From an uncultured Chloroflexia bacterium (GTDB lineage Bacteria > Chloroflexota > UBA6077 > JACCZL01): a stretch of DNA of 64,000 nucleotides. The translations under genes and the position numbers were made by a program. The stretch lies in assembly GCA_963765765.1 (NCBI GenBank), contig CAVXYC010000025.1:32001-96000 (forward strand), in the 5' to 3' direction. This document shows positions 1-64,000 of this stretch, piece by piece (positions within the stretch are counted from its first letter, which is position 1; every line of letters starts with the position of its first letter). Under the pieces are notes generated by a model. The model was given only the letters and a program-made list of their open reading frames with translations. It had not been told where the DNA came from and did not search any database.

Positions 1-96
1 CTCGAATCCAGTACCGACGCCACTGACTTGAACGGGGTTGTCGACGATATCAAACGGTTGCGGCTGGCGAATTGCTCGTGGCGGGAAGCTTGGCAC
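1..96 (-). CDS. 5' part of a Gmad2 immunoglobulin-like domain protein (runs off window edge)
   Basis: Hand translation from GTG at 96 behind GGAGG gives MPSFPPRAIRQPQPFDIVDNPVQVSGVGTGFE, resembling the Gmad2 N-terminal pattern (P..D.V..P..VSG....FE). Confidence 0.5.
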   Translation of the reverse strand, partial: MPSFPPRAIRQPQPFDIVDNPVQVSGVGTGFE

Positions 97-218
97 AATG
101 ACCTCCGGTGGACGCGCGATGCGCCTACATATGCAGTGGGATGTGCTGCGCTTCTTCCCGTGCATCGTACGCCAACACCCGGGCGTCGGAAATCGGCCAG
201 TTGGCTGATTCGCGAGAT

Positions 219-524
219 CTAATGAGATGCTTCGACCTGGAAGTCGCCCGCGTCGGGATGTGGTTCGCACATGGCGCCGTCGGGGATCCGCTTGGCGCGG
301 CAGTGGAGAATATCGCCGGGCGCCGCTGAGCCGAGAAGGTCGCGTCGCACGCTGAATCCCATCGTCTCGCCCACGTGGGAAGAGAGCAGATCGGCACGAC
401 CTTCCACCGGCGCAGCGGCGTCGATTCGCACGTTCAGGAGGTCATAGTCGCCCAGCGAGGAGTGAGGCGCGCGCGCCAGGATCTCTCCGTCAATCCGCGT
501 GAGATTCTCGATAACCTGAACCAT
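219..524 (-). CDS. Small hypothetical protein (beta-rich, possibly OB-fold-like), last gene of the ATP-grasp cluster
   Basis: 101-aa ORF starting 10 bp after the ATP-grasp stop; protein-like composition. Confidence 0.65.
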   Translation of the reverse strand: MVQVIENLTRIDGEILARAPHSSLGDYDLLNVRIDAAAPVEGRADLLSSHVGETMGFSVRRDLLGSAAPGDILHCRAKRIPDGAMCEPHPDAGDFQVEASH

Positions 525-534
525 CGTACTGCCT

Positions 535-1449
535 TCAGGGCTTCTGCGTGCCGCTCGCGAGGAGCGTGATCAACGCTCGACTGATCGGCAAGCCGGTCTC
601 CCTCTCAAAGTAAGTATAGGCAGGCATGGGATTGACTTCGAAGCACACCCACTGACCCGAAGGACTGCGACGCAGGTCTATCCCGCAGAACGGGAGTCGC
701 AGCCGTTGACTGAGCAGCAGGCAACGATCGGACACATCGAGAGTCAAGTCGATGGGCGATAGATCAGCCGCGTTACCGTGATAATGCGCGTATCGGTAAT
801 CAGTCGCTTCGCTGGTGATAGCGCAGGCAAACACCTGTTTACCGATAACATGAACGCGGACATCTTCGCCCGATACCATCTGCTGGAGCTGGACTGGTAG
901 ATCTCGCAGCCGATCCAGGCGGGCAGCCTGCAATTCATCGAGCTCCGTGACGATCGATCGAACTCCACTGATCGACTTGAAGATAACCCGCTCGTGATCA
1001 CGCCAGAACGCCCGAGCCTCTTCGGGGCTGCTGGTCACAAGTGTCTCGGGTACATCGAATCCCGCTGCACCAATGAGCTGCGCTTGATACGGCTTGGACC
1101 CGTTAGAGTCCATGTCTGACGGGCGGTTGACCACCAGAGTCGGCGCCAGCTCGAGCCATTCGAGAAACAGCTCATGAAAAGTCTCAGAACGCGCGCGAGC
1201 CAGCGTATTCGCGTGGCTCCGCGGGATATCAAGCGGCCGAGCGTAGATTCCGGAGATCGCGTCGAGCTCAACGCTACGACCATCTATCGTAAGCACGCCC
1301 GTTGCGCCATGGTCCGTGACGCTTACGAGCAGGTCCGCGCGGTCCAGTGCGCATTGATCCAGCCAGATCAGATCCTGCTCCAGTTCGCGAGCGGTTTCAA
1401 TGGCCTTTTGCAGGGGCGGATCGTCGCCGCGGCCGTAGAACAGAATCAA
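535..1449 (-). CDS. ATP-grasp ligase, RimK / MvdD (graspetide synthetase)-like
   Basis: Motifs VVNRP..SKPYQ, VPETLVT, IFKSISG, LQQMV..DVRVHV, DYRY, GIDL, FEVNP and TGLPISRAL. Start placed at TTG (LILFYG); the ORF is open upstream to 1641. Confidence 0.9.
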   Translation of the reverse strand: MILFYGRGDDPPLQKAIETARELEQDLIWLDQCALDRADLLVSVTDHGATGVLTIDGRSVELDAISGIYARPLDIPRSHANTLARARSETFHELFLEWLELAPTLVVNRPSDMDSNGSKPYQAQLIGAAGFDVPETLVTSSPEEARAFWRDHERVIFKSISGVRSIVTELDELQAARLDRLRDLPVQLQQMVSGEDVRVHVIGKQVFACAITSEATDYRYAHYHGNAADLSPIDLTLDVSDRCLLLSQRLRLPFCGIDLRRSPSGQWVCFEVNPMPAYTYFERETGLPISRALITLLASGTQKP

Positions 1450-1640
1450 GAGCCGGGCACCTCGGAGGGGTGCCAGCCAGGTGTATGTAGTGATCGCTTC
1501 AGCGCTTTTTGGGCGATAACGAGAAGCGAGCGTGGCGATGCGACGGGCGACATCAGAAGCTGCCCGGTAGCAGCGAGCGGTCGCGGGGCGCATGCCCGTC
1601 TGCAATCTCGGAAAAAGTGCTGAAGCGCCCACTACGAGCA

Positions 1641-2525
1641 TCAGGGCGTCCGCATCTGAGCCGTGCGTGGGGAGGATGGCAATGGAACAGGCGTCTCTTT
1701 AACTGGCACGTGGACGCCGATCCCATTCCAGCCAGCGAGCAAATTCACCACTGCATCCACTGCCCAACTCTCCAGAAGCGGCGGCATCGCATCCACTGCA
1801 CGCACAACGAGACCCGCACTGGATTCGATGAATCGGATTTCGAGCAGGCGGCAGTCCGCCAGACGCGCTAGCGCCAGGCACGGGCCTTCGTAGCGGCCGG
1901 TGAGCGGCCCAACGGCGTGATCACCCGCGATCAGCACACTGCCTGCGCTACGACAGGACTCGTCGACTTGAAGCGCCGCGGGCGCGGGGCCCCGTACGCC
2001 GCCCGGCCATTGAAAACCATCGATGCGCTCGCCGCGTTCTGGTAATGAAAGCATGCGACCGGCGGTTGCGCGTGCGTTATGCGCAACCGGTAAGCCGACG
2101 CTCGCTGCGAGAGATAACCAGCCGCGTTCAGTGAGTGGTCCACGACATTGGCCGCGAGGGCCCGAAGGATTCACTACGCGGGGGCCGAAGCTGAAGAGCC
2201 AGCTCGCTACCAGCGCCTGTAGCTCTGCCCCCGCGTAGTCGCGATCTTTGGCCGTGGCTCGATGGAACCGAGGCACCGGCAAGTACTGCAGTCGATTGAA
2301 GACGCAGCTCACATTTTCCGATGAGACGACGGTTCCGTTAGGCAGCTTGATGTGCGTGCTCGCCTGCCCCGCGGCAGTGACTCGATGGGACCACGCGGCT
2401 AGTCCCAACGATTCGGGTCTGGCGAGAATCACCGACTCGCGGCCACTGTGCTCAGCAAGCCGAGAGGCCACGGCGCTGGCCCCGGCGTCGTGTCCATGGG
2501 CCAGCACCAGAACGGGTCTCGTCAC
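1641..2525 (-). CDS. Degenerate ATP-grasp-like protein (pre-ATP-grasp region retained, catalytic motifs absent)
   Basis: GTG start overlaps the reconstructed protease TGA (GTGA). Contains VFNRL...DRDYAGAELQALVASWL...VVNP...AASVGLPV but no KxxQ or ExN motif. Confidence 0.68.
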   Translation of the reverse strand: MTRPVLVLAHGHDAGASAVASRLAEHSGRESVILARPESLGLAAWSHRVTAAGQASTHIKLPNGTVVSSENVSCVFNRLQYLPVPRFHRATAKDRDYAGAELQALVASWLFSFGPRVVNPSGPRGQCRGPLTERGWLSLAASVGLPVAHNARATAGRMLSLPERGERIDGFQWPGGVRGPAPAALQVDESCRSAGSVLIAGDHAVGPLTGRYEGPCLALARLADCRLLEIRFIESSAGLVVRAVDAMPPLLESWAVDAVVNLLAGWNGIGVHVPVKETPVPLPSSPRTAQMRTP

Positions 2526-4457
2526 GAGCTCGGCGGGGTATCGTACTGACGCTTCGCGTCGCGATCGCCGGTCGGCGATGCGTTCCTGGATCGATTGATC
2601 GCCTCCGTCATAGTCGGGACCACCGGCCAGGTCGGGACGAAGACTGCTATCGATAAACGGCACTCCTGGGGCTCCCAGCCCTAACGCCTCTTCGAGGACT
2701 CGCACGCGCTCCTCGAGCGTGGCAAGTGGATCGGCTCCGCTGCCGTAGCCTGGATCCTGAAATTCACCAGGTCCGGGTTGATCGCTGGACCAGAAGAATC
2801 GCGGCCACTCGCGCGAGTCCTTCCGATCCTTGCTTTCCTTCCAGGGCTCCTTGGAGTCCTTGATGTTGTCTTTCCGATCTTTGGAATCCTTCGTATCTTT
2901 TGTGGCTTCTTTGCGGCTGTCCTTTTGATCCTTGGAATCCTTGGAGTCTTTGCTAGCCTCCTTGCGGCTGTCCTTTTGATCCTTGAGATCCTTCGCTTCT
3001 TTGTTGGGCTCCTTGGTGGCGTCTTTCTGATCCTTGGTGTCTTTGGCCACGGCCTTAGTGGTCACATTGACAGTGGCGGTCATCGTGGCGCCCGACGCGG
3101 AGATGTCAGTGACAGACACATTCGTGACTGCGCCAGCGTAGGAATTGGAGCTCGGTGTAGACGCGCCGGTGAGCGCGGTGACATTAGCGCTTCCCGGGAA
3201 TGGATCGCCTGCGTCGCCGCGATTGCGATCCAGCTCCAGATCGCGCTTTCCATCTGCCTGGACGAGCCCCACCTGGTAATGGTTCTCGTCAGTGTTGCCG
3301 GGCTGGTTTTCATCGATGTGCCAGATCAGCAGGCCGGCGGCTGGAAGCTGGGCGTCGTAGCCGGTTTTCTGACGATTCTCCATGAGGAAATACTCAGAGC
3401 CCGACCCGCCGTTGGTCCACAGTCGGTGCACGGCGTGGCTGTTTTTGACATCCGGGATGCTGATGATCCCATTCGAGGTCACATTTGACACGGTGGCCCA
3501 ACCCTGGTTCACCTTGCACCAGGCTGAAGGGTGCGCAGGAACGTCACCACCGCCATTCCAGGAGCCGCCGCCCATGAGGCACCAGTTTCCGACACCCTCC
3601 GAGGTGTAGTCAGTGTCGTAGAGGTCGGGGAAGCCGAACAGCAGATGACCCAGCTCATGCGCGCAGACGCCGATGCGCGAGTCTTCCGGCACAGTGAGAT
3701 AGGCGAAGATCTTCGTGCCATCCGCGTTGAACGAGCTGGGAAGCGTCCATTTATGCGACCAGATGTCGCCGGAGTTGCCGGTCTGCTCGCCGCCGCTCCC
3801 AGAATGGATCACGATGAAGGCATCAACGTACCCGTTGCCGTCGTTGTCGTACGGACCGAAGTTCACATCGGGGTTGGCTGCCACCGCGGCATCCTTGGCC
3901 ATGATATTCGCGCGCGGCGCGCCCGTGGGCTTGCCGATGCCGAAGTTGTTGTTGGCGTACCAGGCCAGCGTTTGAGGCAGTCGATACGGTCCCTTGACCT
4001 CCCCAACAATGTCCACCAGACCGCCAGTGACCTCTGCGAAGTACTCTTTCACGCTCCCGTGCGGTAACACGCCGTTAGAGAAGAAGAGATCGTTGAAATG
4101 CGCCGCGGTCTCTGTCATCGGTTTGTCCGAGTACTCGGCCAGTACCACGATGACACGCACCGCGCCGCGGAGCGGCGCGCGATCTAGAGCGGCGCGTCTG
4201 ATGACATTCTGGCTGGTGCCCGCGGGATACTCGTCTGGCGGGATGATCACTCCGTCATTAAAGCCCGGCCAACGGGGCTGGCGAGCCAGACCAAACGCCT
4301 GAGCCGATGCCGAGCGCGATCGCGCCCGCTCGAGCTGCGTTTTCATCTGCTGCTTCAGCTCCGGACTCGGAGCGACAGCGCAGAAGTCCGACCAAACCGC
4401 GATGGCCGGTCGGCCAGCTGAGCAGTGTTCTTCCGATGGATGTGAATTGCTCGCCAC
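2522..4457 (-). CDS. M6 family (immune inhibitor A-like) zinc metalloprotease with C-terminal K(D/E)x repeat tail; 1-bp frameshift near 2572
   Basis: HELGHLLFGFPDLY zincin motif, YDNDGNGYVD Ca-loop, IWSH, LMGGGSW, HPSAWCK, YFLMENRQ. GGGGAG RBS before GTG at 4457. The shifted frame ends GDRDAKRQYDTPPSS-stop. Confidence 0.92.
2808..3045 (-). repeat. Coding low-complexity repeat: about 23 K(D/E)x triplets with a 17-aa higher-order unit
   Basis: KDTKDQKDATKEPNKEAKDLKDQKDSRKEASKDSKDSKDQKDSRKEATKDTKDSKDRKDNIKDSKEPWKESKDRKDS. Confidence 0.95.
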
Positions 4458-4598
4458 AGTGATCTCCCCCGATGTCTCTGGCACGCGTCTCTGCGGGTCT
4501 ATCTCTTTTGTGGTCCGGAAAGGTTCATCCCGTGCATGCTACGCTGATGTTATTGCTGTGAAATCAGCCATTTGGGGGAGAATCCGCGGTGAATCTGA

Positions 4599-5096
4599 AT
4601 GAATCGCCCACAACGCATTGAGCCCGGTCCAGGGCAGGAATCCGTCTGGGATTACCCGCGTCCCCCGCGCGTGGAGCCGTCGGCGCGCCGAGTACGCATC
4701 GTCTTCAACGGTCGCGTCATCGTGGATTCGGTACGGGCGCTTCGAGTGCTAGAGACCAGCGGCCCACCCGTCTATTACGTACCGCTGGAGGACGTGGCAA
4801 TGGATCTGCTCGCGCCGTCAGGCCACCAAACCTTTTGCGAATGGAAGGGGCTGGCGGAACACTACTCGCTCCGAGTAAACGGGCGCGAAGCCGTCGATGC
4901 CGCCTGGAGCTACGCATCTCCAACGCGCGGATACGAGCAGATTGGTGGGTATCTCGCCTTCTATCCAGGCCGAGTGGATGAATGCGCACTGGACGGCGAG
5001 CCGGTGGTACCACAGCCTGGCAGCTACTACGGCGGCTGGATAACCCACGACATCGTCGGTCCGTTCAAAGGCGAGCCCGGTAGCGAGCGCTGGTAG
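4599..5096 (+). CDS. DUF427 domain protein
   Basis: ESVWDYPRPP, RVLETS.PP.YY, CEWKG.A, AAWSY, YGGWIT motifs. Confidence 0.9.
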   Translation: MNRPQRIEPGPGQESVWDYPRPPRVEPSARRVRIVFNGRVIVDSVRALRVLETSGPPVYYVPLEDVAMDLLAPSGHQTFCEWKGLAEHYSLRVNGREAVDAAWSYASPTRGYEQIGGYLAFYPGRVDECALDGEPVVPQPGSYYGGWITHDIVGPFKGEPGSERW

Positions 5097-5151
5097 TGTG
5101 AAGCACCCTGCGTCGTATCATGCCGAGCATCCTCGAACTGGAGCAGGCCCG

Positions 5152-6186
5152 ATGCACCGCTTCCGCTGTCAACCATTGAAGTTCGGACACGCAGCGCTTG
5201 GAGCGTTCATGTTGCTCATCGCATCGGTGGCGCCCACCTGGGCACAAGCCGAGGGCGGCCTGCCTGAGGTAAATGGATGGCGTGTTCTGGCACCCCTTCT
5301 TGCGCCAGTCTCCGAGCAGGCGGTTGTAGAGCTGGATGGCCGTATCTACGTCATTGGCGGGTATCCACCGGGCCGTGTTCCCGTGTCAAACGTCCAGATC
5401 TATGATTCGACCACAAATAGATGGCAGATGGGCCCGGCACTGCCAGTAGCAATGCACCACGCGATGGCGGCTGCTGCGGGCGGCCGCGTGTATGTCATTG
5501 GCGGGGAGTTTGAGGGCGCTGGCACCGGCCGGCCTGAGGTATACCTCGATACGGTCTATTCGCTCGACCCACAAGTAGGCGCGTGGGAGACGCATGCGCC
5601 CATGCCAACCGGCCGTAGCGCCGGAGGGGCCGCTGCGGTCGATGGAAAGATCTATGTCGCCGGTGGTCGTCCGCCTCGCGGTAACGATTTCGCGGTGTAC
5701 GACACGGCGACAGATACCTGGCAGGTGCTTCCCGATCTGCCGACGCAACGGAATCACCTGGCTGTGGGTGCCATGGATGGCAAGATCTACGTGGCTGGAG
5801 GCCGCTTCGGCGGCGGTTTCGGCAGCGAGCGCACGGCCACGCTGGAGATCTTCGATCCGTCCACGGCGGCCTGGATTAGCGGACCTTCCCTGCCAGGTCC
5901 ACGCGGCGGCGTGGCTGGCGTGGTGGCCAATGGCTGCCTCTTCGTCATAGGTGGCGAGGGTAATTACGCCGACCCACGCGGCTTGAACGACGAGAACGAG
6001 GCCTTCGACCCGAGAACGGGTGCCTGGATTGCGTTTGCGCCGATGCCCACGCCAACGCATGGTCTGGTGGGCGCTGCTTTCATCGGCGGCGATATTCACA
6101 TTCCCGGTGGCTCCGTCACTATTGGCGGCGGCACCGGCTCGGTGATCCACCAGGTCTACCGACCCTCGGGAGCCTGTGGGGCCTGA
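5152..6186 (+). CDS. Secreted Kelch-repeat beta-propeller protein
   Basis: Hydrophobic N-terminus ending TWA-QA; six repeats of G(R/K)IYVxGG...YD...W. Confidence 0.88.
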   Translation: MHRFRCQPLKFGHAALGAFMLLIASVAPTWAQAEGGLPEVNGWRVLAPLLAPVSEQAVVELDGRIYVIGGYPPGRVPVSNVQIYDSTTNRWQMGPALPVAMHHAMAAAAGGRVYVIGGEFEGAGTGRPEVYLDTVYSLDPQVGAWETHAPMPTGRSAGGAAAVDGKIYVAGGRPPRGNDFAVYDTATDTWQVLPDLPTQRNHLAVGAMDGKIYVAGGRFGGGFGSERTATLEIFDPSTAAWISGPSLPGPRGGVAGVVANGCLFVIGGEGNYADPRGLNDENEAFDPRTGAWIAFAPMPTPTHGLVGAAFIGGDIHIPGGSVTIGGGTGSVIHQVYRPSGACGA

Positions 6187-6263
6187 CGCTCCGCCGCCCT
6201 TCCAAACATGGAATGTCGAATCCGGCACAATGCAGTGATCTGCGCTGCGAGGGATCCCCACCT

Positions 6264-7172
6264 ATGCCAACTATTGCTCTAGGAATTCCTGTCGGTTCGC
6301 CTGACGTTCGACCGGACACACCCATTGCGTTCGGCAAACGGGCCGACGAGGTGGGTGCGCACTCGGTCTGGATGATCGACCACATTCCGTTTCCAAGCCA
6401 TGAGGCGCTCATCGCGCTGGCGGGCATAGCAGGGGCCACTACAAACGTCCGTCTGGGTATGAGCGTGCTCGTGGGGGCGTTGCGACCGCCACTTCTCCTG
6501 GCCAAAATGCTCTCCACTCTGGACAACATCTCAAACGGGCGTGTGATCGCTGGCCTGGGGCTGGGTGGCCGCAAGGACGACTTCGACGCTGTGAGCGTGC
6601 CGTACAAACAGCGCGGCGCCCGACTTGCCGAGGTGATGAAGCTGCTGCGGATGAGCTGGACAGGCGAGCCGGTCAAGTACGACGGTGAATTCTGGCAGTA
6701 CGACGTTCCGCCGATCGGACCAACGCCCATCCAGCAGCCGCTGCCTATTTACCTGGGCGGTAGCGCGGATGCCGCCCTCAAGCGAATCGCCGAATCCGCG
6801 GATGGATACGTGGCCAGCAGCGGCGCGGGGCTACCCGGCTTCACGCGTCGCATTCAGAAGATCCGCGACTACGCTGAAGAGATCGGCCGCGACCCGCGTG
6901 AGATCAAGATCATTGGCGTTGTCTACGGCTGCGTAGACCCAAGCCGCGAGCGTGCCTACGAGCTCGCTGCCACTTACGCCCAACACTACTACGGTCCCGG
7001 CATTCGCGACCTGGACAACAACTATTTCCTCGGTGATGCCTCCGAGGGTGAGCGTTTTGTGGAGGCGTATGTCAACGCTGGCGCGGACATCGTCTGCCTC
7101 AGCAACGTCACCGCGGATCCGCGTAACCTGGACTATCTGTCAGAGCAGCTCTTGCCCCGCGTGATGGACTGA
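6264..7172 (+). CDS. LLM-class flavin-dependent oxidoreductase (luciferase-like)
   Basis: VWMIDH, ATTNVRLG, LAKMLSTLDNISNGR, PIYLGG motifs. Confidence 0.92.
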   Translation: MPTIALGIPVGSPDVRPDTPIAFGKRADEVGAHSVWMIDHIPFPSHEALIALAGIAGATTNVRLGMSVLVGALRPPLLLAKMLSTLDNISNGRVIAGLGLGGRKDDFDAVSVPYKQRGARLAEVMKLLRMSWTGEPVKYDGEFWQYDVPPIGPTPIQQPLPIYLGGSADAALKRIAESADGYVASSGAGLPGFTRRIQKIRDYAEEIGRDPREIKIIGVVYGCVDPSRERAYELAATYAQHYYGPGIRDLDNNYFLGDASEGERFVEAYVNAGADIVCLSNVTADPRNLDYLSEQLLPRVMD

Positions 7173-7173
7173 A

Positions 7174-7192
7174 CCGGGCGCTGCGCGCCCGG
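7174..7192. terminator. GC-rich hairpin between convergent genes
   Basis: CCGGGCGC-TGC-GCGCCCGG directly after the LLM stop; only a weak T tail. Confidence 0.4.
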
Positions 7193-7206
7193 CGGTAGTT
7201 CTTTGC

Positions 7207-7774
7207 TCAGTCGGGCCGCGCCAGTCCGGCCGCCACCGCCCGCTCCCTGATCTCCGGGCTCAGCGGACGCGGCTTTGCCTCAGGACCTGGAACGGGGCGC
7301 TCCTTCACCGCGGGCACTGGATTGGGGTCGGCGTAGGCCACCTCGTTGTCCGGGTCCACCAGCCAGACTGACGGCCTCCAGTGAGATGCCATTCGGATCA
7401 TTGAAGTAGATCGAGTGGATGAATTGATGATCCACGATGCGCGTGACTTCAACACCAGCCGCGGACAGACGGTCACGGAGGTCCAACAGCTCCTCGTAGC
7501 TGGCCACATTGAACGACAGGTGGTCGAACTGCCGGCCGCTGGCCGGCTTCCCGGCGGGCTTCTCCGGCACCCCCGGCTCAACTCCTGACCACTCAAAGAA
7601 CGCGATTGTATTACACGGGCCGATGGAGAAGAAGTAGTGGCGGAATTTCTCTTGACCAATGGTGGCCACCAGCTTGCATCCCAGTACGTCGCGGTAGAAC
7701 CTGGTTGTGGCATCCATGTCGCCCGTAACCAGGGCCAGGTGATTGATCCCACTAAAGGGGCTAATGCGAGACAT
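7207..7774 (-). CDS. VOC/glyoxalase family protein (frameshift near 7370)
   Basis: GINHLAL...FY..VLG, FDHLSF, SIYFNDPNGISLE; C-terminus continues in another frame (YADPNPVPAVKE). Confidence 0.85.
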
Positions 7775-7866
7775 CGCTCCGCGCCTTTCCATGTTGTAAG
7801 TCGGCTATCCAGTCACAGCGTCGCGAGAGGCACCCCGGGCGGGGTTCGGCTCGCGACACCTATGAA

Positions 7867-8760
7867 CTAATTATGCTCTCCTCCCGAGAGGATCGCTTCC
7901 AGCGCAAATTGGTCAGGTACTGGCGGTGGCGGAATCAGCGGAAGCTCGCGAGCCAGATCGAGCGCCGTGTCGACAAACGGCTGCGGGATGGCCGGGCTAT
8001 GGGCCGCGGCGATCGCTGTCAGGCCGAGTGCGCGGACGCGCTCGACGCTCGCCACGTAACGGTCCACGTCCACCATCCTGAGCCATGCCGACACAGCATT
8101 GTGCTCGACCATCGCCATCCCGTCACGCCAGAAGTCGAGGTCCAGGTCCGCGACGGTGGGCACGGGGTCGCCAGGGCACGGTACCGCAAAGCTGTCCACT
8201 GCCCAGTACACGCCCGAGCGGTGATCATAGAGTCCGCGCGTGGTCGGGGAGTCGAAATTCGGCGGGCGAACCGCGGTGAGTCGACGGTTGCCTGCGTCAA
8301 AGCTGTCTCCGTCGTTCACCCATCGCATGCGCTCGAGCGGCAGATTGAACGCATTGCCGATTCGCTCCACCATCGACCAAGTTGTGACCAGCGTGGCGTT
8401 TGGGCACAAGGAAAGCGCCTCGACCAGGTTGCCCGTATGGTCGTGATCGTCGTGCGAGAGATAGATCCAACGCACGTCCTTCGGCTCGACAATCCCGAAC
8501 ACGTCGTTCAGCCACTGGTGACGATTGGCCACTGTTCCGGTATCGACGATGATCGGCTCGTCACCAGCTATGACCAGGGAGTTCAGGTAGATGGACAATG
8601 GCGCGCCCAACGCGTGCGTCACGGAGTGAATGAGATACGTATCGGGTCCAATGTGCTGCGGCGCAACGCGCACGGGCGGCGGGGCGGGCATGAAGTCCTG
8701 CTCGCGAATCAAGGAGGCGAAGTCAATGTCCTGTGTCGGTCGGGCGATTGTCTGGGTCAT
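7867..8760 (-). CDS. MBL-fold protein, FprA/ODP-like di-iron domain
   Basis: IIVDTG, SHDDHDHTGNL, DSPTTRG, DSFA and AHSP motifs. Confidence 0.85.
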   Translation of the reverse strand: MTQTIARPTQDIDFASLIREQDFMPAPPPVRVAPQHIGPDTYLIHSVTHALGAPLSIYLNSLVIAGDEPIIVDTGTVANRHQWLNDVFGIVEPKDVRWIYLSHDDHDHTGNLVEALSLCPNATLVTTWSMVERIGNAFNLPLERMRWVNDGDSFDAGNRRLTAVRPPNFDSPTTRGLYDHRSGVYWAVDSFAVPCPGDPVPTVADLDLDFWRDGMAMVEHNAVSAWLRMVDVDRYVASVERVRALGLTAIAAAHSPAIPQPFVDTALDLARELPLIPPPPVPDQFALEAILSGGEHN

Positions 8761-8774
8761 GGTCGTTCCTTCTA

Positions 8775-9059
8775 TTACGCGGAGAGTGACTCGACGTCGT
8801 CGAGGAGAAAGATGTCGGGCAGCTCGCTCACTCCAGCCTCCTGCATCACCGCGCGGAGGTTCTCGGACAGAGCAAAGCGCTTGGCCAGAGCGAGGTCTTC
8901 CCATTCGAAGAGGGCGACGACCTCGTTGCAGTTCTCAGGGCTGCGAAACAGCCGCCCGCCTTTGGAGCCGCTGGCCTCTCGCGTGGCCGCGTGCTCGTCA
9001 AATAGCCGCTTCCAGCGCTCAAAATCCTTGATCCTGTGGCGGATCAGCAAATATGGCAT
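8775..9059 (-). CDS. Small dimeric alpha-beta barrel (ABM/cyclase-like) protein
   Basis: HRIKDFERWKRLFD...FRSPENCNEV...MQEAGV; AAGGAG RBS. Confidence 0.8.
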   Translation of the reverse strand: MPYLLIRHRIKDFERWKRLFDEHAATREASGSKGGRLFRSPENCNEVVALFEWEDLALAKRFALSENLRAVMQEAGVSELPDIFLLDDVESLSA

Positions 9060-9284
9060 TCCGGCGTCATCTCCTTCCGTTTGCCTTCTTCAAGCAGATT
9101 AGGGCTCAGGCAGCCATGACGACTTCCGAGGAACCACGTAACTTTGAGCAGCCGACATCACGAGCGTTTGGCGGACCAGCTGGCGGAAACCACGTAGTGC
9201 TTTATTTGTAGAAAGCGGTGAGGTACCTCGCCGCTTTTGCGAGCTCCGTGAGGCAGATTGGGAGCCACGTTCCGACCACCGGGA

Positions 9285-10168
9285 CCTTGGCACAACTGAA
9301 CCCGAACGCGGCCGGCATTGATGTGGGAGCGGCCAGCCACTGTGTGCGGTGCCGGCCGAGCGAGCCCCCGGAACCGGGAATTCGGCGCGTTCACCAGCGA
9401 TCTATATCGATTGGCCGAGTGGCTGCGGGCGTGCGGGATCGAGACGGTCGCCCTGGAATCGACCGGGGTGTACTGGATCCCCCTGTTCTAGGTGCTCGAG
9501 GCGCGCGGGTTCGAGGTCAAGCTGGTCGACACCCACCAGCTCAAGCGCGTCCCGGGGCGCAAGACCGACGTGCTGGACTCCAGTGGCTGCAGCAGTTGCA
9601 CAGCTTCGGGCTGCTGGCCGGCGCCTTTCGGCCCGACGATCAGATCTGTGTGCTGCGCAGCTACATGCGGCAGCGAGCGATGCTGGTGACGTACGCGAGT
9701 CAGCACGTCCAGCACCTGCAGAAGGGGCTGGTCAGATGAAGGCAGTTGGGCTGGTGCTGGAGGATATCACCGGGGCGACCGGCCTGCGCATCATCCGGGC
9801 AAAATCGCGTGAGTGGGGGCAAGGTGCTGCGGCATGGACAGTGCAAGCACTCGGCGGCCACCATTGCTCAGGCGTTGCAGGGGGACTGGCGCGAGGAGCA
9901 CCTGTTTGCGCTGGAGCAGGCGCTCGAATTGATCGAGGCCTATCAGTCCAAGATCGCTGCCTGCGATGCGTGGATTCAGGCCCACCTGCGGACGTTTGCC
10001 GATCGGAGTGAGGGCCAGCCGCCGCCGCAGGGGCCGCCACCGCGGGGCCGACCGCCACGACCTGAGCTTTGACGCGACCGCGGAGCTGCTTTCGACTGAC
10101 CGGCGTGGACCTGACCGCGATCACCGGATTCCAGGCGCATATCGTTCTGAAGGTGCTCAGCGAGACCC
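9285..10168 (+). mobile_element. IS110-family transposase pseudogene, 3'-truncated
   Basis: AAGIDVG, VALESTGVYWIP, GRKTDVLD and EEHLFALEQAL across several frames; in-frame TAG at 9489-9491; ends at GVDLTAI, before most of the C-terminal domain. Confidence 0.88.
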
Positions 10169-10184
10169 GCCTGATTCTTCCGAC

Positions 10185-10218
10185 TTGACGCATGCCGATA
10201 TAGGAATATAATTGCGTC
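10185..10218 (+). promoter_or_regulatory. Sigma70-type promoter for a probably leaderless arsR-family mRNA, overlapped by a likely operator
   Basis: TTGACG-16bp-TATAAT-6bp-ATG with no SD sequence; flanking inverted repeat GACGCA...TGCGTC. Confidence 0.7.
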
Positions 10219-10560
10219 ATGGCACGAGCAGCGACGACGTCGGACGTCTTCAACGCGATCGCCGAGCCGCAGCGCCGGGAGATCCTGGTGCTGCTGCGGG
10301 CGGGTGAGCGGCCGGTGACCGAGTTGGCCCAGGAGCTGAGGATGACCCAGCCGGGGGCGTCCAAACACCTGCGGGTGCTCCGGGAGGTCGGACTGGTGCG
10401 GGACCGCAAGGCAGGCAAGCAACGCGTGTACGGCCTTGACGCCGGCGGGCTGCGACCGGTTCACGAGTGGACCGGCGGGTTCGAGCGGTTCTGGAACGAG
10501 AGCTTCGACCGGCTGGACGCGTACGTGCAGGACCTCAAGCAGACACGGCAGGAGGAATGA
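10219..10560 (+). CDS. ArsR/SmtB family transcriptional regulator
   Basis: FNAIAEPQRREIL...SKHLRVLREVGLV...GKQRVY. Confidence 0.93.
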   Translation: MARAATTSDVFNAIAEPQRREILVLLRAGERPVTELAQELRMTQPGASKHLRVLREVGLVRDRKAGKQRVYGLDAGGLRPVHEWTGGFERFWNESFDRLDAYVQDLKQTRQEE

Positions 10561-10563
10561 CCG

Positions 10564-11070
10564 ATGGCAGGGGCAAGGCAAGAAACGCGGTCGGAGCCGG
10601 CGACGGCCGACCGGGAGATCGTGATCTCCCGGGTCATCGACGCCCCGCGGGAGCTGGTGTTCGAGGCGTTCACCGAGGTGCGGCACCTGTCGCGGTGGTG
10701 GGGACCGGAGGGGTTCACCACCACCACGCGGGCGTTCGAGTTCCGCGTCGGCGGGGAGTGGGACTTCGTGATGCACGGACCGGACGGGACGGACTACCAG
10801 GAGTGGATCTCCTGGACCGAGATAGCCTCGCCGGAGCGGATCGCACTGCTCCACGGTGAGTTCCGCGGCGACCCGAACACCTTCGAGTCGGTCTTGACGT
10901 TCGTGCCCGACGGCGCGGCGACCCGGATCAAGATGCACACGGTGTTCCCCACCAAGGAGCAGCGCGACGAGGCGGTCGAGAAGTACCACGCGATCGAGGG
11001 CGGCCAGCAGACCCTGAGCAGCCTGGCTGCCTACGTCACCGAGATCGTTCGGAAGGGAGCTGAGGGCTGA
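10564..11070 (+). CDS. SRPBCC (AHSA1-like) family protein
   Basis: REIVISRVIDAPRELVFEAFT...WWGP...FRVGG.W.FVMHGPDG. Confidence 0.92.
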   Translation: MAGARQETRSEPATADREIVISRVIDAPRELVFEAFTEVRHLSRWWGPEGFTTTTRAFEFRVGGEWDFVMHGPDGTDYQEWISWTEIASPERIALLHGEFRGDPNTFESVLTFVPDGAATRIKMHTVFPTKEQRDEAVEKYHAIEGGQQTLSSLAAYVTEIVRKGAEG

Positions 11071-11735
11071 TGGCCGGAAAGGTGTTCTTCAGCGTGACGA
11101 TGTCGCTCGACGGCTTCATGGCGCCGGAGGCCGTGCCCGTCGAGGACGTCTTCTCGCCCGAAGGTCAGAAGGACCCGAGGGTCCAGCGCTGGATGACGAA
11201 GTGGTCGGAGCTGCAGGCGTGGGCGTTCCCGCAGCGGTTCTTCCGGGAGAACCTGAAGCTCGGCGAGGGCGGCGAGGAAGGGAGCGACAACGACATCGCG
11301 CGGGAGACGTTCAAGCGCACCGGCGCGAGCGTGATGGGCAAGCGCATGTTCGACCTCGGCGAGCTGGCATGGCCGGAGGAGGCGCCGTTCCACACGCCGG
11401 TCTTTGTCGTGACGCATGAGAAGCGTGACCCCTGGGAGCGGCCGGGTGGGACCACCTTCCACTTCGTCAACGACTGCATCGAGACCGCGCTCGACCAGGC
11501 CCGCGAGGCCGCCGGCGACCGAGACGTCCGCATCGCGGGCGGCGGCGCAACGATCCTGGAGTACGTGAACGCCGGCCTGATCGACGAGTTCTCGATCGCG
11601 CTCTCACCCGTGCTGTTCGGCTCCGGAATCCGCCTGTTCGAGGGCGTGGACGCGGGCCGCGTGGCCCTGGAGCCGGTCCGCGCGGAGCCGACGCAGCGGG
11701 TGACCCACCTGACCTACGCAGTCCGGGAGCGGTAA
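11070..11735 (+). CDS. Dihydrofolate reductase-like (RibD C-terminal) protein
   Basis: MSLDGF, VMGKRMF, PVFVVTH, IAGGG, GLIDE, PVLFGSGIRLF; start overlaps the upstream stop. Confidence 0.92.
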   Translation: MAGKVFFSVTMSLDGFMAPEAVPVEDVFSPEGQKDPRVQRWMTKWSELQAWAFPQRFFRENLKLGEGGEEGSDNDIARETFKRTGASVMGKRMFDLGELAWPEEAPFHTPVFVVTHEKRDPWERPGGTTFHFVNDCIETALDQAREAAGDRDVRIAGGGATILEYVNAGLIDEFSIALSPVLFGSGIRLFEGVDAGRVALEPVRAEPTQRVTHLTYAVRER

Positions 11736-11889
11736 CTGTCTCGACCTCAGCGCTCCCCCGCCGAGGTCAGCAGCGCGGTGAGATCCCCGACGCTCTGAGC
11801 GTCAAGAAGGGCGAGCGTTCGGGCCGCGATCTCGGCCGCGCGTTCCTCCGGGAGGGACCTCACGGTGTTGTCGTGGAACTTCCTCGCCA

Positions 11890-12134
11890 GTTCAGGCTTC
11901 GCCAGCGAGTCACCAAGGGCCCCGGCTCCCGCGCCGCCGGTGTCGCGATGGCGTTCAAGCTCATCGAATCAGCACAGACCCGGTGGCGGGCCGTCAACGC
12001 ACCCCACCTCGTCGCGCTGGTCCGTGCCGGCGCGGTATTCAAGAACGGCAAGCTCATCGAACGACCCGACGGGTCAGAGGGTAGTGGTCAGCAAGTCGCG
12101 TGACACGCCGATCCACAGGTCGTGACTATTCCTC
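11890..12134 (+). mobile_element. IS256-family transposase C-terminal relic with probable right end
   Basis: RLRQRVTKGPGSRAAGVAMAFKLIESAQTRWRAVNAPHLVALVRAGAVFKNG, followed by a probable terminal sequence CCACAGGTCGTGACTATTCCTC. Confidence 0.8.
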
Positions 12135-12227
12135 ACTCCTTAGGGATTGGCATCCCGCGAGGACTAGAAAAATCCCTGAACCCGTAGGGAAACAATTCCC
12201 CAAAGCTCTCCAGCGTGCTCTTTCCCC

Positions 12228-12261
12228 CGCCGCCTTGTGACAACGTTGCCACAAGGCGGCG
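12228..12261. repeat. Near-perfect 34-bp palindrome
   Basis: CGCCGCCTTGTG-A-CAACGTTG-C-CACAAGGCGGCG, one mismatched pair. Confidence 0.85.
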
Positions 12262-12355
12262 AGCTAGCTCTGAGATGGCCTTTCAATGGGCAGACGAGCG
12301 CACCTGAGTAGATTGTCATCTGGCCTGCGCGGCCGGTCGTTTGGACTCAGAATTG

Positions 12356-12413
12356 TGGTGCCGGGGCCGGGATTCGAACCCGCATGGAAAAATCCAGCGG
12401 ACATCCTGTCCGC
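12356..12413 (-). pseudogene. 3' fragment of a long-variable-arm tRNA (Leu-like); probable att remnant
   Basis: Minus strand reads GCGGA-caggatg-TCCGC-TGGATTTTTCCA-TGCGGGTTCGAATCCCGGCCCCGGCACCA. T-loop and CCA are present; the D-arm and 5' acceptor strand are absent. Confidence 0.75.
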
Positions 12414-12595
12414 ACGCGGACCGCATCGGACCCAGGGCGGCGCTCCGCCAACGGACTGGGAAGTCCATCACTACCGGACGCCAAGCAGCTGCTGCCGGCC
12501 CTGACGGCACAGGATGACCGGAGCTTTCGCGGTCAGAGTAGTGAGCGGTCGCTGACGCGGTCGCCAAAGCGGCGATCCCTGGCTGCGCTCCGAAA

Positions 12596-15560
12596 TTACG
12601 CGGGTCGATTTAGCCCGTGCTGCAGCACGAACGCCGTGGCGTCCGCCTTTCCGCGGGCGTCAATCTTTCCGTACGCGTTGGTAATGTGACGCTCCACGGT
12701 GCGCACGCTGAGCACCAACACGTCCGCAATTTCAGCGTTCGTCTTCCCCGAGGCAATGAGCTGCAGCACCTCTACTTCGCGCTGGGTGAGGCCGGCGGGC
12801 CGTACCACCGGCCTGGCCTCCTGGCTCGAGGACGCACTCTCAGCCAGCCGATCGGAGGCGCGATCGGCGTGAGGCTCGGCGCCCAGCTCGCGGTATATGG
12901 TCGCGGCTCGCTCCAGGTGCTGCTCGGCTCGGCGCACATCCGCTGGGCTTCCTCGACGGAGTAGCATGTCGCCGTAGTCACGCTCTGTATGCGCGAGCTG
13001 GTAACGGTGTCCAATCGCCTCGTTCCGCTCCAGCGCGACCTGAAAGTGCCTCTCTGCCTGTGGCCAGGCTTCTTGCACCGCGGCCAATAGGCCGAGATAC
13101 CGAGACGCGGACCCCAGGCACATATCGCCCATCACGAATTGCCGCGCATAGGGCTGCAGGAGCGGGTAGATGTTGGCAGCCTCGTCCGCGTCCCGCAGAG
13201 CCGCGCAAATTTCTGCCAGTCGTGAGAAGACACGCAACGTAAGCCAGTGCCGAAGCAGTCCCTGGTATCCGAGCTTTAGTACCTCGGGAAACCGCTCCCG
13301 CGCGACATCCAGCCGCCCCAGGTCACAGTCCACCAGGACTGTGAAGATGCGCCAGATGGGCATCACTCGAGCGGGCCGGGTCAGCCTCCTCTCGCAGCCG
13401 GATGAGCAGCTCCAGATCTCCGCGGTCGCGCGCGGCATCCAGCTGCCAGGCAGTGAAAAGATTATTGAGATCAGGGCTCTGGACGGCTCGACTGAGAGTG
13501 AGCGCCTGCTGGAAATACCGGTCGGATTCCTGCACGGCCCCGCGCTCGTGTTCCAATGAGGCGTTCCAGGCGAGAGCCAGCGCGCGGTATCGCGGCTCGC
13601 GCAGCGCTTCGGCCCGCCGAAGGTACGGCTCGGACTCGGCTCGAGCCGTGGCGATGTCACCCAGTTCCACGAGCGATCGTAGCCGCCACAACTGACCTTC
13701 CAGGACTAGCTCTTCGTCACCGGCCGCCTCGGCACTCAGCATGAGATCGGTTGCAACCGCTAGCCGCCCCTCGGGGTCGTCTGGCCCCCACATGACGATT
13801 GATTTGACGCTAAGGCTGGCTGCGAGCGCACCGTTGTCGCCCACGGCACGCGCGAGGTCCACCGCTTCATCGGTAGCGCGCACAGCCTCATCCCGAACGT
13901 CGGCAAAGAGCTGCGCTCGCCCTAGCGCCGCGAGCACTCTAGCGCGAAGCGCGCTTGGCTGTTCACCCAGATACTTCAGCGCTTCTCGCTGCAGCGCGAT
14001 CGACGGATCGTTTGCCCCCAGACGCGGCGTTCCGGCCCCCAGAAGCGCGTCCTCGAACCCGAGAGCCGCACGTGCAAAGCGGTCTGAATCGACCGTTGAG
14101 CGTGCCACCCCGGCCGCCTCCCGGAATGCGTCCATGGCACCTTGATACTGGCCGGCGCGCCGGCGCGCGTCAGCGAGCTCGAGCAGCAGATCGCAGCGCT
14201 CATCGAGCGAGAGGCTGGCATCTCCAGCGGCTGCCAAGGCCAACTCCAGCAACTCCATGGCATCCTCGTAGGCCAGGAGCTGCACGGCGCGCCGGGCGGC
14301 GCGCTGGGCGTACTCGATGCCCTTCTGCGTCTGTTCTCGACCGCCGGACTGAAACAGGTGGTGAGCCAGCTCAGCCAAATGCGGCTCGGGGTACAGGATG
14401 TACAGACGCTCCATCGCCTCGGCCACCTGGCGATGGAGGCGCGTCCTGCGCGCTGCGTTGAGCTCTCGATAGAGAGTCTGTCGGATGAGCGTGTGGCCGA
14501 ATTGGAAACGGTCGCCTTCTTCTCGAATTAAGTCGGACTGCAGCGCTTCGTCCAGCGCGTCCAGCAGATCATCCGGCTGCAGCCCGGTCGCGGCCTGCAG
14601 GAGGTCGCAGCTGAATCCATCCCCTGCCACCGCCGCGACCTGCAGGAGCTGCCCAGCGGGCGGGCTGAGGCGCGACAGCCGCTTGCCAATGACCTGTCGA
14701 ATCCCGTCCGGAAATCCCCACCGGGCAGGATCCATTCGCTCGTCCACCACATCGTGACCTTCGCTCTGGAGGTGCCGGACGAGCTCAGTGAGAAAGTAAG
14801 GATTACCTTCTGTCTCTCGGTGAAGCGCCTCTGCGACGCCCGGTCCCGGCGCACTCCCGGCGAGGCGCTGGACCAGCTCCGCGGACTCCTCCAATGTGAG
14901 GGCGTCCAGCACGAATCGGGCGTGAATCGGCTCACGGCTGAGATCGGCCAGGAGATCCGTCAGTGGATGTCCTGGCGTGGCGTCAGCTCTACGATACACC
15001 CCTACCGTCAGCAGGCGACCTTCCGCTGCCCGTCGAGCCAGGTGGCGCAACAGCAAGAGAGTGGCCTGATCAGCCCATTGCAGATCGTCAAGCACGAACA
15101 GCGCGCCGCTCTGGGCATCCTTGGATAAGTTGAGCACGAAATCGCAGAAGCTCTCCCAGAGTCGGTACCGCTCGTGCTCCGGAGCGAGCGTCGGACTGTC
15201 GGCGAGTCGCGGCAAGCGACCCAGGACCTCCCGCGAGACAACCGCTACTTCGGGTGCTCCAGCCCCGAGCTGGGCTTCCAGCTCTGCCAATGGGCACTCT
15301 CGCACGTGCTCGCGAAGCGCCTCCGAGAACGGCAGATATGGAGGTGCTCCCTCGGCTTCGTAAGCACGCCCAAAGAACACCTTCCAGCCATCCTGGCGGG
15401 CCTGATGCGTCAGCTCTAGGGCGAGCCGGGTCTTGCCCACGCCGGGCTCGCCGGCGAGTAGCGCGACGCCTCCGCGCCCCTGTCCGGCCATGCCGAGGGC
15501 AGCCTGCAGCGCCGCGAGCTCACGTTCTCTACCGACAAACGGCATGGAGCTAGGTGCCAC
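12596..15560 (-). CDS. LuxR-family STAND regulator (AAA ATPase + TPR + LuxR HTH); frameshift near 13370
   Basis: FVGREREL, GEPGVGKT, LDDLQWAD, TEGNPYF; C-terminal LTQREVEVLQLIASGKTNAEIA...TVERH lies in a second frame. Confidence 0.9.
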
Positions 15561-15659
15561 ATCGCTCTCCAAAACCAGGCTGAGGCTGAGGAGATTAGCC
15601 GATTGCAGGGACCGTTGCAATAAGCCGATCTCACCGGCTCACATTGATGTAAAGCTGCT

Positions 15660-16126
15660 TTACAGCTCAACGTACATGACGTACATGTCACGGGTGTAGT
15701 GTGCGCCGACATCTTCGTAAAATGCCCGAGCCGCGGAATTTGGTGCATACACCGACCAGCTCATCTGTGCCCAGCCGCGCCTACGACCGATATCGGTTGC
15801 TGCCTCGAACAATGTTCGCCCCACGCCTGTCCGCCGTGCTCGTGCCCGCACGAACAGCTCAACAACGGACACGAACCGGCCTCCCGGTCGAGGTCGTACC
15901 CCGGCGTGTAGAGCAGATAGCCGACGGTGTCTCCGTCAAGCTCAGCTATCAAGCCGGTGAACGCTGGATCGTCACCGAAGCCGTCACGCAGGTACTCCTC
16001 GGCAGTCAAACTATGCGCTTTGGCGTCCCCAAGCGCGCGCAGGTAGTCCACGAACTCGCGCCCCATGTTCGCGACGGCTTCGGCATCCGAGGCAACGGCG
16101 GGTCGGATCGAGACCGCCATAGACAT
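15660..16126 (-). CDS. GNAT acetyltransferase (frameshift near 15875)
   Basis: IRPAVASD...; second frame has ELFVRARARRTGVGRTLF...NSAARAFYE. Confidence 0.85.
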
Positions 16127-16313
16127 GCTCTCAGCCATCGGGCGCTTCGCGCGAAGTTTCGCGAGATGATACCGTCACGTGTCGCTACACGGACGGGTGC
16201 GCCACTCCAAAACTGGGAAATTAGGAATCGCCCTGCTCCCGGGATTCCAAATCTGTAGCGATGTGGCCGTGCGAGCGACCGATGCTTTCCGAAACGGGTT
16301 GCTTCAGCGAAGC

Positions 16314-17226
16314 CTATACGGCCGCGAGGCTTGCTGCTCTCGCCGCCTCATTTGCCGATTCGGGCAGCGGCACGTCTAGCGTCGTGACGCGGCGGAGCTC
16401 GCGCTTGTACTTCGTGTCGTCGTAGCGCAAACCCTTGTGCATGGTGGCCAGGTTGTCCCAGATCACCAGGTCGCCCACTCGCCAATGGTGCGTATACGTA
16501 AATCGCGGCTGAATGGCGTGCTCGATAAGATCTCGCAGAAGCAGACGACCCTCGGGTACGGGCCAATCGATGATCCGCGAGGCATGTGACGCGACGTAGA
16601 GCGAACGGCGGCCGGTACGCGGGTTCGTCCGTACCAACGGATGGATAGCGCCCTTGAGCGCCTCTTCCTCAGATTTCGAGAACTCGAACCCTAGCGTCTG
16701 GCGCGAATGAGCGATGGAGTGATGCGCACGCAGGTCGGCGATGAGCGCCTTCGTCTCATCATCGAGCGCATCGTACGCCGATTTCAGGTCTGCATAGGCA
16801 GTATCCGCCGGCACCGACGGTACCACGCGCGCGTGCAGCATGGAGTAGCGCCCCGGTGGGTCCTGAAAGGATGCGTCCGTGTGCCAGAGTCGGTTACCCA
16901 GCGAGTACATACGGCGTCGGTCGGACGAATCAAGAATCCGGCCGTCCTCGTCCAGGTTGGAGATGTCGCTCAGCGCCTCGTTTCCGAAGCGATTCTTACC
17001 CAGCACGGAGCTTCCGGTCTTGGCAGTGCAGCTCACCATCGAATCGTTGCGCCCACTCGAGCTGATCCTGGTCCGTAAATGGCTGGTCGTGAAACACCAA
17101 TACGCCGTAGCGGTCCATGCCCGCCCGCAGCTCCGCCAGCGTTTCTGCGTCATGCACGGCGCGCAGATCGATCGGGCCGACTTCGGCCATGAAGGTTGGA
17201 TGGAGCTGGCGGAATGTAACGGCCAC
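16314..17226 (-). CDS. TauD/TfdA family 2-oxoglutarate-dependent dioxygenase (frameshift near 17025)
   Basis: GVLVFHDQ, WHTDASF, HPLVRTNP, WDNLATMH, RELRRVT; GGAGG RBS before GTG. Confidence 0.9.
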
Positions 17227-17444
17227 GGCTGGCCTCCGAAGGTGTTTACTGCTGACACAATAAGTTGGCTGTGAAGCGAGTGTCAACCGTCGCGGACGTT
17301 CTCAGCGTAGTGGCGTCCTCTTGCGGGCGCGACCTGAGTCGCAATTCCTGATGCGATCGCAACAGGGAGTTCTAGGTGGCGCCCGCAAGGGGACGCCACT
17401 ACGTCGGGACAATAGAGTCTGGAGCGAGAAAGGAGCCAGGTCAC

Positions 17445-17822
17445 ATGCACGAGGATCGCATCGAAACGCTCCGAGAGTTATGCATGGCGTTGCCGGAGGT
17501 CACCGAGCGGTTGAGTCATGGCGAGCCGACATGGTTTGTCCGTGGTAAGAAGACCTTCGTCATGACGTCCAATCATCATCACGATGATCGCGTCGCGTTC
17601 TGGTGCGCCGCGCCGGAAGGTGCACAGGAGATTCTGGTTGAGTCGCGTCCGAATGAGTTCTTCCGCCCGCCCTATGTGGGTCATCGCGGATGGCTGGGCG
17701 TCTACCTGGATGTTCCTGTGGACTGGGATGAGCTGGCAGAGATTGTCACCGACGCGTACTGCCTCATCGCCCCCACAAAGCTAGCGGAACAAGCTGGAGA
17801 ACAGCGCCGCGTCGAGGGATGA
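17445..17822 (+). CDS. MmcQ/YjbR family protein
   Basis: LPEVTERLSHGEPTWFV, FFRPPYVGHRGWLG, VDWDEL. Confidence 0.9.
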   Translation: MHEDRIETLRELCMALPEVTERLSHGEPTWFVRGKKTFVMTSNHHHDDRVAFWCAAPEGAQEILVESRPNEFFRPPYVGHRGWLGVYLDVPVDWDELAEIVTDAYCLIAPTKLAEQAGEQRRVEG

Positions 17823-17899
17823 GTAACGGACGGTGCCGAGCATTGCTCATCCCTCATCAGGCATGACTCATCACTTCGACTCAGTGCTCTGGCTGGTGC

Positions 17900-18290
17900 A
17901 CTAGCGCTCGGCCGCATCCCGGTTCTGACCAGCCAGGCGACTCCGAAACAGAACGTGCACGTCAATACGATCGCGCCGCGGCTGGAGACCTTCAGGTAGT
18001 ACGAGGCGTACAGGCCGACCAGCGCCGAGAACGCGGCAATCAACGCAGCGATGAGCATCATTCGGGGGAGTCGATTGGTCAGCAATCCGGCCGTCGCGGC
18101 CCGAGTCACCAGAAGCGCTCTCAGGAGTAGCGCGCCCACAAGCTGAATGGCCATCACGATAGTGAGCGCAACAGGAAGAGCAGACCGTAGCGCCCACGTC
18201 CGGTTGCAGGCCGATCGACTCGGCAAAGACCGGATTGAATGAGGTCAACTCCTCTGACGCGGCGTATCGAAGCTCCAGCTCGCGCATCCG
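17900..18290 (-). pseudogene. Fragment of a metal ABC transporter permease (ZnuB/MntB-like)
   Basis: LTSFNPVFAESIGL in one frame, then IVMAIQLVGALL...ATAGLLT...GLYASYYL..SS..AIVL; no N-terminus. Confidence 0.7.
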
Positions 18291-18601
18291 CACGCCAGAG
18301 AGTTGGTCACCGGTTTAGGAGGCTGATGGCAGTACGCGAGAAAAGGTAACTTCATGGCAGCAATGAGTCATACTGGAGTGATCGTCCGGAGCTCGGCGAA
18401 GCGGCGGGCGATTTGGCATTGGGGTGGGTGCTAGTAGACCTCGTCCTCAATATGGAGGTTGAGCGCGTCTCCGCTGAGGCCCGGCCCAACCGGGGTCACG
18501 ACTCAGAAACGTCGTCGCGGTTTTCCAGCTGCTCGCAGCACTGGACGTCGGACAATTCACCCACGATGCCCGGCCCAGAGCCTCACCGGGCATGGTCACC
18601 C

Positions 18602-18817
18602 TCAGTTCACCCGAGGCGCCGCACCGGCGTTGTACGGCTCCCAGTAATCCAACCAGTAGGTCCGGAAGTCGGCATAGCCACGCTCGCGGTACAGATGGCG
18701 CTCCTGAATCTCGGTCACGGCCCCCTTGATCTCGTCGTAGGTCTGCACTCGGCGCAAGAGCATCGCCTCAAGATCGCCCAACGTCCGTTCGTCACCGACA
18801 CCTGAAGTACTGGCCAT
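18602..18817 (-). CDS. Small phage/MGE-type hypothetical protein
   Basis: GAVTEIQERHLYRERGYADFRTY resembles a G.AL.EI....LYR..GY..F..Y motif recurrent in phage proteins. Confidence 0.55.
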   Translation of the reverse strand: MASTSGVGDERTLGDLEAMLLRRVQTYDEIKGAVTEIQERHLYRERGYADFRTYWLDYWEPYNAGAAPRVN

Positions 18818-19107
18818 GGATGACCTCAATATCTTTCATTCACGATGGCCCGTCGGCTGCCAGTCCTCGACGGGCTGTCGCCAACAAGTCACCGCGCGTA
18901 TTGCGAGCGGAGACACCCCGGGTCGCGGAGCCGCACACTCGATGGCAGCTAACGTCCATTGGCCGTCATCCCTCGACCCAGTTCCAGACGGCACAAGCAG
19001 ATTTCACCTCATCGATCTTTATCGGCTCCACTCCCGACACTCTCGGGAGCGTGCTCAGCAGCCTCTCGCCACATCGTCGCGGCCTCGTCTGTGGTGAGAA
19101 CTGACCC

Positions 19108-19389
19108 TCAACGGGTTACTTCCGAGCGGTCCGGCCGCGTTGCACTCTGGTCGCTGTACAGCCCGTCAAGCCGAATCTGGTCACGCTCGAATTGGACCAG
19201 GCGCCTGCGATGTTCCGGTCCATCGATGATAGTGGAGCGTTTCTGATTGTCATGCCCACAGAGCATGCATTTACTCCCGACGTCAAGGCCGTTCGGCTGA
19301 CCCTCGTCGGCAGCCAACTCCTGCAGCATTGCGCCACTACAGCGCGCGCATCGAGTCATCGCCGCCCTCAGATTGTCATGCTGATCCAC
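19108..19389 (-). CDS. Small zinc-ribbon protein
   Basis: CARCSGAM...KCMLCGH (two CxxC). Confidence 0.55.
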   Translation of the reverse strand: MDQHDNLRAAMTRCARCSGAMLQELAADEGQPNGLDVGSKCMLCGHDNQKRSTIIDGPEHRRRLVQFERDQIRLDGLYSDQSATRPDRSEVTR

Positions 19390-19413
19390 AGTTGGGCCCT
19401 CGCAATCCGCAGG

Positions 19414-19626
19414 TCATCGTTTCGCCGCTAGAGCCGGGTCCCAGCTCAGAGCAATGGGACCGCCACAGTGCTCGTGGCCGGATTGAGTGCGGTCACAGCC
19501 GAAGCTCCGTGAACACATCTGACACGTGACCTCGCCGGTCGAGCCATCGTGAATCAACATCGATGCGTTGCAGTTCGCGCAAGTTCCTGCAGTGAGTGAT
19601 GATCCAGGGGTTGTCTGTCTCGCCAT
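19414..19626 (-). CDS. Small TFIIB-type zinc-ribbon protein
   Basis: CANC...DGSTGEVTCQMC; GAAGG RBS. Confidence 0.6.
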   Translation of the reverse strand: MARQTTPGSSLTAGTCANCNASMLIHDGSTGEVTCQMCSRSFGCDRTQSGHEHCGGPIALSWDPALAAKR

Positions 19627-20000
19627 CGTTACCTTCGTTTCTTCATGGGCGGATCAATAAAAAGTGACGATTCATAGTCGGAGTGAGTCTCAAGCTCGGT
19701 CCGCAGCTTTCGGTGACGGCCCATTCAACTGTCGCCCAGTCATTCGATGCTTCTGACGCATCAGCGTGTCAGGAGTGCGCGTCTTGCAGTGTCCCGGGCC
19801 CTCGGCCAGCTCGTCCAGGATGCTGATCCGTCTGTCCCCCTGAGTTGGCGGGCCATCCTGGACAGTATGCTCGGCCGTGAGATGCGCGACTTCAACCCGG
19901 TTGGTAGTTTGCTCGCCCCCAGGTCTTAGCGACGCGCGCCGCTGGGACACTCAACGCCTGAGACGAGTATATTTTAGCACAACGCGCTCATAGAAGTCGC

Positions 20001-20019
20001 ATTAGAATATCATTCTAAT
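20001..20019. promoter_or_regulatory. AT-rich palindromic operator-like site
   Basis: ATTAGAAT-ATC-ATTCTAAT within an AT-rich intergenic patch. Confidence 0.5.
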
Positions 20020-20595
20020 AACATGCTACTAACATTAGCGCCCTTGGCCGGGCATCGAATCCTGCTAAGAAGCTCATTGCTTCACGCAGAGATTCGAACA
20101 CCGCGAGGGTGGGAACCCATCAGCGGCGTGGATGTCTTCTCTTTTACCCTCACGGAGATCCCGGCGCGTGATGGGCACTGGCCGTTCGCTCATGGCGCAG
20201 CCGACGTAGAATGCTGCCATGAGTTGGCATGGTGACCGACTGCAGGAGCGCATGAGTGCTGGCGCTAGCTATGAGGACGCCGAGCGGACTATCCGAATGG
20301 AAGAGACCGAGGCAAAGCAGTTGAAGCTGCGAGAGCGTAACCAGCACGCAAAGCAGGATCGGAAAGATAAGGCGCTGAAGGCAACTGTGTCGCACGATCA
20401 AAAGATGGATCATTCTGTCGGCGTCCCGTGGCGAAGGTACTCCGAGATAAGGGGATACGGACGTGTCGTTTTACACGTCGGTCACCGAGTCCCTCACGCC
20501 TGAAGTGTTCGTGCTATCAGCGGCGGACGGCTCGTCTACGTACGCCTCTGAAGAAGCTGACTTTGGTCACCCATGTTCGCTGGTGGATGAGAGTT

Positions 20596-21172
20596 TCAGG
20601 CGCGGATCTCTCGCAGCGTCTGCTCAATCTCAGCCCTGGACGGTAAACCCGCCAGAGCGACCGGTACGTGCAAGCCGGATGGTGCCGTTCTGGTCGATGA
20701 TGAAGAAGCCATCATCGCTGCTCCAGCCCGCCTTCTCCTCTGGGGCAGGATTTGGACCCTGGCGGACTTCACGCATGAGATTTGGCGCCTCCATGGGGTT
20801 CCTCATCAGCACTTTCGCCTGGTCCCACATCGTTATTGGAAGCTGCTCCAGCCCGTAGGCTTGGGCAGTCTCCCGTAAAGGGTCACACAGGTAAGGGAAC
20901 GCCAGTGAATAGTTGGAGAAATAGAACGCCGCTCGCTCGACCGACGTTGGAGTCACCTCGAGTACCTCGGCGTTAAGCTCCCGCAAGGTGGGATATCCGA
21001 CTGTGAGATGAGCGCGGTGCCGTCGACACATGGGGCAGCCTAATCCGCGCGAGAACCAGACGACGGCTGGGCCATGAGACAGGCAATCCGAAAGCGCAAT
21101 CTCGCGATTGTCCGCGGTTGGCAGTCGAAAGTCCTGGGCTTCACATCCAGTTAGTTCGCTTGCTGAAGCCAT
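20596..21172 (-). CDS. AhpC/TSA-type redoxin (CxxC); frameshift near 20657
   Basis: DFRLP, FSRGLGCPMC, FPYLCDP, FIIDQNG; the shifted frame gives a plausible end GLPSRAEIEQTLREIRA. Confidence 0.8.
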
Positions 21173-21218
21173 ACCGGCACCTTCTTCATAACTGCGAGCA
21201 CAAGACAGTATGTTGCCC

Positions 21219-24200
21219 TCAGTAGAGGAACGGGGTTACGAACATATCGTCTGGCGAAATTCCCGCGCGAGCGCACACATCCTGGCTGCGCGTCATGAAT
21301 TCGCCCGCGCGCTGTTCGTCACCTTGCTCGAGGTAGAGGGTCGCGAGGCCATCGTAGCACGGGAATAATATCTGCGGATCATCGAGCTCGCGTGCCAGGT
21401 CCAGCGCTTCAAGATATGTGCGTTCGGCCCCTTTTGCGTTACCGTGGCACTGCTGGACCTGGGCGAGCACAATCATTGGCACGGGCAGGTGGGATCGCAA
21501 TCCAAGCTGACGGTCAAGGGTGATCGACCTCTCGGCATGTTCGACTGCTCCCTCATAGTCACCGGAGCACGCGTGGTAGCTGGACGCGAGCGTGGCGTGC
21601 AGCCAGGAGGCGCACACCGCATCGCCCACCCGGCGGGCCATCTCGAGCCCGCGGTCGCCCACTTCAGAGGCTCGGCTGGGATCAGTGGCCGAATAGAGCA
21701 CGGCCAGGTTGATATACGCTCGCCCGGCCACCGCGGGAAGATTGAGCGTCAGTGCCTTATCGAGTGCCGCCTCGACCGCGGCGATCCCCGCATTGAGATC
21801 GCCCTGTCTGGCCAGCGCGAGGCCAAGCGTGCACTCAGCGTCGCAGGCGGCTCGCATGGCCCCGACACTCTCGGTAATCTCCAGTGCTCGGCGCGCCCAC
21901 TCAGCTGCGCCGACGGCATCGCCGAGATGAAACGCCAGACGAGCCAGCTCCTGATAGAGCTCCGCGTGCTGTGGTCCGTTGGGTAAATCCTGCAGCAGCC
22001 GAAGCGCAACGTCGAATGATTCGCGCGCCGCCGGGCAGCTCGCCTCGAGCGAATAACGCGACGCCCATGGCGCGGCGCACGTCGGCGAGCGTTCGGGCTT
22101 CTCCATGTTTCTCGTACACATCGGCTGCCCAACGCCAGTGCTCCAGGGCCGCATCGAAATTTCCATGGGCGGCTTCGGCCGGGGCAAGCAGCTCACACAC
22201 TGCTGCCTGGTCCAGCGGATCGGCTCCGAGACGCCGCAGGGATTCCAGCACCTTACCGTGGAGACGCGCGGCCTCGGCGTGGGCAAACATTGCCGTGGCT
22301 CGGTCCGCTGACTCACGCAGATAAGGAAGGGCCCGATCGAAGTCCGCGGCACGGTCGTAGTGCTCGGCGAGCATGGGGACGAACTCGGCCAGGCGGTCCT
22401 TATAGAGTTGCTGAATGGTTTCCGCGGCGTGGCGATGCAGCTCTTCACGAGACCGCATAAGCAAGCTCTCGTACGCAACGTCGCGGACCAGATTGTGTCG
22501 AAAGCGGATCGTCTCGCCGTCCTGGATGAGGAGATCGGCGCGGACCAGCGTGCTCAGCAGCTCGTCCAGGTTTCGCGCCGCGGACGCATATGCCGAGAGC
22601 AGACGCAGCTCAAAGCTCTGGCCCAGCACGGTCGCTTCTTGCAAGAGCCGCCGTTGTTCGGACGGAAGATCGTCGATACGCGATCGAATGACGCCCTCGA
22701 TTGTCTCCGGCACTTGCACGTCGGCCGCGTGCCGGGCCAGACGCCAGAAGCCCCCTTCCTGGCGCAACGCGTCGGTCTCAACCAGAGACCGGGCAAGTGC
22801 CTCTAGATAGAGCGGGTTGCCGCCCGCGCGGGTCAAAATGCGTCTGCGGAGATCGTCCGGCAGTACATCGTAGCTTCGGCCAAAGAAGTCGCGTAGGAGC
22901 TCCTCGCTTTCCTGTTCGGAGAGTGGCAGCAAAAGGATCGACGAAACGGCGACGCGCCCCTGGGAAGCGCCGAGAATCTCCGAGCCGGGGCGCTGGATGA
23001 AGACCATCAGGAGCGGCAGATTCTCAATACGCTCCACCAGGAAGCGAAGCATCTCCCGAGACTCTTCGTCCATCCAGTTCACGTCGTCGATGACAATGAC
23101 GAAGAGGAGCGCGTGCGGTCTGAAGAGCAATAAGCTGCTGAACCAGAAGGAAAAGTCGCTGCTTCCCTTGCTCTGGGGCAACATACAGGCGGTCCCATCG
23201 AGCGGCGCCCGCCGGGTTCGCGCTGATGAGCTGCACGAGCGGCTCCAGACGCGCGATATCGGTATTGAGGTCGGCGGCAACCGACTCCAGACGGGAGCGA
23301 ACGAGCTCGCTGTGGGCATCAGGCGCAAGTCCCAACGTCGCACGGAGAAGCTGGCACGTGAGCTCATGGCTTTGACGATGCTCCTGCCGACATGTGAAGT
23401 GCCAGATCGTAGGCGAAGCTGCCGCGTGATCCAATGGCGGCACCTGCTCCGCAATCTCGCGCAGAAACTCGGTGGAGAGTCTGGTCTTTCCCAGACCGGC
23501 TTCCCCAATGACGCTCACTACTTGAGGTCGGCTCCGAATGCTCCGTTGGAAACACGCCTGGAGCTGTGCCAGCTCCTCGTCTCGTCCAATCAAGGGCGCG
23601 TGCCAGTCGGTGCGCCTGCCTGACGGCTCGGACAGCTCGGAAGTCAGCTCGAATACGACGAGCGGCCCAGATTTCCCCTTCACCTCAACCGGCGGCAGGG
23701 AGCGAAATTCGAACAGCCCCTGAGTAAGTCGCTGGGTTGACTCGCCCACCAGGATCCCGCCCGGCTCAGCGGCCGCCATCAGTCGCGCGGCAACATTCAC
23801 GACGTCGCCCATCACGGTGTACTCGCTGCGCTCCGCGCCGCCCACGATACCGGCCACTACCAGCCCAGTGTTGACCCCGATGCGCAATCGCGGATGCACA
23901 TCCCGACGCTTCTCCAGCTCGCCGGACAGGATCTCCAGCTCGCGTTGAACTTCGAGACTCGCCCTGAGGGCGCGGGGTGGATCGTCCTCGTGAGCGTTTG
24001 GCGCGCCGAAGAGTGCCAGCAGGCCATCGCCAGTGAGCTTGTTCACTGAGCCACCATGCTGGTCTATCACCGCGACGGCACGACCCAAGCAGTCGTTGAT
24101 GATCTCAGTCACGATCTCGGGGTCCATCCGCTCGGACATTGCGGTGAAGCCGGCCATATCCGCGAAGAGAACTGTGACAGTGCGACGCTCACCTTCGATG

Positions 24201-24439
24201 GGCGGAGCGGCGGTCGCGGGCGTTATCGGTGAGGTAGCCTGTTGCGTACCGGAAGGCGTGATGTTGGATGCAGCCGCCGCACCAGCATCAGCCAGCGCCG
24301 TGCCGCACTCATTGCAGAACTTGGCCGTGGCTGCGTTTGGAAACTGGCAGCTCGGACAGGTGCGAGGTAGGCGCGCGCCGCATTCGCTGCAGAATTTAGC
24401 GGTGGTCGGATTCTCCGACTGGCAGGCCTCGCAGCGCAC
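21219..24439 (-). CDS. Class III adenylate/guanylate cyclase with double zinc ribbon, AAA ATPase and TPR domains; two frameshifts (about 23120 and 22030)
   Basis: CxxC..CxxC twice, LFADMAGFT, GDGLLALFG, GDVVNVAARL, GEAGLGKT, IDDVNWMD, GGNPLYLE, TPR helices. Confidence 0.9.
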
Positions 24440-24840
24440 CGAACGCTCTCCTTGCCGGGTGCATATGGTTCGACAATCTTACTGCAAGGTCGCCTTCGGC
24501 CCGTCTATTTAGGGATCGCGAGAACGTCGGCCGGAATCTAGAGTGGAACGTCAGATCCATCTGCAATCTGAGCTCACCGCCGATCTTGGCGCGAGATTCC
24601 GTATTACAGAACCCTGATCGGCACAGGGAACCCGGGGCCCCTGGTGGACCGTCCGTTCTCGTCAACCAAAATAAGCCTCTTCCAATGCAGGCTGCGGCTT
24701 ATTGTCGCGGGCGTACACTGCGCTTCGAGACCGGAATCCCCCAATGGGGCTTGCGGCTTGTCAGCGATTGTGAGAGACTGCACGGACCTTCATGGGCAAG
24801 CGAGGGGCATGGTTTGACCAGATCCGCGGCGAGACGAGTG

Positions 24841-26599
24841 ATGATTCTCAGCGCTGTCGTACTGGCGGCTTTCTCCGTCGCACTCATCTCGAGTGCCAGG
24901 CTGGGAGCCCTCGGGGGAGCGACCGTCTCTGCTCAGACGGGCGCACGCGTCGTGAACTCGAACGACTACGTGGCGTCGCGCGGCGCCCTGGCGATCCAGG
25001 CGGCGATTGACGATGTCAATGGAACGGGTGGCGGCGCGGTGTATGTCCCGGCCGGGACCCACCTGCTCGATCAGAAGGTGCGGCTGTACTCGAACATTAC
25101 GCTGTTTGGCGACGGCATGGATGCCACGATCCTGCGTTTCCGCGACGGTGCCCCGTTGGACCACATGGTGTCCAATGACGAGCTCAGCACGCGGGACAAG
25201 AACATCGTGATTCGCGACTTGACCTTGTCCGGACCGGGCGCGGCCTCGGGTAAGTACTTCGGACTCCGGTTGGTCAACGTCTCCGACTCGACAGTGGTCA
25301 ACGTCGCGAGCGATGGCCACGGCTTAGACGGGTTCTATCTCGGCTACTACAACAATCACGGCGTCAATAACGTCCGCTTGAGCGGTTGCCGCGCGACGAA
25401 CAACGGTCGCAACGGCATCTCTCTGACGCACGGCAGCGACAATATCATCGACGGCTGTCGGGTGGAGAACAACAACCTCGTCGAGACAGTCGCCGGGATC
25501 GACCTGGAGCCGGACCAGTCCCAGAGGGTATCGAGCAACATGGTGGTGAGCAACGTCACTCGGAGCCAGAACGTCGGTATCCAGCTCTACTCGCCGGACC
25601 GCCGGGCATACGTGCAGGGGAGCAACGCGATCTGCACGAATACGGCCCGATATAACAACAGCGCGGGCATCTGGGATTACAACGGCACCAAGAACATCTA
25701 TGTCGACAACTCGGCAGCGGACAACGGTGGCGGTAGCCAGGTCAATATCGTGGTCGATGGAAGCGCCGACTTCAGCAGCGACGCGGGCAGGTACTGCCAG
25801 CTCCCGACCCTTCCGAGTCCGCCGCCAAAGCCCGCGACCACCATTACTCCGACGGCGACCCTCACGCCGACCGGGACGCCGACGACCGGATCCGGAACGA
25901 CGCTGAGCGCGACTCCGACGACCGTGGCACCGAGCGGGACGGCCACGGTGAGCTGGGCCGGGATCGCCAACCCGACGACGACCGACTGGATCGGGCTTTA
26001 CTGGGTGGGTGCCGTCGACACCTCCAACCTGGACTGGAAATACGTGAGTTGCAGCCGGAACCCGGACACCGCGCTGGCATCCGGCTCGTGTACGTTTACC
26101 ATGCCGACCACCGCGGACAATTTCGAATTCCGGTTGTTCGCCAACGACGGCGTCACCCGGCTGAGCAAGGTCCAACACCGTCACCGTGAGCTCGGCGAGC
26201 AGCTCGACTCCCACGCCGACCGTCACGGCCACCGCTACACCCACGCGCACCGCGACGCCGACTAGCACCATCGTCGCCGCGACGAATACGCCCAGGCGCA
26301 CGCCGACTTCGGTTACGAGTGTCCCCGCCAAACCGGTGGGGCTCTCTGCTCAGGTGCGCAAGGGATTCATCCGCCTAAGCTGGACGGCCAGCTCAGACTC
26401 AGGAGCCACCTATAACGTCTATCGGGGGAGTGCGAGCGGGGGTGTCAAGGGCCAAATCGCCCCGGGGCTCAGCGCGAACCGGTTCGACGATGATGATCGA
26501 GACCTCGTGCTAGGGACGACCTATTTCTATCAGGTCAGCGCGGTGAACGCAGTCGGCGAGAGCGTGCTATCTGACGAAGTGTCCGCGATGGCAGAGTAA
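24841..26599 (+). CDS. Secreted right-handed beta-helix (pectate-lyase-like) protein with PT linkers, Ig-like domain and FN3; frameshift near 26170
   Basis: Signal-like N-terminus, AIQAAIDD..GGGAVYVPAG, Asn-rich helix rungs, DWIGLY domain, then LSWTAS..YNVYRG..YFYQVSAVNAVGES. Confidence 0.85.
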
Positions 26600-26637
26600 T
26601 CGCGGTGAAGAATTCAAGGATGCGACAAGAGGGAATC

Positions 26638-27126
26638 ATGGGACGAAGCATGCAGCGGCGTAGAATTGTGCTCGTGGGGGCCGCGCTTCTTGTGGGACTC
26701 GGTCTGCCTGCCGCCTGGGCCGGCCCGTCGCTCGCCAGTGCGTCCTGGCTCAATCCGGGCGATGCCCACGGGTCATTGCTCCAGCCTGTCGTTCCCCCCG
26801 GGCCACCCGAGCAAGCGGCGCGATCTCTCACGCTGGAGTCCAGCGGGACCGAGCTCCCGACCGGACAAAGCGCGAGGCTCACGGCTCGGGCTAACCGCTC
26901 CGAGGGTGAAAAATTCGCCATCGTCATCCGGCGCGAGGCCGGACACCTCGGCTCCGGCTTGGAGGCCACGTGCTGGTCACAGCCGGTCTGCACAACAGAG
27001 ACCAAGGCCGACCGGCCATCCTCCGCTCACTTCGCGGCAATCCTCTACCGCTGTGACCAGCAGGGTGTTTGCATCCTGGAAGAGGACCCAAGCGAAGCGA
27101 ACAAGGTACGCGTGACCTGGAAATAG
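26638..27126 (+). CDS. Secreted hypothetical protein with four Cys
   Basis: RRR plus hydrophobic stretch and AWA cleavage site; beta-rich C-terminus. Confidence 0.65.
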   Translation: MGRSMQRRRIVLVGAALLVGLGLPAAWAGPSLASASWLNPGDAHGSLLQPVVPPGPPEQAARSLTLESSGTELPTGQSARLTARANRSEGEKFAIVIRREAGHLGSGLEATCWSQPVCTTETKADRPSSAHFAAILYRCDQQGVCILEEDPSEANKVRVTWK

Positions 27127-27145
27127 CCGCGCGGCCAATGCTCGT

Positions 27146-27700
27146 TCACGAGGAGCTGACCGCCGGGATGCCGAACTCGACCTCGAGCACCTGGAGCACT
27201 AGGTCCCGGGCGTCGGCCGGCACGTCGAACAGGACGCGTACCTCGGACGTTTCAAGGCTCTGAACCGTCTCGCCGGTCACCAGTCCGCGTTCAATCCTCG
27301 CCGTCTCAGGGCTCGGCCCGAACGTGCGCCCGTCACCGGTTCTGACCGCGAAATCCCTCAGCGAGTACTCCGATTCCCGGCTCTGGATGTTTCTGACCCG
27401 CACGTCAGCCGCTAATAGGGAACCGCGGACCTCGGACGTCCCCGAAGGGCTGGATGACGCCCCCTGGTACGGAGCGAAATCCAGCAGCGTCACTTCCCAG
27501 CCCTGCAGCTTTACCGTCTCGCCGATCCGAGCTAACGGCGAATCGCCGTCGGTCTCCGGAGCGGGCGGCTTGGGAAGCTGTTGTCCGGGGATCACACCCC
27601 GGGCGGCAACCAGGATCACGACACCGATCAGCACGGCGGCGGCCAGGCCGCCGAGCGCCAGGCTTCGCCCCAGAAACTGTCGACGGCTATCTTGGCTCAT
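27146..27700 (-). CDS. DUF4352-like membrane-anchored protein
   Basis: SRRQFL plus TM helix; IGETV...EVT...DVRVRN...F.V...DG.TF...VLFDVP. Confidence 0.75.
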   Translation of the reverse strand: MSQDSRRQFLGRSLALGGLAAAVLIGVVILVAARGVIPGQQLPKPPAPETDGDSPLARIGETVKLQGWEVTLLDFAPYQGASSSPSGTSEVRGSLLAADVRVRNIQSRESEYSLRDFAVRTGDGRTFGPSPETARIERGLVTGETVQSLETSEVRVLFDVPADARDLVLQVLEVEFGIPAVSSS

Positions 27701-27926
27701 AGCGTCCGTCGAAATATGCGCCGTTGGCTACGATCTGTCATGTGTCAATTGTCTACGCTCACGCTCTACAGTTGGCGTGCTCCACCAGTCAACCGCGAGC
27801 CCAATGCAGGCCGTGCTATGAGAGTTGGCCCATGAAGGCTTTTCCCTATGCGGATTACGGCAGCTGGATGCTCTAGTGAGTAGCGTGCGACCTACCGTAC
27901 CGTCGAGAAGCTACCTGTCAACAACG

Positions 27927-28358
27927 CTATTCCGGGGCCGGTGACAGCGGAGCGACCGTTGGGTTAGTACAAGTCGGTCCATCCGCGGGCGGTTGCTCCG
28001 GCACGGTGACGGTGCCATTAAACTCAGCGAACTCTACTTCCGGATCGGCTGCTAGGGCCGCGAGGCGCTCGCCCACCGTTCCGGGCGGGACCGCGAGCAG
28101 ATAGACCTGGATACTGGGGATGCTTCCGACGATCGTTGCCCCGTGGCGAGCGGCGACCGCGACGGGATCGACCCCAGGACGAAATTTGACAAGCAGCTCA
28201 CCAGGGGAATCGAGAGACAGCGGCCCAAGGTGATTACCCTGAAGGGCCAGGGCTCGGGCTGCTCCGGGCTGCGAGAGCCAGGCAAGCGTCAATGACACCA
28301 GGATTAGTCCCACAATCTGGCGTCTCCAGATAATCGTTGCCGCCCACCCCAGACCCAT
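27927..28358 (-). CDS. Secreted stand-alone subtilase prodomain (I9/fervidolysin N-terminal-like)
   Basis: Signal peptide, then PGELLVKFRPG...ADPEVEFAEFNG; no catalytic domain follows. Confidence 0.72.
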   Translation of the reverse strand: MGLGWAATIIWRRQIVGLILVSLTLAWLSQPGAARALALQGNHLGPLSLDSPGELLVKFRPGVDPVAVAARHGATIVGSIPSIQVYLLAVPPGTVGERLAALAADPEVEFAEFNGTVTVPEQPPADGPTCTNPTVAPLSPAPE

Positions 28359-28366
28359 TGGCGAAA

Positions 28367-29668
28367 TTAGCAGCGCGCGACGTTGCGCACTGCCTGGCAG
28401 GCGTTCACGCGTCCGTGCGCCCACGAGTCTCGGAAGTTGGATCCCGTTCTTCCGATGGGGTCAGCCCGATTCTCGATTCGACCGCGCACGCATGTATTCG
28501 ACGCACAATCAGTACCTCGCGAGAATACGAGGGCGGCGATACCGGCGACATGTGGGCTGGCCATACTCGTACCATTCCAGGACTCGTAGCTGCCGCTTTT
28601 CACCGTGCTCAGGATGCCTGCGCCGGGCGCGGCCACATCAACCCAATTACCGCCCCAGTTTGAGAAACTTGCCCGTCCATCGCGGCTGGTGGTTGCGGCG
28701 ACGGCGATGACGTTGGCATAGGCCGCGGGATAGAAACCCCAATTCTGCCCGTCGTTACCTGCAGCGGCCACCAGCACTACTTCCTTGTCTTTCCAGGCGT
28801 AATTGACCGCAGTCTCAACTGCCTGGGAGAGCGCATAGGCCCCGAAACTCATGTTGATTACTTTCGCACCCTCGTCCGCCGCTTTCGTGATTCCCGCGGC
28901 GATGTCAAACCAGTCTCCGCTGCCCGTGTTATCAAGAACTTTATAGTCCCAGATCGGGCATTCAGGACACGTTCCCGCGCCGCCCGTTCCGTTGTTTGTT
29001 GCCGCTCCGGCTGTTCCCGCGACGTGGGTGCCGTGTCCGTAGACATCGCCAATTCCAGAGCGGGTGAAGTCCTCCTGGCGGGTCACTTTACTGCTCAGAT
29101 CCGGATGTGACTTCGTTGTACCGGTATCAAGAATTGCGATAGCCGGCGCCGCTGATCGGGTCGCGTCGGTCCACGCCTCGAAGGCGTCGATGTCGGCATC
29201 CTGGCTGTTGTTATATCCCCATTGCTTGCTTACCAGAGGGTCATTGGGTGCCGGGGGAGCCGGGGTGACTGGCGCGACGGGTTTCACCTGGGCGTAATAC
29301 CGGCCGTTCACCTCGGCGAATGCAACCTTTGGCTCCTTACGGTACTCCGCCGCCTGCTCCTTCTCCTTGCCGCGCGGTGCGGTCACGAGCTCGGTATTGA
29401 GGTTGGGGAGCTCTTTCTTGACACTCGCGCCGCGGCGCTGGTGGACTTCGCTCTTGTCCTTTTCGGACGCATCCTTCTTGAAACCCACCAGGATCTCGCC
29501 GGCCGCGAAGGTGGGCGGGTCTTGGCCCGGTGTCCCGAGCTCGGGCCTATTCTGCTCGGGCTCGCTGGGTTTGGCAACGACAGGCGCGGCCGGCGAAAGA
29601 GCGGATATCGATAGGAGCAGCGCTGCAGCAGTGAAGCCGAGGCGGGTCAACAGGGCGGAAGATGTCAT
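28367..29668 (-). CDS. S8 serine peptidase (thermitase-like subtilase)
   Basis: Signal peptide, prodomain, catalytic ILDTG, HGTHVAG, AAAGN, GTSMASPHVAG. Confidence 0.95.
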   Translation of the reverse strand: MTSSALLTRLGFTAAALLLSISALSPAAPVVAKPSEPEQNRPELGTPGQDPPTFAAGEILVGFKKDASEKDKSEVHQRRGASVKKELPNLNTELVTAPRGKEKEQAAEYRKEPKVAFAEVNGRYYAQVKPVAPVTPAPPAPNDPLVSKQWGYNNSQDADIDAFEAWTDATRSAAPAIAILDTGTTKSHPDLSSKVTRQEDFTRSGIGDVYGHGTHVAGTAGAATNNGTGGAGTCPECPIWDYKVLDNTGSGDWFDIAAGITKAADEGAKVINMSFGAYALSQAVETAVNYAWKDKEVVLVAAAGNDGQNWGFYPAAYANVIAVAATTSRDGRASFSNWGGNWVDVAAPGAGILSTVKSGSYESWNGTSMASPHVAGIAALVFSRGTDCASNTCVRGRIENRADPIGRTGSNFRDSWAHGRVNACQAVRNVARC

Positions 29669-30206
29669 AGAGCTTCCCGGTCCAAACGCCGCAGGAATTT
29701 CAGCAGCACGGCGCGGACGCCATTGTAACGCGTGCCCCACGGCTGTCAAGAGTCACGTTCTAGTCAATCCACCGCGATCGTCGAATGCGTCACTTGAAGC
29801 GCGAAGCCAGAGCGGCATTGAGTGTCGCGTGAGATCGCTGATATGGATGCAGAGACCACTTGGGTTGTGCGCCCTAGAACCTTGAACCCAGGAATTGCAC
29901 CCAGCCCGCGGTGCCCACTGAATTGCATCCCTGCTCTGGGCGGAGCAAATCGTAGTGGCGTGCTCCACCACAGACTGATTCCTGGGCGTAAGGCCGGTCT
30001 CCGAGTAGCGCATCTCCAGCAGGCAAAGGAAAAGTGCCATGACAGTGCGTTCTGGCGCCATCGACTAGCTGGACGTGTTCACCGCCCATGCGTTGTTTTG
30101 ACGGTGAGATGCCGATACCATCACGCACGGAACGCTGCTCGCCTTGGGCCGTGGTGTCGGTCCGGTAAGGGGCCGCGGATCATGCGCTGAGCAGGGGAGA
30201 ATCTTT

Positions 30207-31691
30207 ATGTCGCTTTTTGTCGTACGACATCAGCATGACGCTGAGCGCTGTCCCGCCCAAGATCCGCATATGGGTGCGAGACTCCTCAATATCTTGAACC
30301 GCTCCAATGCGCGGGATCGCGGCATTCACATTCAGAGCGAGGCAGTTATCTCGGGAGAGCACACGCTTTTCATCACGCTGGAAGCGAATGACGAGTCAGC
30401 GCTTCGGGACTTTATGGAGCCGTTTGCTCGCATGGGAAGCGTCGAGATCTTCCCCGCGGCCACGTGCGCCCGTGTGGCGGCCAGTGGCGGCTGTGCGGCG
30501 CCGCTTCCGGACCTGGATCCCAATCTCCCGGCCGTTGATCCAGAAGACGCCTGCCAGATAGCGCTCGAGGCCGGTCTTGTCGTACATCGCGCCCATCCGC
30601 TGAACGGTGAGACCTCGATTCCGGCTCTCATCGGCGGCTCGGTGATGCCCAATGCCCATTTCTATGTGCGCAATCATTTCCAGATTCCACGCCTTGATCC
30701 CACCGGCTGGCGCCTCAATGTATCTGGCCAGGTTGAGCGACCGCTGCAATTGAGCCTGCGTGAGCTGCACGGAATGCCTTCGCAGACGCTCGTTGTCACG
30801 CTGGAGTGCGCCGGTAATGGCCGGTCCCAGCTAGAGCCGCGCGTCGATGGCGAGCAATGGGAGCTAGGCGCGGTGAGCACCGCCGAATGGACGGGTGTGC
30901 CGTTGAGAGAAGTGCTTGACCGCGTGGGGATCCGCCACAGTGAAGGGGAGATACTGTTCCGAGGTGCGGATGGCGGGACGGTTGATGGTGAAGAGGCGGC
31001 CATCCGTTTCGAGCGGAGTCTCCCGCTTGACATCGCTCGGAGCTCGGAAGCGTTGCTGGCCTACGCGATGAACGGAGAGCCGCTACCCGTGCACCATGGC
31101 TATCCCCTCCGTCTGATCATGCCGAGCTGGTACGCCGTAGCGTCGGTGAAGTGGCTCACGGATATCGAAGTTCGAGATCGGCCTGTGCTGGCGCATTTCC
31201 AGACGGCCCGGTACTTTTTTGAATGGCACCGAGATGGCCAGATCGTGCGCGAACCTGTGACGCTTCAACGCGTACGAGCCCTTGTAACCGAGCCAGCGCC
31301 AGACTCAGAGGTGGACAGCGGGGAGCTGGTGATTCGGGGTGTGGCCTGGTCAGGTGCGTCGCCGATCGCGCGAGTTGAGATAAGCACGGGCAATGGCCCA
31401 TGGCAAGATGCGCGGCTTGTGAGCGACCGCCGGCGCCATAGCTGGCAGTGGTGGGAGCTGCTCACCACTGTGAACCAGGCTGGTCCGACCACTATTCGCG
31501 CTCGGGCGACAGATTACGCGGGCCGCACCCAGCCGGACCAGCCCGAATGGAATCGCCTGGGATACGGAAACAACGCGGTCCAGACAGTGTCGATTCATGT
31601 TGTTCATGCCTTGAGCCCGGCGGGACTGGAGCGGCTGACATGTACTTCAAGCAGTTTCTCAACGAAGATTGCGGGTGCTCGTCATACCTGA
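30207..31691 (+). CDS. Sulfite oxidase family molybdoenzyme with extra N-terminal domain
   Basis: FYVRNH, LECAGNGR, AEWTGV, LAYAMNGEPL..HGYPLRL, SVKWL, RARATD; the C-terminus overlaps the next gene and may be affected by an indel. Confidence 0.92.
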   Translation: MSLFVVRHQHDAERCPAQDPHMGARLLNILNRSNARDRGIHIQSEAVISGEHTLFITLEANDESALRDFMEPFARMGSVEIFPAATCARVAASGGCAAPLPDLDPNLPAVDPEDACQIALEAGLVVHRAHPLNGETSIPALIGGSVMPNAHFYVRNHFQIPRLDPTGWRLNVSGQVERPLQLSLRELHGMPSQTLVVTLECAGNGRSQLEPRVDGEQWELGAVSTAEWTGVPLREVLDRVGIRHSEGEILFRGADGGTVDGEEAAIRFERSLPLDIARSSEALLAYAMNGEPLPVHHGYPLRLIMPSWYAVASVKWLTDIEVRDRPVLAHFQTARYFFEWHRDGQIVREPVTLQRVRALVTEPAPDSEVDSGELVIRGVAWSGASPIARVEISTGNGPWQDARLVSDRRRHSWQWWELLTTVNQAGPTTIRARATDYAGRTQPDQPEWNRLGYGNNAVQTVSIHVVHALSPAGLERLTCTSSSFSTKIAGARHT

Positions 31692-32752
31692 TCGCCGCGC
31701 GCGATTCGCATGAGTGCGCGGTGGTGGACCCAGCACTGGATATCGAACCCTACCTGGAAGTCATGCGCGAACGGGAGATGACGCTGCGGTACGTCATCGA
31801 CACTCACTTGCACGCGGACCACGTGTCAGGAAACCGTCGCCTCGCGGCTGAGGGCGGCGTGCCGGTCTACCTGGGGCGCGACGCCGACGTACGGTTCCCG
31901 TTTGAGCCACTCCAGGATGGGCAAGTGCTGAGCCTGGGGCAAGTTTTACTCTCCGTTCTCCAAACGCCCGGCCATCGGCCAGAGTCGATCTCGCTATTGA
32001 TCACAAATCCCCCACGGAGCCCCGAGCCGTCCATGGTCCTGACGGGTGATTGCCTGTTTGTGGGTGACGTCGGTCGGCCCGACTTTGGCGGCCCGGACGC
32101 CGCCGCGCAACAGTACGTAAGTACCCAGCGGCTTCTGGCACTTCAAGACTACGTCGAGGTGTTTCCGGCCCACTTTGAGGGTTCGTGCGGTCGCGGGATG
32201 TGTGGCCGTCCGAGCTCAACAATCGGATTCGAGCGACGATTCAACCCGATGCTGCAATTAGCCCGGCAGGAGGAGTTTGTTCGCGAGCTCACGGGATCGA
32301 GGCCGGCGAAGCCGCTGAATATGGAATCCATCATGGCGACGAACCAGGGGGAATCCAGCTTGAGCTGGGCGATGCTGCGCCACCCGCTACCGCATGTGCA
32401 GGACGTTTCCGTCGAGGATGCGCATCCCAAGGTGGAGCGCGGCGAGTGGTGGGTGCTCGACGTGCGAGAGAATGAGGAATGGCAGCGCATGCACATTCCC
32501 GTCGCTCATCACATTCCTCAATGGCAGCTCGCGTCCCGCTTGGCTGAGATTCCAAGTAACGCCACACCGCTCGTCGTCTGCCAGAGCGGAATGCGGTCGC
32601 ATCGCGCGGCGCAATTTCTGAAGCAGGCCGACTTTCCTGTCGTCTTCAGTCTGGCTGGAGGCACGGCCGGCTGGCAGCAGGCGGGATATCCGGTGGACTC
32701 AGGTGAGCCAGAATCAGCTGTTGAACTGAGCGAGGTCGTCGGGCCTCATTGA
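31640..32752 (+). CDS. MBL-fold persulfide dioxygenase-like + rhodanese fusion
   Basis: DTHLHADHVSG, TPGH, LTGDCLFVGDVGRPD, PAH..GSCG, then LDVRE..EW..HIP and VCQSGMRS. Confidence 0.92.
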   Translation: MYFKQFLNEDCGCSSYLIAARDSHECAVVDPALDIEPYLEVMREREMTLRYVIDTHLHADHVSGNRRLAAEGGVPVYLGRDADVRFPFEPLQDGQVLSLGQVLLSVLQTPGHRPESISLLITNPPRSPEPSMVLTGDCLFVGDVGRPDFGGPDAAAQQYVSTQRLLALQDYVEVFPAHFEGSCGRGMCGRPSSTIGFERRFNPMLQLARQEEFVRELTGSRPAKPLNMESIMATNQGESSLSWAMLRHPLPHVQDVSVEDAHPKVERGEWWVLDVRENEEWQRMHIPVAHHIPQWQLASRLAEIPSNATPLVVCQSGMRSHRAAQFLKQADFPVVFSLAGGTAGWQQAGYPVDSGEPESAVELSEVVGPH

Positions 32753-32948
32753 GCACCAGCCCGCGGCGTAGTCGGGTCGCTACATGGCGAAGGACAGAGT
32801 GCCCAATCACATTTCGTGTGACTGGGCACTTTGGAATGAACCTCGTGGCGTTACGCCGCGATTGGCACCTGGCCTGCCGCGACTTCGCCTTGAGCGCGAG
32901 TGTCGACTCGTCGCGCGCTGGCGATCGTCGGATCGCCGGCCTCGGCGG

Positions 32949-33032
32949 AGCGGTTTCGACACCATCAGCTTCATGTTCAGCGCCGACAATCCATACACGG
33001 GTGTCGATGTCGACGATTGCCGGGCCGCTTAA
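32949..33032 (+). pseudogene. Relic of a phage primase-polymerase motif
   Basis: FDTISFMFSADNPYTGVDVDDCR resembles the G.GFVF...DP..GIDLD.C motif; stop follows immediately. Confidence 0.4.
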
Positions 33033-33160
33033 CTAACCGCTGGCATCCTATCCCGAGGTTCGCCGATCCGGTGCATCCGTGCTCGGTGGGCAGATGAATC
33101 GAGGGCATGCCACAGCCGGGCAAGCCGAGGTCACTGGATCAGTGATCGCGGAGCAGCTGA

Positions 33161-35302
33161 CTACTTTGCCGTTGCCTGGTAGACCCCGTCCCAATCGGTT
33201 GCTGGCGGGTCGCGCTGCAGCTCTAAAGCGCGGCAACGCAGCTCGTCGGCCGCGCTATCGGTTGGGCGCTTCACCAATGCTTCGCCGAAGAGCTCCGCCG
33301 CTTGCGAGAACTCGCGCGACACATAGGCTGAAAAGCCCGCTTCGTATCGATCACGCGCGGCAAGCAAGTCGGGATCCACGCTTCCTTGCTCTCCCAGGAG
33401 CTCGTATACCCCGGTCCAGCTGGTGCGACCGACCACCGCGACACGGTCGAGCGACCGCCATTCGAACGCGTCTTCAGTCGCCTGGACGACCTGGTCGCTC
33501 GCCAGGATACACGTCCTATACACCTTGTTGAGTCCCTCCAATCGGCTGGCCAGATTCACGACATCGCCGATGGCCGTGTAGTCAAATCGCTCCGGAGTAC
33601 CGATGTTCCCGATGATTGCCTGCCCCGTATGGAGGCCAATACGCGTCCGCAAGACCGGTTGGCCTGATTCCGCCCAGGCCGTATTGAGCCGCTGGACTCT
33701 CGTGTGCGCCGCCAAGGCGGCCCTGCACGCCGCGGCGGCGTGGTCCTGGAGCGGCACCGGTGCATTGAACATGGCAAGAATGCCGTCACCGATGAATTTG
33801 TCGACCGATCCGTGGTGTTCGTGCAGCGTGGCTGTCATGGTCTGAAGGTAGGTCCCGAGATGCTCCACCAGCACGTCGGGTGCGACGGATTCGCTGATGC
33901 GAGTGAACCCCTCGATGTCCGAGAAGAAGATCGTCACCGGTCGGAACTCGCCTCCAAGACGAGCTTCCTCGCCGCTGACCACGAGCTCGCGGACCAGCTC
34001 GAGGGGCACGTATCGGCTGAACGACCGTAAGCTCGCCTTCATCCGGCCGGTCGCGACGCTCACGGTGTCAATCTCGCGGATAAAGCACCGCGGCGGCTGG
34101 CCGTCGCTCATGTCGAATCGGGCGATTCTCGCGAGGTTCGATGCAACCGCGCTCAAGGAGCCCGTAATCTGGCGGGAGATAGACCACCCCACCAGCAAGG
34201 CCAGGGTCAGAATGCCGAGCCCGACCATCGTTGCTCGGTGCAATCCGTCCGTGACTGCTCCGAGAAGCTGATCCTCTGGAATGAGGCCCAGAAGAACATA
34301 CTCGAACTCATCGGTCACGCGATGAGCGCTGACGCTTCCCAGCCATTCAGCCCCACCCACTTCAAATCGAAGGTCCGAAATCTCGTCCACGGGCTGGGCG
34401 CCCGCACGGGGGATGAGGCCGTCCAGAGCGGGCTTGACCGCTGATTGGCCAACAATGTCGTCGGGCGACACCGAGCTGGCCAACGTGCTGCCCGCGCGAG
34501 TAAGCACGATATAGGTGGCGCCACTGACATGAGAGCGGCCTTGGCCGAAGGCGGCGAGCGTATTCGAGAGCTCAGTCAGGCGGAAATCCATGCCGAACAC
34601 GCCTCGAACGGCGCCGTCTGGCTGATCGCGCAGCGCCAGCGCAGCGGTGATGCCGCGCACACCGTCGGGAAATGCGTATGGCTCGGTCCAGATCGTTCGG
34701 TTGGATACAGACGCCAACTGATACCAATCCCGCTGCCGTGGGTCGTACCCCACAACCGCGTCGCGGAACAGTGGCTCCCGAGCTCCGTCAGTGCCGATGC
34801 GCCATTCGTCACGCCGACCACCGTTGAGTCCCAGCTCCGACATGCCGAGTACGGTCGAAGCATCGGCGCGCGAGCGGGAGGCGATGACAAATCGACCGCT
34901 GTGCGCGTCGCCGTAGTAGATTCGATCAATCTGGTCGAAGACCGTGACACGCTGGGTGGCGAGGTCCGCGAGTGCCTCCTGATCGTCCACGTCGAGCTGA
35001 CCAAACAGCGCTCGATTCCGCGCATCGGTAAGTACGGGCGCAGCGGTTTGAAAAATCGCCGACATGCGCGTAGCGGTCGCCAATGCCGTGACCCGAAAGA
35101 TCTGATCCCCGAGGTCTTTCACCGCACGGCTCGTGGCCTCACGTTGGACTTCGAGGACAGAGCCAACCGTGATCACGAGTAACGCCAGCATCATGGTCAG
35201 GACCATGGTCGTCAACGAGGGCTGAGGACGGAAGTGGAACCGTCTCGCTGGTCCGCGCGTCAGCTCCGACCGTTCAGAAATCTGCACTGGACCCGAACTC
35301 AT
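33161..35302 (-). CDS. Membrane adenylate/guanylate cyclase with Cache sensor domain
   Basis: Two TM helices, YDPRQRDWY..WTEPY, FFSDIEGFT, DKFIGDG, YTAIGDVVNLASRLE. Confidence 0.93.
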   Translation of the reverse strand: MSSGPVQISERSELTRGPARRFHFRPQPSLTTMVLTMMLALLVITVGSVLEVQREATSRAVKDLGDQIFRVTALATATRMSAIFQTAAPVLTDARNRALFGQLDVDDQEALADLATQRVTVFDQIDRIYYGDAHSGRFVIASRSRADASTVLGMSELGLNGGRRDEWRIGTDGAREPLFRDAVVGYDPRQRDWYQLASVSNRTIWTEPYAFPDGVRGITAALALRDQPDGAVRGVFGMDFRLTELSNTLAAFGQGRSHVSGATYIVLTRAGSTLASSVSPDDIVGQSAVKPALDGLIPRAGAQPVDEISDLRFEVGGAEWLGSVSAHRVTDEFEYVLLGLIPEDQLLGAVTDGLHRATMVGLGILTLALLVGWSISRQITGSLSAVASNLARIARFDMSDGQPPRCFIREIDTVSVATGRMKASLRSFSRYVPLELVRELVVSGEEARLGGEFRPVTIFFSDIEGFTRISESVAPDVLVEHLGTYLQTMTATLHEHHGSVDKFIGDGILAMFNAPVPLQDHAAAACRAALAAHTRVQRLNTAWAESGQPVLRTRIGLHTGQAIIGNIGTPERFDYTAIGDVVNLASRLEGLNKVYRTCILASDQVVQATEDAFEWRSLDRVAVVGRTSWTGVYELLGEQGSVDPDLLAARDRYEAGFSAYVSREFSQAAELFGEALVKRPTDSAADELRCRALELQRDPPATDWDGVYQATAK

Positions 35303-35491
35303 CGTGCAGAAGCGAATCCCTCACCCACCTCTGGGCCATTGAGTGACACATCCTCGGAGCGCGTGCGTCGCACCGCAGTTCCCACTAGGACCCGGGCCGA
35401 TTCGCCCGCGAGCACGGCAAGTGGTCCCACACAGAACAGGGCGAAAGACTCGCCGGGCCCTCGAGGACCCCGGGGTCACGCGCACCGTTCG

Positions 35492-35777
35492 CTACGGCTC
35501 CGGCGTCGACGGGGGCGCCTTCGGCTCCGGCGCCGACGGGGGCGCCTTCTTAACGCGTCCGAGCGTATCCTTAAGTGTCTGAGAGAGGGGAGCGGCATCG
35601 ACGGCTCGTGCCACCCGCTCGATCTGGACGGCGGAGGGCCGCTTTCGCCGATGTGGCGGCGTGCCGTAACGACTCCGGAGCGGTGGTCAGTCGCCGCCGA
35701 GCATCTTCGCGGACTCGCGGCGATAGGGCAAGCCGTACCAACAGAATGCCGAAAACCACTCCGACTAACACCCGCAT
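35492..35777 (-). CDS. Small membrane-anchored protein with Pro-rich tail (frameshift near 35638)
   Basis: AAGGAG RBS; MRVLVGVVFGILLVRLALSP...; the shifted frame reads QIERVARAVDAAPLSQTLKD...KAPPSAPEPKAPPSTPEP. Confidence 0.6.
35495..35548. repeat. Two 27-bp tandem copies
   Basis: CGGCTCCGGCG(T/C)CGACGGGGGCGCCTT x2. Confidence 0.9.
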
Positions 35778-36047
35778 AATGCTCTCCTTCGGTTGCGTTG
35801 AACGGTTGATGCACCGTCCGAGGCCGATTCAGGAGCGAAGTCCAAGAAGCCTGCCATCCCGACTGCTGGCAGCCCGTGCCGCGAGGGCAACAGCGGACCC
35901 CATTCCAGTTACGGCTGAACGCATGTCGCGATCTTGGTCGCTCAGGAGCGGTGCAGAATCAGTTTCTCAATTCAATCCGCTGTGACGGGATGTCAATCAA
36001 CACCGAATGTCGGTGCCGTCCGTCCACCGGTCTGGTGGCACCGCCAC
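35710..36047 (-). repeat. Copy 1 of a ~340-bp diverged direct repeat (upstream region + RBS + first ~22 codons)
   Basis: Aligns by eye with 40887-41222, e.g. CAGAATCAGTTTCTCAATTCAATCCGCTGTGACGGGA and CCAAGAAGCCTGCCATCCCGACTGCTGGC are identical. Confidence 0.92.
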
Positions 36048-36437
36048 CGAGTAATGGCGTTTAGCGGCAAAGACTTGAAGACCGCGATGGTGCAGGGCAT
36101 GTCCGCGGGCTGGGGAAAAGAGCAGCGGCAGGCTCCTGACGGCTAGGGATGCTTCTAGATCTGCACGGAGCACCGCCGCCCTAAAGCGAGGCTGATCGGC
36201 ACAATCAGCTCGGGGCCCTCATTCGCCGATCGTTGGCCCGAACTCGTTGGCGAGGGCGATGGTGGCGGAGACGCAGCGCGTGTGACCATAGCCCTCACAA
36301 GCACATCACAGCGCGCCTGGCACGTTGAGATGCATGCCCGTGGACATAGCGTCCGCCTAGATGCATCCTCCATCAGATTGTGGTATATGCGTTCCTGCAT
36401 AATGTGAAGGCGTTGACCCCGGGAAGGGGGTAAGTCC

Positions 36438-36626
36438 GTGGACACTCCACAGTGCGCTGATACAGAGCTTGTAGAACGTCTGACTGCCCGTGAGATCGAG
36501 GTGCTCTGTCTCGTAGCGGAAGGGTGCGATAACGAGACCATCGCGACCCGCCTGGTGCTCGATCGGGCTACGACTAGATCGGGCGACGATTCGAACACAC
36601 GTGGCCCTGGTGCTCACCAAACTTGA
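36438..36626 (+). pseudogene. Truncated LuxR-type HTH
   Basis: LTAREIEVLCLVAEGCDNETIATRL, then similarity is lost. Confidence 0.6.
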
Positions 36627-37015
36627 CGCGCATTCGCGGCTAACACGCTCGGTCTAGTACCAGTGAGTAGCCATTTAGACGGCTGTACCCTCCGCCGTGT
36701 GGGAACGCGCGGGGGAGCCACTGCTTACCCCGGTCCTTCACACTGGCTGGAGTTGAAAGAGTCACGCCCGGTCGCGCGCCTTCGAGGTGCTATCGCTCAG
36801 ATCGCTCCCACAATCGGCACGCGCTCATGCCGCGGGGTCAGCCGCTTCGCCAGCGCGCCGTGGTAGCCCTGCAACGAAGGCGGTGCACTCACGAGCATGC
36901 ATATATCTACACGGGAACCTATGTATAATGGCACGCCAACTGCATTGAATCCACGCTCGCCATTCGAACAGCGCCGGCGCGGCCGCGCTGAGGTGACTCT
37001 TGGGCAGGCTATATC

Positions 37016-37261
37016 ATGAACAACCAGGGCAGATACGAACAGACCGAGCAATTCCGGGTGGCGCTTGGCGCCGTTGAGCGTCGTCCGTCGGACGAGGCCA
37101 TCGCAGAACTGCGATTGGCCGCGGCTCCCATCTTGGACAGACTCCGAGCGGAGTATCGAGCTGCCGGACATACGGACGACGATGGCGCCGCGATGTTCCG
37201 CTGGCTTCGTGCCAAGCTGGCGGAACGCGACTCGATCGCCACGAGATCGTACGGCACTTAG
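37016..37261 (+). CDS. Small helical hypothetical protein
   Basis: 81-aa ORF with protein-like composition; a TATAAT lies about 90 bp upstream. Confidence 0.45.
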   Translation: MNNQGRYEQTEQFRVALGAVERRPSDEAIAELRLAAAPILDRLRAEYRAAGHTDDDGAAMFRWLRAKLAERDSIATRSYGT

Positions 37262-37626
37262 CCTCACCGTTCAGCTCGCTGAATGTTTGGGCGACCGTCA
37301 GCTGTCAACGGTCACTGACGGTCGCCCTGACAGTTGGCGCTCTAGGTCCTCCACCCGTTCGCTAGGCGGCCCTTCTCCTCGGCGAGGCTGGCGATCTGCT
37401 CACGCATGGCGGCCATCTCTGCGCTCCGGACGTAACGGACCTCAACGTGCCGTTCGGCAGTGTCATCGTCGTGGCCATGCTATTCGAGACGGATCGAGCT
37501 CCGTTTGTCGTCAAGAATCCGGCTTACGGCACGGTGGGCGGCGATCCTGTGTCGCTCGAAGTCCCGTGGCGCGAGGGCGCAACGACGCGATCAGCTCGAC
37601 GGCGTGACCTGCTTCGCCTTCCGCCG

Positions 37627-38088
37627 CTAGGGCTGGGGCTCTAGCAGCGTCATGCCGTGCTTCCGCCAGAGCGCGTTTTGCTCTTCGGGCGGGATCGATC
37701 CGTCCCCGCGGGCGGCATACCGAGCGAGCAGCTCCTCGAAGAACCGCTCCATGCCCGCGGGAGTGAACAGCTCCAGGTACCGGGCCGGGGAGGCACTCGT
37801 CGCGGTGTAGTGGTGCACAGTATTGCGGGGCACCAGCACGAACGCACCGGCCCCAACGACGGCCGTCCACGCGCCGCTGAAGAACGTGAGTTCGCCCTCC
37901 AGGATGTACCACGCCTCTTCGGCGTTATGGTGGATGTGGGGCGGCGACCCTCGCCCCGTCGGCAAACGGTACTCCAGCAGGGTCAGCCCGCCCTGGCCGT
38001 GCTCCAAGCCCGTCTTCACGACCGTCGTCTCGGAGAGTCGTCGGCCCTGGTCCGGATGCACCACGACGATCCCATTCTCCGCCTGCAT
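37627..38088 (-). CDS. Cupin domain protein
   Basis: PPHIHHNAEEAWYILEGEL...VPRNTVH; GGAGG RBS. Confidence 0.9.
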   Translation of the reverse strand: MQAENGIVVVHPDQGRRLSETTVVKTGLEHGQGGLTLLEYRLPTGRGSPPHIHHNAEEAWYILEGELTFFSGAWTAVVGAGAFVLVPRNTVHHYTATSASPARYLELFTPAGMERFFEELLARYAARGDGSIPPEEQNALWRKHGMTLLEPQP

Positions 38089-38859
38089 GGGTGACCTCCT
38101 AGTCGGTTCGGTGGCAGCGTGGTCGCCTCGCGTCGCCCCGCCGTCGTCGGCACCCAGCCGGGATTCGCCTCGTGGCGGGCGTCTCTGGCGCGCGATGCTT
38201 GATGCAGGGCTGCCGAAATGGTCAGCGTGATGCCACGGACATTATGACCCTCAGCGTCCCGGCAGAAGAAGCCCCATGTGGGTGTGGCACCCGGAGACGC
38301 CGCCGCGGCGACCCGGATGCAGGGATGACCGATGATGAAGCTACAACACCCTGTAACAGGAGCCAGCTGGCAGGCGGGCCACGGTCCAATCCGCGAGAAA
38401 GTGTCGCCGTGCTGCTGGTCCACATCGCACTGCTGAGTGATGGCGTCGCCTGCACGAGCTTGTGTGAGACGCACCGCCTCCAGTAACACTCACAGCGCTC
38501 GAGAAAGCACTCCATCGGCTCGTTGAAGTTCTGGACGTAGGTGGTCGGACATGCGGAGTCGGTCGGCGTTCGCCACCAGGTCGATGCTCGACCGGAGCCG
38601 GCCTGCTCACGTAACGGAGGCAGTGGAGGAATGCGGGCAATGATCTCATTGGCGATAGCGTCATAGTCCATACCAGGAGATCGACTGACGCCAGCATCCC
38701 CGCCGCGGAACGCCTCCAGGTCTTAGGACACCATCCCGTCCCGCCTCACGCGAGGTGTATGCTGCGGCACACTGCGGGCCGCAAACTCGGTCCACCAAGG
38801 GGAGGCGGGGTTGTGGTGATACAAGGACAGATAGCCGCGCTGGTCGCGGGAGCTCTGGC

Positions 38860-38974
38860 CCTAGGGTACGTCGTCGATACCAGTTTCTTTCCGAGTATCG
38901 GTGCCGTGAATCCGGCGCGCTCGGCGATGGCGAACGCGATCCGAGTCGGCGAGCACCTGGAGCAGCGGCTTTAG
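38860..38974 (+). pseudogene. C-terminal relic of a GMC oxidoreductase
   Basis: YVVDTSFFPSIGAVNPARSAMANAIRVGEHL. Confidence 0.7.
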
Positions 38975-39512
38975 TAAGCAGGCGCGGCGAGCTTGTGAAC
39001 CCATGGGCAATCAACGCGAGATTGCTACCGTCTACGTAGCCAGCACGATGCAGGGGTGGCGCTCGTCACCTTTCCGGCGGTGAGCGCAATCCTGGTTGCG
39101 AACCTGGTATCGATGGTCGTGTTGATAGTGAGCCAGTTGTTGATCGCCAATCAGCCGCTGGCGTACGTCATGTTGGCGTGGCGATGTCGGATGATGTCGG
39201 CCACCAGACTCGCCCAGCCCGACTGACATATCGCCGAGGCCGCGCGGTTGTCGTCATGTAGTCTGCGGTTGTCGTCATCATGTAGTCATTGAGGAGCAGC
39301 GTCGAATACCTACCACTCTTAGGCGCCCGCGCCGTGGTTAGCCCAAGCTCCGGCGAGGCCGAAGATCCTCCTTCAAATCGGGTCGTGACCGTTTCAGAGT
39401 GTCAGTTGGGGCACTGCCGCTGCCAGACGTCTCAGAAGCTCGCTAGACCGTCCGTGCCTCAGCGGCACGCCCCGCCGCCGCGTGATTTAGTCTCTCGAGC
39501 TTGCCGAAGTTG

Positions 39513-40883
39513 TCAACGCGCTGACGCTCGGTGCTCATCTGTTGTGTTTGCATCGCGTGTCGGCCTATCCATGTCCGAACGCGACACCGCCGGTGTATCG
39601 ATGTAGCGCGACCCCGTCCTGCCCAGGAGCAAGCCAAACAACCACTGCACGCACAGCAGTAGCTGACTCTCGGCACGACCGAGGTAGAGCACGTGGATGA
39701 AGGCCCACCCAGCTTTGCCAATCAGTCCACCAGCCTTGAATCGACCTTTCTCCATGATCGCGTAGTTCGACGAAATCGTGGCCATGTTGCCTTTGTCGAA
39801 ATAGTCGAATGGGGCAGGCGGCGGTTGACGCATGACGCGTGCACGGATCGAGTGCGCGGCATGTTTGCCGCTTTGCAGCGCCACCTGCGCCACGCCCGGC
39901 AAGACCGTGCCATCGTTCTCGATATGCGCGGTGTCACCGACGACAAAGATCTCGGGATAGCCGGCGACAGAAAGGTGTGGCCCAACGACAACCCGTCCCG
40001 CGCGATCGGTTTCCACGCCGAGCCAGCGGCCCGCCGGTGACGCGGCAACGCCCGCGGTCCACAGGACCGTGCGGGTGCGTACGCGTTGGCCGGCGATGAC
40101 GACACCCTCCTCGTCCACCAGCTCGACAGCCTGGCCGACCCGAACGTCGACGCCCAGGTCGCGGAGTTTGTTGACGGCCCCGTCGGCGAGATCCTCCGAA
40201 AACGTGGCCAACGCGCGCGGTCCGGCCTCGACCAGGATGATGCGCGCATGGCGCGGATCTATGTGCCGATACTCTCGGGAAAGCACCCGACGAAAGTGCA
40301 TTGCGAGCGCACCTGCGAGCTCACAACCGGTCGGCCCTGCGCCCACTAGCACAAATGTGAGCAGCTCCTCGCGGATCTCCGGATCATCTTCCTGGTCGGC
40401 CTGCTCGAAGGCGCCGATGATCCGCCGCCGAATCATTTCGGCGTCTGCCAACGTCTTCATGCTCGGCGCCAATGGTGCCCAGTCGTCGTGCCCGAAGTAG
40501 CTGCCACGCACGCCCATGGCGAGGATCAGGTAGTCATACAAAATCGGCTCCACACCGCCCGACAACTGCACGAGCTTGCGGTCCTTCTCGACGCCCGTGA
40601 CCTCGGCCATCCGCACGTCGACATTCTTCTGACGACGGAACAACGAGCGGATAGGAGTGGCGATCGTACCTGGCTCGAGGATGCCGGCTGCCACCTGATA
40701 CAGCAGTGGCTGGAAGAGATGGTAATTCGTCCGATCGATGAGTGTGACACGAACCGGTGCGCTCCGTAGCGCTTTGGCGGCTGCAACTCCACCAAAGCCG
40801 CCACCCACGATGACGACATGCGGTGGTATGAGTGAGTCTGCGCGCGATCCATTCTGACTGATCTGGACTTCCAGCGGATTCAC
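39513..40883 (-). CDS. ndh: Type II NADH dehydrogenase
   Basis: VVIVGGGFGG, HLFQPLLYQVA, VGAGPTGCELAG, VVGD, PGVAQVA, DKGNMAT. Alternative start at ATG 40955. Confidence 0.9.
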   Translation of the reverse strand: MNPLEVQISQNGSRADSLIPPHVVIVGGGFGGVAAAKALRSAPVRVTLIDRTNYHLFQPLLYQVAAGILEPGTIATPIRSLFRRQKNVDVRMAEVTGVEKDRKLVQLSGGVEPILYDYLILAMGVRGSYFGHDDWAPLAPSMKTLADAEMIRRRIIGAFEQADQEDDPEIREELLTFVLVGAGPTGCELAGALAMHFRRVLSREYRHIDPRHARIILVEAGPRALATFSEDLADGAVNKLRDLGVDVRVGQAVELVDEEGVVIAGQRVRTRTVLWTAGVAASPAGRWLGVETDRAGRVVVGPHLSVAGYPEIFVVGDTAHIENDGTVLPGVAQVALQSGKHAAHSIRARVMRQPPPAPFDYFDKGNMATISSNYAIMEKGRFKAGGLIGKAGWAFIHVLYLGRAESQLLLCVQWLFGLLLGRTGSRYIDTPAVSRSDMDRPTRDANTTDEHRASAR

Positions 40884-40886
40884 GTC

Positions 40887-41222
40887 CGGACTTGCGGCGA
40901 TAGGGCAAGCCGTACCAACACCATGCCGATAACCACTCCGAGTAACGCCGCGCATACTGCTCACCTCCGATTGCGTTGAACGGTTGATGCACCGTACGAG
41001 GCTCACTCAGAGCGAACTCCAAGAAGCCTGCCATCCCGACTGCTGGCGGCCCGTGCTGCGAGAGCAAAGGCGGGCCTCATTCCAGTCACGGCAACAAATG
41101 TCGCGATCTCGGTCGCTCAGGAGTGGCACAGAATCAGTTTCTCAATTCAATCCGCTGTGACGGGAGGTCAATCAACACCGAATGACGGTACCGTCCGTCC
41201 ACCCGTCTGGTGGCACCGCCAC
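40887..41222 (-). repeat. Copy 2 of the ~340-bp direct repeat, upstream of ndh
   Basis: Aligns with copy 1 at 35710-36047. Confidence 0.92.
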
Positions 41223-41424
41223 TGGCCCGGCGCGCCATAGCGTTCACAACGGGGGCGAGAATGGCCCTGTTCGGGCGGGGTGATATCAGAACCCTGTGGG
41301 GAAGGCAGGCAGCGTGGGCTTGCGCTGGGATGCAGGGCGATCCCGGAAAGGAACCGTGGATGCACAATGAGCGTCTGGCTTAAGCGTGGTACACCTGGCC
41401 TTCCGGGGCCAGGATGACCGCCTC

Positions 41425-41476
41425 CAGCAAAAGAGCGCCACGTTTGCTAGTCACGAGCGTAGGCGCTCTTTTGCTG
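41425..41476. terminator. Long hairpin, bidirectional-terminator-like
   Basis: CAGCAAAAGAGCGCC ... GGCGCTCTTTTGCTG forms a perfect 15-bp stem, extendable by wobble pairs. Confidence 0.6.
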
Positions 41477-41706
41477 CCCATACCCTGTACAAATACCTTG
41501 CGGGGCCAATCCACGCGCCATAACCGCAACCTGAGCCCGAAATAGATTCCGTGCTCGTATTTCACGTTCACATACGGGGCGGGCGGGCGACCATCTATAT
41601 GCAATTCTGGCAATCTTAATTTCGTGCGAAATACACTAGTGCCGGCTCGCTTTGTAGCCCGTGGAATTGACCCCGTCGTGGCGTTGGTAGTCATCCAGGG
41701 AGAAGC

Positions 41707-41907
41707 ATGAAATCAAGCGACCAGGAGCGTATTGAGAGCCTATTACGTGCGATAGTAAGCGAAGCCCTGAAGATCGCTGAGACCGCCCAATCCGCGTTGG
41801 ACGAGGCACAAGCAGGCCGTTTGGAAGAAGCCGGCGACGAGCTCAGTCTCGCGCACATTCTTGGGCGTCTCGAAGGGATCAGCATTGGCTCGGGTTCAGA
41901 GCATTAA
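41707..41907 (+). CDS. Small acidic helical hypothetical protein
   Basis: GGAG RBS; 66-aa amphipathic sequence. Confidence 0.5.
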   Translation: MKSSDQERIESLLRAIVSEALKIAETAQSALDEAQAGRLEEAGDELSLAHILGRLEGISIGSGSEH

Positions 41908-42858
41908 TGCTTAGCTCGCTGAATTCGCCGGGGATTCTGCTTTGCCGAAATTGGCCTGAACATCGAGCATCGGGACGTCTCTCGGGCTTTCTCACGGCCG
42001 CTCGGCGCTGAGCTCGCCTGTCGTTGATGCCGAAGCTCCAGGGCGACGAGCCAGCGCAGCAAATTGCGCTCTAGCGAAACTTCACAGCATGACGAGAAAC
42101 GGACGTGGCGGTGCAGGGGTTTGTCCCAACACCCGCGGACAGCCAGAACCGGGTGGGACTAACCATCATACCTCGGCCGTACCGCACTCTTTGACCACCA
42201 GTGTCAGTGTCTTCTTGCGCGTCACAGCGGGCTCAAATCCACCAACAGAGCGTTTTACAGCGACGCGAAGGTTGGTTGGCCGATGATTCAACAGCGAAGG
42301 GAGCACGCGCGCTCATCGCCACCCAGCCCTGGCCGTCCACGAGGCCGGGGCTACGCGGTTCTGGGGCTAGTCCTGATGGCCTGCGTTACCGCGTAGCTGT
42401 GGGCTTGGGCAGAGCGGTCTCGTCAGGCGAGGCGGTTGCAGGACGCGACTCGCGGACGTTCGGCAATATGCTGCCCGGGCGAATCGCGGATGACATCCTC
42501 AAATGAGGAAGCGCAGGAAACGTTTCACCCTTCCGGACCTCGTCCGCAGTAGCTCGGGTGTGTCACGCTGATTGCTGAGAATGGCGACGAGTGCGTCAGC
42601 ACCAAGGTCACTCTGCGCTCGCCCTCTCACCAGCCTCCCACTCCGGAATGGCGATGACCTCTCGGGGCCAGTGGTACATGCTCTCCCGGTGGTCGCACAC
42701 GGACTGCCCCGTGCACGAATGGATATCGCTCCGCAGCCGCTAATGCCTCGGGGCCTGTTCGACGAGCTCTGCCATGGCCCGCAGTGGCAACGACAGCCAG
42801 TGCGCTAAGACGGCTCTTCCTCGCCGCAACCTGTAGCGGCACCGCGGGGATCAGAAGG

Positions 42859-43914
42859 CTAGCCGCCCGCGCTTATCTCGAGAACGACTTTCACATCGTC
42901 GGGCCGACGTTCGAGAACCTCCGACCAATTTTCGATCGGAACTCGTCGGGTGATCAGGCATTTCAGCCACGCTGGATCTGCCCTGGCGAGAGCTCCCGCG
43001 GCCGCCTCATAGTGGGCCCGCGACGCGTTGACGCTGCCGAACAGCACCTTGTTGCTCAGCACCATGTGCTTGTTGAACGCGTTGAGGTCGACCTCCAGTG
43101 CGGACGGGGCGGCCGAAATGCCAGTCAGCGCGATCACCGCGCCTGGCGCTGCTTTCGCCCCCGCCTCGCGAAGGACGGCGCCAACACCCGTGCACTCGAT
43201 CACCGCATCAGGCGAAATCGGCAGATCGCGTGCAGAGCCGGCGTGGTAGTGGGCGCCCAACTCCCGGACGAGGTCCGGTTTTGGTCCGCTGTCGACGATG
43301 TCCACGACGTAGGTTTCGAGTCCAGCCTGCCTGGTGACCAGGGCGGCGAGCAGCCCTATCGGCCCTGCCCCGGTGATCAGAGCAGTCCTGGGGGGGACTC
43401 CCGACCGCCGAAGGATGTGCATGCCGTGCAGGCAGGCCTTTGCAACCACGGACATTGGCTCGAGCAATACACCGAGCTCTCCAAGGCGCGAATCAACGCG
43501 CACTGCAAACTGGGGGTCGAGACGGTACTCCTCCCTGGCGTAGCCATCCTGTTGCTTGATGCCGCACTCGGTATACGTGCCGTTGCGGCACATGTCCCAC
43601 TGGCCATCGGCACAATAATCGCAGGGTTCGGGATCCGGCCGCCGCACCACCCCTACCACCAGGTCGCCTGCGGCAAATCCACTGCCCGGTGGTGCCTCTG
43701 CCACCTCGCCCAGAGACTCGTGTCCTAGAACGAACCAATCTTTGCCTGGCGGCGCCTCGCCGTATCCGCCATCGATAATCTCGAGATCAGTGCCGCAGAT
43801 GCCGATTGCACGGCCCTTCACGAGAAGGGCGCCTTCGGCTGGATCGGGTGGCGGTACGTCGATCAGCTCGGCGGAGTGTGGGACTCCTGGATGGACGACA
43901 AGTGCTTTCATCAT
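42859..43914 (-). CDS. Zn-dependent glucose 1-dehydrogenase (MDR family)
   Basis: GICGTDLEI, LGHESLG, VRRPDP.PC..C, LLEPMSVVAKA, GAGPIG, GSVNA. Confidence 0.9.
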   Translation of the reverse strand: MMKALVVHPGVPHSAELIDVPPPDPAEGALLVKGRAIGICGTDLEIIDGGYGEAPPGKDWFVLGHESLGEVAEAPPGSGFAAGDLVVGVVRRPDPEPCDYCADGQWDMCRNGTYTECGIKQQDGYAREEYRLDPQFAVRVDSRLGELGVLLEPMSVVAKACLHGMHILRRSGVPPRTALITGAGPIGLLAALVTRQAGLETYVVDIVDSGPKPDLVRELGAHYHAGSARDLPISPDAVIECTGVGAVLREAGAKAAPGAVIALTGISAAPSALEVDLNAFNKHMVLSNKVLFGSVNASRAHYEAAAGALARADPAWLKCLITRRVPIENWSEVLERRPDDVKVVLEISAGG

Positions 43915-44130
43915 GACTCCGGACCAAACCGTGTTCGCGAGTTCTTGCTCGGGAGATCTCGTGAGCGCAACCGCTCACGGTGCGGTACTGTTGGCCAATA
44001 AGGTCCGACCCTCCCCGCCACAGCGACTATTACTGCTCCGCCGCGCGGCTGCCTCAAGGTGACACACCCGCTCGTCGCAGCATCAGGTCTGCTTGGGATC
44101 ATGTCGTCTGCCCCGCGGTATGAACATTGC

Positions 44131-45036
44131 TTACGCCTGGGCCCACCAGGTTGGTTCGGGCCGGAACGGCGCGGCCGGTCTGCCTCGCGAGTTCGTGTCC
44201 ATCCAGTAGACCAATCCGGCTGCCGGTTGGGCGCGACGCTGCTCGTGGCTCAATTCTTCAGTCGCCGTGGTGACGTATAGCCGGTCGAGCCGGTGCCCGG
44301 CGAACGCGCAGGACGTGCTTTGCTTGGCTGGGATCGGCAATGTCTGCCCCAGTGCACCATCAGCGGAATAGCGATTGATCCTTCCACCCCCGAAAATGGC
44401 CACCCATAGCTCGCCATCCGCATCGACGGTCAGACCATCCGGTGCGCCAACCTCCTCGGGCACCTCGATCAGCACTCGCGCGTTGGAGATCGTACCCCGA
44501 TCGCCGTCGAAGGAGAATGCGTGAATGACCCGCGGGCCACTGTCAGCCAGGTACATCGTCCTGCCGTCGGGGCTCCAGCCCAGCCCGTTGGAAATTGTCA
44601 GGCCGTCAAGCATCAGCTCGGTCGATCCATTCCGATCGAATCGATACAACGCGCCTCCACCGACATGGTGATCGTCGGCCAACGTTCCCGCCCAGAACCG
44701 GCCGTGCGGATCACACGCGGCATCGTTCATCCGCGTCCCCGTGGGCGCGACCTCGCCGAGCGGACGCAGCGAGCCATCAGGTGACAGGTGGACAAAGCCA
44801 CGACCAGCGGCCAGGAGCCACCCTTCGTCACCCTGGATCGGCGCAATCGCGCCGACGGTCCCCGGGACGGTGTAGCTGCGGACAGACACCAGCTGACCGT
44901 CATCGGCGACGCGGTCGCGGAAGACGCGTCCGGCAACGATGTCCACCCGCAGCAATTCGTCGCGGCGAGCATCCCAGCGAGCCCCCTCGCCAAGCAGGTT
45001 CTGCTCGGTCGTACACGCGACAGCCTCGCCCATCAT
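44131..45036 (-). CDS. SMP-30/gluconolactonase family protein
   Basis: LGEGARWD, RMND..D..GRFWAGT, ISNGLGWSPD, PDGLTVD, LYVTTA. Confidence 0.93.
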   Translation of the reverse strand: MMGEAVACTTEQNLLGEGARWDARRDELLRVDIVAGRVFRDRVADDGQLVSVRSYTVPGTVGAIAPIQGDEGWLLAAGRGFVHLSPDGSLRPLGEVAPTGTRMNDAACDPHGRFWAGTLADDHHVGGGALYRFDRNGSTELMLDGLTISNGLGWSPDGRTMYLADSGPRVIHAFSFDGDRGTISNARVLIEVPEEVGAPDGLTVDADGELWVAIFGGGRINRYSADGALGQTLPIPAKQSTSCAFAGHRLDRLYVTTATEELSHEQRRAQPAAGLVYWMDTNSRGRPAAPFRPEPTWWAQA

Positions 45037-45495
45037 CTGTCCCTCCGGTCTCGAGCCACTCTTCCCCACACTGTACATTGCGGCGAGAGCACCATCGAAT
45101 GGGCGCCGGGTTGCGCCGGCGGCACGAGCACCGTCACTCTCTTCGTGGGAGAGATGGGTCGGGGGCCCGCAGCACGGCCACCGTCAGAGGCGGGTGGCTG
45201 CTCCCTACAACCGAGGTGGACCTTGCTCATGAGCGCGCTCATGGCCTACTTCCGGCGCAACGACGCGTCGTTCAGGGAATCCAACGTTGTGTGAGGAGTG
45301 GGTTGGTAGCCGCGTGGGGGCATATGATTTGAACCGCTCGGCCATGGATGGGACCGCACCGCGGGAAGTTAGCCCGACCGGCACCGACGGCCAACGCGTT
45401 TGTCGAGTCCAGCACGTGTAATCGAGTCTCGAGTCATAGCATGAGTCCGAGCTGGGTTCGTCCACTCGCTGATCAGAACAGGGGGCAACACCACC

Positions 45496-46924
45496 ATGCA
45501 CGTCGCGGTTGTTGGCGCTGGGCCCGCCGGGGTTGTGGCGGCGTCACGCTCCGCCGAGCTGGGTGCGCAAACCACGCTGGTGACCCGCGGTGCATTCGGC
45601 GGCATGGCGGCCAACGATGGACCGGTACCCGTCCGAACCCTGGCTCACGCGGCTCGCCTGGCACGAGAGTCGCGCCAACTCGGGCTGTACGGCATACGCA
45701 TCGGTGAATCTAAGCTCGACTACCCAGCACTTCTATCTCGGGTCCAGGAGGTCATCGCACAGGTGCGGACGCATGCGAGCCTGCGTCCCAACCTCGAGCG
45801 GGCAGGCGTGACGATCCACGAACACGCGGGCACAGTTCGATTTGTTGACGCCAATACACTGGAGTGGGAGCACGGACCGCGAGTCGAAGCGGACCGAATC
45901 ATCCTGTGCAGCGGCGGAACAAGTCGGCGGCTTTCGATCCCGGGCTTCGAGCACACGGGAACCCACAGCAACGCGTGGGGTCTGGCGGCGGTTCCAGCCT
46001 CGATTCTGGTTGTCGGCGCTGGGGCAACCGGCGCGCAGGTTGCATCCGTATTCAACGAGCTCGGTTCGCAGGTTCAACTGTTTGAAGCTGGACCCCGAAT
46101 TCTCATGACCGAAGACGAAGACGTCTCAGACGGTATGGCGGTGGCCTTTCGCGCTGCCGGAATTGCGGTGCACGAGGCATTCGGCAGCATCGATCGCTTT
46201 GAGAAGACGCCCGCCGGGGTACGCATGGTTTTCTCGAAGGATGGCGAGACCTCGGCCGCGGAGGCGGACGTTGTGGTGGTTGCCGTCGGATGGCAGGCTG
46301 ACACGGTGGGGCTCAACCTCGCCGCGGCTGGCGTGCAGACGACGCCTCGCGGCTATGTGGCGGTCGACCCTCACCTGCGCACCTCCGTTCCACATATCTT
46401 CGCCGCGGGTGACATCACGGGTCGGATGATGCTCGTGCCCCACGCCATCCATGACGGTTATGCAGCCGCGACGAACGCGGTCCGAGGTCCGATCGTTCGA
46501 GCTCGGCGACCAGACGAGCCCTGTCGGCAGCTTTACAGACCCGGAATACGCCCATGTCGGATTAACCGAGGTTCAGGCGCGCGAAGGACACGACGTTATC
46601 GTAGCAACTGCCCGCTACGCCGACGCCGCGCGGCCGATTATCGACGGTCGTACCGTTGGTTTCTGCAAGCTGATCGTTGACCGACACACGCGGACGATCC
46701 TTGGGTGTCACATCGTCGGCGAGCGAGCAGTAGAACTGTCGCAGGTGGCGGCAGTGGCTGTCGCATCGGCAGCACGGATAGAAACCCTTGCGCGGATTCC
46801 GCTTTCATTCCCGACGTACACAAACGTTCTTGGGCGTGCGGTGGCGCTGGTCGCCAGACAATTGGACGAATCGGGCGTGTGGAACGCAAACGATCTTGCC
46901 CAACCAGGGTTGGCATGGCAATAG
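45496..46924 (+). CDS. Lipoamide-dehydrogenase-like flavoprotein lacking the redox Cys pair; frameshift near 46497
   Basis: GAGPAG, GGMAANDGPVP, GAGATG, IFAAGD, FTDPEYAHVG, ILGCHIVG, SFPTY. Confidence 0.88.
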
Positions 46925-47321
46925 GAGCGGCTGGTAGATACCTGCTTTTTTGGCAGGTGGGGTTGACTCAGCGTTTCTCCGCTTCTGACTTGCCGTTCAC
47001 CACTGGCACACGCGATTCGGGGTATGCGGGGCCGACGCTGGCTCCGCTGATTCTGACGCTGATGCGGGCACGATAGAGCGGCGCTGGTGGTGGCGGCCGC
47101 CCCGCTGCTATCGTTCCTCATGAACCCCAGGCGTCTGGGTGCACGGCGCTATGGCGGCCATTGCCGCCGTCGGCGCCGCGCGGCGAGGTGCCAGGAGTGA
47201 GAGTGCCGGCCGAACGATGAGGTGGCGGGCTGCTTGCGCGGTGATGGCCAGATGCCGGTCGCCCCGAGTAGTCACGTCGTGCGCCGCAGGCCAAACGGAC
47301 GATGATGCGGGGATATGAGCG

Positions 47322-47696
47322 ATGAGCGGGTGGGACCACGTCGTGGCGCAGATAATCGATGTGGTGTCCGTCCTGATCGAGCTGCTGGCCGTGGCGGTCA
47401 TCGTCGTGCCGCTCCTCGCCGGCCTCGTCTGGTTCCTCTACGTCCAGGCCGCGCGGCGCCTAACGCCCTCCCAAGCGTACTTGCAGTACAAGGCCCTGCT
47501 GGGCAAATGGCTCCTGCTGGGGCTGGAGATCCTGGTGGCGGCGGACGTCATCCGGACGGTGGCGCTGGAGGCAACGCTGGAGAACGTCGCCGCGCTCGGT
47601 CTGCTGGTGCTGGTGCGAACATTCCTGGGCTGGGCGATCATCGTGGAGATCGAGGGCCGTTGGCCCTGGCAGCCCGCGCGTGTACGCGGGGAGTAG
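47322..47696 (+). CDS. DUF1622 membrane protein
   Basis: LLLGLEILVAADVIRTV...LVRTFL....EIEGRWPW. Confidence 0.9.
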   Translation: MSGWDHVVAQIIDVVSVLIELLAVAVIVVPLLAGLVWFLYVQAARRLTPSQAYLQYKALLGKWLLLGLEILVAADVIRTVALEATLENVAALGLLVLVRTFLGWAIIVEIEGRWPWQPARVRGE

Positions 47697-47900
47697 CGCT
47701 CCTGGCTGCTCGTGCTCATCAGCCCCTCAATGCGCCTCGATCTTCGACGCCGGATGATTCGACGACGTGCTAAGACGATGAAGGGCTTGCGGCGTCAACG
47801 GACAGTGTGAGAGCGCCGAAGCTGGGGACAACGGGATCTGACTCTCGAGCTTCGGACTGATCAGTGGAAATGCAAACAGTCGGGCAGAGAGGAGACCGGG

Positions 47901-48438
47901 GTGCATGAAACTCGAGTTGATTCACTTAATTACCACCTCTGGACTGATGCGTTGCACGGGCGAGCTCTCGCAAGAGAGGCAGAGAACGCCTGGGATCGCG
48001 GAACCTATGTCCGCTGGACTGTCATCACAGCATGGACGGCCTTCGAGGTGGTATGTGGCGACGCGCTCAACGTGTCGGAGCGTCTGAGGGAATGACTTTA
48101 GAAGGACGCTGGATGCTGCCGTGGCAGAATGCTGCTTGCCCCGGATCGATTGGGGGAAGGGAGTCTGGCAGCGGGCACTTGAGATCTACGAGTTGCGGAA
48201 GAAATATGTGCATGTACGTTCGTCCTCGATCAAGCAGCCTTACTGGCTTCTGCGACGGAAGCGGAACTGGCGATCCAAGTCATGCGCGAGGCGATTCGAG
48301 CGGTGTATGAACTTGCCGGTAATTCTCCACCACCCTGGGTCGAAGACGACTCTGACCGTGGCTGGCAGGGCGCCAGCCAGTTCGGTTGCACGCGCGGTGG
48401 CGATCCGTATCTGGGAAGCCGTCTCAAGCGCTTATTAA
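47901..48438 (+). CDS. Putative HEPN-like protein, frameshifted (about 48087 and 48240); end uncertain
   Basis: GAGGAG RBS; joined frames give ...ITAWTAFEV...GVWQRALEIYELRKKYVH...EAELAIQVMREAIRAVY; contains R-x4-H. Confidence 0.55.
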
Positions 48439-48812
48439 CCGAGATCGGATTGGCGCGGGTGGAAGGGATACCCGAGTTACTCTCAGACACTGAGTCCCAA
48501 GCGGCTCCTTTCTACCGTACAGGCGCAGCTGGACAATCCCGACATTTCGCCACTGCTGGCCGCGGAAGGCATCGTGACCGACGCTCAACGCACCGAGATC
48601 CTACGGAAGTTCCAGATCTGGGCCGATGACGAAGGAATCAGTGGCGGCGGTAGCAGAATTCAAGGTTTGGGGCATCAAGCCGTGGAGCGCTTGACATATT
48701 CACCGTGGAGACCCTCGTCGGTCGACGCGGATCTCCACTTCCGACCCGCCACTGATTCATGGTTCTGATCCGATCAGGCCAGCTCGCTCAAGGGGATGTC
48801 GCAACGTCAGCA

Positions 48813-49852
48813 TCATGGCTCAAAGATGGCAAAGGCCTTGTTAGAGTTGAACGTGTAGGACTCCACATAGTCCACTAACCGGCTACTTTGCACCAAGCTC
48901 GGTCATTGCTCCAGCCAAGCAGACCCAGTTGAGAAATTCCTGATGACCGGCTTCTTCAATGTCACTCAACGTCAAATCACGCCAGGCATGAAATTGGTTT
49001 GCTTTCAGCTCCGCCAGGCGGGCTTGATCGGCATCGACATCGGGATACAGCCACGCATTCTTGTCGGTTAGGAAAGCGTGCGACCAGCTTGCTGACGCAA
49101 CGAGGTACAGCCCGGTAAGGACTATCCTTGAGGATCCGCGCCGTGGCTCGACCCAGCTCGAAGCAGCGCCGCGGGCTGGGTGACGGAGGGTCGGGCGGAG
49201 CACTGGGGTTGTCGAATCGAACAAATCCGTGATGGCTTATCACGCTCCGCCCATAACTGTTCATCGCCACCGGTATCACCGGATACTGAAAGCCCCGCCG
49301 GTCTACGTCGAGAAAGACGATCGAGTTGACGTGCGCATGTCCCAGCCCGCTTGGGAGACTTGGTTGGTAGGCGTAGGCCATGTCGAAGCCCTCATCAAGA
49401 AGGCCTGACACCAGCTCCATGGCGGCGTCGCGATGGCCCTTGACGATCAGCTCCGTGTTAGCCGGGACATCCCAGAGATTCGCTACTCCCTCGCCAAAAC
49501 GCTCAAAGGGCCTGGTCAGCTCATCGAAGATGTACGTACAGAACGGTGGGATGATTGTTTCGCGAAAGTTCTCGTATTGATCATCGCCCCAAATAAGCAC
49601 AACGTCGGGATTGAACCGGTCAAGCGCGGAGCGGAGCGTCCGGAAAGGCGGCCAGATGTCGCGACCGATGTTCCGCCTCGGCTGACGCGTTGTGCTCAAC
49701 CTCGTCGCGCAGTGCCGCGGGCCAGGTGGCTGGGTCCTTTCGCTCCGCCGAGACGGAAGGATGTGCCAGCGTACGTCGAAAGAGACCGGGAAGGGGCGCC
49801 CCTGCCATCATGCCGGGTAGTGTGTCATGCCGAGACCCAGGATGTCTGCCAT
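48813..49852 (-). CDS. Class III (LigB-like) extradiol dioxygenase family protein; several frameshifts
   Basis: MADILGLGMTHYP, IWGDDQYENF, GHAH, ASASWSHAFL, GHQEFLNW, YVESYTFNSNK. Confidence 0.82.
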
Positions 49853-49997
49853 GGTCGGTCCTCCTGCGTCAGGGAGTGTGGCCCCATCCGCAGGGTGCCA
49901 CGCGCCCCGCTTCTTGCGAGCACGGTACCGTTGTGGGCCGTACCTGTCAACAATGGAAACGAATGGCGTTACGCCGCTATAGGCACCTCGTCCACTA

Positions 49998-50215
49998 AGA
50001 AACTATCTCAGGTAAGTCAGGCGGCGGAGCCAGAGCAGAGCGCAGGCGAGCTTTGAGCAGGCCCAGGTAGTTCTCGGCCTTCTTCTCCCAGCGGATCAGG
50101 ATCCCGCGGCAGCGCGACAGCCAGCTGATCGTCCGCTCGACTACCCGCCGCCGCGCGGGGTGCCGCTTCGGGCGGGCCGGTCGCTCGTCGCGGATGAGCG
50201 CGATGTGCGGGACGT
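49998..50215 (-). mobile_element. IS5-family transposase C-terminal relic with terminal sequence
   Basis: RRRVVERTISWLSRCRGILIRWEKKAENYLGLL, followed by TGAGATAGTTTCT. Confidence 0.8.
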
Positions 50216-50226
50216 CGTCGTGGACC

Positions 50227-52173
50227 TTAAAACCAGAAGTCGGGAAGGTTTCCAGGCCCCCGCTGGCCGCGATCGAATCGCCAGGCGTTCGGATTGGTCG
50301 GGTCAAACGCGCGGATGCCTTCGCCCTTCATTAACGCGCGGACGCGTACGTCCTCGTCCTTCCCTTTCACCGGCGGCGGGTCGAAGCGCCCGTTGGCTTT
50401 CGCGACCTCGTCCCATTCGCGGAAGAAGTCTCCGACACGCCAGCCGGCCACTTCGGCCTCGTTGACGCCGAGGTTGTGAGCCCAGAGGCGATGGCGGAAG
50501 CTCCGCACTGTTTCGGGGTGGTCGAGCACGAAGTTCACCTCGGTGTCGAAAAAGAACCCGCGGGGATTGGCGTTGGCGGAGCCGACGGACAGAGCTTCGT
50601 CGTTGACGAGAATCAACTTCGTGTGCAGGAGTCCGCCCTTGGATTGCAGCGTATAAACGCGCAGATGCGTCGGAAGGAGCGGCAGGAGGTGCCGGTAAGA
50701 ATTCGAATCGCAGCGCACTCATGTTCTGCGGGAAAAAGCCGGTTCGCGGATCGTCGGTTCCCGTTGACACCACGACCATGACGATCATCTCCGGCTGCGA
50801 CTGCACCTGCTTCACGATCGCATCGGCGAGCTTCGGCTCGTGAAAATACGCGTTCTCGAGATAGATGAAGCGCGTAGCTCGGCCGATCAGGCGGAAGTAA
50901 CCGCGCCAGATGTCGTCCCGCCGGATGTCCAGTTCATGGAGCCCATAAGGAGGCCCAAGGATTGGGCGACCCGTTCGAAACGGTGCGCAGCATCTGCACG
51001 GGATGCGGATTCAGGACGCCCGCTTTGTCGTCGCTGCCCGGACTGCTGGCCGCGAGCTTCTCGAATGGCTTCCATCCCGCCAGCGGCGCTACCGTCAACT
51101 TACTCCGATCGCGATTCCAGAGCTCCACGAACTGTCGCTCGAGATCGTAGGCGATGCGGCCCTCCAGCTTCGCCATGACGTCGTGCCATACCCACGTGAA
51201 CCCCCAGTTTCGCGAAGGCGGCCGTTCGCGATATCGAGCCCGCCGCAGTAGGCGACCGTGCTCTTCCCCCGTTTGGCCACGATGAATTTCTGATGATGCG
51301 GCCAACTATGGAAGCATCGGGATGAGTCGCTCGACGATGTACTTAAAGTGATCGCGCTCTGCGGCTCTTTAATGTGACAGAATCAATTTATTCACGGGCG
51401 TAAGGTCACCCTTGAAGGGACTGCGGGTCGGATGCTTGGCGATGATGACCCGGATTGTGACGCCTTCGATGGCCTTCTCCTTCAGGAGATCCGCCCACGA
51501 CCGCGCGATCGGGTCCGCGCCGATCGGGTCCGCGCCGGCGGGAATGGGCACCCCCTGTGGCTCGAAACGCCAGCTGGCGATATAGAGCGTATCCCCCGCG
51601 CGGAGCGACTCGATGGTCTCCCGCATGCGCTCGTAGCTCTCGAGCACATCGCGGAATCCGCTCGTCCATTTCGGTGCACGGGGATCGCCTGTGCCGTCCG
51701 AGTTTCTTCCATGGATGAACATCGTGACCTTGCCGGTGGTGTGCTTGGCGATGAACTCGTCGTACTTGCGGCTCGCGAGTTCCGGCAGAAACACGCTCGG
51801 CGTCGCCGAGGGCGTCGAGTATCCGTTCGGCGATGATGAGGTTGTGCTCCCATTCCGCGCGCAGCTTGGAGAAGTCCGGCTCGTCCTTCGCGATCCGCTT
51901 GCCGACGCCGGCGCTCATCCGCTCCGGGTGCAGCAGGAAGAAAATGATGTCGGCGATGACCGCGGGATCCGTGATGCCGGCGTCCTTCGCCGCACTGCCA
52001 CGTCGCGCCAGAACGCCCCCGCTAGGAACTGCTGCTGAACGGATGGCGGCAGATCCGCCACCCGGAATCCGCCAACGGTCGTAGACAGGCCGCACAACCT
52101 GAGGGACCGCCGAGATCGGCACAATGCCGCTGATGACCGGGATGGCCGCGATCGAAGAGACTTCGCCGATCAC
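50227..52173 (-). CDS. Phospholipase D superfamily protein with N-terminal accessory domain; multiple frameshifts
   Basis: LYIASWRF, HHQKFIV..AYCGGLDI, WHDV, FIYLENAYF, HTKLILVND..SVGSAN.NPRG...DTE; GTG overlaps the upstream TGA. Confidence 0.8.
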
Positions 52174-55040
52174 ACCTGCCTGCCCGTCTTCGGATCGTAT
52201 TTCACTTCCACCGGCACGATCTGGTCCGTCGGCAGGATCTCGATCCACTGATCGAAGATCTCGTAGTTCTTCACCGACGTTGAAGCGGAAGCTGTCCTCC
52301 AGCGGAAAGAATCCATGCTCGTAGACGCGGTCGATCGGGGTGGCGGTGACGGTGTTCTCTTCGTCGACCAGTGCCGGATCCGACACTTCGTCCTGCTTCG
52401 GATACTTGCCGGTCTCGATGCCTTCCCGTACTTGCGTCTGATCTTTCTCCGCGAGATCCATCAGCACGTCGATCAGCTTCTGCCCTTCGAGCGGCTCACC
52501 GTTCACGTCCTTCTCGTCAGGGTTGCTGGAGTGATAGATGACGTCGTCAGTGATGCCGTTCATCCCCTCGACGCCCTTGAGCCAGTTGATGGCCGCCTGC
52601 TCCTTGCCGGGGCGGATGGGAATCACGGCCTTCACCCACGGCGCGTTGAGGAATGCGTTGCGCATGTTGTCGCCGTCGAGCTGCAACAGCCATCCGAGCG
52701 AGCTGCCCAGCTTCGCGGGCTCGGAGTCTTCGGTGATGGAGTAGTTGTCCCGCTGCGCGTCGTCGACACCACCCCAGCCGACGGTGCTCGCACTCATGAC
52801 GCCGGAGGGCACGCTCGCGTTCGCCGTCAGAACGCGCTTCACCAGCCCCCGCTGCATCACCGACGTCTCGATGTTCGCGAGGCCGCCGATGTCGAAGGTC
52901 GGCCGCGGCGGTGTCGGCTGCACCTGCTGCCGGCTGCGATGGAGCCGCGGTCGCCACCATTCCGGCGCGACAAAGTACAGCATCTTGTCGATGTCGAAGA
53001 TCGAGTTCAGGAGCTCCGCCATGACGTGACGGGTGCGATCGTCCGGCATGTCAACGCCGCTGAGCAGCATGTCCTGAATCAGCTTGCGGTACACGACGAT
53101 GCGCTCTTCGTCGCGCAGCTCGTCGGCGTTGCGCGTCTGGATCTTGCTCGCGATCGTCACGCGCTCTTTCACCGTCTCGACGTACGCCTTCTGATACGCG
53201 GCGCGTTCGGCTTCGCTTGAAGGCCGCGAGATTGGCCTCATTCTTCGCCGTGACCGCGTCGTTCGCGCCGGCCTTCGGCGCCCAATGCAGGACGAGCTTG
53301 ATCTGAACGCTGTTCTGGCCTTGAAAGTCGGCGGAGTCGAGATGCAGGATGAACGCGCCGTCACTTGGGAAGCGTGCCGAGGCGCGACACGCTGACCGGC
53401 TTGCCCATGGGGATCGAAGTCGACGTGCGTCAGCATGTGGTTCGCCTTCGGACAGACGAAGTCCTGCGGGAAGTCCGTCTGGATCTTCTCCAGTTCTCCA
53501 TGCCATTCGGAGTCGTCCACTTCCACGCCGTCGACGTAGACCTCCCCTTCGTTGTCCGCATCGCTCGGCGACGGAGATGAAGGGGATGGTGACCATCCTC
53601 TCTTCCTGGAACGGCTGCAGCAGCGGGATCTCCTCGGGGTGCGGGATGCCGTCGAGATCGGCCGGCTTGGCGATGTGAATCAGCTTCGCGACGCCAAGGT
53701 CGCGGCCGGGATCATCAACGTACGTCTGCCAGCAGAGAAACGTGCCGATATCCTGCACCTGCACGCCGACCTGCCGCATCTTCCGCCGCAGCTCGTAGTT
53801 GATGAGCTCGTGCGTCGTGTTGGCCATGGTGTGCTTGATGCTCACCGAGTCGCTCGTCTCGGTCGACGGTGTTGAACGTCGACTTGAAGTTCTTGCGGAT
53901 CTCCGACGAGAGCTTCTCCGTCTTCTGGCGCATCTGCTTGTGCGTGACTCTCGCGCGCCATCTGCTGCGAGTTCGTCATGTCGAAGCTCGACGTCGCTTC
54001 GATCGAGCCGTACGACGCCTGCACGCTCGCGCCGAACTTGATGTCCCGCTGGTTGTCCTGCTTGACGGCCTCGGAGATCTCGTCCTGCTGCGTGGTCACG
54101 GTCTCCGACTTGGTCACCGTCTCCAGACTCTCTCGAGCGTCTTCTCCACGATCGTTTTTCGGGTGTGGACTTCGATCAACTCCACGCTCGAGCCGGGACT
54201 CAGCCAGACGTGGCTGACGGGCGTGCCGAGGAACGTGTCGAGCTCGAAGAAATACTGGCGGAACAGATGGACGACCGCGATCGGCGACAATGCCACGCTG
54301 CGGATGTGCTCGCGGTCCTGCGGATCGATGGTCTCGAGGCTGAGCAGCGCCTCCGCACCGTCCTGGGCCATCGCCTTCGCGATCAGTTGCTGCGCTTCCT
54401 CGATGCTGTTGCGCGTCGCGTAAAACATGTCCGTCAACACGGCAAACGCCTTCGTGCGGACAAGATGGGCCAGCACGCCGGCGACCGAGGACTCGTACTG
54501 CACCTGCTGCTCGAACGCCGCCATCTGCGCGTTGTTGCGCGCGAGCATCGCCTGAGGGTCCGTCCCGCGTGTGCGCATCAGCGTGTCGAACGTCTCGGCG
54601 CCCGCTTTGCGAAGGTCTCCATAGGCGCGCGTGTAGAACTGGACGACGTCGTTCTTCAGGATTGTCTGCAGCCGGTCGTCCGTGATGACGGCCGGCCAGA
54701 CCGCGGGCTCGAGCCGCTCGAACGGCGGCAGTTCCGCCGAGATCTTGAGGAGAACGATGCTGTCGAATTGACGGAGCTTGCCGCCGACGAGCACACCCGG
54801 ATCGACGTCGATCCGGACCTGCTGGTTCTCGCCATAGGTGATATCGACGAGGGGGGCGAACCTACGCTTTAACGTCTCGAGCAGTTGCCGCTTGTCGTTC
54901 TGGTAGCCGTCCCGCAGTCGCTGCTCGACGCGTTTTGACTTCCATCCGAGCAGCGGCTGGTAGACCCCGAACATCTCGCTGGCGTATGGCAGCACGGACG
55001 TGTAGTCGGTGAGATCGGTGATTCGCTTGACGGTGGTCAT
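52170..55040 (-). CDS. Large (~950 aa) hypothetical protein with a Ser/Thr-rich beta region, possibly pore-forming-toxin-like; many frameshifts
   Basis: AAGGAG RBS; consecutive in-register fragments (SPIAVVHLFRQYFFE, KFGASVQASYGSIEATSSFD, INYELRRKMRQV, APEWWRPR, WLLQLDGD, KYDPKTGRQV-stop). Confidence 0.7.
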
Positions 55041-55210
55041 CGTTACTCCTTCTTTCCGTCCGCCGCTCACCCAGTCGACGGTTCATCATCATAGTCTGCA
55101 TTGCCACTCGAGCTCTCTGGACTGCTGCGACGACGATCTGGTACCCAGAACCCCCATTCTGGCCATCAGCAGCATCGCTTTCATTCGCGGACGAGCAACT
55201 CGGCGGGGCA

Positions 55211-55613
55211 CTAGAATACGGGCAGGACGCGGTTATGGGCACTTTGCTTAAGCTCGCGAGCGATCCAGGTCGGTGCGACAGCGTCGGATGGAAATGTGAT
55301 GTGCAGCCGATCATTGGGTGAGCCCATCAGGATCACACCGGCGGGCAGGCTTCCCGCAGAAAGTGAGACATCCTTGATCTCCGATGGCGCCCCAGTGCTC
55401 GGCATTCTGTCGGTCCTGGAACTGGCGGAGTTCGCCATGGAGGCTACCGAGGTCAAGACTCCCGTCGGTCGCGGTGGAACTCAACTGACGGTAATGTTGG
55501 GCCAGCTCGAAGATCGTTACGTACGATGCCTCGGTCGTCGAAGCAGGCGGTGACGGTTCAGCGTCGGAACCCAAACTCGGGCTAACTGGGCGGTCACTGG
55601 TGCCGGTTGTCAT
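55211..55613 (-). CDS. Hypothetical protein (probable frameshift near 55395)
   Basis: Two adjoining minus-strand ORFs join into a protein-like sequence co-oriented with neighbours. Confidence 0.35.
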
Positions 55614-56466
55614 GTGCCGACCCCCGTGTCAGTTGTGCTCGGAGCGTGCGACGCGGCCTGACGATCTCTTCCGGACGGGCTACCGCAGTGGCATGTTCGG
55701 CGAACAACGCCGCGCGTACGTGCCTGATCGCGTCAGTTGTCGCGGCCGTACCGCTCGAAGACCGAGAAGAACGGGCCCCGTTACCGACTCGGTCCGCGAA
55801 ACCGACAAGCGCGGCACCGGGCTTTCCCTTTGCTTCCTGCATCGTTCCGCTCCGGCGTGTGTTCTGACGCTGCACAGTTGCATACGGGCAATAGCGTGTC
55901 AAGGCCCTCTTGGCTGCACGTGGAGAGTACGCGCCGCGCAGCGCTCGGCCACTGAATTCCGCCACTCGGTCTGACCCGCTCGGGGGCGGCATTCCGAGGA
56001 GAGGTGGGCTCCAGTTCATTCTTAAAGGGGCCGAGCGATCATCGGGCGCCGCGAGATCATCGCTGCCGTCGCGCATTATCGCTCGCAACCGACGCCGTCG
56101 CGATCGCCGCCGAACCGGTGCGGATTCGGCGGCCGCACGGCGAAGTTGCAGTGCGGGATGTCGGGGCAGTCCAGATGCGACGAGCCAAGTCCCACGTTTG
56201 ACAGGCTCCGTAGTACCGTAAATATGAGTTCGGTGGCGATCACGTTCAGACGTGCCAGTCGGGCGAGCGCCGACTCTCAACTGTTGCCCCAGACCAGACA
56301 CGTGCGCCCGACCCGGTGCGCACGTGTCCGTCGTCATATGCTCCACCCGGGCGTCCGAATTGCGACGACCAGACGAGCCGATCGGAAAGACGAGGTGGAT
56401 GGGCAGATCCGGGAGGGCTCGGGCCTTCCCCGGAGCCGTCGGCGATGCGCGGCCCTGGCACGGCGA

Positions 56467-58422
56467 CTACCAGACCACTTCGTAGATATGCTGGTCGGTC
56501 CCGCGGTACGCGACGTGCTGCGTGCTCGGGCCCTCGACGGGGAAGGCCGCGGGCCGGTCCGCGGCCGGCGGCACCCCGTAGAACGCCGTGAGGTCGACGT
56601 GCGCCGGTGTGCCTCCGCCCGGCGTCCATGAAATGTCGTGCAGTCGGTTGTTGGACGAGCGGTAGATCACGTGCTTGGTGTTCGTACCGGCACTGTAGTA
56701 GGCGGCGAGCGCACCGGCCGGCGGCGGGGTGCGCCCGAGGGCGCCGTGAGGTCCCAGCCCACGACCGGGGCAAGGCCTTGCCAGTATAGCTCCCACAGAT
56801 GCCCGTCATTGCCAAGATAGACGATCTGGTGGGTATCATCGTGGGCCGTGTAGTAGGCGACGGGGTCGCCCGTGGCCGAGGGCGTGCCGGCGTAGCCGGA
56901 CAGGTCCTCCGTATGGGGGACCTGTCTCGTCCAGTACAGGCTGCGGATACGGTTGCCCCCGCCACGGTAGATCACGATGTTCTCGCCGCTGCCGTTGACG
57001 AACGCCGAGGGTTGGCCGTCGGCTGGAGGCGCGGACGCTAGCGCGGTGAGGTCGCCCCCGTACAGTACGGGAGCCAGGCCGAACCACCGTAGCTCGTGCA
57101 GGTGGCGGTTGCTGGTTCGGTAGATCACGTGGTGCGTATCGGCAGCGGCCGCATAGTAGCCCACCGGATCGGCGGCGGCGTGGGGCGCCCCGGCGGTGCC
57201 ACCGAGATCGTCGTGCCCCACATCCCCGGTCGACCAATAGAGGCTGCGCACGGTTCCGTCGCCGCCGCGGTACAGCAGGATCTCGGTGTTCCGGCTCGTG
57301 TCGACGTAGGCGAACGGGGTCCCCACGGCCTTGGGTGCGCCGGCGTTTTCGGTGAGGTTCGTCGTACCGGTGTTGCCCTGGGCGTCCCGCCACAGCTCGT
57401 GCAGCCGCCCGGACGTGTCGCGGTAGGCGATATTCTGGACCCCGAGCCCAGGCAGCACACAGGCCGTGGGCGGCGACGCGGCGGGCGGCGTGTCGAACTC
57501 CGCGGTGCGATCCACCAGGTGCTGGTTCGGATCATTGACCCGGACGGAGAACCCGCCGGGCAACGCGCCGACCACCTGCACGTTGAGTCCATCGTCCAGC
57601 GTGAAGGACTGGCCCGGCTGGAGCGCGGTTGTCGTCAGAAGCTCGATTGGGGCGAGCTTCTGCGCGTGACCGAGCCGATCCGACGTCTGAACACGGTAGA
57701 CAATCACGCCTTCGCTGGGGATATTGCGGTCGAACTGGTCGACCCGCTGGCGTGCTTCGATCATCACGTACGGAACCTGTGAACCGACCCGTACGGCCGT
57801 CACCCTGCCGGATGGGGGCGGCTGGGTGAGACCGACCGAGTACAGGTCGTACCGTCCCGAGCCGAGCGCGTACCGTTTGATGGCGGACCCATCGAGCCAG
57901 CCGACGGCCGCCTTCGTGTAGGCCGAAGGATGGGTGCCGCAACGAGCAGGCCATCTCATCGAAGGCGCCCATGTTGCCGCCGAACGGGTAGAGATCACCA
58001 AACCCGGTGAGGGAGTGCATGAATTCCATGGCCCACACGCCGAGGCCTTCGAGCATGACGAACCGCACCCAGAAGCCCGAGCTGGTGCCGGCGCCGAGTC
58101 CGCCGAGCATGACGATCGCCGCGGCATCGAATCCCTGGTTCCGCAATTGGGAGCCGAGTTGCCCTTCGAGAATATTGGGCGGCACATCCTGCTGGTCGAC
58201 GACCTGCATCGGCAGCACCACCACGTCGAGATCCGCCCGTCCCGACGACGCGGCACGGATATACGCGCGCAGCGATCGGTCCGCCTTAGACTGCGGGTCA
58301 GGATCGAACAGAACCCGACGCAGGATCTCGTTGTTCCAGTCCGCCGGAATCTGGTCCGGTGGATGCGCGTGTGGCCGATACAGCGGGATAAACGCGAGCT
58401 TCTTCTGTCCAATCCAGGTCAT
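56467..58422 (-). CDS. M6-like metallopeptidase domain fused to a 7-bladed lectin-type beta-propeller; frameshifts near 57940 and 56720
   Basis: AAGGAG RBS; MEFMHSLTGFGDLY...HPSAYTK...GWL...IEARQ; seven (H/N)(V/I)xYRxxxGxLxELxW-type repeats. Confidence 0.8.
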
Positions 58423-58799
58423 CGTCTTCTCCTTCCGGTTCGTGAGCTCGGGTCGCATTCGGTAGATGACGCGGCAGGCATGATCTGCCGGGATGGAACC
58501 CATCCGAATAGCCGCCGTGTTCGGGGGGCGGTCAGACCCCCTCGTGCTCGCCGCTCACGGTCGCCTGCAACTCGTTGTTCTTCTCGCTGAATTCGGCGAC
58601 CATCTCTTTCGCGTCCACTCGCGTGGTGCGCCGATGTTCGCGCCGCCGCTACCGCACATCGTCGAACCGGGCCTCGCCCCCAGGCTGGGCATCCATCGTA
58701 TCGACTGCATCGGGCTCCTCCGTCGGTTCTGGACTCGCCCACAGTCTGCGGCGCGAGCGCCTGCGCCACCACCGACACTCGTACAGTTGCCTCACACAG

Positions 58800-58987
58800 T
58801 TTCGAGCCGTATCGCCTCGAGCCAGCGCTGCGAGTACGATGAAAGGCTCTGGCAACAGCTGGACACTTTACCCGTGCACCGTCGTTACTCCTGCTGCTCG
58901 GGCGGCTTCTTTGAATCGAGCTTTCATCGCTTCGAGCAGAACATCATTCCAAAACAATACGGCGTTGTCCGTTCTCGTGAGCACCAC
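58800..58987 (-). pseudogene. Possible N-terminal relic of a vanadium haloperoxidase/PAP2-like gene
   Basis: GGAGG RBS, then DNAVLFWNDVLLEA; later VARAF/IVLAAL in shifted frames. Confidence 0.35.
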
Positions 58988-59296
58988 AGGAACCTCCCTC
59001 TGAGTGAGACCGATACTCACCAAAGGGCATTTCCGCAGTCCGCTGTTACCACCCCATCATGGTCTCTCAACGGCTCTGGTTATGCAGTCGGGGCATCCCA
59101 CATCTCAGTTCGGCTGCTCACGGGGTAGCGGCGTGAGTAGCCGAACGCTGAGTCGCGCGGTTCTCTGGGAGTCGTGCTAGCGGCCCGTGTCTGGGGGGCT
59201 CCCAGTAACGCGGGGGCCTGGTGGCAACCTTTGCGTAGTGATGGCCGGGCTGACCGGACTCGACTGGGCTGAGCCGGCCGTGGATCGAGGTGCGCC

Positions 59297-59701
59297 ATGG
59301 AACGGACTCGTAATCGGCGCCCGACAGGGGATGGTGCGGCAGGACTCACGATCCGGTCGAGTGTATCCATCGAACAGCAGGCGACCGAGCGAGCGGACCG
59401 GGCCGAGGCAGAGCGGAATGAGCTTCGGGCCGAGCTGGCGCGTCGCCGGGCCGAGTTCGTCGGGGCGCAGGCAAGGCAGTGCGCGACGTTCGCCCACGAG
59501 CGGCATCGAGCCGAGGCCGCTGAAGCCCGCGAAGCGGCGCTGCGAGAGGCGTTGGAAGTGAGCAGGGGATCGTTTCGCAAGCTCATGCGGCACCATCGGG
59601 ACGACCATCACGGCGGCACGCAGCCCTACGACCAGGAGGTCGCGACCGGACTCTGGCACTTGGAAAGGGTTCTTGCCGCCGCTGGTCGGGTCGGCGCCTA
59701 G
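59297..59701 (+). CDS. Phage-like coiled-coil hypothetical protein
   Basis: RAEAERNELRAEL...RAEAAEAREAALREAL heptads. Confidence 0.5.
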   Translation: MERTRNRRPTGDGAAGLTIRSSVSIEQQATERADRAEAERNELRAELARRRAEFVGAQARQCATFAHERHRAEAAEAREAALREALEVSRGSFRKLMRHHRDDHHGGTQPYDQEVATGLWHLERVLAAAGRVGA

Positions 59702-59702
59702 C

Positions 59703-60485
59703 TCACCTCATGCGCACGCCGGGCGGCTTGGCGCACCCGGGCGATACGATGGCATTCCAGACAGGAGCGGCCGCGCGAATCCTTGCGGAGCCGGCTGTTT
59801 CGGGCGTTTGGAGGTGGCCATTGCGGCAGACGCTGTTCGGAAGTGTTCCTGTCCCGATGATGCCCAGGGCGGGATCGTAGCGCTGGCCACGACGAGCGGG
59901 GGTCCAGTGCCCGAAGTAGACGCAATGCTGATGGCCGTCGGGGCAGGTGGTGGCGAGAACCTTCCCGCGGTGTATCGGTCCGACAAAGTGTTCGGAGGCG
60001 ATATGGTGGGCCGACCTCCACGTCGTCCCGTCCCAATAGCGGGCGAACCCACTCCTGATGTTTGCGAGCCAGAGCCAGCATGTTCGAGTTCTCCTGATCT
60101 GATCCCAGAAGTTGGCCGGGAGAGGGTTGAGTGCCGGAGCTGCTGGCACCGTCACCGGTGGCCTGACGTGAGCCGCCTGGCGCCACCTGATGTAGTCCTC
60201 ACGGCACAGGCCATCCTTCTCGGCCAGATTGGTGCAACAATCAACGGAGCATTGGGCTTGCCTTGGTCGGACGGGATCATCGGTAGTCCCCGTCGCTTGC
60301 CATCGTTGGTAGTGTCGTTGGCACCATGTTCGAGCCTGCTGAGGTCGGTCGCAGCCCGGGATGGAACATTCAGGGTGCAAACCGGCCTGGACGTTCCCGC
60401 CGTGGAACTCGATCAGTAGACCCGTGCAGTCGCCAGCGCTGGTAATGCATATCGCACCACCCGCGCTTGCTTTCTCGCTTGTCAC
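59703..60485 (-). CDS. Degenerate phage HNH endonuclease-like protein with Cys/His zinc motifs (start uncertain)
   Basis: CSIPGC...WCQRHYQRW, a second similar motif, FWDQI..TCWLW...AHH...FVGPI...C...CV...H, CRNGH. Confidence 0.65.
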   Translation of the reverse strand: MTSEKASAGGAICITSAGDCTGLLIEFHGGNVQAGLHPECSIPGCDRPQQARTWCQRHYQRWQATGTTDDPVRPRQAQCSVDCCTNLAEKDGLCREDYIRWRQAAHVRPPVTVPAAPALNPLPANFWDQIRRTRTCWLWLANIRSGFARYWDGTTWRSAHHIASEHFVGPIHRGKVLATTCPDGHQHCVYFGHWTPARRGQRYDPALGIIGTGTLPNSVCRNGHLQTPETAGSARIRAAAPVWNAIVSPGCAKPPGVRMR

Positions 60486-60515
60486 AACCTGGGACGGAGC
60501 ACGTCACCACGGACA

Positions 60516-60890
60516 TCAGAGTACGCTCTCGAAGCAGGCGATGATGGCGTCTCGATTGGCCCGCACCTCGTCACGCTGCGGTTGATCGTCCGCCAGGATA
60601 CCGAAGGACAGCGTGACCTCAGGGTGCCGTGAATGGACGTAGTTCTCTTTGGGCTGTCCACCACTCAGCACGGCGGATGCGGCCGTCCACTGGAGCGATG
60701 CGCCGCTCGGCGGGTCTGAGAGCACATGGAACTGGATGTGCGGCGTGGGCTGCTCCACGACACTGACATCGGTCATGGTGATGCAGCCGGTGTCTCGGGA
60801 AGCCATCGCCGCTACGATGTCCACGGGGTTGGTGGGCTCGTCGCCGATGGCCGCGGCCGTGAGTAGGACGGAGAGTAGGGTCGGCAGCAT
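60516..60890 (-). CDS. Small secreted hypothetical protein
   Basis: Signal-like LLSVLLTAAA; 124 aa. Confidence 0.55.
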   Translation of the reverse strand: MLPTLLSVLLTAAAIGDEPTNPVDIVAAMASRDTGCITMTDVSVVEQPTPHIQFHVLSDPPSGASLQWTAASAVLSGGQPKENYVHSRHPEVTLSFGILADDQPQRDEVRANRDAIIACFESVL

Positions 60891-60944
60891 GATGCGGCCA
60901 TTCTACATCTGGTGTTCAGCATCTGGTGTTCGGCGTGGACACTG

Positions 60945-63304
60945 TTACTGGACCACGACGGTCCCGCGATTGGTGATGTGGAAGCGGCAGAAGTAATCGT
61001 AGCGCCCCGGGATTCTAAATGTGTGAGTGAACACATCACCTCCTTGTAGAGGTCCGGAATCAAATTGTCCCAGCAGGTGTGAGACCGTATGCTCGCTCTG
61101 ACCGCGGTGCTCCCATCGTACCGTCGTCCCGATGGGTACGGTGAGCTGGTTGGGGGCGTAGAAGTTATCTCGTAAGAGCACTGTAGGACCATCGAGAGGT
61201 GGCGGACCGGCAGTCTCCGTTGGTGCGGTAGCGGAGACGTGCTCATGATTTGTCGCCGGTTGATCCGGACTCACCATGACCATGGTGTGCATGCCACCGA
61301 GCCAGACTCCGTTGTTGGTGTTTGCCGTCTCAAAATGGTCGTGCAATGGGAAATGGCCGGTCTGATCGGCAACGAAGATGAGATCAGACGTTTCACCCGG
61401 GCCGAGAAGTACGGTGTCCTTCATCGGACCGTTCAGCCAGGGCCGACCATTGAACGCCGCTATTTGGAAGTGGAATCCGTGGAGGTGCATGGCGTGGGCC
61501 ACCTGGCCCGTGTTCACAGCGCGAATCGAGCACCCGGTCACCAAGCTGAGCACGGATTACGCTGGAGGGATCGACCTCCGTATCCGGGTATGCCCGACCG
61601 TTGATCAGGAAGTAATTCGGCTCGTACGAAGCCCAATCGTACGGCTGAACGGCTCCCTGCAGGGCGTTGCGCGTATGCTCATGCCCCGGCGCGTCGAGCT
61701 CGCTCAGAACCATCGTCAGCTCCTGACTGAAGGCTGGCTCATGCGTGTCCAGGGTCTCCGAGGCATCCGTCGATTTGACAATAAATGAGCCGTACATCCC
61801 CATCTGTTGATCCTCAAACGGGACTGCCGCTCCGGAGTAGGAGAAGGTGCCGACGGAGCTTGCATTCACTCGGTAGGTGTGGGAGCCACCCGGGGGGACC
61901 ACGAGTAGGCGCGCTGGTCGGGTCGTGCAGACCGTTGATCTGGAGCGCGTGGCCGCGCCCGGTTGGGTCACGATCGTTCACCAGTGAGATGTCGAGCGTT
62001 TCCCCCTGGTGCGCGACGATCGGGGGACCGGGTACTTTGGCGTCCCCGGACGGGTCGTCAGTGAAGCCATACACATAAATGCTGGCACCGTCTGGCAGGG
62101 TCTTCCAACCGTCGCGGACGTACAGAGTCAGTGTGCGGACAGCCTCCTCGGCGGTCGTGTCGACATAAGTCTGACCTGGCACGATTGGAAGTGCTGGACG
62201 GTATGGCTGATCTACATGGTCGTGGAGTGCGATGGGAGATGCGTGACCCGCATCAAAAAGTAAGTCGTACTTCTCGCCCGGCCCAAGCCAGATCGTGTCT
62301 GTCACTGGTCCGGCCGGCCAGGGGCGGCCGTCTGTGGCTACTACCGAAAAGGTTTGACCGTGCGCATGCAATGAATGAGCGATATAGCCGGCATTGATCG
62401 CCCGCACAAGTACACGCTCGCCGGGCTCGCTGGCCAGAGCTGTCACTGTGCCAGATCTATCCAGCGACATCTGGTCATTGACGAGAAAATAATCGGGGCG
62501 AAAACGCAGCCAGTTATAGGGATCGCCGCCCTCTTTCACAGCCCGCCGCGCCTGCTCGTGTCCAGCAGCGCCAAACTCGGCGAGAACCAGCGTGTGCTCA
62601 CGCTGGAACGACGGACCGTGGGTATAGGCAGTCTTTGCGCCATTCGCCGCATGCACAATGATCGGCCCGTACATGCCCATCTGCTGATGCTCAACATTGT
62701 TCTGGTGACAATGGTAGAAGTACGTCCCGGCGTGGCTGGCTACGAATCGATACGTGAAGGAGCCGCCCTGGCGAACGAGGCCGGCGGGATGTGTTTCCGG
62801 GACACCATCGTGCTCGGTTGGTACATCTAGGCCGTGTAGATGGATGGTGTGACCCTCACCCAAGGGCTGCCGATCGCTAGCGGTCGGGTCGCGATCGTTG
62901 ACCAGCGTGATCTCAACGCTGTCGCCCTCGTCCACGACGATCGGCGGACCGGGCACCATGGGCACGCCATTGGGATCCTCGGTAAAACCCCACACATAGA
63001 CCTGCGAGCCATCAGGCGTTGCTATCCACCCCTCGCGAACGTAGAACGTGAAGCTTCTCGTTTGCGACGACGGTCGTTGCGCTTCCGCGAGGTCTACGGT
63101 GGTTGCTGTCCCCACCAGGAGGAGCGCCGCCATCGTTACCAGGGGACGCGGGCCAAGTCCTCGCAGGACGCGAACAGCCTGTGCTCCACACGCGCGGAAT
63201 CGCCCCAACAGAGTTCTCCAGTCTGCAATCTCGAGGTTGGCACCGGAGTGTCCGGCGCCAACCTCGACGCGGTGCCTAGCGCGGCTCGACGACGATTGTC
63301 CCAC
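60945..63304 (-). CDS. Multicopper oxidase-like protein: tandem two-domain units plus C-terminal cupredoxin; frameshifts near 61910 and 61530 (start may be near 63133)
   Basis: HTIHLHG, YHCH..H..MGM, HSLHAHG, LHDH; a repeat of the N-terminal YVRxGW..PDG..YVxGFT block; HAMHLHG, LHDH; HTV..YFCRFH. Confidence 0.85.
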
Positions 63305-64000
63305 GCATGTCAGTGCTTTCGTGCAGCAGACAGACGTACTCGAACGTCCCGGGCGTATCCATCGTCAGTGACCACTCGAGCCCGCGCGGCGACGGTGGGA
63401 GACCACCGATCTGCCCCGAGCTGTAGAGGCTTTTCCCGTCGTAACCAGGCGATGGCACGATTGCCTGGCGATTAATGTTGACGATGCGCGGCTGAACGGA
63501 GGGGTCTGGCAGGGCCATCCCCGGGCGTCACCATTGTGCCATCGGGGAGCATTACTGCAAGGATCTCAATCGGAGGAGCGCCCGGTTCGGGAAACGTGAC
63601 GGTGTGCGGAACGTCATGATCCACCTTCCAGGTCACCGTATCGCCCTGGCGAACATTCAATCTCTCGGGCAGGAATGCGTCGATGTGGAGGTGTCCACTC
63701 GAGCCAGTGGTGCCGGCTCTAACATGCCAGGTGCTTGCCCCGTCCGCGGCCTCGTCCTGTCGTGCGGTGTTACGAGTCGTCATGATCTCGTCAAGCTCGA
63801 GGAGATGCTGTGGCATGTGGGCGGCCGCCATCGCGTCGGCTTCCTGTTGCGTCGTAATCCCTGTCGTGCCCGGCTCCACGACCTCCACTACCGCGCGCAT
63901 GACCCGCTCGTGGAGCGCACAGAGATACGGGAATGAGCCGGTCTTGCTGAACGTCAGCGAGAATGATTGACCCCGCCCGAGGACGCCGGAGTTGATCAGG
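63276..64000 (-). CDS. Multi-cupredoxin (plastocyanin-like) protein, 3' part; frameshifts near 63900 and 63520
   Basis: INSG...FPYLCALH..MRAVVEV; FLPERLNVRQGDTVTW..PHTVTF; YVCLLH..MRGTIVV. Confidence 0.82.

Follow-up and report, generated by a model that had tools for sequence, protein, structure and literature searches.

A C-terminal tail carried by an M6 metalloprotease is, judged from comparative sequence analysis, most likely cross-linked by a graspetide-type ATP-grasp ligase and its catalytically dead twin, which would supply the substrate missing from a published survey of ATP-grasp enzymes. In the sections of that survey that deal with it (Makarova 2022, Biol Direct 17:7, PMC8939145), ATP-grasp "branch 8" is described as an association of peptidases of unrelated families with a truncated, inactive ATP-grasp; the branch was left without a substrate, and its authors, finding no precursor in the loci, guessed that the substrates are encoded elsewhere. 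The comparison presented here points instead to a candidate encoded in cis, the C-terminal tail of the neighboring protein. An earlier note on this DNA had described the locus as a candidate new system, which goes too far, since loci of this type have already been published as branch 8 (PMC8939145, in the part concerned with that branch).

Gene order and the broken protease frame

Within the window, the whole 64,000-nucleotide stretch of DNA that was analyzed, four coding units lie co-oriented on the minus strand at the place where the earlier note had put them: the M6 metalloprotease gene with its C-terminal tail (2522-4484), a degenerate ATP-grasp (1641-2525), an intact graspetide-type ATP-grasp ligase (535-1449) and a 101-residue protein (219-524). 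The tailed protease, the dead ATP-grasp, the active-type ligase and the small accessory protein appear to form a self-contained unit. No conserved neighbors were found outside these four genes, and the Gmad2/LysM gene downstream and the DUF427 and Kelch genes upstream were left out of the cassette because they are not conserved. PADLOC returned no match for any of the four proteins, and the query used did not find the cassette in the nine same-family genomes searched. The host is a soil bacterium. None of the matches listed was an RNA sample carrying the stretch; the best DNA sample contained 0.27 of its words, and contigs cover it patchily.

The protease belongs to peptidase family M6 (immune inhibitor A type). 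Its catalytic domain (residues 113-389; 3318-4148, minus strand) scores 249.7 bits against TIGR03296 (cut-off 110.8) and 85.1 against PF05547 (cut-off 22), and the zinc-binding motif HELGH is present at 3645-3659 on the same strand, in agreement with the intact HExxH recognized in the earlier note. The domain is strongly conserved, with E-values of 1e-187 to 1e-222 among the 38 best matches listed. The M6 peptidases InhA and PrtV are secreted and carry a signal peptide. Inspection by eye found no hydrophobic N-terminal stretch in either the window protease or its homologue at locus L010, and the enzyme is probably cytoplasmic.

As assembled, the protease and the degenerate ATP-grasp form one 947-residue ORF (1641-4484) that never stops after the tail, since the frame is broken by an extra base at 2572 and reads into the next gene. 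The tail itself is present, as the earlier note had claimed, and a change to frame +1 at 2572 produces the C-terminus typical of the family (GD..AK...D...PP type) followed by a TGA stop (2522-2569, minus strand, readable in that frame only) that overlaps the GTG start of the degenerate gene in the sequence GTGA. A 401-nucleotide soil contig from another sample (97.5% identity, differing at 10 other letters) has one base fewer at 2572, which restores the frame with a normal protease C-terminus; in most loci, moreover, the M6 homologues are separate ORFs of 598-852 residues. Judged from these frame comparisons, the 947-residue ORF is the product of a single-base insertion rather than a native design, and the extra base could stem from a mistake in assembly or from recent mutation. 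A real, functional protease-pseudoligase fusion is quite improbable in this organism: the ORF is uninterrupted in the assembled sequence and the extra base is contradicted by just a single low-depth contig (3.55) of a different sample, but the family C-terminus, the stop and the overlapping start all lie intact in frame +1, each of the 150 relatives listed for the dead paralogue is a protein of its own (211-335 residues), and a second gene of the same assembly (DUF6519, contig C26) also looks split over two frames.

The ligase starts at a TTG codon at 1449 with GAGG ahead of it; the 14 homologues that were aligned share this start, which upholds the one first proposed. Compared with the PDB, its profile matches PsnB (7drm, 3.7e-39), the MvdD-like pre-ATP-grasp protein 9bou (4e-26), MdnC (7e-26), MdnB and CdnC, versus about 1e-12 for RimK, and thus places the enzyme with the graspetide macrocyclases over RimK. 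The protein combines an ATP-grasp fold with an MvdD-type pre-ATP-grasp N-domain, and macrocyclases are its nearest relatives. The best NCBIfam model is TIGR04187, although the cut-offs of the named graspetide ligase families are missed by far (128.5 against 350 for TIGR04187, 73.6 against 475 for TIGR04184 and 68.6 against 425 for TIGR04185), as is that of the RimK family (TIGR00768, 66.3 bits versus 143.4). The degenerate ATP-grasp, which is truncated and predicted to be catalytically dead, is a paralogue of the ligase: hhalign against the ligase family gives a probability of 95.8 and an E-value of 7.7e-9. Only this profile comparison showed the relationship, BLASTP between the dead domain and the ligase having given no significant match. 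In the hhalign alignment the paralogue lacks the nucleotide-binding middle segment, and the invariant E335 and N337 of the ligase, which we take to be the E-x-N Mg ligands of ATP-grasp enzymes, fall on non-conserved positions. Searches of Pfam and NCBIfam gave no match for the paralogue or the small protein. The dead paralogue nevertheless represents a large family (2821 cluster representatives at 50% identity, E<=1e-3), and the ten relatives looked up carry either no name or only that of hypothetical protein.

A portable tail upstream of the ligase pair

Three elements make up the tail: an array of K[DE]x repeats, an amphipathic helix and the motif F-I-x4-R-P. In the window the array spans residues 476-561 (2802-3059, minus strand; 24 K and 24 D+E), and Asp or Glu occupies position K+1 in 0.96 of cases (0.28 when shuffled), K+4 in 0.62 and K+5 in 0.38. 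The protease had been described as ending in this Lys/Asp/Glu/Ser/Thr tail; the array is indeed there, but it is not the end, for about 90 residues follow. These comprise a Gly/Pro stretch, a helix-like segment LATLEERVRVLEEAL (2682-2726, minus strand) that is kept across the family alignment and whose heptad-like pattern suggests an amphipathic helix, the sequence PFIDSSLRPDL (2628-2660, minus strand) and a conserved end. PFIDSSLRPDL represents the F-I-x4-R-P-D-L motif of the family, our proposed docking (follower) element, whose F, I, R, P, D and L columns are invariant in an alignment of 25 tails. The design of the array is regular, with K and D+E near 1:1 (1074 versus 1127) and with Asp/Glu enriched at K+1, +4, +5 and +8 and depleted at +2 and +3.

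Genomes of different phyla carry the cassette. We compared a genome set of 80 loci, 72 of them with an ORF upstream of the degenerate ATP-grasp, and a metagenome set of 80 non-M6 loci, 74 of them with an upstream ORF. In the genome set, 76 of 80 loci have the dead paralogue immediately upstream of the ligase, 61 have an M6 homologue and 56 the small protein; at least seven of the loci that lack a part are cut by contig ends. The F-I-x4-R-P motif is present in 69 of the 72 upstream ORFs, the three misses being frameshifted, and in just eight others among 9031 ORFs; in the metagenome loci it occurs in 67 of 74, by a looser pattern than that used for the genomes. Stretches of 40 residues with at least 50% K+D+E characterize 63 of the 72 upstream ORFs, against 66 of all 4950 ORFs of at least 100 residues, and this strict composition cut is passed by 38 of the 74 metagenome tails. 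Homologous ligases are almost always preceded by a protein with such a tail, as the earlier note had expected if the tail were the substrate; its central proposal, with the tail as candidate substrate of the ligase, thus passes the refuting condition on neighboring tails that the note had set. Some tails have few lysines (the same-order genome G028 and loci L111, L117 and L119), and because the array is not universal, it is the motif that constitutes the universal element. The tail occurs once per genome: a profile built on it gave one strong match, the protease of the cassette, in the window's own genome and in three of five others; the two genomes that were missed both carry non-M6 tails.

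The carriers of the tail are diverse and include Kelch proteins, S8/S53 and C1 peptidases, lysyl oxidase, DUF6519 tail fibers of contractile injection systems and unknowns, as well as some proteins of 100 residues that are not proteases. Non-M6 carriers of the same tail type were found at 11 genome loci, at one locus of the same-order genome G028 and at the 80 metagenome loci. Whatever the carrier, the tail sits directly upstream of the ligase pair, and since it occurs on unrelated proteins but always at this position, we regard it as a portable module tied to the ligase. In addition, carriers and ligases show co-evolution: carrier type follows the ligase tree and changes 22 times on it, versus a shuffled mean of 70, a value reached in 0 of 200 shuffles. 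The same tail on Kelch proteins, tail fibers, lysyl oxidase and 100-residue non-proteases weakens the suggestion that the protease is a precursor fused to its own processing enzyme.

A proposed reaction on the tail and its alternatives

On balance, the sequence comparisons lead us to favor, by a modest degree, a follower-directed graspetide reaction at protein scale that would place Lys-Asp/Glu isopeptide links on the tail, with the carrier as precursor. The helix and the motif would serve as a C-terminal recognition, or follower, sequence analogous to the leader motifs of graspetides, of which Phhx(1,2)h / PFFARFL is described as contacting the ligase (PMC8939145, in its account of leaders), and would dock the tail on the pair formed by the ligase and the dead ligase. 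The active enzyme would then use ATP to activate Asp/Glu side chains and join them to the Lys side chains of the repeat array, giving a series of isopeptide (lactam) links inside a single chain or from chain to chain in an oligomer. Since the ligase would act on the carrier's own array, the carrier protein itself would be the precursor of a protein-scale graspetide. If so, full-size enzymes and contractile-injection tail fibers would be the targets of a follower-type graspetide system that occurs in nature, and the tail and its ligase would offer a ready-made tag-and-ligase pair for protein stapling or cross-linking. Three points weigh against this reading: the array is not universal, the ligase falls far short of the cut-offs of all named graspetide ligase families, and among the matches listed for graspetide and follower, in the portions of text they provide, there was no natural follower-type graspetide. 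A broader version, in which the tail and the ligase pair are a general device that staples or cross-links whole proteins by Lys-Asp/Glu isopeptide bonds through a natural C-terminal follower, on proteases and on the distal ends of contractile-injection-system tail fibers alike, is a tentative idea that we hold to be doubtful. Such a device could lock tail-fiber oligomers or build a protease-resistant stalk, and would make graspetide chemistry a means of protein maturation, beyond a pathway for peptide natural products only.

The tail could also react elsewhere than in its array. The motif or the C-terminal end might be the reactive site, with a tail Asp/Glu joined to a lysine of another protein or structure in a pupylation-like manner (for example, a contractile-injection particle), or with amino acids added in the style of RimK, and the array would then be a charged spacer. 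The universality of the motif, which the array does not share, agrees with this, as does the acidic residue found beside R-P in both branches (RPD in M6 tails, ERP in the others); the DUF6519 carriers are tail fibers of contractile injection systems (PMC12923769, in the part describing this domain), and Baseplate_J genes lie upstream in G028. Yet across the branches only F, I, R and P are invariant in the motif and the position of the acid differs, a pattern that suits binding rather than chemistry; the ligase is nearer to the macrocyclases than to RimK, and the DUF6519 fiber of the window's own genome has no such tail. We consider this reading unlikely. Of 16 genomes with the cassette, 12 also have the Pvc16_N marker, but in the order to which one cassette-bearing Mycobacterium belongs its base rate already reaches 45 of 120 (6 of 120 in the order that includes the Tahibacter genome). 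This makes the co-occurrence weak, and we rejected it on this ground as evidence for a contractile-injection link of the M6 branch. A literature search for contractile injection coupled with ATP-grasp found no paper with both.

Less probable still are two explanations that take the tail out of the chemistry. According to the published reading of branch 8, the peptidases would cut other cellular proteins, whose genes lie outside the loci, and the ligase would act on the peptides released, as favored in the discussion of PMC8939145 for want of a precursor in the loci; the intact active site and the very conserved domain of the M6 enzyme fit such a role. Many carriers, however, are not peptidases at all, and outside substrates would leave without reason one C-terminal module on unrelated carriers that tracks the ligase tree, which makes this account very unlikely. 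We attach just as little weight to the tail being a non-covalent docking or regulatory module that holds the ligase pair near the protease, or to the 101-residue protein being the true precursor. The latter is conserved, has an invariant Asn in an N-terminal ENLT motif and is the only small conserved ORF at the cassette; among ORFs of at least 50 residues, no short precursor with leader and core was found beside the ligase, where the genes abut or overlap. Several features speak against a precursor role: the small protein shows neither repeats nor anything resembling a leader motif, all 80 non-M6 metagenome loci do without it yet keep the tail and the ligase pair, and some genomes encode it fused to the C-terminus of the ligase (in homologues of about 404 residues). 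Searched through such a fused homologue, its structural look-alikes are the DUF4131 domain of ComEC and the anticodon-binding domain of LysRS (TM 0.59-0.69); as a lead only, it is possibly an OB-fold domain.

Comparison with known graspetide systems

The cassette matches the published description of branch 8. A graspetide-like ATP-grasp stands beside a truncated, inactive-type ATP-grasp and peptidases of several unrelated families (here M6, S8, S53-like and C1), no separate precursor is detectable, and an uncharacterized cyanobacterial protein at the same position corresponds to our carrier of roughly 260 residues (PMC8939145, as far as its account of the branch extends). Unlike in that proposal, the carriers here, non-peptidases and tail fibers included, have one C-terminal module in common, which is probably what the ligase acts on. 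Graspetide group 32 (Carter et al. 2026), going by its description in the main text, likewise has neighboring proteases of diverse families (PMC13097080), and a literature search joining graspetide, metalloprotease and ATP-grasp found nothing related.

Two systems with Lys-acid repeats resemble the proposed array chemistry. In the corallotide pathway (CorA/CorB, graspetide group 15), as outlined in PMC13097080, a TIGR04187-type ligase acts on a 22-kDa precursor, where it closes K(i)-D(i+4) lactams within five KxxxD repeats; TIGR04187 is also the best model for the ligase studied here, and the K[DE]x triplets of the tail contain the same spacing of +4 from K to D/E. In contrast, the CorA described there is a dedicated precursor and not an enzyme, comes without a dead paralogue or an F-I-x4-R-P tail, has a hydroxylase and a beta-lactamase as partners and is restricted to Corallococcus. 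For myxomiditide (MyxF/MyxD1/MyxD2), the relevant section of PMC12848669 reports that MyxF makes (KxxE)n lactams and that a ligase inactive alone needs partner ligases. Tandem Lys-acid repeats and a ligase-like protein that would be inactive alone link this pathway with the cassette, but the ligases of myxomiditide, all four of them full-length, modify a short microviridin-type peptide whose leader is N-terminal.

The nearest parallel to a follower comes from fuscimiditide (ThfA/ThfB), where, in the experiments summarized in PMC13003496, the graspetide leader remains functional after transfer to the C-terminus, with RPFG as the key recognition motif. This sequence resembles the PFIG of M6 tails. 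The experiments show that a graspetide ligase can be guided from behind the core, although the C-terminal leader of fuscimiditide was engineered and the links formed are esters. According to the same account, ThfB can cyclize and cross-link whole proteins.

Genes of the cassette and the frame of the protease tail

The cassette, which comprises an M6 protease with its tail, a dead ATP-grasp paralogue, an ATP-grasp ligase and a small protein, is represented in the ORF listing by three minus-strand frames: a long ORF of 947 amino acids (1641–4484), the ligase ORF of 368 amino acids in its longest form (535–1641) and a small ORF of 101 amino acids (219–524). The long ORF contains an M6 metalloprotease domain at residues 113–389 (TIGR03296, 249.7 bits against a cut-off of 110.8; Pfam PF05547 also matches the protease part, and HELGH is present), followed by a K/D-rich array (residues 476–561), about 90 further residues and a last region of about 300 residues with no match in Pfam or NCBIfam. 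The run of genes and the K/D tail described in the earlier note are thus real, with two corrections: some 90 residues separate the array from the protein end, and the protease ORF runs on into the next gene. For the ligase, the gene model previously placed at 535–1449 is preferred, since residue 65 of the 368-residue ORF is where each of the 14 aligned homologues begins; this residue is encoded by a TTG at position 1449 with GAGG upstream. The ~190 bases (1450–1640) that separate this TTG from the last conserved part of the dead paralogue are absent in homologues, where the two genes abut, and lengthen both window ORFs, one by about 30 and the other by 64 amino acids.

The 947-residue fusion is a frameshift. 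Protease homologues are separate ORFs whose tails close with a conserved GD..AK...D...PP segment; in the window this segment, and the TGA after it, can be read in frame +1 only, and the TGA overlaps the GTG start of the next gene (GTGA). When contigs of four soil-metagenome runs were aligned to the tail-junction region, one was informative: a 401-nt contig of run X3, covering 2526–2927, carries 10 other letters and one base fewer at 2572, which removes the frameshift. According to this single contig (depth 3.55, from a different sample than the window's genome), the frame at 2572 is normal in a close relative, the extra base in the window being either an assembly error or a mutation. A normal, unfused design also fits the relatives of the dead paralogue, the best 150 of 2821 being without exception standalone proteins of 211–335 amino acids, as well as a DUF6519 fibre gene on contig C26 of the window's own genome (about C26:20114–23345), which likewise appears split between two overlapping frames. 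In three other assemblies (L019, L067 and L077) the frame is also broken, either within the protease tail or where it meets the next gene; being GC-rich and of low complexity, the tail may readily pick up indels or be misassembled.

The region downstream of the protease tail was compared with the ligase family as a profile of 29 homologues. Over the full length, hhalign aligned the two with a probability of 95.8 and an E-value of 7.7e-9; the nucleotide-binding middle of the ligase family has no counterpart in this dead paralogue, and the invariant E-x-N of the ligase aligns with non-conserved positions. The dead-paralogue family is large: a search of 1.84 billion cluster representatives gave 2821 members at E≤1e-3, and the ten relatives that were looked up had no name or were called only 'hypothetical protein'.

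A tail module encoded beside the ligase pair

A scan for the ligase with one genome per species gave 289 relatives, from which 80 loci were kept and their cassette neighbours called by phmmer at E≤1e-3. The gene next upstream of the ligase is the dead paralogue in 76 of the 80 loci; an M6 homologue lies upstream of the dead paralogue in 61 (E 1e-187 to 1e-222 among the best 38 matches listed) and the small protein downstream of the ligase in 56; contig ends cut at least 7 of the loci that lack some of these parts. This comparison establishes both the cassette and its dead paralogue, and a search of the compared loci for conserved neighbours beyond the cassette returned none.

The M6 tails share a common plan: the K[DE]x array gives way to a stretch rich in Gly, then come a segment resembling an amphipathic helix and the invariant F-I-x4-R-P-D-L, and the end is conserved as well. 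Tails of the same type precede the dead paralogue in 11 genome loci with other carriers, namely Kelch proteins, an S8 subtilase, a cyanobacterial protein of ~260 amino acids and a 486-residue protein without an assigned family, and are also found on a DUF6519 protein of G028, a genome of the same order, with Baseplate_J genes upstream. The earlier expectation that neighbours of ligase homologues carry K(D/E) tails was borne out: among the 72 genome loci with an ORF upstream of the dead paralogue, 69 have the motif in the last 150 residues of that ORF, the three misses being frameshifted, and 63 pass a composition cut of at least 50% K+D+E in a 40-residue window (against 66 of 4950 for all ORFs of at least 100 amino acids). 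Elsewhere, the motif was found in only 8 other ORFs among 9031. The modular character of the tail and its exclusive position beside the ligase pair are both established.

A metagenome scan with a dead paralogue of the non-M6 type yielded 249 relatives; 80 of the loci were retained. The ligase follows the dead paralogue in 72 of these and the small protein was found in 0 of 80; an upstream ORF is present in 74, of which 67 match a slightly looser motif pattern, most of the remaining seven being near-misses by eye, and 38 pass a 30-residue composition cut. Among the carriers here are DUF6519 proteins that also bear Ig-like, LamG, TIG and CBM domains, Kelch proteins, one S53-like and one C1 peptidase, a lysyl oxidase and short proteins of 100–200 amino acids. 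Typing 85 non-M6 upstream ORFs by phmmer to typed examples assigned 28 to DUF6519, 10 to Kelch, 10 to the cyanobacterial ~260-residue type, 9 to a ~204-residue family without assigned function, 3 to S8/S53 and one each to lysyl oxidase and C1, leaving 23 untyped. As these comparisons show, the tail is a portable module that goes with the ligase pair. Carrier type tracks the ligase tree (22 changes, where shuffles average 70 and 0 of 200 reached 22), and the M6-tail profile strongly matches a single protein in a genome, namely the protease of the cassette. One ligase pair is therefore matched to one cis-encoded tail, as in a precursor with its enzyme and unlike a multi-substrate sorting system.

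The ligase, the array and the likely chemistry

The best NCBIfam models for the ligase are graspetide maturases (TIGR04187, 128.5 bits; MvdD, 73.6; MvdC, 68.6), all scoring far under their respective cut-offs, with RimK at 66.3 bits. Against solved structures, the ligase profile ranks PsnB first (3.7e-39), followed by PDB 9bou (an MvdD-like pre-ATP-grasp protein), MdnC, MdnB, CdnC and AMdnB, and places RimK proteins behind these macrocyclases at ~1e-12. A TIGR04187-type ligase is described as acting on a 22-kDa precursor, in whose five KxxxD repeats it closes K(i)-D(i+4) isopeptide rings (PMC13097080), and another graspetide ligase as making tandem (KxxE)n lactams in a pathway where one ligase is inactive alone and requires partners (PMC12848669).

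Counted over 58 M6-type arrays, K and D+E occur in almost the same number (1074 vs 1127), and the share of lysines that have D/E at a given offset is 0.88 at +1 (0.27 in shuffled arrays), 0.02 at +2 (0.27), 0.05 at +3 (0.26), 0.54 at +4 (0.26), 0.41 at +5 (0.26) and 0.51 at +8 (0.25). The window's own array, with 24 K and 24 D+E, has the same pattern. Given these enrichments, the array is an ordered series of K[DE] units at a spacing of 3–4 residues, with the K-to-acid +4 relation embedded in it, and this ordered 1:1 arrangement is established by the comparison.

We lean, by a modest margin of belief, towards a mechanism in which the helix and motif would dock on the pair of ligase and dead ligase, and the ligase would then connect K and D/E residues of the array by isopeptide bonds, either within one chain or between chains. 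The PFIG/PFID of the M6 tails fits the description of graspetide leader motifs in PMC8939145, but lies after the array; a graspetide leader relocated behind its core is reported to stay functional, with RPFG as the key recognition element (PMC13003496). The array is weak or absent in some tails, whereas the motif is universal, which keeps alive the alternative that the motif region is itself ligated to something else.

The core of the earlier interpretation, that the tail is a ligase substrate, is supported; its description as a wholly new system is not, as the locus type is in print as ATP-grasp branch 8. As described in PMC8939145, branch 8 loci contain peptidases of several unrelated families, a truncated inactive ATP-grasp and an uncharacterised cyanobacterial protein, with no precursor reported as detectable, and its authors suggest that the peptidases provide peptides from proteins encoded elsewhere. 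Graspetide group 32 of a later survey (PMC13097080) resembles the cassette, by description, in its diverse neighbouring proteases. The cassette is a variant of graspetide-type biosynthesis, new as a variant, to which the window contributes a further member and the present analysis the frameshift diagnosis in the window, the tail and carrier counts, and the prominence of contractile-injection tail fibres among non-M6 carriers.

Distribution and genomic surroundings

Cassettes occur in Actinomycetota, Pseudomonadota, Cyanobacteriota, Gemmatimonadota, Acidobacteriota, Nitrospirota, Chloroflexota and others. The cassette looks mobile, because phyla are intermixed in the ligase tree (e.g., Mycobacterium beside Gemmatimonadales) and the ligase was found in 0 of 9 same-family genomes searched.

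According to PMC12923769, DUF6519 is a domain that anchors the tail fibres of extracellular contractile injection systems to the baseplate; our literature search found no paper with both contractile injection and ATP-grasp as terms. The window's own genome (G000) has a contractile-injection-type cluster at C26 1–24000 (loci L173 and L174), including a Pvc16_N gene (C26:974–1495) and the apparently split DUF6519 gene, which has no K/D/E tail and no ligase after it.

The next gene downstream of the small gene, on the minus strand, encodes a protein with Gmad2 and LysM (11599–12270 of locus L007, just below window position 270); it overlaps the end of the small gene in longest-ORF form, and its place next to the cassette is not conserved elsewhere. 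Upstream, divergent genes at 4599–6186 encode a DUF427 protein and a five-blade Kelch protein with a hydrophobic N-terminus, which, unlike the Kelch carriers of other loci, is without a K/D/E tail. Finally, G028 encodes a second, more distant ligase paralogue (locus L009, contig C466 3844–4800; 30% identity, E 8e-23).

Follow-up and report, generated by a model that had tools for sequence, protein, structure and literature searches.

A candidate graspetide-type modification cassette in an uncultured Chloroflexia bacterium, with the tail of an M6 metalloprotease as its possible substrate

Gene Organization

The window analyzed here is a 64,000-nt stretch from an uncultured Chloroflexia bacterium (GCA_963765765.1, contig CAVXYC010000025.1, forward strand, 32,001 to 96,000), the host being described as a soil-type bacterium. 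The open reading frame (ORF) listing places four coding units on the minus strand between 219 and 4484, which share one orientation and encode, in order, an M6 metalloprotease, a degenerate ATP-grasp protein (DEG), an intact ATP-grasp protein (LIG), and a small protein (Table 1). The M6 domain passes the curated cut-offs of both TIGR03296 (249.7 bits versus 110.8) and PF05547 (85.1 versus 22). Its GTG start at 4457 is equivalent to that of P0001, a protease relative with 91% identity, and a GTG upstream at 4484 is also open. Several elements of the initial annotation are borne out, including the co-oriented run of four genes, the intact HExxH of the M6 protease (HELGH), the lack of an obvious signal peptide (by inspection, the first 60 protease residues contain no hydrophobic signal-like stretch), and the absence of a separate short precursor gene, given that the ORF list for the window holds no other candidate.

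Table 1. Positions of the genes and features discussed in the text.
Feature	Position in window	Strand	Remarks
Small OB-fold protein, 101 aa	219..524	-	AF2 pLDDT 94
LIG, graspetide-type ATP-grasp ligase (predicted), 304 aa from TTG 1449	535..1449	-	ORF open to ATG 1641 (535-1641)
DEG, catalytically degenerate paralogue of LIG (predicted)	1641..2525	-	GTG 2525 start overlaps ancestral protease stop (GTGA)
M6 (InhA-like) metalloprotease gene as in relatives	2522..4457	-	TIGR03296, PF05547; homologues 580-644 aa
Conserved protease C-terminus in other frame, GDRDAKRQYDTPPSS then stop	2522..2569	-	Contains KxxxD; identical to P0001 end
1-nt insertion joining protease ORF to DEG	2570..2573	-	Extra base near 2572
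FI motif, PFIDSSLRPDL, residues 609-619	2628..2660	-	Proposed leader/follower-like recognition element for DEG/LIG
Amphipathic helix, residues 585-604, LEERVRVLEEALG type	2673..2732	-	Conserved in A1, A3, A5
K/D/E(S/T)-rich repeat segment, residues 476-559	2808..3059	-	Candidate Lys-Asp/Glu cross-linking site
HELGH zinc-binding motif, residues 276-280	3645..3659	-	Columns invariant in 10 and in 40 homologues

In the raw sequence, protease and DEG form a single ORF of 947 aa (1641-4484) with no stop between them; their earlier description as separate genes holds for the relatives, in which the two are apart, but not for the sequence as assembled. The fusion is attributed to a 1-nt insertion because nine protease homologues terminate at 580-644 aa, because the other frame at 2569-2522 supplies the conserved protease C-terminus and a stop, identical to P0001, and because the base at 2572 is absent from both read-sized contigs that span the site (from two studies, at depths of 3.3 and 2, which make each contig weak by itself). 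The ancestral stop (TGA, 2522-2524) is in frame only without the extra base. The fusion is accordingly read as reflecting an error in the assembly or a mutation of very recent origin.

The ATP-Grasp Pair

Profile and structure comparisons agree in placing LIG, on score, nearer to the graspetide macrocyclases, PsnB in particular, than to RimK. Among proteins of solved structure, the macrocyclases PsnB (92.7 bits), CdnC (48.1), PruB (46.6), and MdnB/C (about 40) precede RimK (34.8) and glutathione synthetase (22.6). The profile scores for TIGR04187 (128.5 bits, cut-off 350) and for the MvdD and MvdC families TIGR04184 and TIGR04185 (73.6 versus 475 and 68.6 versus 425, respectively) all fall under their cut-offs, and LIG is consequently assigned outside these specific subfamilies. 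The RimK family profile TIGR00768 likewise scores under its cut-off (66.3 bits versus 143.4); the generic Pfam RimK domain matches with 40.7 bits, and the names given by sources to LIG homologues include "RimK family alpha-L-glutamate ligase." Homologues among the 120 matches listed span 57-83% of the 368-aa LIG ORF.

The residues expected of an active enzyme are in place. Across 52 family members K158, R198, H200, D258, and N273 are invariant and E271 is conserved in at least 90%, and all are present in the LIG of the window, so that the ATP-grasp catalytic set, consisting of the ATP-binding Lys and the Mg-binding D and E-x-N, is complete. Also invariant in the family is D217-Y218-R219, which corresponds to the D-F/Y-R motif described as critical for graspetide synthetase activity by Carter et al. 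(2026). DEG presents the opposite picture, retaining only 4 of the 39 residues that are invariant in LIG. Its AF2 model (pLDDT 92) finds PruB, CdnC, MdnB/C, and PsnB as top fold matches, and hhalign pairs it with LIG at a probability of 96.8%; the best 150 of its 1002 relatives are standalone proteins of 72-317 aa. By fold and residue loss, DEG is predicted to be a catalytically dead paralogue of LIG. The labels "intact" and "degenerate" originally attached to the two ATP-grasp proteins are both upheld.

The Protease Tail

Beyond its catalytic body, the protease carries a tail composed of a K/D/E-rich stretch, a Gly-rich linker, a helix, a motif of the form PFIxxxLRPDL (FI motif), and a C-terminal KxxxD. 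Lys, Asp, and Glu make up 57% of the 84 residues of the rich stretch, or 74% when Ser and Thr are included, compared with 13% and 28% in the protease body. This segment contains 23 K[DE] dipeptides with a Lys spacing of 3 or 4, and is underlain by a 51-nt tandem repeat of 3.2 copies. The composition recorded in the initial annotation is therefore confirmed, but the stretch does not end the protein as had been stated, since about 85 conserved residues follow it up to the protease end. K+D+E account for 30-65% of the corresponding region across 40 distinct tails.

The FI motif occurs in all 40 of these distinct long tails, with F, I, R, P, and L invariant. The terminal Lys and Asp are likewise invariant in the alignment, the K-x3-D falling within 16 residues of the C-terminus in 39 of 40 tails, while the very last residues vary (PPG, PS, PPV, and others) and offer no conserved acidic end. 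The amphipathic helix is not specific to the ligases, as similar helices are found in some M6 proteins that have no tail. In the genome from which the window derives, the M6 tail is the sole FI module found, and the frameshift divides it between two frames.

Co-occurrence of Tail and Ligase Pair

The association between tail and ATP-grasp genes was assessed in 80 metagenomic M6 loci, 46 of which were evaluable, the ORF being complete and followed by no less than 1000 nt of sequence; a long tail was defined as at least 129 aa, and DEG and LIG were each counted at 100 bits or more. Both genes lie downstream in 32/32 long-tail loci and neither is present in the 14 short-tail loci (0/14), such that no evaluable locus has a tail without the ligases or the ligases without a tail. 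On a tree of the M6 body (72 rows, 68 distinct, several loci being near-duplicates), the tail state changes at least 12 times, eight of these changes being forced by well-supported branches. Phylogenetically independent pairs agree in 5/5 cases on supported branches (sign test, p = 0.0625), although tail, DEG, and LIG are contiguous, and each joint loss may be one deletion, which makes co-loss weaker evidence than it appears. One further locus (L013) has a 45-aa tail without repeats or FI motif, yet is followed by the start of a DEG gene; it was left out of the count because its contig ends 190 nt past the protease gene.

The FI Motif on Other Carriers

Ligase pairs are also found at loci without an M6 protease, and in 10/10 such loci the gene adjoining DEG/LIG encodes an FI motif. 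It is C-terminal on a DUF6519 protein (G028), on a 425-aa protein with KD/KE repeats (G118), and on a 757-aa protein with weak trypsin-like matches and KE repeats (G621). At other loci it is N-terminal, on standalone proteins of about 150 aa (G309, G595, and G501), on short precursor-like ORFs with K/D-rich ends (G441 and G547; about 75-90 aa from the first Met, in open frames of 120 and 191 aa), on a domain related to the G118 carrier (G596), and on a PqqD protein (G055). The tail module is further carried by an S8 subtilase (P0337). Among 2932 six-frame segments, the highest ranks under a profile built from M6 tails alone went to exactly the non-M6 FI-motif ORFs (E-values of 1e-10, 0.0036, 0.0036, 0.029, 0.31, and 0.56).

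The motif-bearing proteins of G028, G501, and G055, three of the ten, lack K/D/E repeats, which leaves the identity of the modified residues uncertain and indicates that the constant companion of the ligases is, in sequence terms, the FI motif and not the repeat.

Proposed Modification and Alternatives

Gene content, folds, the loss of catalytic residues in DEG, and the strict co-occurrence of tail and ligase pair are matters of observation. The reading preferred here, with somewhat better than even confidence, is that the locus constitutes a graspetide-type modification cassette in which the M6 tail would be both recognition element and substrate of the ligase. That a conserved, charged tail travels with LIG and DEG suggests that the ligase modifies the protease itself, and any cross-links made on the tail are probably Lys-Asp/Glu. 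LIG is predicted to be an active ATP-grasp ligase of the graspetide-macrocyclase kind, and the cognate element of DEG and LIG would be the tail at the C-terminus of the protease, whose gene immediately precedes theirs. The FI motif may act as a graspetide leader placed as a follower, docking the tail on a putative DEG-LIG complex in which DEG is probably a non-catalytic binding subunit. LIG would spend ATP joining Lys amines to Asp/Glu carboxyls, and the resulting isopeptide (lactam) links could involve the K/D/E repeats, the terminal KxxxD, or both. As to purpose, the modification may allow the protease to release a peptide, may lock it in a latent state, or may yield covalent oligomers. The proposal of a protease tail as ligase substrate, put forward in the initial annotation as either a precursor joined to its processing protease or a cross-linking tag (sequence favors neither form), gains from the coupling of tail and ligase pair at M6 loci, in independent contrasts, and on other carriers, but the emphasis placed on the repeat does not carry over to the element that tracks the ligases.

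More tentatively, and with confidence well short of even, the cassette may represent a portable "graspetide tag," whereby the ligase/pseudo-ligase pair would read an FI motif at either end of a carrier and staple the neighboring Lys/Asp/Glu-rich segments of folded enzymes, most of them proteases from unrelated families.

The main competing explanation, considered unlikely, is that the FI motif serves only for docking, tethering accessory enzymes such as the protease or a PqqD-like protein to DEG-LIG, with the K/D/E stretch as a flexible charged linker and the true substrate being another peptide or protein, possibly encoded elsewhere or generated by the protease from cellular proteins. PqqD-type proteins in other RiPP systems are accessory proteins and not substrates, and the motif on the G055 protein therefore fits a pure docking role, as do the carriers devoid of repeats and the helices resembling the tail helix in tail-less M6 proteins. 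Makarova et al. (2022; PMC8939145) likewise favored substrates acting in trans. Against this, the carriers of G441, G547, G309, G595, and G501 are short or standalone, have no enzymatic domain that could be found, and look like precursors; the window offers no alternative precursor ORF and the genome only a single FI module; and the invariant terminal K-x3-D together with the richness in K/D/E provides residues of the kinds that such ligases employ as donors and acceptors.

It is considerably less probable that the tail has a structural or sorting role (oligomerization, localization) and that it accompanies the ATP-grasp genes through inherited linkage, without direct interaction. Contiguous genes can be lost jointly, and L013 retains a DEG start behind a shortened tail; however, the FI motif recurs on unrelated carriers next to DEG/LIG, also with the order permuted, and tail and ligases are never apart in the evaluable loci. 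RimK-like tagging, in which LIG would attach glutamate or another amino acid to the C-terminus or side chains of the protease without cross-linking it, draws on the Pfam RimK match and the names of homologues but deserves very little credence in the face of the sub-threshold TIGR00768 score, the far better match to PsnB than to RimK structures, the invariant graspetide D-Y-R motif, and the variable tail end.

Comparison with Known Systems

Although put forward initially as a candidate new system, the cassette is not wholly new, and by gene content, ligase lengths, and the taxa in Table S1 it appears to fit "branch 8" of Makarova et al. (2022; Biol Direct 17:7, PMC8939145). Branch 8 comprises ATP-grasp proteins of about 290-335 aa encoded beside a truncated or inactive ATP-grasp and peptidases of unrelated families, in taxa that include Streptomyces, Tetrasphaera, and "bacterium JKG1," with many of its members marked as resembling sequences from Iyer et al. 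(2009). The paper gives no short precursor for branch 8 and proposes other cellular proteins as targets of the peptidases. Close homologues of LIG and of the M6 tail are named by their sources as coming from Streptomyces and Tetrasphaera, DEG corresponds to the adjacent inactive ATP-grasp, and the peptidase family varies here too (M6, the S8 subtilase P0337, and the G621 protein with weak trypsin-like matches share the tail module). What sets the present loci apart is that a conserved tail and FI motif, co-varying with the ligase pair, are found on the peptidases and on other carriers. The tail may explain a ligase family previously without a substrate, and if the portable-tag reading is correct, the FI-motif carriers would be the missing precursors of branch 8.

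The best solved relatives of LIG (PsnB, CdnC, PruB, MdnB, and MdnC) belong with the classical graspetides, such as microviridin (MdnA/B/C), plesiocin (PsnA/PsnB), and chryseoviridin (CdnC), whose ligases share their fold with DEG, and the FI motif opens with P-F-I-x-x-x-L, which recalls the PFFARFL leader motif quoted in PMC8939145. In the classical systems, however, the substrate is a short peptide, whereas the substrate proposed here is the tail of a roughly 640-aa enzyme. In addition, the proposed recognition motif follows the K/D/E repeats toward the C-terminus, one member of the ATP-grasp pair is predicted to be dead, and LIG stays under the TIGR04184, TIGR04185, and TIGR04187 cut-offs. 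According to published descriptions, a graspetide synthetase is still guided by a leader repositioned to the C-terminus, and a ligase may require a non-catalytic or second protein, as with MirB/MirC of rosaritide (Carter et al., 2026) and MyxD2 in myxomiditide (Li et al., 2026). In those systems the partner role falls to a SurA-like protein or to active ATP-grasp paralogues, while the putative partner here is a degenerate ATP-grasp. Tandem repeats of Lys and acidic residues are cross-linked by ATP-grasp ligases in the myxomiditides, which are reported to contain tandem (KxxE)n lactams and have one ATP-grasp that is inactive alone (Li et al., 2026), and in corallotide, with five Lys-isopeptide repeats; the tail repeats, a candidate substrate, recur every 3-4 residues (KDx or KDxx) and extend much further. 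The proposed action on the C-terminal tail of a folded protein recalls RimK and ribosomal protein S6, from which the cassette differs in the closeness of LIG to the macrocyclases and in the tail's lack of a conserved acidic end.

Should the portable-tag reading hold, graspetide chemistry would occur naturally on full-size proteins in cis, with a native follower at the C-terminus as its guide. A stapled tail could then be a built-in inhibitor or latency lock for a protease without a signal peptide, or could instead be a device for covalent oligomerization.

The Small Protein

The ORF at the end of the run is present as annotated, but its inclusion in the system requires revision. No Pfam, NCBIfam, or PADLOC family matched its product, and a fold search with the model returned generic OB-fold matches only (Z 7-8). 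Homologues lie directly after the M6 gene in tail-less loci that have no ligases, for which reason the small protein is assigned as a partner of the M6 protease and not of the ligases.

The protease tail and the neighbouring ATP-grasp pair

The InhA-like M6 metalloprotease of the window lies upstream of two ATP-grasp genes, a degenerate paralogue (DEG) and an intact graspetide-type member (LIG), and ends in a tail that comprises a K/D/E-rich segment, a linker, a helix, a PFIxxxLRPDL element (the FI motif), and a terminal KxxxD. In the K/D/E-rich segment (residues 476-559), which is underlain by a 51-nt tandem repeat, lysines recur every 3 or 4 residues; K+D+E account for 57% and K+D+E+S+T for 74% of the residues, compared with 13% and 28% of the protease body. 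A tail-profile scan of the window's genome returned one tail module only. The repeat type differs among homologous tails (KDx, KExF, EKxx), with K[DE] counts from 1 to 41, and the pre-helix region of 40 tails consists of 30-65% K+D+E (median 43%). The pattern [FY]I-x(2-5)-x-RP-x-[LI] is present in 40 of 40 distinct long tails and K-x3-D in the last 16 residues of 39 of 40. Full-length homologues, 40 in all, show no variation at the FI-motif positions F, I, R, P, and L, or at a C-terminal K and the D four residues from it. The tail helix is not ligase-specific, because a similar helix occurs in some tail-less proteases.

Scanning metagenome contigs with an alignment of M6 homologues returned 80 loci, 46 of which can be evaluated (body nearly complete, stop codon present, and 1000 nt or more of downstream sequence), the other 34 being too short to judge. 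A tail of at least 129 aa is followed by both DEG and LIG in 32 of 32 loci, and DEG or LIG accompanies a short tail in none of 14; the set includes duplicates, 68 of the 72 rows of the tree being distinct. The protease-body tree requires at least 12 changes of tail state, with supported branches forcing 8, and in the independent contrasts on supported branches the ligases change the same way in five of five (sign test, p = 0.0625, the best value reachable with five pairs; all branches of the best tree give nine contrasts). Since the tail and both ligase genes are contiguous, one deletion can remove all three. A 45-aa tail at one locus (L013, 1760-2079, plus strand), followed by a DEG start, keeps the helix and has lost the repeats and the FI motif, its terminal Lys being replaced; it may represent a cassette in decay, and was left out of the count because only 190 nt lie downstream of the protease gene.

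Open reading frames of the window (translation table 11) and non-M6 genes that adjoin the ligase in other genomes (G, genome; L, locus)
Source	Feature	Position and strand	FI motif	Repeats and helix
Window	M6 protease-DEG ORF, 947 aa	1641-4484, minus
Window	LIG ORF, 368 aa	535-1641, minus
Window	Small ORF, 101 aa	219-524, minus
G028	DUF6519 protein, 1289 aa		C-terminus	no K/D/E repeats
G118	425-aa protein, no Pfam family		C-terminus	KD/KE repeats and helix
G621	757-aa protein, weak trypsin-like matches		C-terminus	KE repeats and helix
G309, G595	Standalone, ~150 aa, after LIG		N-terminus	repeats, then helix (permuted order)
G501	Standalone, ~150 aa, after LIG		N-terminus	no K/D/E repeats
G441, G547	Short precursor-like ORFs, ~75-90 aa from first Met (open frames 120, 191 aa)	L116 9755-10114, minus; L117 9887-10459, minus	N-terminus	K/D-rich end
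G596	Domain related to G118 carrier		N-terminus	no carrier repeats; short KE-rich stretch in upstream ORF
G055	PqqD protein		N-terminus	no K/D/E repeats

Carriers of the FI motif and their distribution

The cassette pair is rare within the window's phylum: 2 of 60 relatives have LIG, and 3 of 400 sampled genomes have DEG; in another class, LIG is present in 11 of the 301 genomes. Two of these 11 matches are on contigs too short to judge, and two are distant (<150 bits) with no FI motif nearby. In all 10 of the remaining non-M6 loci the gene adjoining the ligase carries the FI motif. With a profile made from M6 tails only, six carrier ORFs rank first among 2932 six-frame segments (E-values 1e-10, 0.0036, 0.0036, 0.029, 0.31, and 0.56), ahead of two more carriers at 1.7 and 2.7. 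The initial annotation had proposed the tail as the ligase substrate and K/D/E repeats as the mark to be sought beside homologous ligases. The tail as the putative target of the ligases is well supported by comparison; the decisive feature is the FI motif and not the K/D/E repeat, which is absent from 3 of the 10 non-M6 carriers.

Several carriers form recurrent types. The short ORFs of two related genomes (G441 and G547) adjoin a more distant LIG, with a weak DEG-like ORF also present in the first, and share an N-terminal LFI..RPDL and K/D-rich ends that are identical to each other; these features suggest classical leader-core peptides belonging to this ligase family. Proteins of ~150 aa standing alone after LIG (L096 6889-7350, minus; L115 8834-9331, plus; L113 ~2500-2935, plus) combine an N-terminal FI motif, a conserved SEL(R/T)VRDL segment, and a C-terminal helix, and are read as the tail module in permuted order. 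In a carrier domain of ~250 aa with no Pfam family (L095 4887-6161, minus; L114 ~8946-9674, plus), the FI motif occupies the C-terminal end in one genome and the N-terminal end in the other; the Y(M/I)DGL..Y and TDP motifs common to both were recognized in a by-eye comparison only. The neighbours of the DUF6519 gene in G028 were considered as phage baseplate genes, a reading left unsupported by the lack of Pfam matches. The DEG gene of G621 is split between two frames (L112 7244-8033, plus) and may contain a frameshift like that of the window.

Database searching with the tail profile returned 58 proteins at E-values up to 0.01, of which 45 have an M6 Pfam domain. Ten have no Pfam domain: two that were inspected are M6 fragments, five others are named 'immune inhibitor A' by their source, and P0335 is related to the G118 carrier. 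The remaining three are P0304 (alpha/beta-hydrolase Pfam families on record), an S8 subtilase in which both KE repeats and the FI motif occur, and the DUF6519 protein. P0336, from Chloroflexota according to its source, is identical to the ORF of G028, a genome within the window's order; the genome of the window is therefore likely to belong to Chloroflexota. M6-tail proteins are also attributed by their sources to Tahibacter, Rhodopila, Zoogloea, and Tetrasphaera, and the cassette therefore crosses phyla. Among mobile elements, DEG was without a match in a plasmid collection, where LIG had just two distant ones (34-38% identity), and viral contigs yielded only relatives at 22-27% identity; a scan of genome contigs with LIG alone gave a single unrelated 24-residue match. 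In sequencing runs at most 0.32 of the sampled words are present, and neither habitat nor strain is claimed from them.

The ATP-grasp pair and a proposed mechanism

The best models for the 368-aa ORF are graspetide maturases (TIGR04187, 128.5 bits; MvdD, 73.6; MvdC, 68.6; all under their cut-offs), and the nearest solved relatives of LIG by sequence are PsnB (92.7 bits), CdnC (48.1), PruB (46.6), and MdnB/C (~40). LIG retains the ATP and Mg residues, and D-Y-R is invariant in the family alignment; a D-F-R motif is described as critical for graspetide synthetases (Carter et al., 2026). The predicted fold of DEG (pLDDT 92) has as its top matches the same macrocyclases as LIG (TM-scores 0.58-0.67), and the two proteins align over their full length (hhalign probability 96.8%). 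DEG keeps 4 of the 39 LIG-invariant residues; the Lys, Arg/His, DYR, and D/E-x-N positions are among those lost. These comparisons establish LIG as a predicted active graspetide-type ligase and DEG as a putatively dead paralogue with the same fold.

As the most likely mechanism we infer one in which the FI motif would act as a leader-like docking element, DEG would bind without catalysis, and LIG would join Lys to Asp/Glu through isopeptide bonds, located in the repeats, in the terminal KxxxD, or in both places. The FI motif begins P-F-I-x-x-x-L, which calls to mind PFFARFL, a leader motif given by Makarova et al. (2022; PMC8939145). Published precedents make such a mechanism plausible in chemical terms: a leader relocated to the C-terminal side of the core is reported still to work with a two-fold loss of rate (a published graspetide study), tandem (KxxE)n lactams and an ATP-grasp inactive on its own have been described (Li et al., 2026), and there are examples of partner-dependent synthetases and of a large repeat precursor (Carter et al., 2026). 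The purpose of the modification could be a peptide that the fused protease sets free, inhibition by a stapled tail, or the formation of covalent oligomers.

A role of the FI motif in docking alone also fits, as the motif is found on a PqqD protein and on carriers without repeats. Mere linkage of tail and ligase genes is unlikely, given that the carriers are unrelated and the tail module occurs in permuted forms. RimK-like tagging by LIG is likewise unlikely; the RimK family scores 66.3 with the 368-aa ORF, and RimK 34.8 with LIG in the solved-structure comparison.

Relation to known systems

The system belongs to a known kind, of which it is a variant, and is not a new kind. In branch 8 of the ATP-grasp survey of Makarova et al. 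(2022; PMC8939145), ATP-grasp genes have as neighbours a truncated, inactive ATP-grasp and peptidases that belong to several unrelated families; the survey reports no precursor and proposes that the peptidases cleave other cellular proteins. The window's cassette fits this description and the taxa overlap, as compared by description and Table S1. The passages of that survey returned by our search, and the abstract, sections 7 and 9, and term matches of Carter et al. (2026), do not mention the tails or the FI motif; Iyer et al. (2009) may bear on priority. Literature searches on ATP-grasp proteins with a contractile injection system, with M6, or in inactive or truncated form, and on the motif strings, gave only Makarova et al. 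(2022) as relevant.

The published survey left the branch 8 RiPP-type ligases without a substrate, and the tail offers an answer that is specific and can be tested: what serves as substrate or recognition element would be a conserved tail on peptidases and other carriers, and the short FI motif could serve genome mining. If the tail is cross-linked, graspetide chemistry would reach folded enzymes, beyond small peptides, the tail would be a natural C-terminal 'follower', so far shown only by engineering, and a pseudo-enzyme partner would join the known ways of organizing these ligases.

Gene boundaries

The protease and DEG are fused in the raw sequence. Nine homologues of the tail region (38-91% identity, 580-644 aa) all share a conserved ending, GDRDAKxxFDxxP, and the same ending, followed by a stop, can be read at 2569-2522 of the window in another frame. 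Searching the window's genome with the M6-tail profile gives two pieces, in two frames, at the fusion site, and the base at 2572 is absent from both of the short contigs that span it, which come from two different studies and are each weak alone because their depths are only 3.3 and 2. DEG would start at GTG 2525, overlapping the protease stop. The best 150 of 1002 relatives of the C-terminal part are all standalone (72-317 aa); they leave the tail helix and FI motif uncovered, since the best-matched query stretches begin at a position of at least 42. On this evidence the fusion is either artefactual or very recent. The separate homologues, the alternative-frame ending, and the contigs spanning 2572 together make the four-gene arrangement ancestral; the four genes of the initial annotation were thus essentially right as the ancestral state, although the raw sequence has a fused ORF and the extent of the tail was misjudged.

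LIG most likely starts at TTG 1449, exactly where the family consensus begins; the 120 homologues listed cover 57-83% of the 368-aa ORF. Between the DEG stop and this start lie ~190 nt (1450-1641, minus strand) that are open in the LIG frame, unlike other loci, in which DEG and LIG abut or overlap. The resulting 64-aa extension, which none of the 120 homologues listed matches, is not interpreted as a precursor. The next gene downstream (window 1-270, minus strand, running beyond the window; L007 11599-12270) encodes Gmad2 (Ig-like) and LysM domains; other loci gave no sign that it is connected with the cassette. The opposite-strand neighbours, a DUF427 and a Kelch protein (Pfam), look unrelated to the cassette.

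The protease body and its small partner

The 101-aa protein is predicted to form an OB-like barrel (pLDDT 94) with generic fold matches only (Z 7-8). It follows M6 genes in the window, L022, L038, L047, L060, and other loci, with or without tail and ligases, its homologues lying directly after the M6 gene in tail-less, ligase-less loci, and it is therefore a conserved partner of the protease clade; its candidacy as a precursor was rejected on the same grounds. A TIMP-like inhibitor reading was dropped, as TIMP-1/NTR domains match at Z 7.1-7.2, which many OB folds equal or exceed; a role as inhibitor or chaperone is no more than a guess. PADLOC returned no match for any of the four cassette proteins.

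The M6 domain of the 947-aa ORF is well recognized (TIGR03296, 249.7 bits against a cut-off of 110.8; PF05547, 85.1 bits), and its zinc motif, HELGH, is intact at protease residues 276-280. The N-terminus has no apparent signal peptide and bears, at about residues 29-48 (window 4340-4400, minus strand), an invariant Cys within a conserved C-x-V-A-P-x-P-x-L, of which C35, V37, A38, P39, P41, and L43 are invariant in the M6 alignment; a cysteine-switch-like pro-segment is conceivable here.

Follow-up and report, generated by a model that had tools for sequence, protein, structure and literature searches.

A portable Lys-Asp/Glu repeat module on M6 metalloproteases as candidate substrate of a graspetide-type ATP-grasp ligase

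The C-terminal extension of an M6 metalloprotease from an uncultured Chloroflexia bacterium carries a module that, judged from sequence comparison, is best read as the substrate of the ATP-grasp ligase encoded in the same operon, because this ligase is of the graspetide type and the tail travels with the ligase pair; we hold this reading with moderate confidence. Two published surveys left the widespread ligase group without a substrate, one of them finding no precursor in its treatment of the group and the other offering mixed calls in its automated table. One strict K[DE] module with a recognition motif is always found with the ligase pair, on unrelated proteases and also alone, and it is probably the long-missing substrate of the ligase.

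Organization of the locus

The window, i.e. the whole stretch of 64,000 nucleotides analysed, contains a tightly coupled minus-strand operon that encodes an M6 metalloprotease, which bears a long C-terminal extension, together with a degenerate ATP-grasp protein, an intact graspetide-type ATP-grasp ligase and a small OB-fold protein (Table 1). The four co-oriented coding regions named in the first-pass annotation were thus all found on this strand, and all of them are real.

Table 1 Features of the protease and ATP-grasp locus in the window
Feature	Position	Strand	Evidence or remark
M6 metalloprotease gene with C-terminal extension, as read in relatives	2522..4457	-	GTG start at 4457; stop at 2524-2522 reached only without the extra base 2572
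M6 catalytic domain, residues 113-389	3318..4148	-	TIGR03296, E 5.1e-74
HELGH zinc-binding motif	3645..3659	-	H267, E268 and H271 invariant across an alignment of 41 proteases
K[DE] repeat of 76 aa with Asp or Glu after each of its 23 Lys	2817..3044	-	Shuffle test; tandem repeat
Amphipathic helix DPLATLEERVRVLEEALG	2679..2732	-	Family consensus LExRxAALExxxG; helix predicted in relative P0004
PFIDSSLRPDL motif, then Gly-Gly; candidate recognition ('follower') sequence	2628..2660	-	Conserved in tails
Extra base joining protease frame to next gene	2572..2572		Left out in 2/2 spanning contigs
Conserved protease C-terminus '...GDRDAKRQYDTPPSS', in the shifted frame only	2525..2590	-	ORF 2522-2680; profile positions 59-79 match 2528-2590
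Degenerate ATP-grasp, central ATP-binding part missing	1641..2525	-	GTG start overlaps protease stop (GTGA); hhalign
Spacer between degenerate and intact ATP-grasp	1450..1640	-	A 4-nt overlap instead in most relatives
Intact graspetide-type ATP-grasp ligase, about 304 aa	535..1449	-	TTG start at 1449; TIGR04187, E 2.9e-37
Small OB-fold protein, 101 aa	219..524	-	pLDDT 95.6; fused to ligase C-terminus in some genomes

In the assembled sequence, a single ORF of 947 aa (1641-4484) covers both the protease and the degenerate ATP-grasp, and this fusion is due to the one extra base at 2572, which is either private to the strain or an assembly error. The base is absent from both near-identical soil-metagenome contigs that span the site (runs X3 and X5). 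The proteases of the two closest relatives terminate at 644 and 625 aa in '...GDRDAKRQYDTPPSS', an ending perfectly preserved in the window in a different frame, and the two genes are separate in 60 of the 63 family members, the other three being frame-broken loci from metagenome-assembled genomes. Their annotation as two genes does not hold for the sequence as assembled. A genuine, functional fused protein in this organism would agree with the read-through of the window as given and with the position of the inserted base outside any homopolymer; set against the contigs, the preserved ending and the separate genes of the family, it is improbable.

The protease itself belongs to the M6 family with an intact HExxH motif, as had been annotated, scoring 249.7 bits with TIGR03296 (cut-off 110.8) and 85.1 bits with PF05547 (E 6.8e-24; cut-off 22). 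A classical signal peptide was not seen on inspection of its N-terminus, where the most hydrophobic 12-mer is AIAVWSDFCAVA, in line with what the first reading of the sequence had reported. The relative P0004 (644 aa), the start of which corresponds to V10 of the window protein, has an AlphaFold model with pLDDT mostly 80-97 across the M6 catalytic part. The likeness to Immune inhibitor A (InhA) and other M6 peptidases thus covers the catalytic domain and its HExxH motif, with the family cut-offs exceeded, whereas the extension of about 170 aa is in no Pfam or NCBIfam model and a signal peptide is not evident. A sequence match to a solved structure was not found.

The ATP-grasp pair and the OB-fold protein

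The intact ligase, which keeps all the invariant columns of alignment A6, is by sequence kin of the graspetide macrocyclases, not of RimK. In the comparison of its profile with the PDB, PsnB (E 2.3e-38) and MdnC and MdnB (1.4e-24 and 4.2e-23) rank above RimK (6.8e-15); the matches to PsnB, an MvdD-like enzyme, MdnC, MdnB, CdnC and AMdnB run along the entire ligase (E 2e-38 to 8e-21), whereas that to RimK is limited to the C-terminal half (profile positions 119-303). The best NCBIfam models are three ATP-grasp peptide maturases, every score lying under the curated cut-off (for TIGR04187, GRASP_SAV_5884, 128.5 bits against 350), and the RimK family model (TIGR00768, rimK_fam) gives 66.3 bits against 143.4. 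Of the two enzyme types considered in the first-pass annotation, MvdC/MvdD and RimK, it is thus the former with which the ligase groups. RimK shares with the present system the ATP-grasp fold and, as proposed for the ligase here, acts on a protein C-terminus, but the tail described here does not end in Glu.

The synthetases of plesiocin (PsnB) and microviridin (MdnB/MdnC) are thus the closest solved relatives over the full length. Their precursors combine a leader motif with a repetitive core carrying side-chain to side-chain links, and are small separate peptides with the leader at the N-terminus and Thr/Ser-Asp/Glu esters. Here, in contrast, the recognition motif has the candidate core upstream of it; this core is joined to a protease, and nearly all the nucleophiles that it provides are Lys.

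The degenerate ATP-grasp aligns with the ligase family by hhalign (95% probability, E 3.1e-8, 243 columns) over its N-terminal and C-terminal parts, leaving unmatched the stretch KSxSGxRS...QxxVxGxDVRVHV of the ligase; the second gene (1641-2525) lacks the central ATP-binding domain and the Mg/ATP ligands. None of the ATP-grasp models of Pfam or NCBIfam matched residues 654-947 of P0001, and a search of the PDB by sequence gave no match to this gene product.

The small protein resembles PriB/SSB-type OB folds (VIA Z 8.1). Its conservation beside the ligase in 59 of 74 loci and its conserved N-terminal E-N pair could speak for a role as the true substrate or precursor, as could its appearance as RODEO 'precursor' in several group 32 clusters of the published table. 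It is, however, a compact OB fold with the high pLDDT given in Table 1, it is absent from 15 of the 74 loci as well as from the trypsin-type, Archangium and L061 loci, and its fusion to the C-terminus of the ligase in some genomes (P0092 and L008) fits an accessory domain, all of which makes such a role very unlikely.

The protease's C-terminal extension

All 23 Lys residues of the 76-aa region precede Asp or Glu, whereas 5000 shuffles of the same region gave on average 7.0 such pairs (sd 1.8, maximum 14); the repeat is far beyond chance, with a tandem period of 51 at 2876-3037. Across the family, Lys is followed by D/E in a median of 95% of cases, successive Lys stand 3 (536 cases) or 4 (382 cases) residues apart, and acids stand at +1 and +4/+5 of Lys, being almost absent from +2 and +3 (3% at +3). 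The (D+E)/K ratio of the family repeats is 1.02 (r 0.98); a 1:1 ratio of Lys to acid is also expected of a charge-neutral spacer. The Ser/Thr richness of the tail, emphasized previously, is confined to this lineage, the family median of S+T in the repeat being 3%, and Ser/Thr esters are unlikely as the conserved link of the family. The tail, which matched no Pfam or NCBIfam model, is predicted in P0004 to be disordered (pLDDT 30-45) and not packed against the catalytic domain. To our knowledge, there is no characterised graspetide with adjacent K-[D/E] pairs.

It should be noted that the repeat, recognized before as part of the protease tail, does not form its C-terminus, since about 95 further residues lie beyond it. 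These comprise, in order, a Gly/Pro linker, an amphipathic helix (predicted in residues 577-591 of P0004, pLDDT about 60), the "PFIxxxLRPDL" motif and a conserved C-terminus. The motif, in the form 'FIxxx(L/E)RPxL', is present in 60 of 63 tails, the three without it being frame-broken, and its residues I, R, P and L are invariant across these 60 tails. The last 25 residues, modelled in P0004 with a moderate pLDDT of about 75, are strongly conserved, K and D being invariant among the final 15 in tails of the M6 type; from one type of protease to another, this stretch differs. The strong conservation of these 25 residues is not explained by the substrate model.

It is conceivable, yet quite unlikely, that the K[DE] run stays unmodified and serves as a polyampholyte or single-helix spacer, with the ligase acting only on the conserved extreme C-terminus (D...K...D) or adding residues at that end as RimK does. 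The invariant K and D, the moderate pLDDT of the final residues and a K:acid ratio that fits charge neutrality are consistent with such a spacer, but proteases of different types do not share the C-terminal piece, and L061 and several forms that stand alone have none, whereas the K[DE] run and the motif are never missing; moreover, the ligase groups with macrocyclases and falls below the rimK_fam cut-off.

Conservation and portability of the module

The question of whether homologous ligases adjoin K(D/E) tails was answered positively: a protein with such a repeat is their neighbour in nearly all cases, and the refuting outcome named in the first-pass annotation did not arise. Sixty-six loci offer 2.9 kb or more of sequence upstream of the ligase; 62 of them have an M6 protease and 63 the degenerate ATP-grasp, the genes mostly overlapping by 4 nt. 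At least 8 K[DE] pairs are present in 61 of 63 tails. These loci span Nitrospirota, Actinomycetota, Pseudomonadota, Gemmatimonadota, Chloroflexota, Cyanobacteriota, Myxococcota, Bacteroidota and others.

A profile search with the module retrieved 117 proteins, including a trypsin-like protease (P0232, P0221), a subtilase fragment (P0237) and proteins without a Pfam domain (P0197, P0217). In two metagenome loci (L083, L086) a tailed trypsin-like protease is followed by the degenerate ATP-grasp and then the ligase; L087 has the same gene order with yet another N-domain, and in L088 the contig ends within the degenerate gene. The complete genome of Archangium minus encodes, directly upstream of the ligase pair, a 226-aa protein consisting of the tail module only, with no protease. 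The module thus accompanies the ligase pair whatever the N-terminal part, be it M6, trypsin-like, a subtilase fragment, another domain or none.

Outside the cluster, no ORF family of at least 40 aa was common to more than 7 of the 74 loci, save one composition-driven shadow-frame cluster, and there is therefore no other precursor candidate and no exporter near the ligases. The lack of a conserved exporter nearby is unusual for a secreted RiPP. The candidate precursor is composed of the K[DE] repeat, the helix and FIxxxLRPDL, with the core upstream of the motif and fused to the protease, stand-alone forms also existing.

In an extension of a published proposal, the tail could, instead of being modified, serve only to anchor the protease at the ATP-grasp complex; other cellular proteins would then be cut by the protease, and the ligase would modify the resulting fragments. 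The helix and motif do resemble a binding element, unrelated protease families are interchangeable, and peptidases supplying peptides from other proteins have been proposed (Makarova et al. 2022; PMC8939145). Docking requires, however, neither the strict K[DE] unit nor its 1:1 ratio, in Archangium the tail and the ligase pair occur in a locus devoid of a protease, and the sister precursors in the published table are small peptides in which this motif occurs together with K/E/D repeats, which leaves this alternative unlikely.

Relation to published ligase groups

The family is the 'branch 8' of Makarova et al. (2022; PMC8939145) and the graspetide 'group 32' of Carter (2026; PMC13097080), with which it has in common the ligase of about 300 aa, a second ATP-grasp that is truncated and inactive, and nearby peptidases from unrelated families, as well as the taxa Streptomyces (304 aa), Cellulomonas, Nakamurella and Fibrisoma/Spirosoma. 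The cluster is uncharacterised but not new as a group, and the label 'candidate new system' is too strong. For branch 8, the survey text reports that no precursor was found and suggests that the substrates are encoded elsewhere (PMC8939145). The description of group 32 mentions 'diverse families of neighbouring proteases', and the accompanying automated table lists among the predicted precursors some K[DE]-rich ORFs, stand-alone ORFs with the K[DE] repeat and 'FIxxxxRP', and sister precursors in which GKE/GKD repeats come after an N-terminal 'FIxxxLRPDL'; its calls are heterogeneous, some being the OB-fold protein and some random-looking (PMC13097080). The group 32 'precursor' from Streptomyces bobili is near-identical to the small protein of the Streptomyces locus L014.

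A precedent is offered by MyxF and the myxomiditides, where ATP-grasp ligases are reported to put serial Lys-Glu lactams in (KxxE)n repeats and an ATP-grasp inactive alone is reported to require partner ligases (PMC12848669). In that system the repeated unit is KxxE (i, i+3) and belongs to a small precursor of the microviridin type, whereas here the acids stand at +1 and +4/+5 with nearly none at +3, and the second ATP-grasp, unlike in the MyxF case, lacks the ATP-binding part.

Proposed role of the module

The substrate would not be a separate small peptide, but a portable C-terminal module, borne in the present case by a presumably cytoplasmic M6 protease and built of a strict K-[D/E] run spaced 3 or 4, a Gly/Pro linker, an amphipathic helix, 'FIxxx(L/E)RPxL' and a short C-terminal piece. 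The helix and the motif may serve as a follower-type recognition element for the intact ATP-grasp, the truncated paralogue being probably a non-catalytic partner and the OB-fold protein a putative accessory. With ATP, the ligase would join Lys amines to the side-chain carboxyls of Asp/Glu along the repeat (isopeptide or lactam), and the attached protease might either release the modified tail or retain it as a modified appendage.

A more speculative and rather doubtful extension is a protein-level device instead of a secreted natural-product precursor, in which a ladder of Lys-Asp/Glu isopeptide staples would turn the floppy polyampholyte tail into a rigid, protease-resistant covalent rod that controls where or when the protease acts, and which could be placed on any N-terminal domain or used alone. 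Lactam staples of helices at i,i+4 are a geometry used by chemists; here, acids accompany each Lys at +1 and again at +4 or +5.

If the tail is modified, graspetide chemistry would be extended to a protein-borne, follower-directed, Lys-only core, and an enzymatic way of making peptides with several staples might become available.

Gene arrangement and reading frame of the cluster

The ORFs of the window were called with translation table 11 on the minus strand, and their positions are listed in the table. As assembled, the protease and the degenerate ATP-grasp—treated as separate genes in the first-pass annotation—make up one ORF of 947 aa, fused by a single extra base at position 2572. The closest relatives of the protease, P0004 (644 aa, 89% identity over the matched part) and P0005 (625 aa), end in '...GDRDAKRQYDTPPSS' and '...GDRDAKLEFDNMPRS', respectively, and a different frame of the window encodes '...TGDRDAKRQYDTPPSS*'. 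Searching the window's genome with the tail profile gave this locus as the sole match, divided between two frames; in the corrected frame, the protease stop overlaps the GTG start of the next gene. The base at 2572 is missing from both spanning short contigs (2/2), originating from two different soil studies and 95-99% alike to the window, a third contig, which begins at 2573, falling outside this count. Since the C-terminus of the relatives is kept in the second frame and the spanning contigs lack the base, the ancestral arrangement, as read from the sequences, is one of four genes, the fusion in the window being either strain-private or an assembly error. Similar frame breaks or fusions run through the protease tail and ATP-grasp genes of three other MAG loci (L035, L062 and L074), where they are probably indel errors. 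Among sequencing runs, the top share of the window's sampled words was 0.32, no run reached at least half and only short contigs were recovered, so that depth, habitat and expression are uninformative.

Coordinates of the cluster genes and their features, with two entries numbered in loci L003 and L010
Feature	Position	Strand	Remark
ORF, 947 aa	1641-4484	-	protease and degenerate ATP-grasp as assembled
HELGH	3645-3659	-	in M6 domain of 947-aa ORF
ORF, 368 aa	535-1641	-	ATP-grasp
ORF, 101 aa	219-524	-	small protein
Protease N-terminus	~4380-4410		residues 26-35, alignment A4
Protease-repeat junction	~3045-3070		alignment A4
ORF in different frame	2522-2680		end of protease tail
Protease stop, corrected	2524-2522
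GTG start of next gene	2525-2523
C-terminal addition of degenerate ATP-grasp	1641-1730		~30 residues
Spacer before ligase start	1450-1640		~190 nt
Gmad2 + LysM protein	11599-12270 (locus L003)	-	just beyond window start
Small-protein homologue, Nakamurella	7944-8252 (locus L010)		opposite strand

The M6 metalloprotease domain of the 947-aa ORF is recognised by TIGR03296 (249.7 bits, cut-off 110.8) and PF05547 (E 6.8e-24). Near its N-terminus the protease carries a conserved 'FCAVAPSPEL' stretch with a nearly invariant Cys and one invariant Pro, which could be a latency element comparable to the cysteine switch known from other metalloproteases. The ligase homologues are ~300 aa long and start with 'MILFYG', which in the window falls on a TTG at 1449 with GAGG upstream, the very start that had been proposed from the sequence alone. 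The spacer between the stop of the degenerate ATP-grasp and this start stands where nearly all relatives have a 4-nt overlap, and the degenerate ATP-grasp of the window has additional C-terminal residues.

When a single genome from each species was scanned, 74 loci were obtained. In 66 of these the sequence extends 2.9 kb or more beyond the ligase on the upstream side, and among these 66 the M6 protease is present in 62 and the degenerate ATP-grasp in 63; the small protein lies on the ligase's strand in 59 of the 74, its Nakamurella homologue being found on the opposite strand. The starts of the cluster genes mostly overlap the previous stop by 4 nt. The exceptions are L052 and L077 (both decayed), L055 and L061. 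Outside the cluster, no family of ORFs of at least 40 aa is common to more than 7 of the 74 loci, barring one composition-driven cluster of shadow frames, and these ORFs contain no other conserved precursor candidate or exporter. The genes around the cluster (DUF427, Kelch protein, luciferase-like monooxygenase, glyoxalase, metallo-beta-lactamase fold protein and Gmad2/LysM protein) are not conserved with it in the other loci; this includes the last of them (Pfam E 1.2e-19 and 5.9e-9), encoded directly downstream of the small protein.

The ligase, its degenerate paralogue and the small protein

The top models for the 368-aa ORF are three ATP-grasp ribosomal peptide maturases—TIGR04187 (E 2.9e-37), MvdD (1.5e-20) and MvdC (4.9e-19)—all scoring under their cut-offs, as does rimK_fam (66.3 bits, cut-off 143.4). 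The ligase family profile matches, over the full length, the PDB entries of PsnB (2.3e-38), an MvdD-like enzyme (2.1e-25), MdnC (1.4e-24), MdnB (4.2e-23), CdnC and AMdnB; RimK is matched only over positions 119-303 (6.8e-15). Every invariant column of the 33-sequence ligase alignment is kept in the window. By these profile comparisons, the ligase groups with graspetide macrocyclases. In a tree from a quick, unfinished search that excluded the sequences of 9 loci as truncated or decayed, the window ligase pairs with that of a Nitrospiraceae MAG (SH-aLRT 97), the phyla being interleaved.

BLASTP of the second gene product against the ligase gave nothing (E 0.54), the kinship being visible only by profile-profile comparison (34 vs 16 sequences; 95% probability, E 3.1e-8, 243 columns). 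Its N- and C-terminal parts align to the ligase, and the ligase's central ATP-binding stretch is without counterpart; the second gene is thus classified, from its alignment, as a degenerate ATP-grasp. Searches of PDB sequences with its profile and with the protease P0004 returned nothing useful.

The 101-aa protein has no match in Pfam and NCBIfam scans and is predicted as a confident OB barrel (pLDDT 95.6). Fold searches gave generic OB folds only (Foldseek top E 1.2e-3; VIA top Z 8.1 to PriB, with many ties, TIMP-1 among them at Z 7.1), which gives no basis for reading the protein as a metalloprotease inhibitor. That this protein is the substrate of the ligase is highly improbable, as it is missing from 15 of the 74 loci and from the non-M6 loci, and in P0092 and L008 it forms a C-terminal fusion with the ligase; these observations are more in keeping with an accessory role.

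Anatomy of the tail

All intact M6 tails share a common order, in which the K[DE] run gives way to a linker rich in Gly and Pro, then to the helix 'LExRxAALExxxG', the motif '(E)PFIGxxLRPDLxGGP' and, at the end, 'LxxRMAxGDxxAKRxFDTxPP'. The first-pass annotation described a real feature, requiring two corrections: the frame fusion at 2572, and the repeat, taken there for the end of the protease, which is followed by the linker, helix, motif and conserved C-terminus. The motif occurs in 60 of 63 tails, the three without it being frame-broken; across 60 tails, the residues I, R, P, L, K and D do not vary. At least 8 K[DE] pairs are present in 61/63. Most M6 tails start with 'VxVxCGK' at the protease-repeat junction, and in the tails of trypsin type, too, a Cys immediately precedes the repeat; the lineage of the window has Thr at this place.

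The K[DE] repeat is more than loose low complexity. In the window, D or E follows 23 of 23 Lys (shuffle mean 7.0, sd 1.8, maximum 14, n=5000), the median over 60 relatives being 95%. The (D+E)/K ratio of the repeats is 1.02 (r 0.98), and the Lys are spaced by 3 (536 cases) or 4 (382 cases) residues; relative to Lys, the acid occupies +1 in 95%, +4/+5 in 57%/43%, and +2 and +3 in only 2-3%. The median content of Ser and Thr in the repeat is 3%, so the Ser/Thr richness is local to the window and Lys is the sole conserved nucleophile. It is quite unlikely that the run is an unmodified spacer, with the chemistry at the C-terminus only.

An AlphaFold model of P0004 (41 sequences) shows a confident catalytic domain with the tail unpacked on it at pLDDT 30-45, the helix reaching ~60 and the last 25 residues ~75. 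When the ligase (alignment A6) and the 81 C-terminal residues of the tail (A2) were modelled as a complex, the score was 0.01 vs a mark of 0.32; run without controls, the prediction speaks neither for nor against.

Portability of the tail

The key comparative result is that the tail is portable. A profile of its last 80 residues matched 117 proteins at E <= 0.001 among 1.84 billion representatives, 30 of which were examined as sequences and 17 scanned with Pfam. Many are M6 protease fragments. P0232 and P0221 are trypsin-like, both with a GDSGS stretch (P0232 with Trypsin_2 at 22.6 bits, under the 27.6 cut-off), the tail of P0237 comes after a subtilase (Peptidase_S8 25.7 bits vs 21.8), and those of P0197 and P0217 sit on other N-terminal parts. 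All these tails have K[DE] repeats, the helix and 'FIxxx(L/E)RPDL', and differ in their final residues.

Searching metagenomes with P0232 as query turned up 6 loci. Both L083 and L086 have, after the trypsin-like protease and its tail, the degenerate ATP-grasp (E 3e-38 and 9e-44) and the ligase (E 7e-112 and 6e-114); L087 has a different N-domain, then the tail and both ATP-grasp genes. The contig of L088 stops within the degenerate gene, and those of L084 and L085 end before the downstream genes would appear. It should be noted that the trypsin-like proteases of L083, L085, L086 and L088 have two repeat-plus-helix modules with a ~170-aa domain between them, the FIxxxxRPDL motif being found after the second only.

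In the complete genome of Archangium minus, the gene immediately ahead of the degenerate ATP-grasp and ligase encodes a module-only protein of 226 aa with K[DE] repeats, the helix, 'HFIDPQLRPNL' and '...AKQAKDAKD'; it has no Pfam domain, and a protease is absent from the locus. In L061, the protein ahead of the degenerate gene has 208 aa and combines a K[DE] run, here short, with 'SFIDPAERP'. Being seen across M6, trypsin-like, subtilase, other and protease-free forms, the K[DE] run and the motif are, on this comparative basis, the constant partners of the ligase pair, the protease and the extreme C-terminus being variable. A pure docking role of the tail is unlikely. The N-domain labels cluster weakly on the ligase tree (4 changes, least possible 3), and therefore no order of events is claimed.

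Relation to described systems

Although the cluster had been called a candidate new system, it belongs to a known yet uncharacterised group. In the accessible part of Makarova et al. (2022; PMC8939145), branch 8 contains Streptomyces 304-aa ligases, Cellulomonas, Nakamurella, Fibrisoma and others, tied to 'peptidases ... of several unrelated families' and a 'truncated ATP-grasp ... catalytically inactive', which matches the degenerate ATP-grasp of the window. In the available portion of Carter et al. (2026; PMC13097080), the entries tabulated automatically for group 32 are of three kinds: ORFs with K[DE] repeats and 'FIxxxxRP', of which some stand alone and others are truncated by the end of a contig, the OB-fold protein, and unrelated small ORFs. 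One of these entries, from Streptomyces bobili, agrees almost completely with a part of the L014 small protein, and group 32 is therefore this family. Other precursors in the same table, ungrouped plus one of group 39, have an N-terminal 'FIxxxLRPDL', after which the ungrouped members continue with GKE/GKD repeats; this supports the motif as recognition sequence and the K/acid repeats as core. A precedent is offered, as far as the accessible text goes, by Li et al. (2026; PMC12848669), both for serial Lys-Glu lactams in a repeat and for an ATP-grasp that has no activity by itself and relies on partner ligases. A protease-fused graspetide precursor, or the module as a protease's own C-terminal extension, was not found in the literature searched, whose coverage stopped short of Iyer et al. 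(2009) and the Carter SI PDF; within that coverage, the protease-borne, portable and strictly K[DE] module appears undescribed.

Proposed role of the module

The interpretation put forward in the first-pass annotation, with the tail as ligase substrate, is the best available, albeit unproven. We consider it rather probable that the tail is this substrate: the ligase would bind the helix and motif as a recognition sequence of the follower type and form Lys-Asp/Glu isopeptides in the K[DE] run. The degenerate paralogue may act as its non-catalytic partner, and the protease would either free the product or keep the tail attached in its modified form. That no exporter is conserved among the ORFs around the cluster, and that loci free of a protease exist, speaks for a function of the modified module in its own right.
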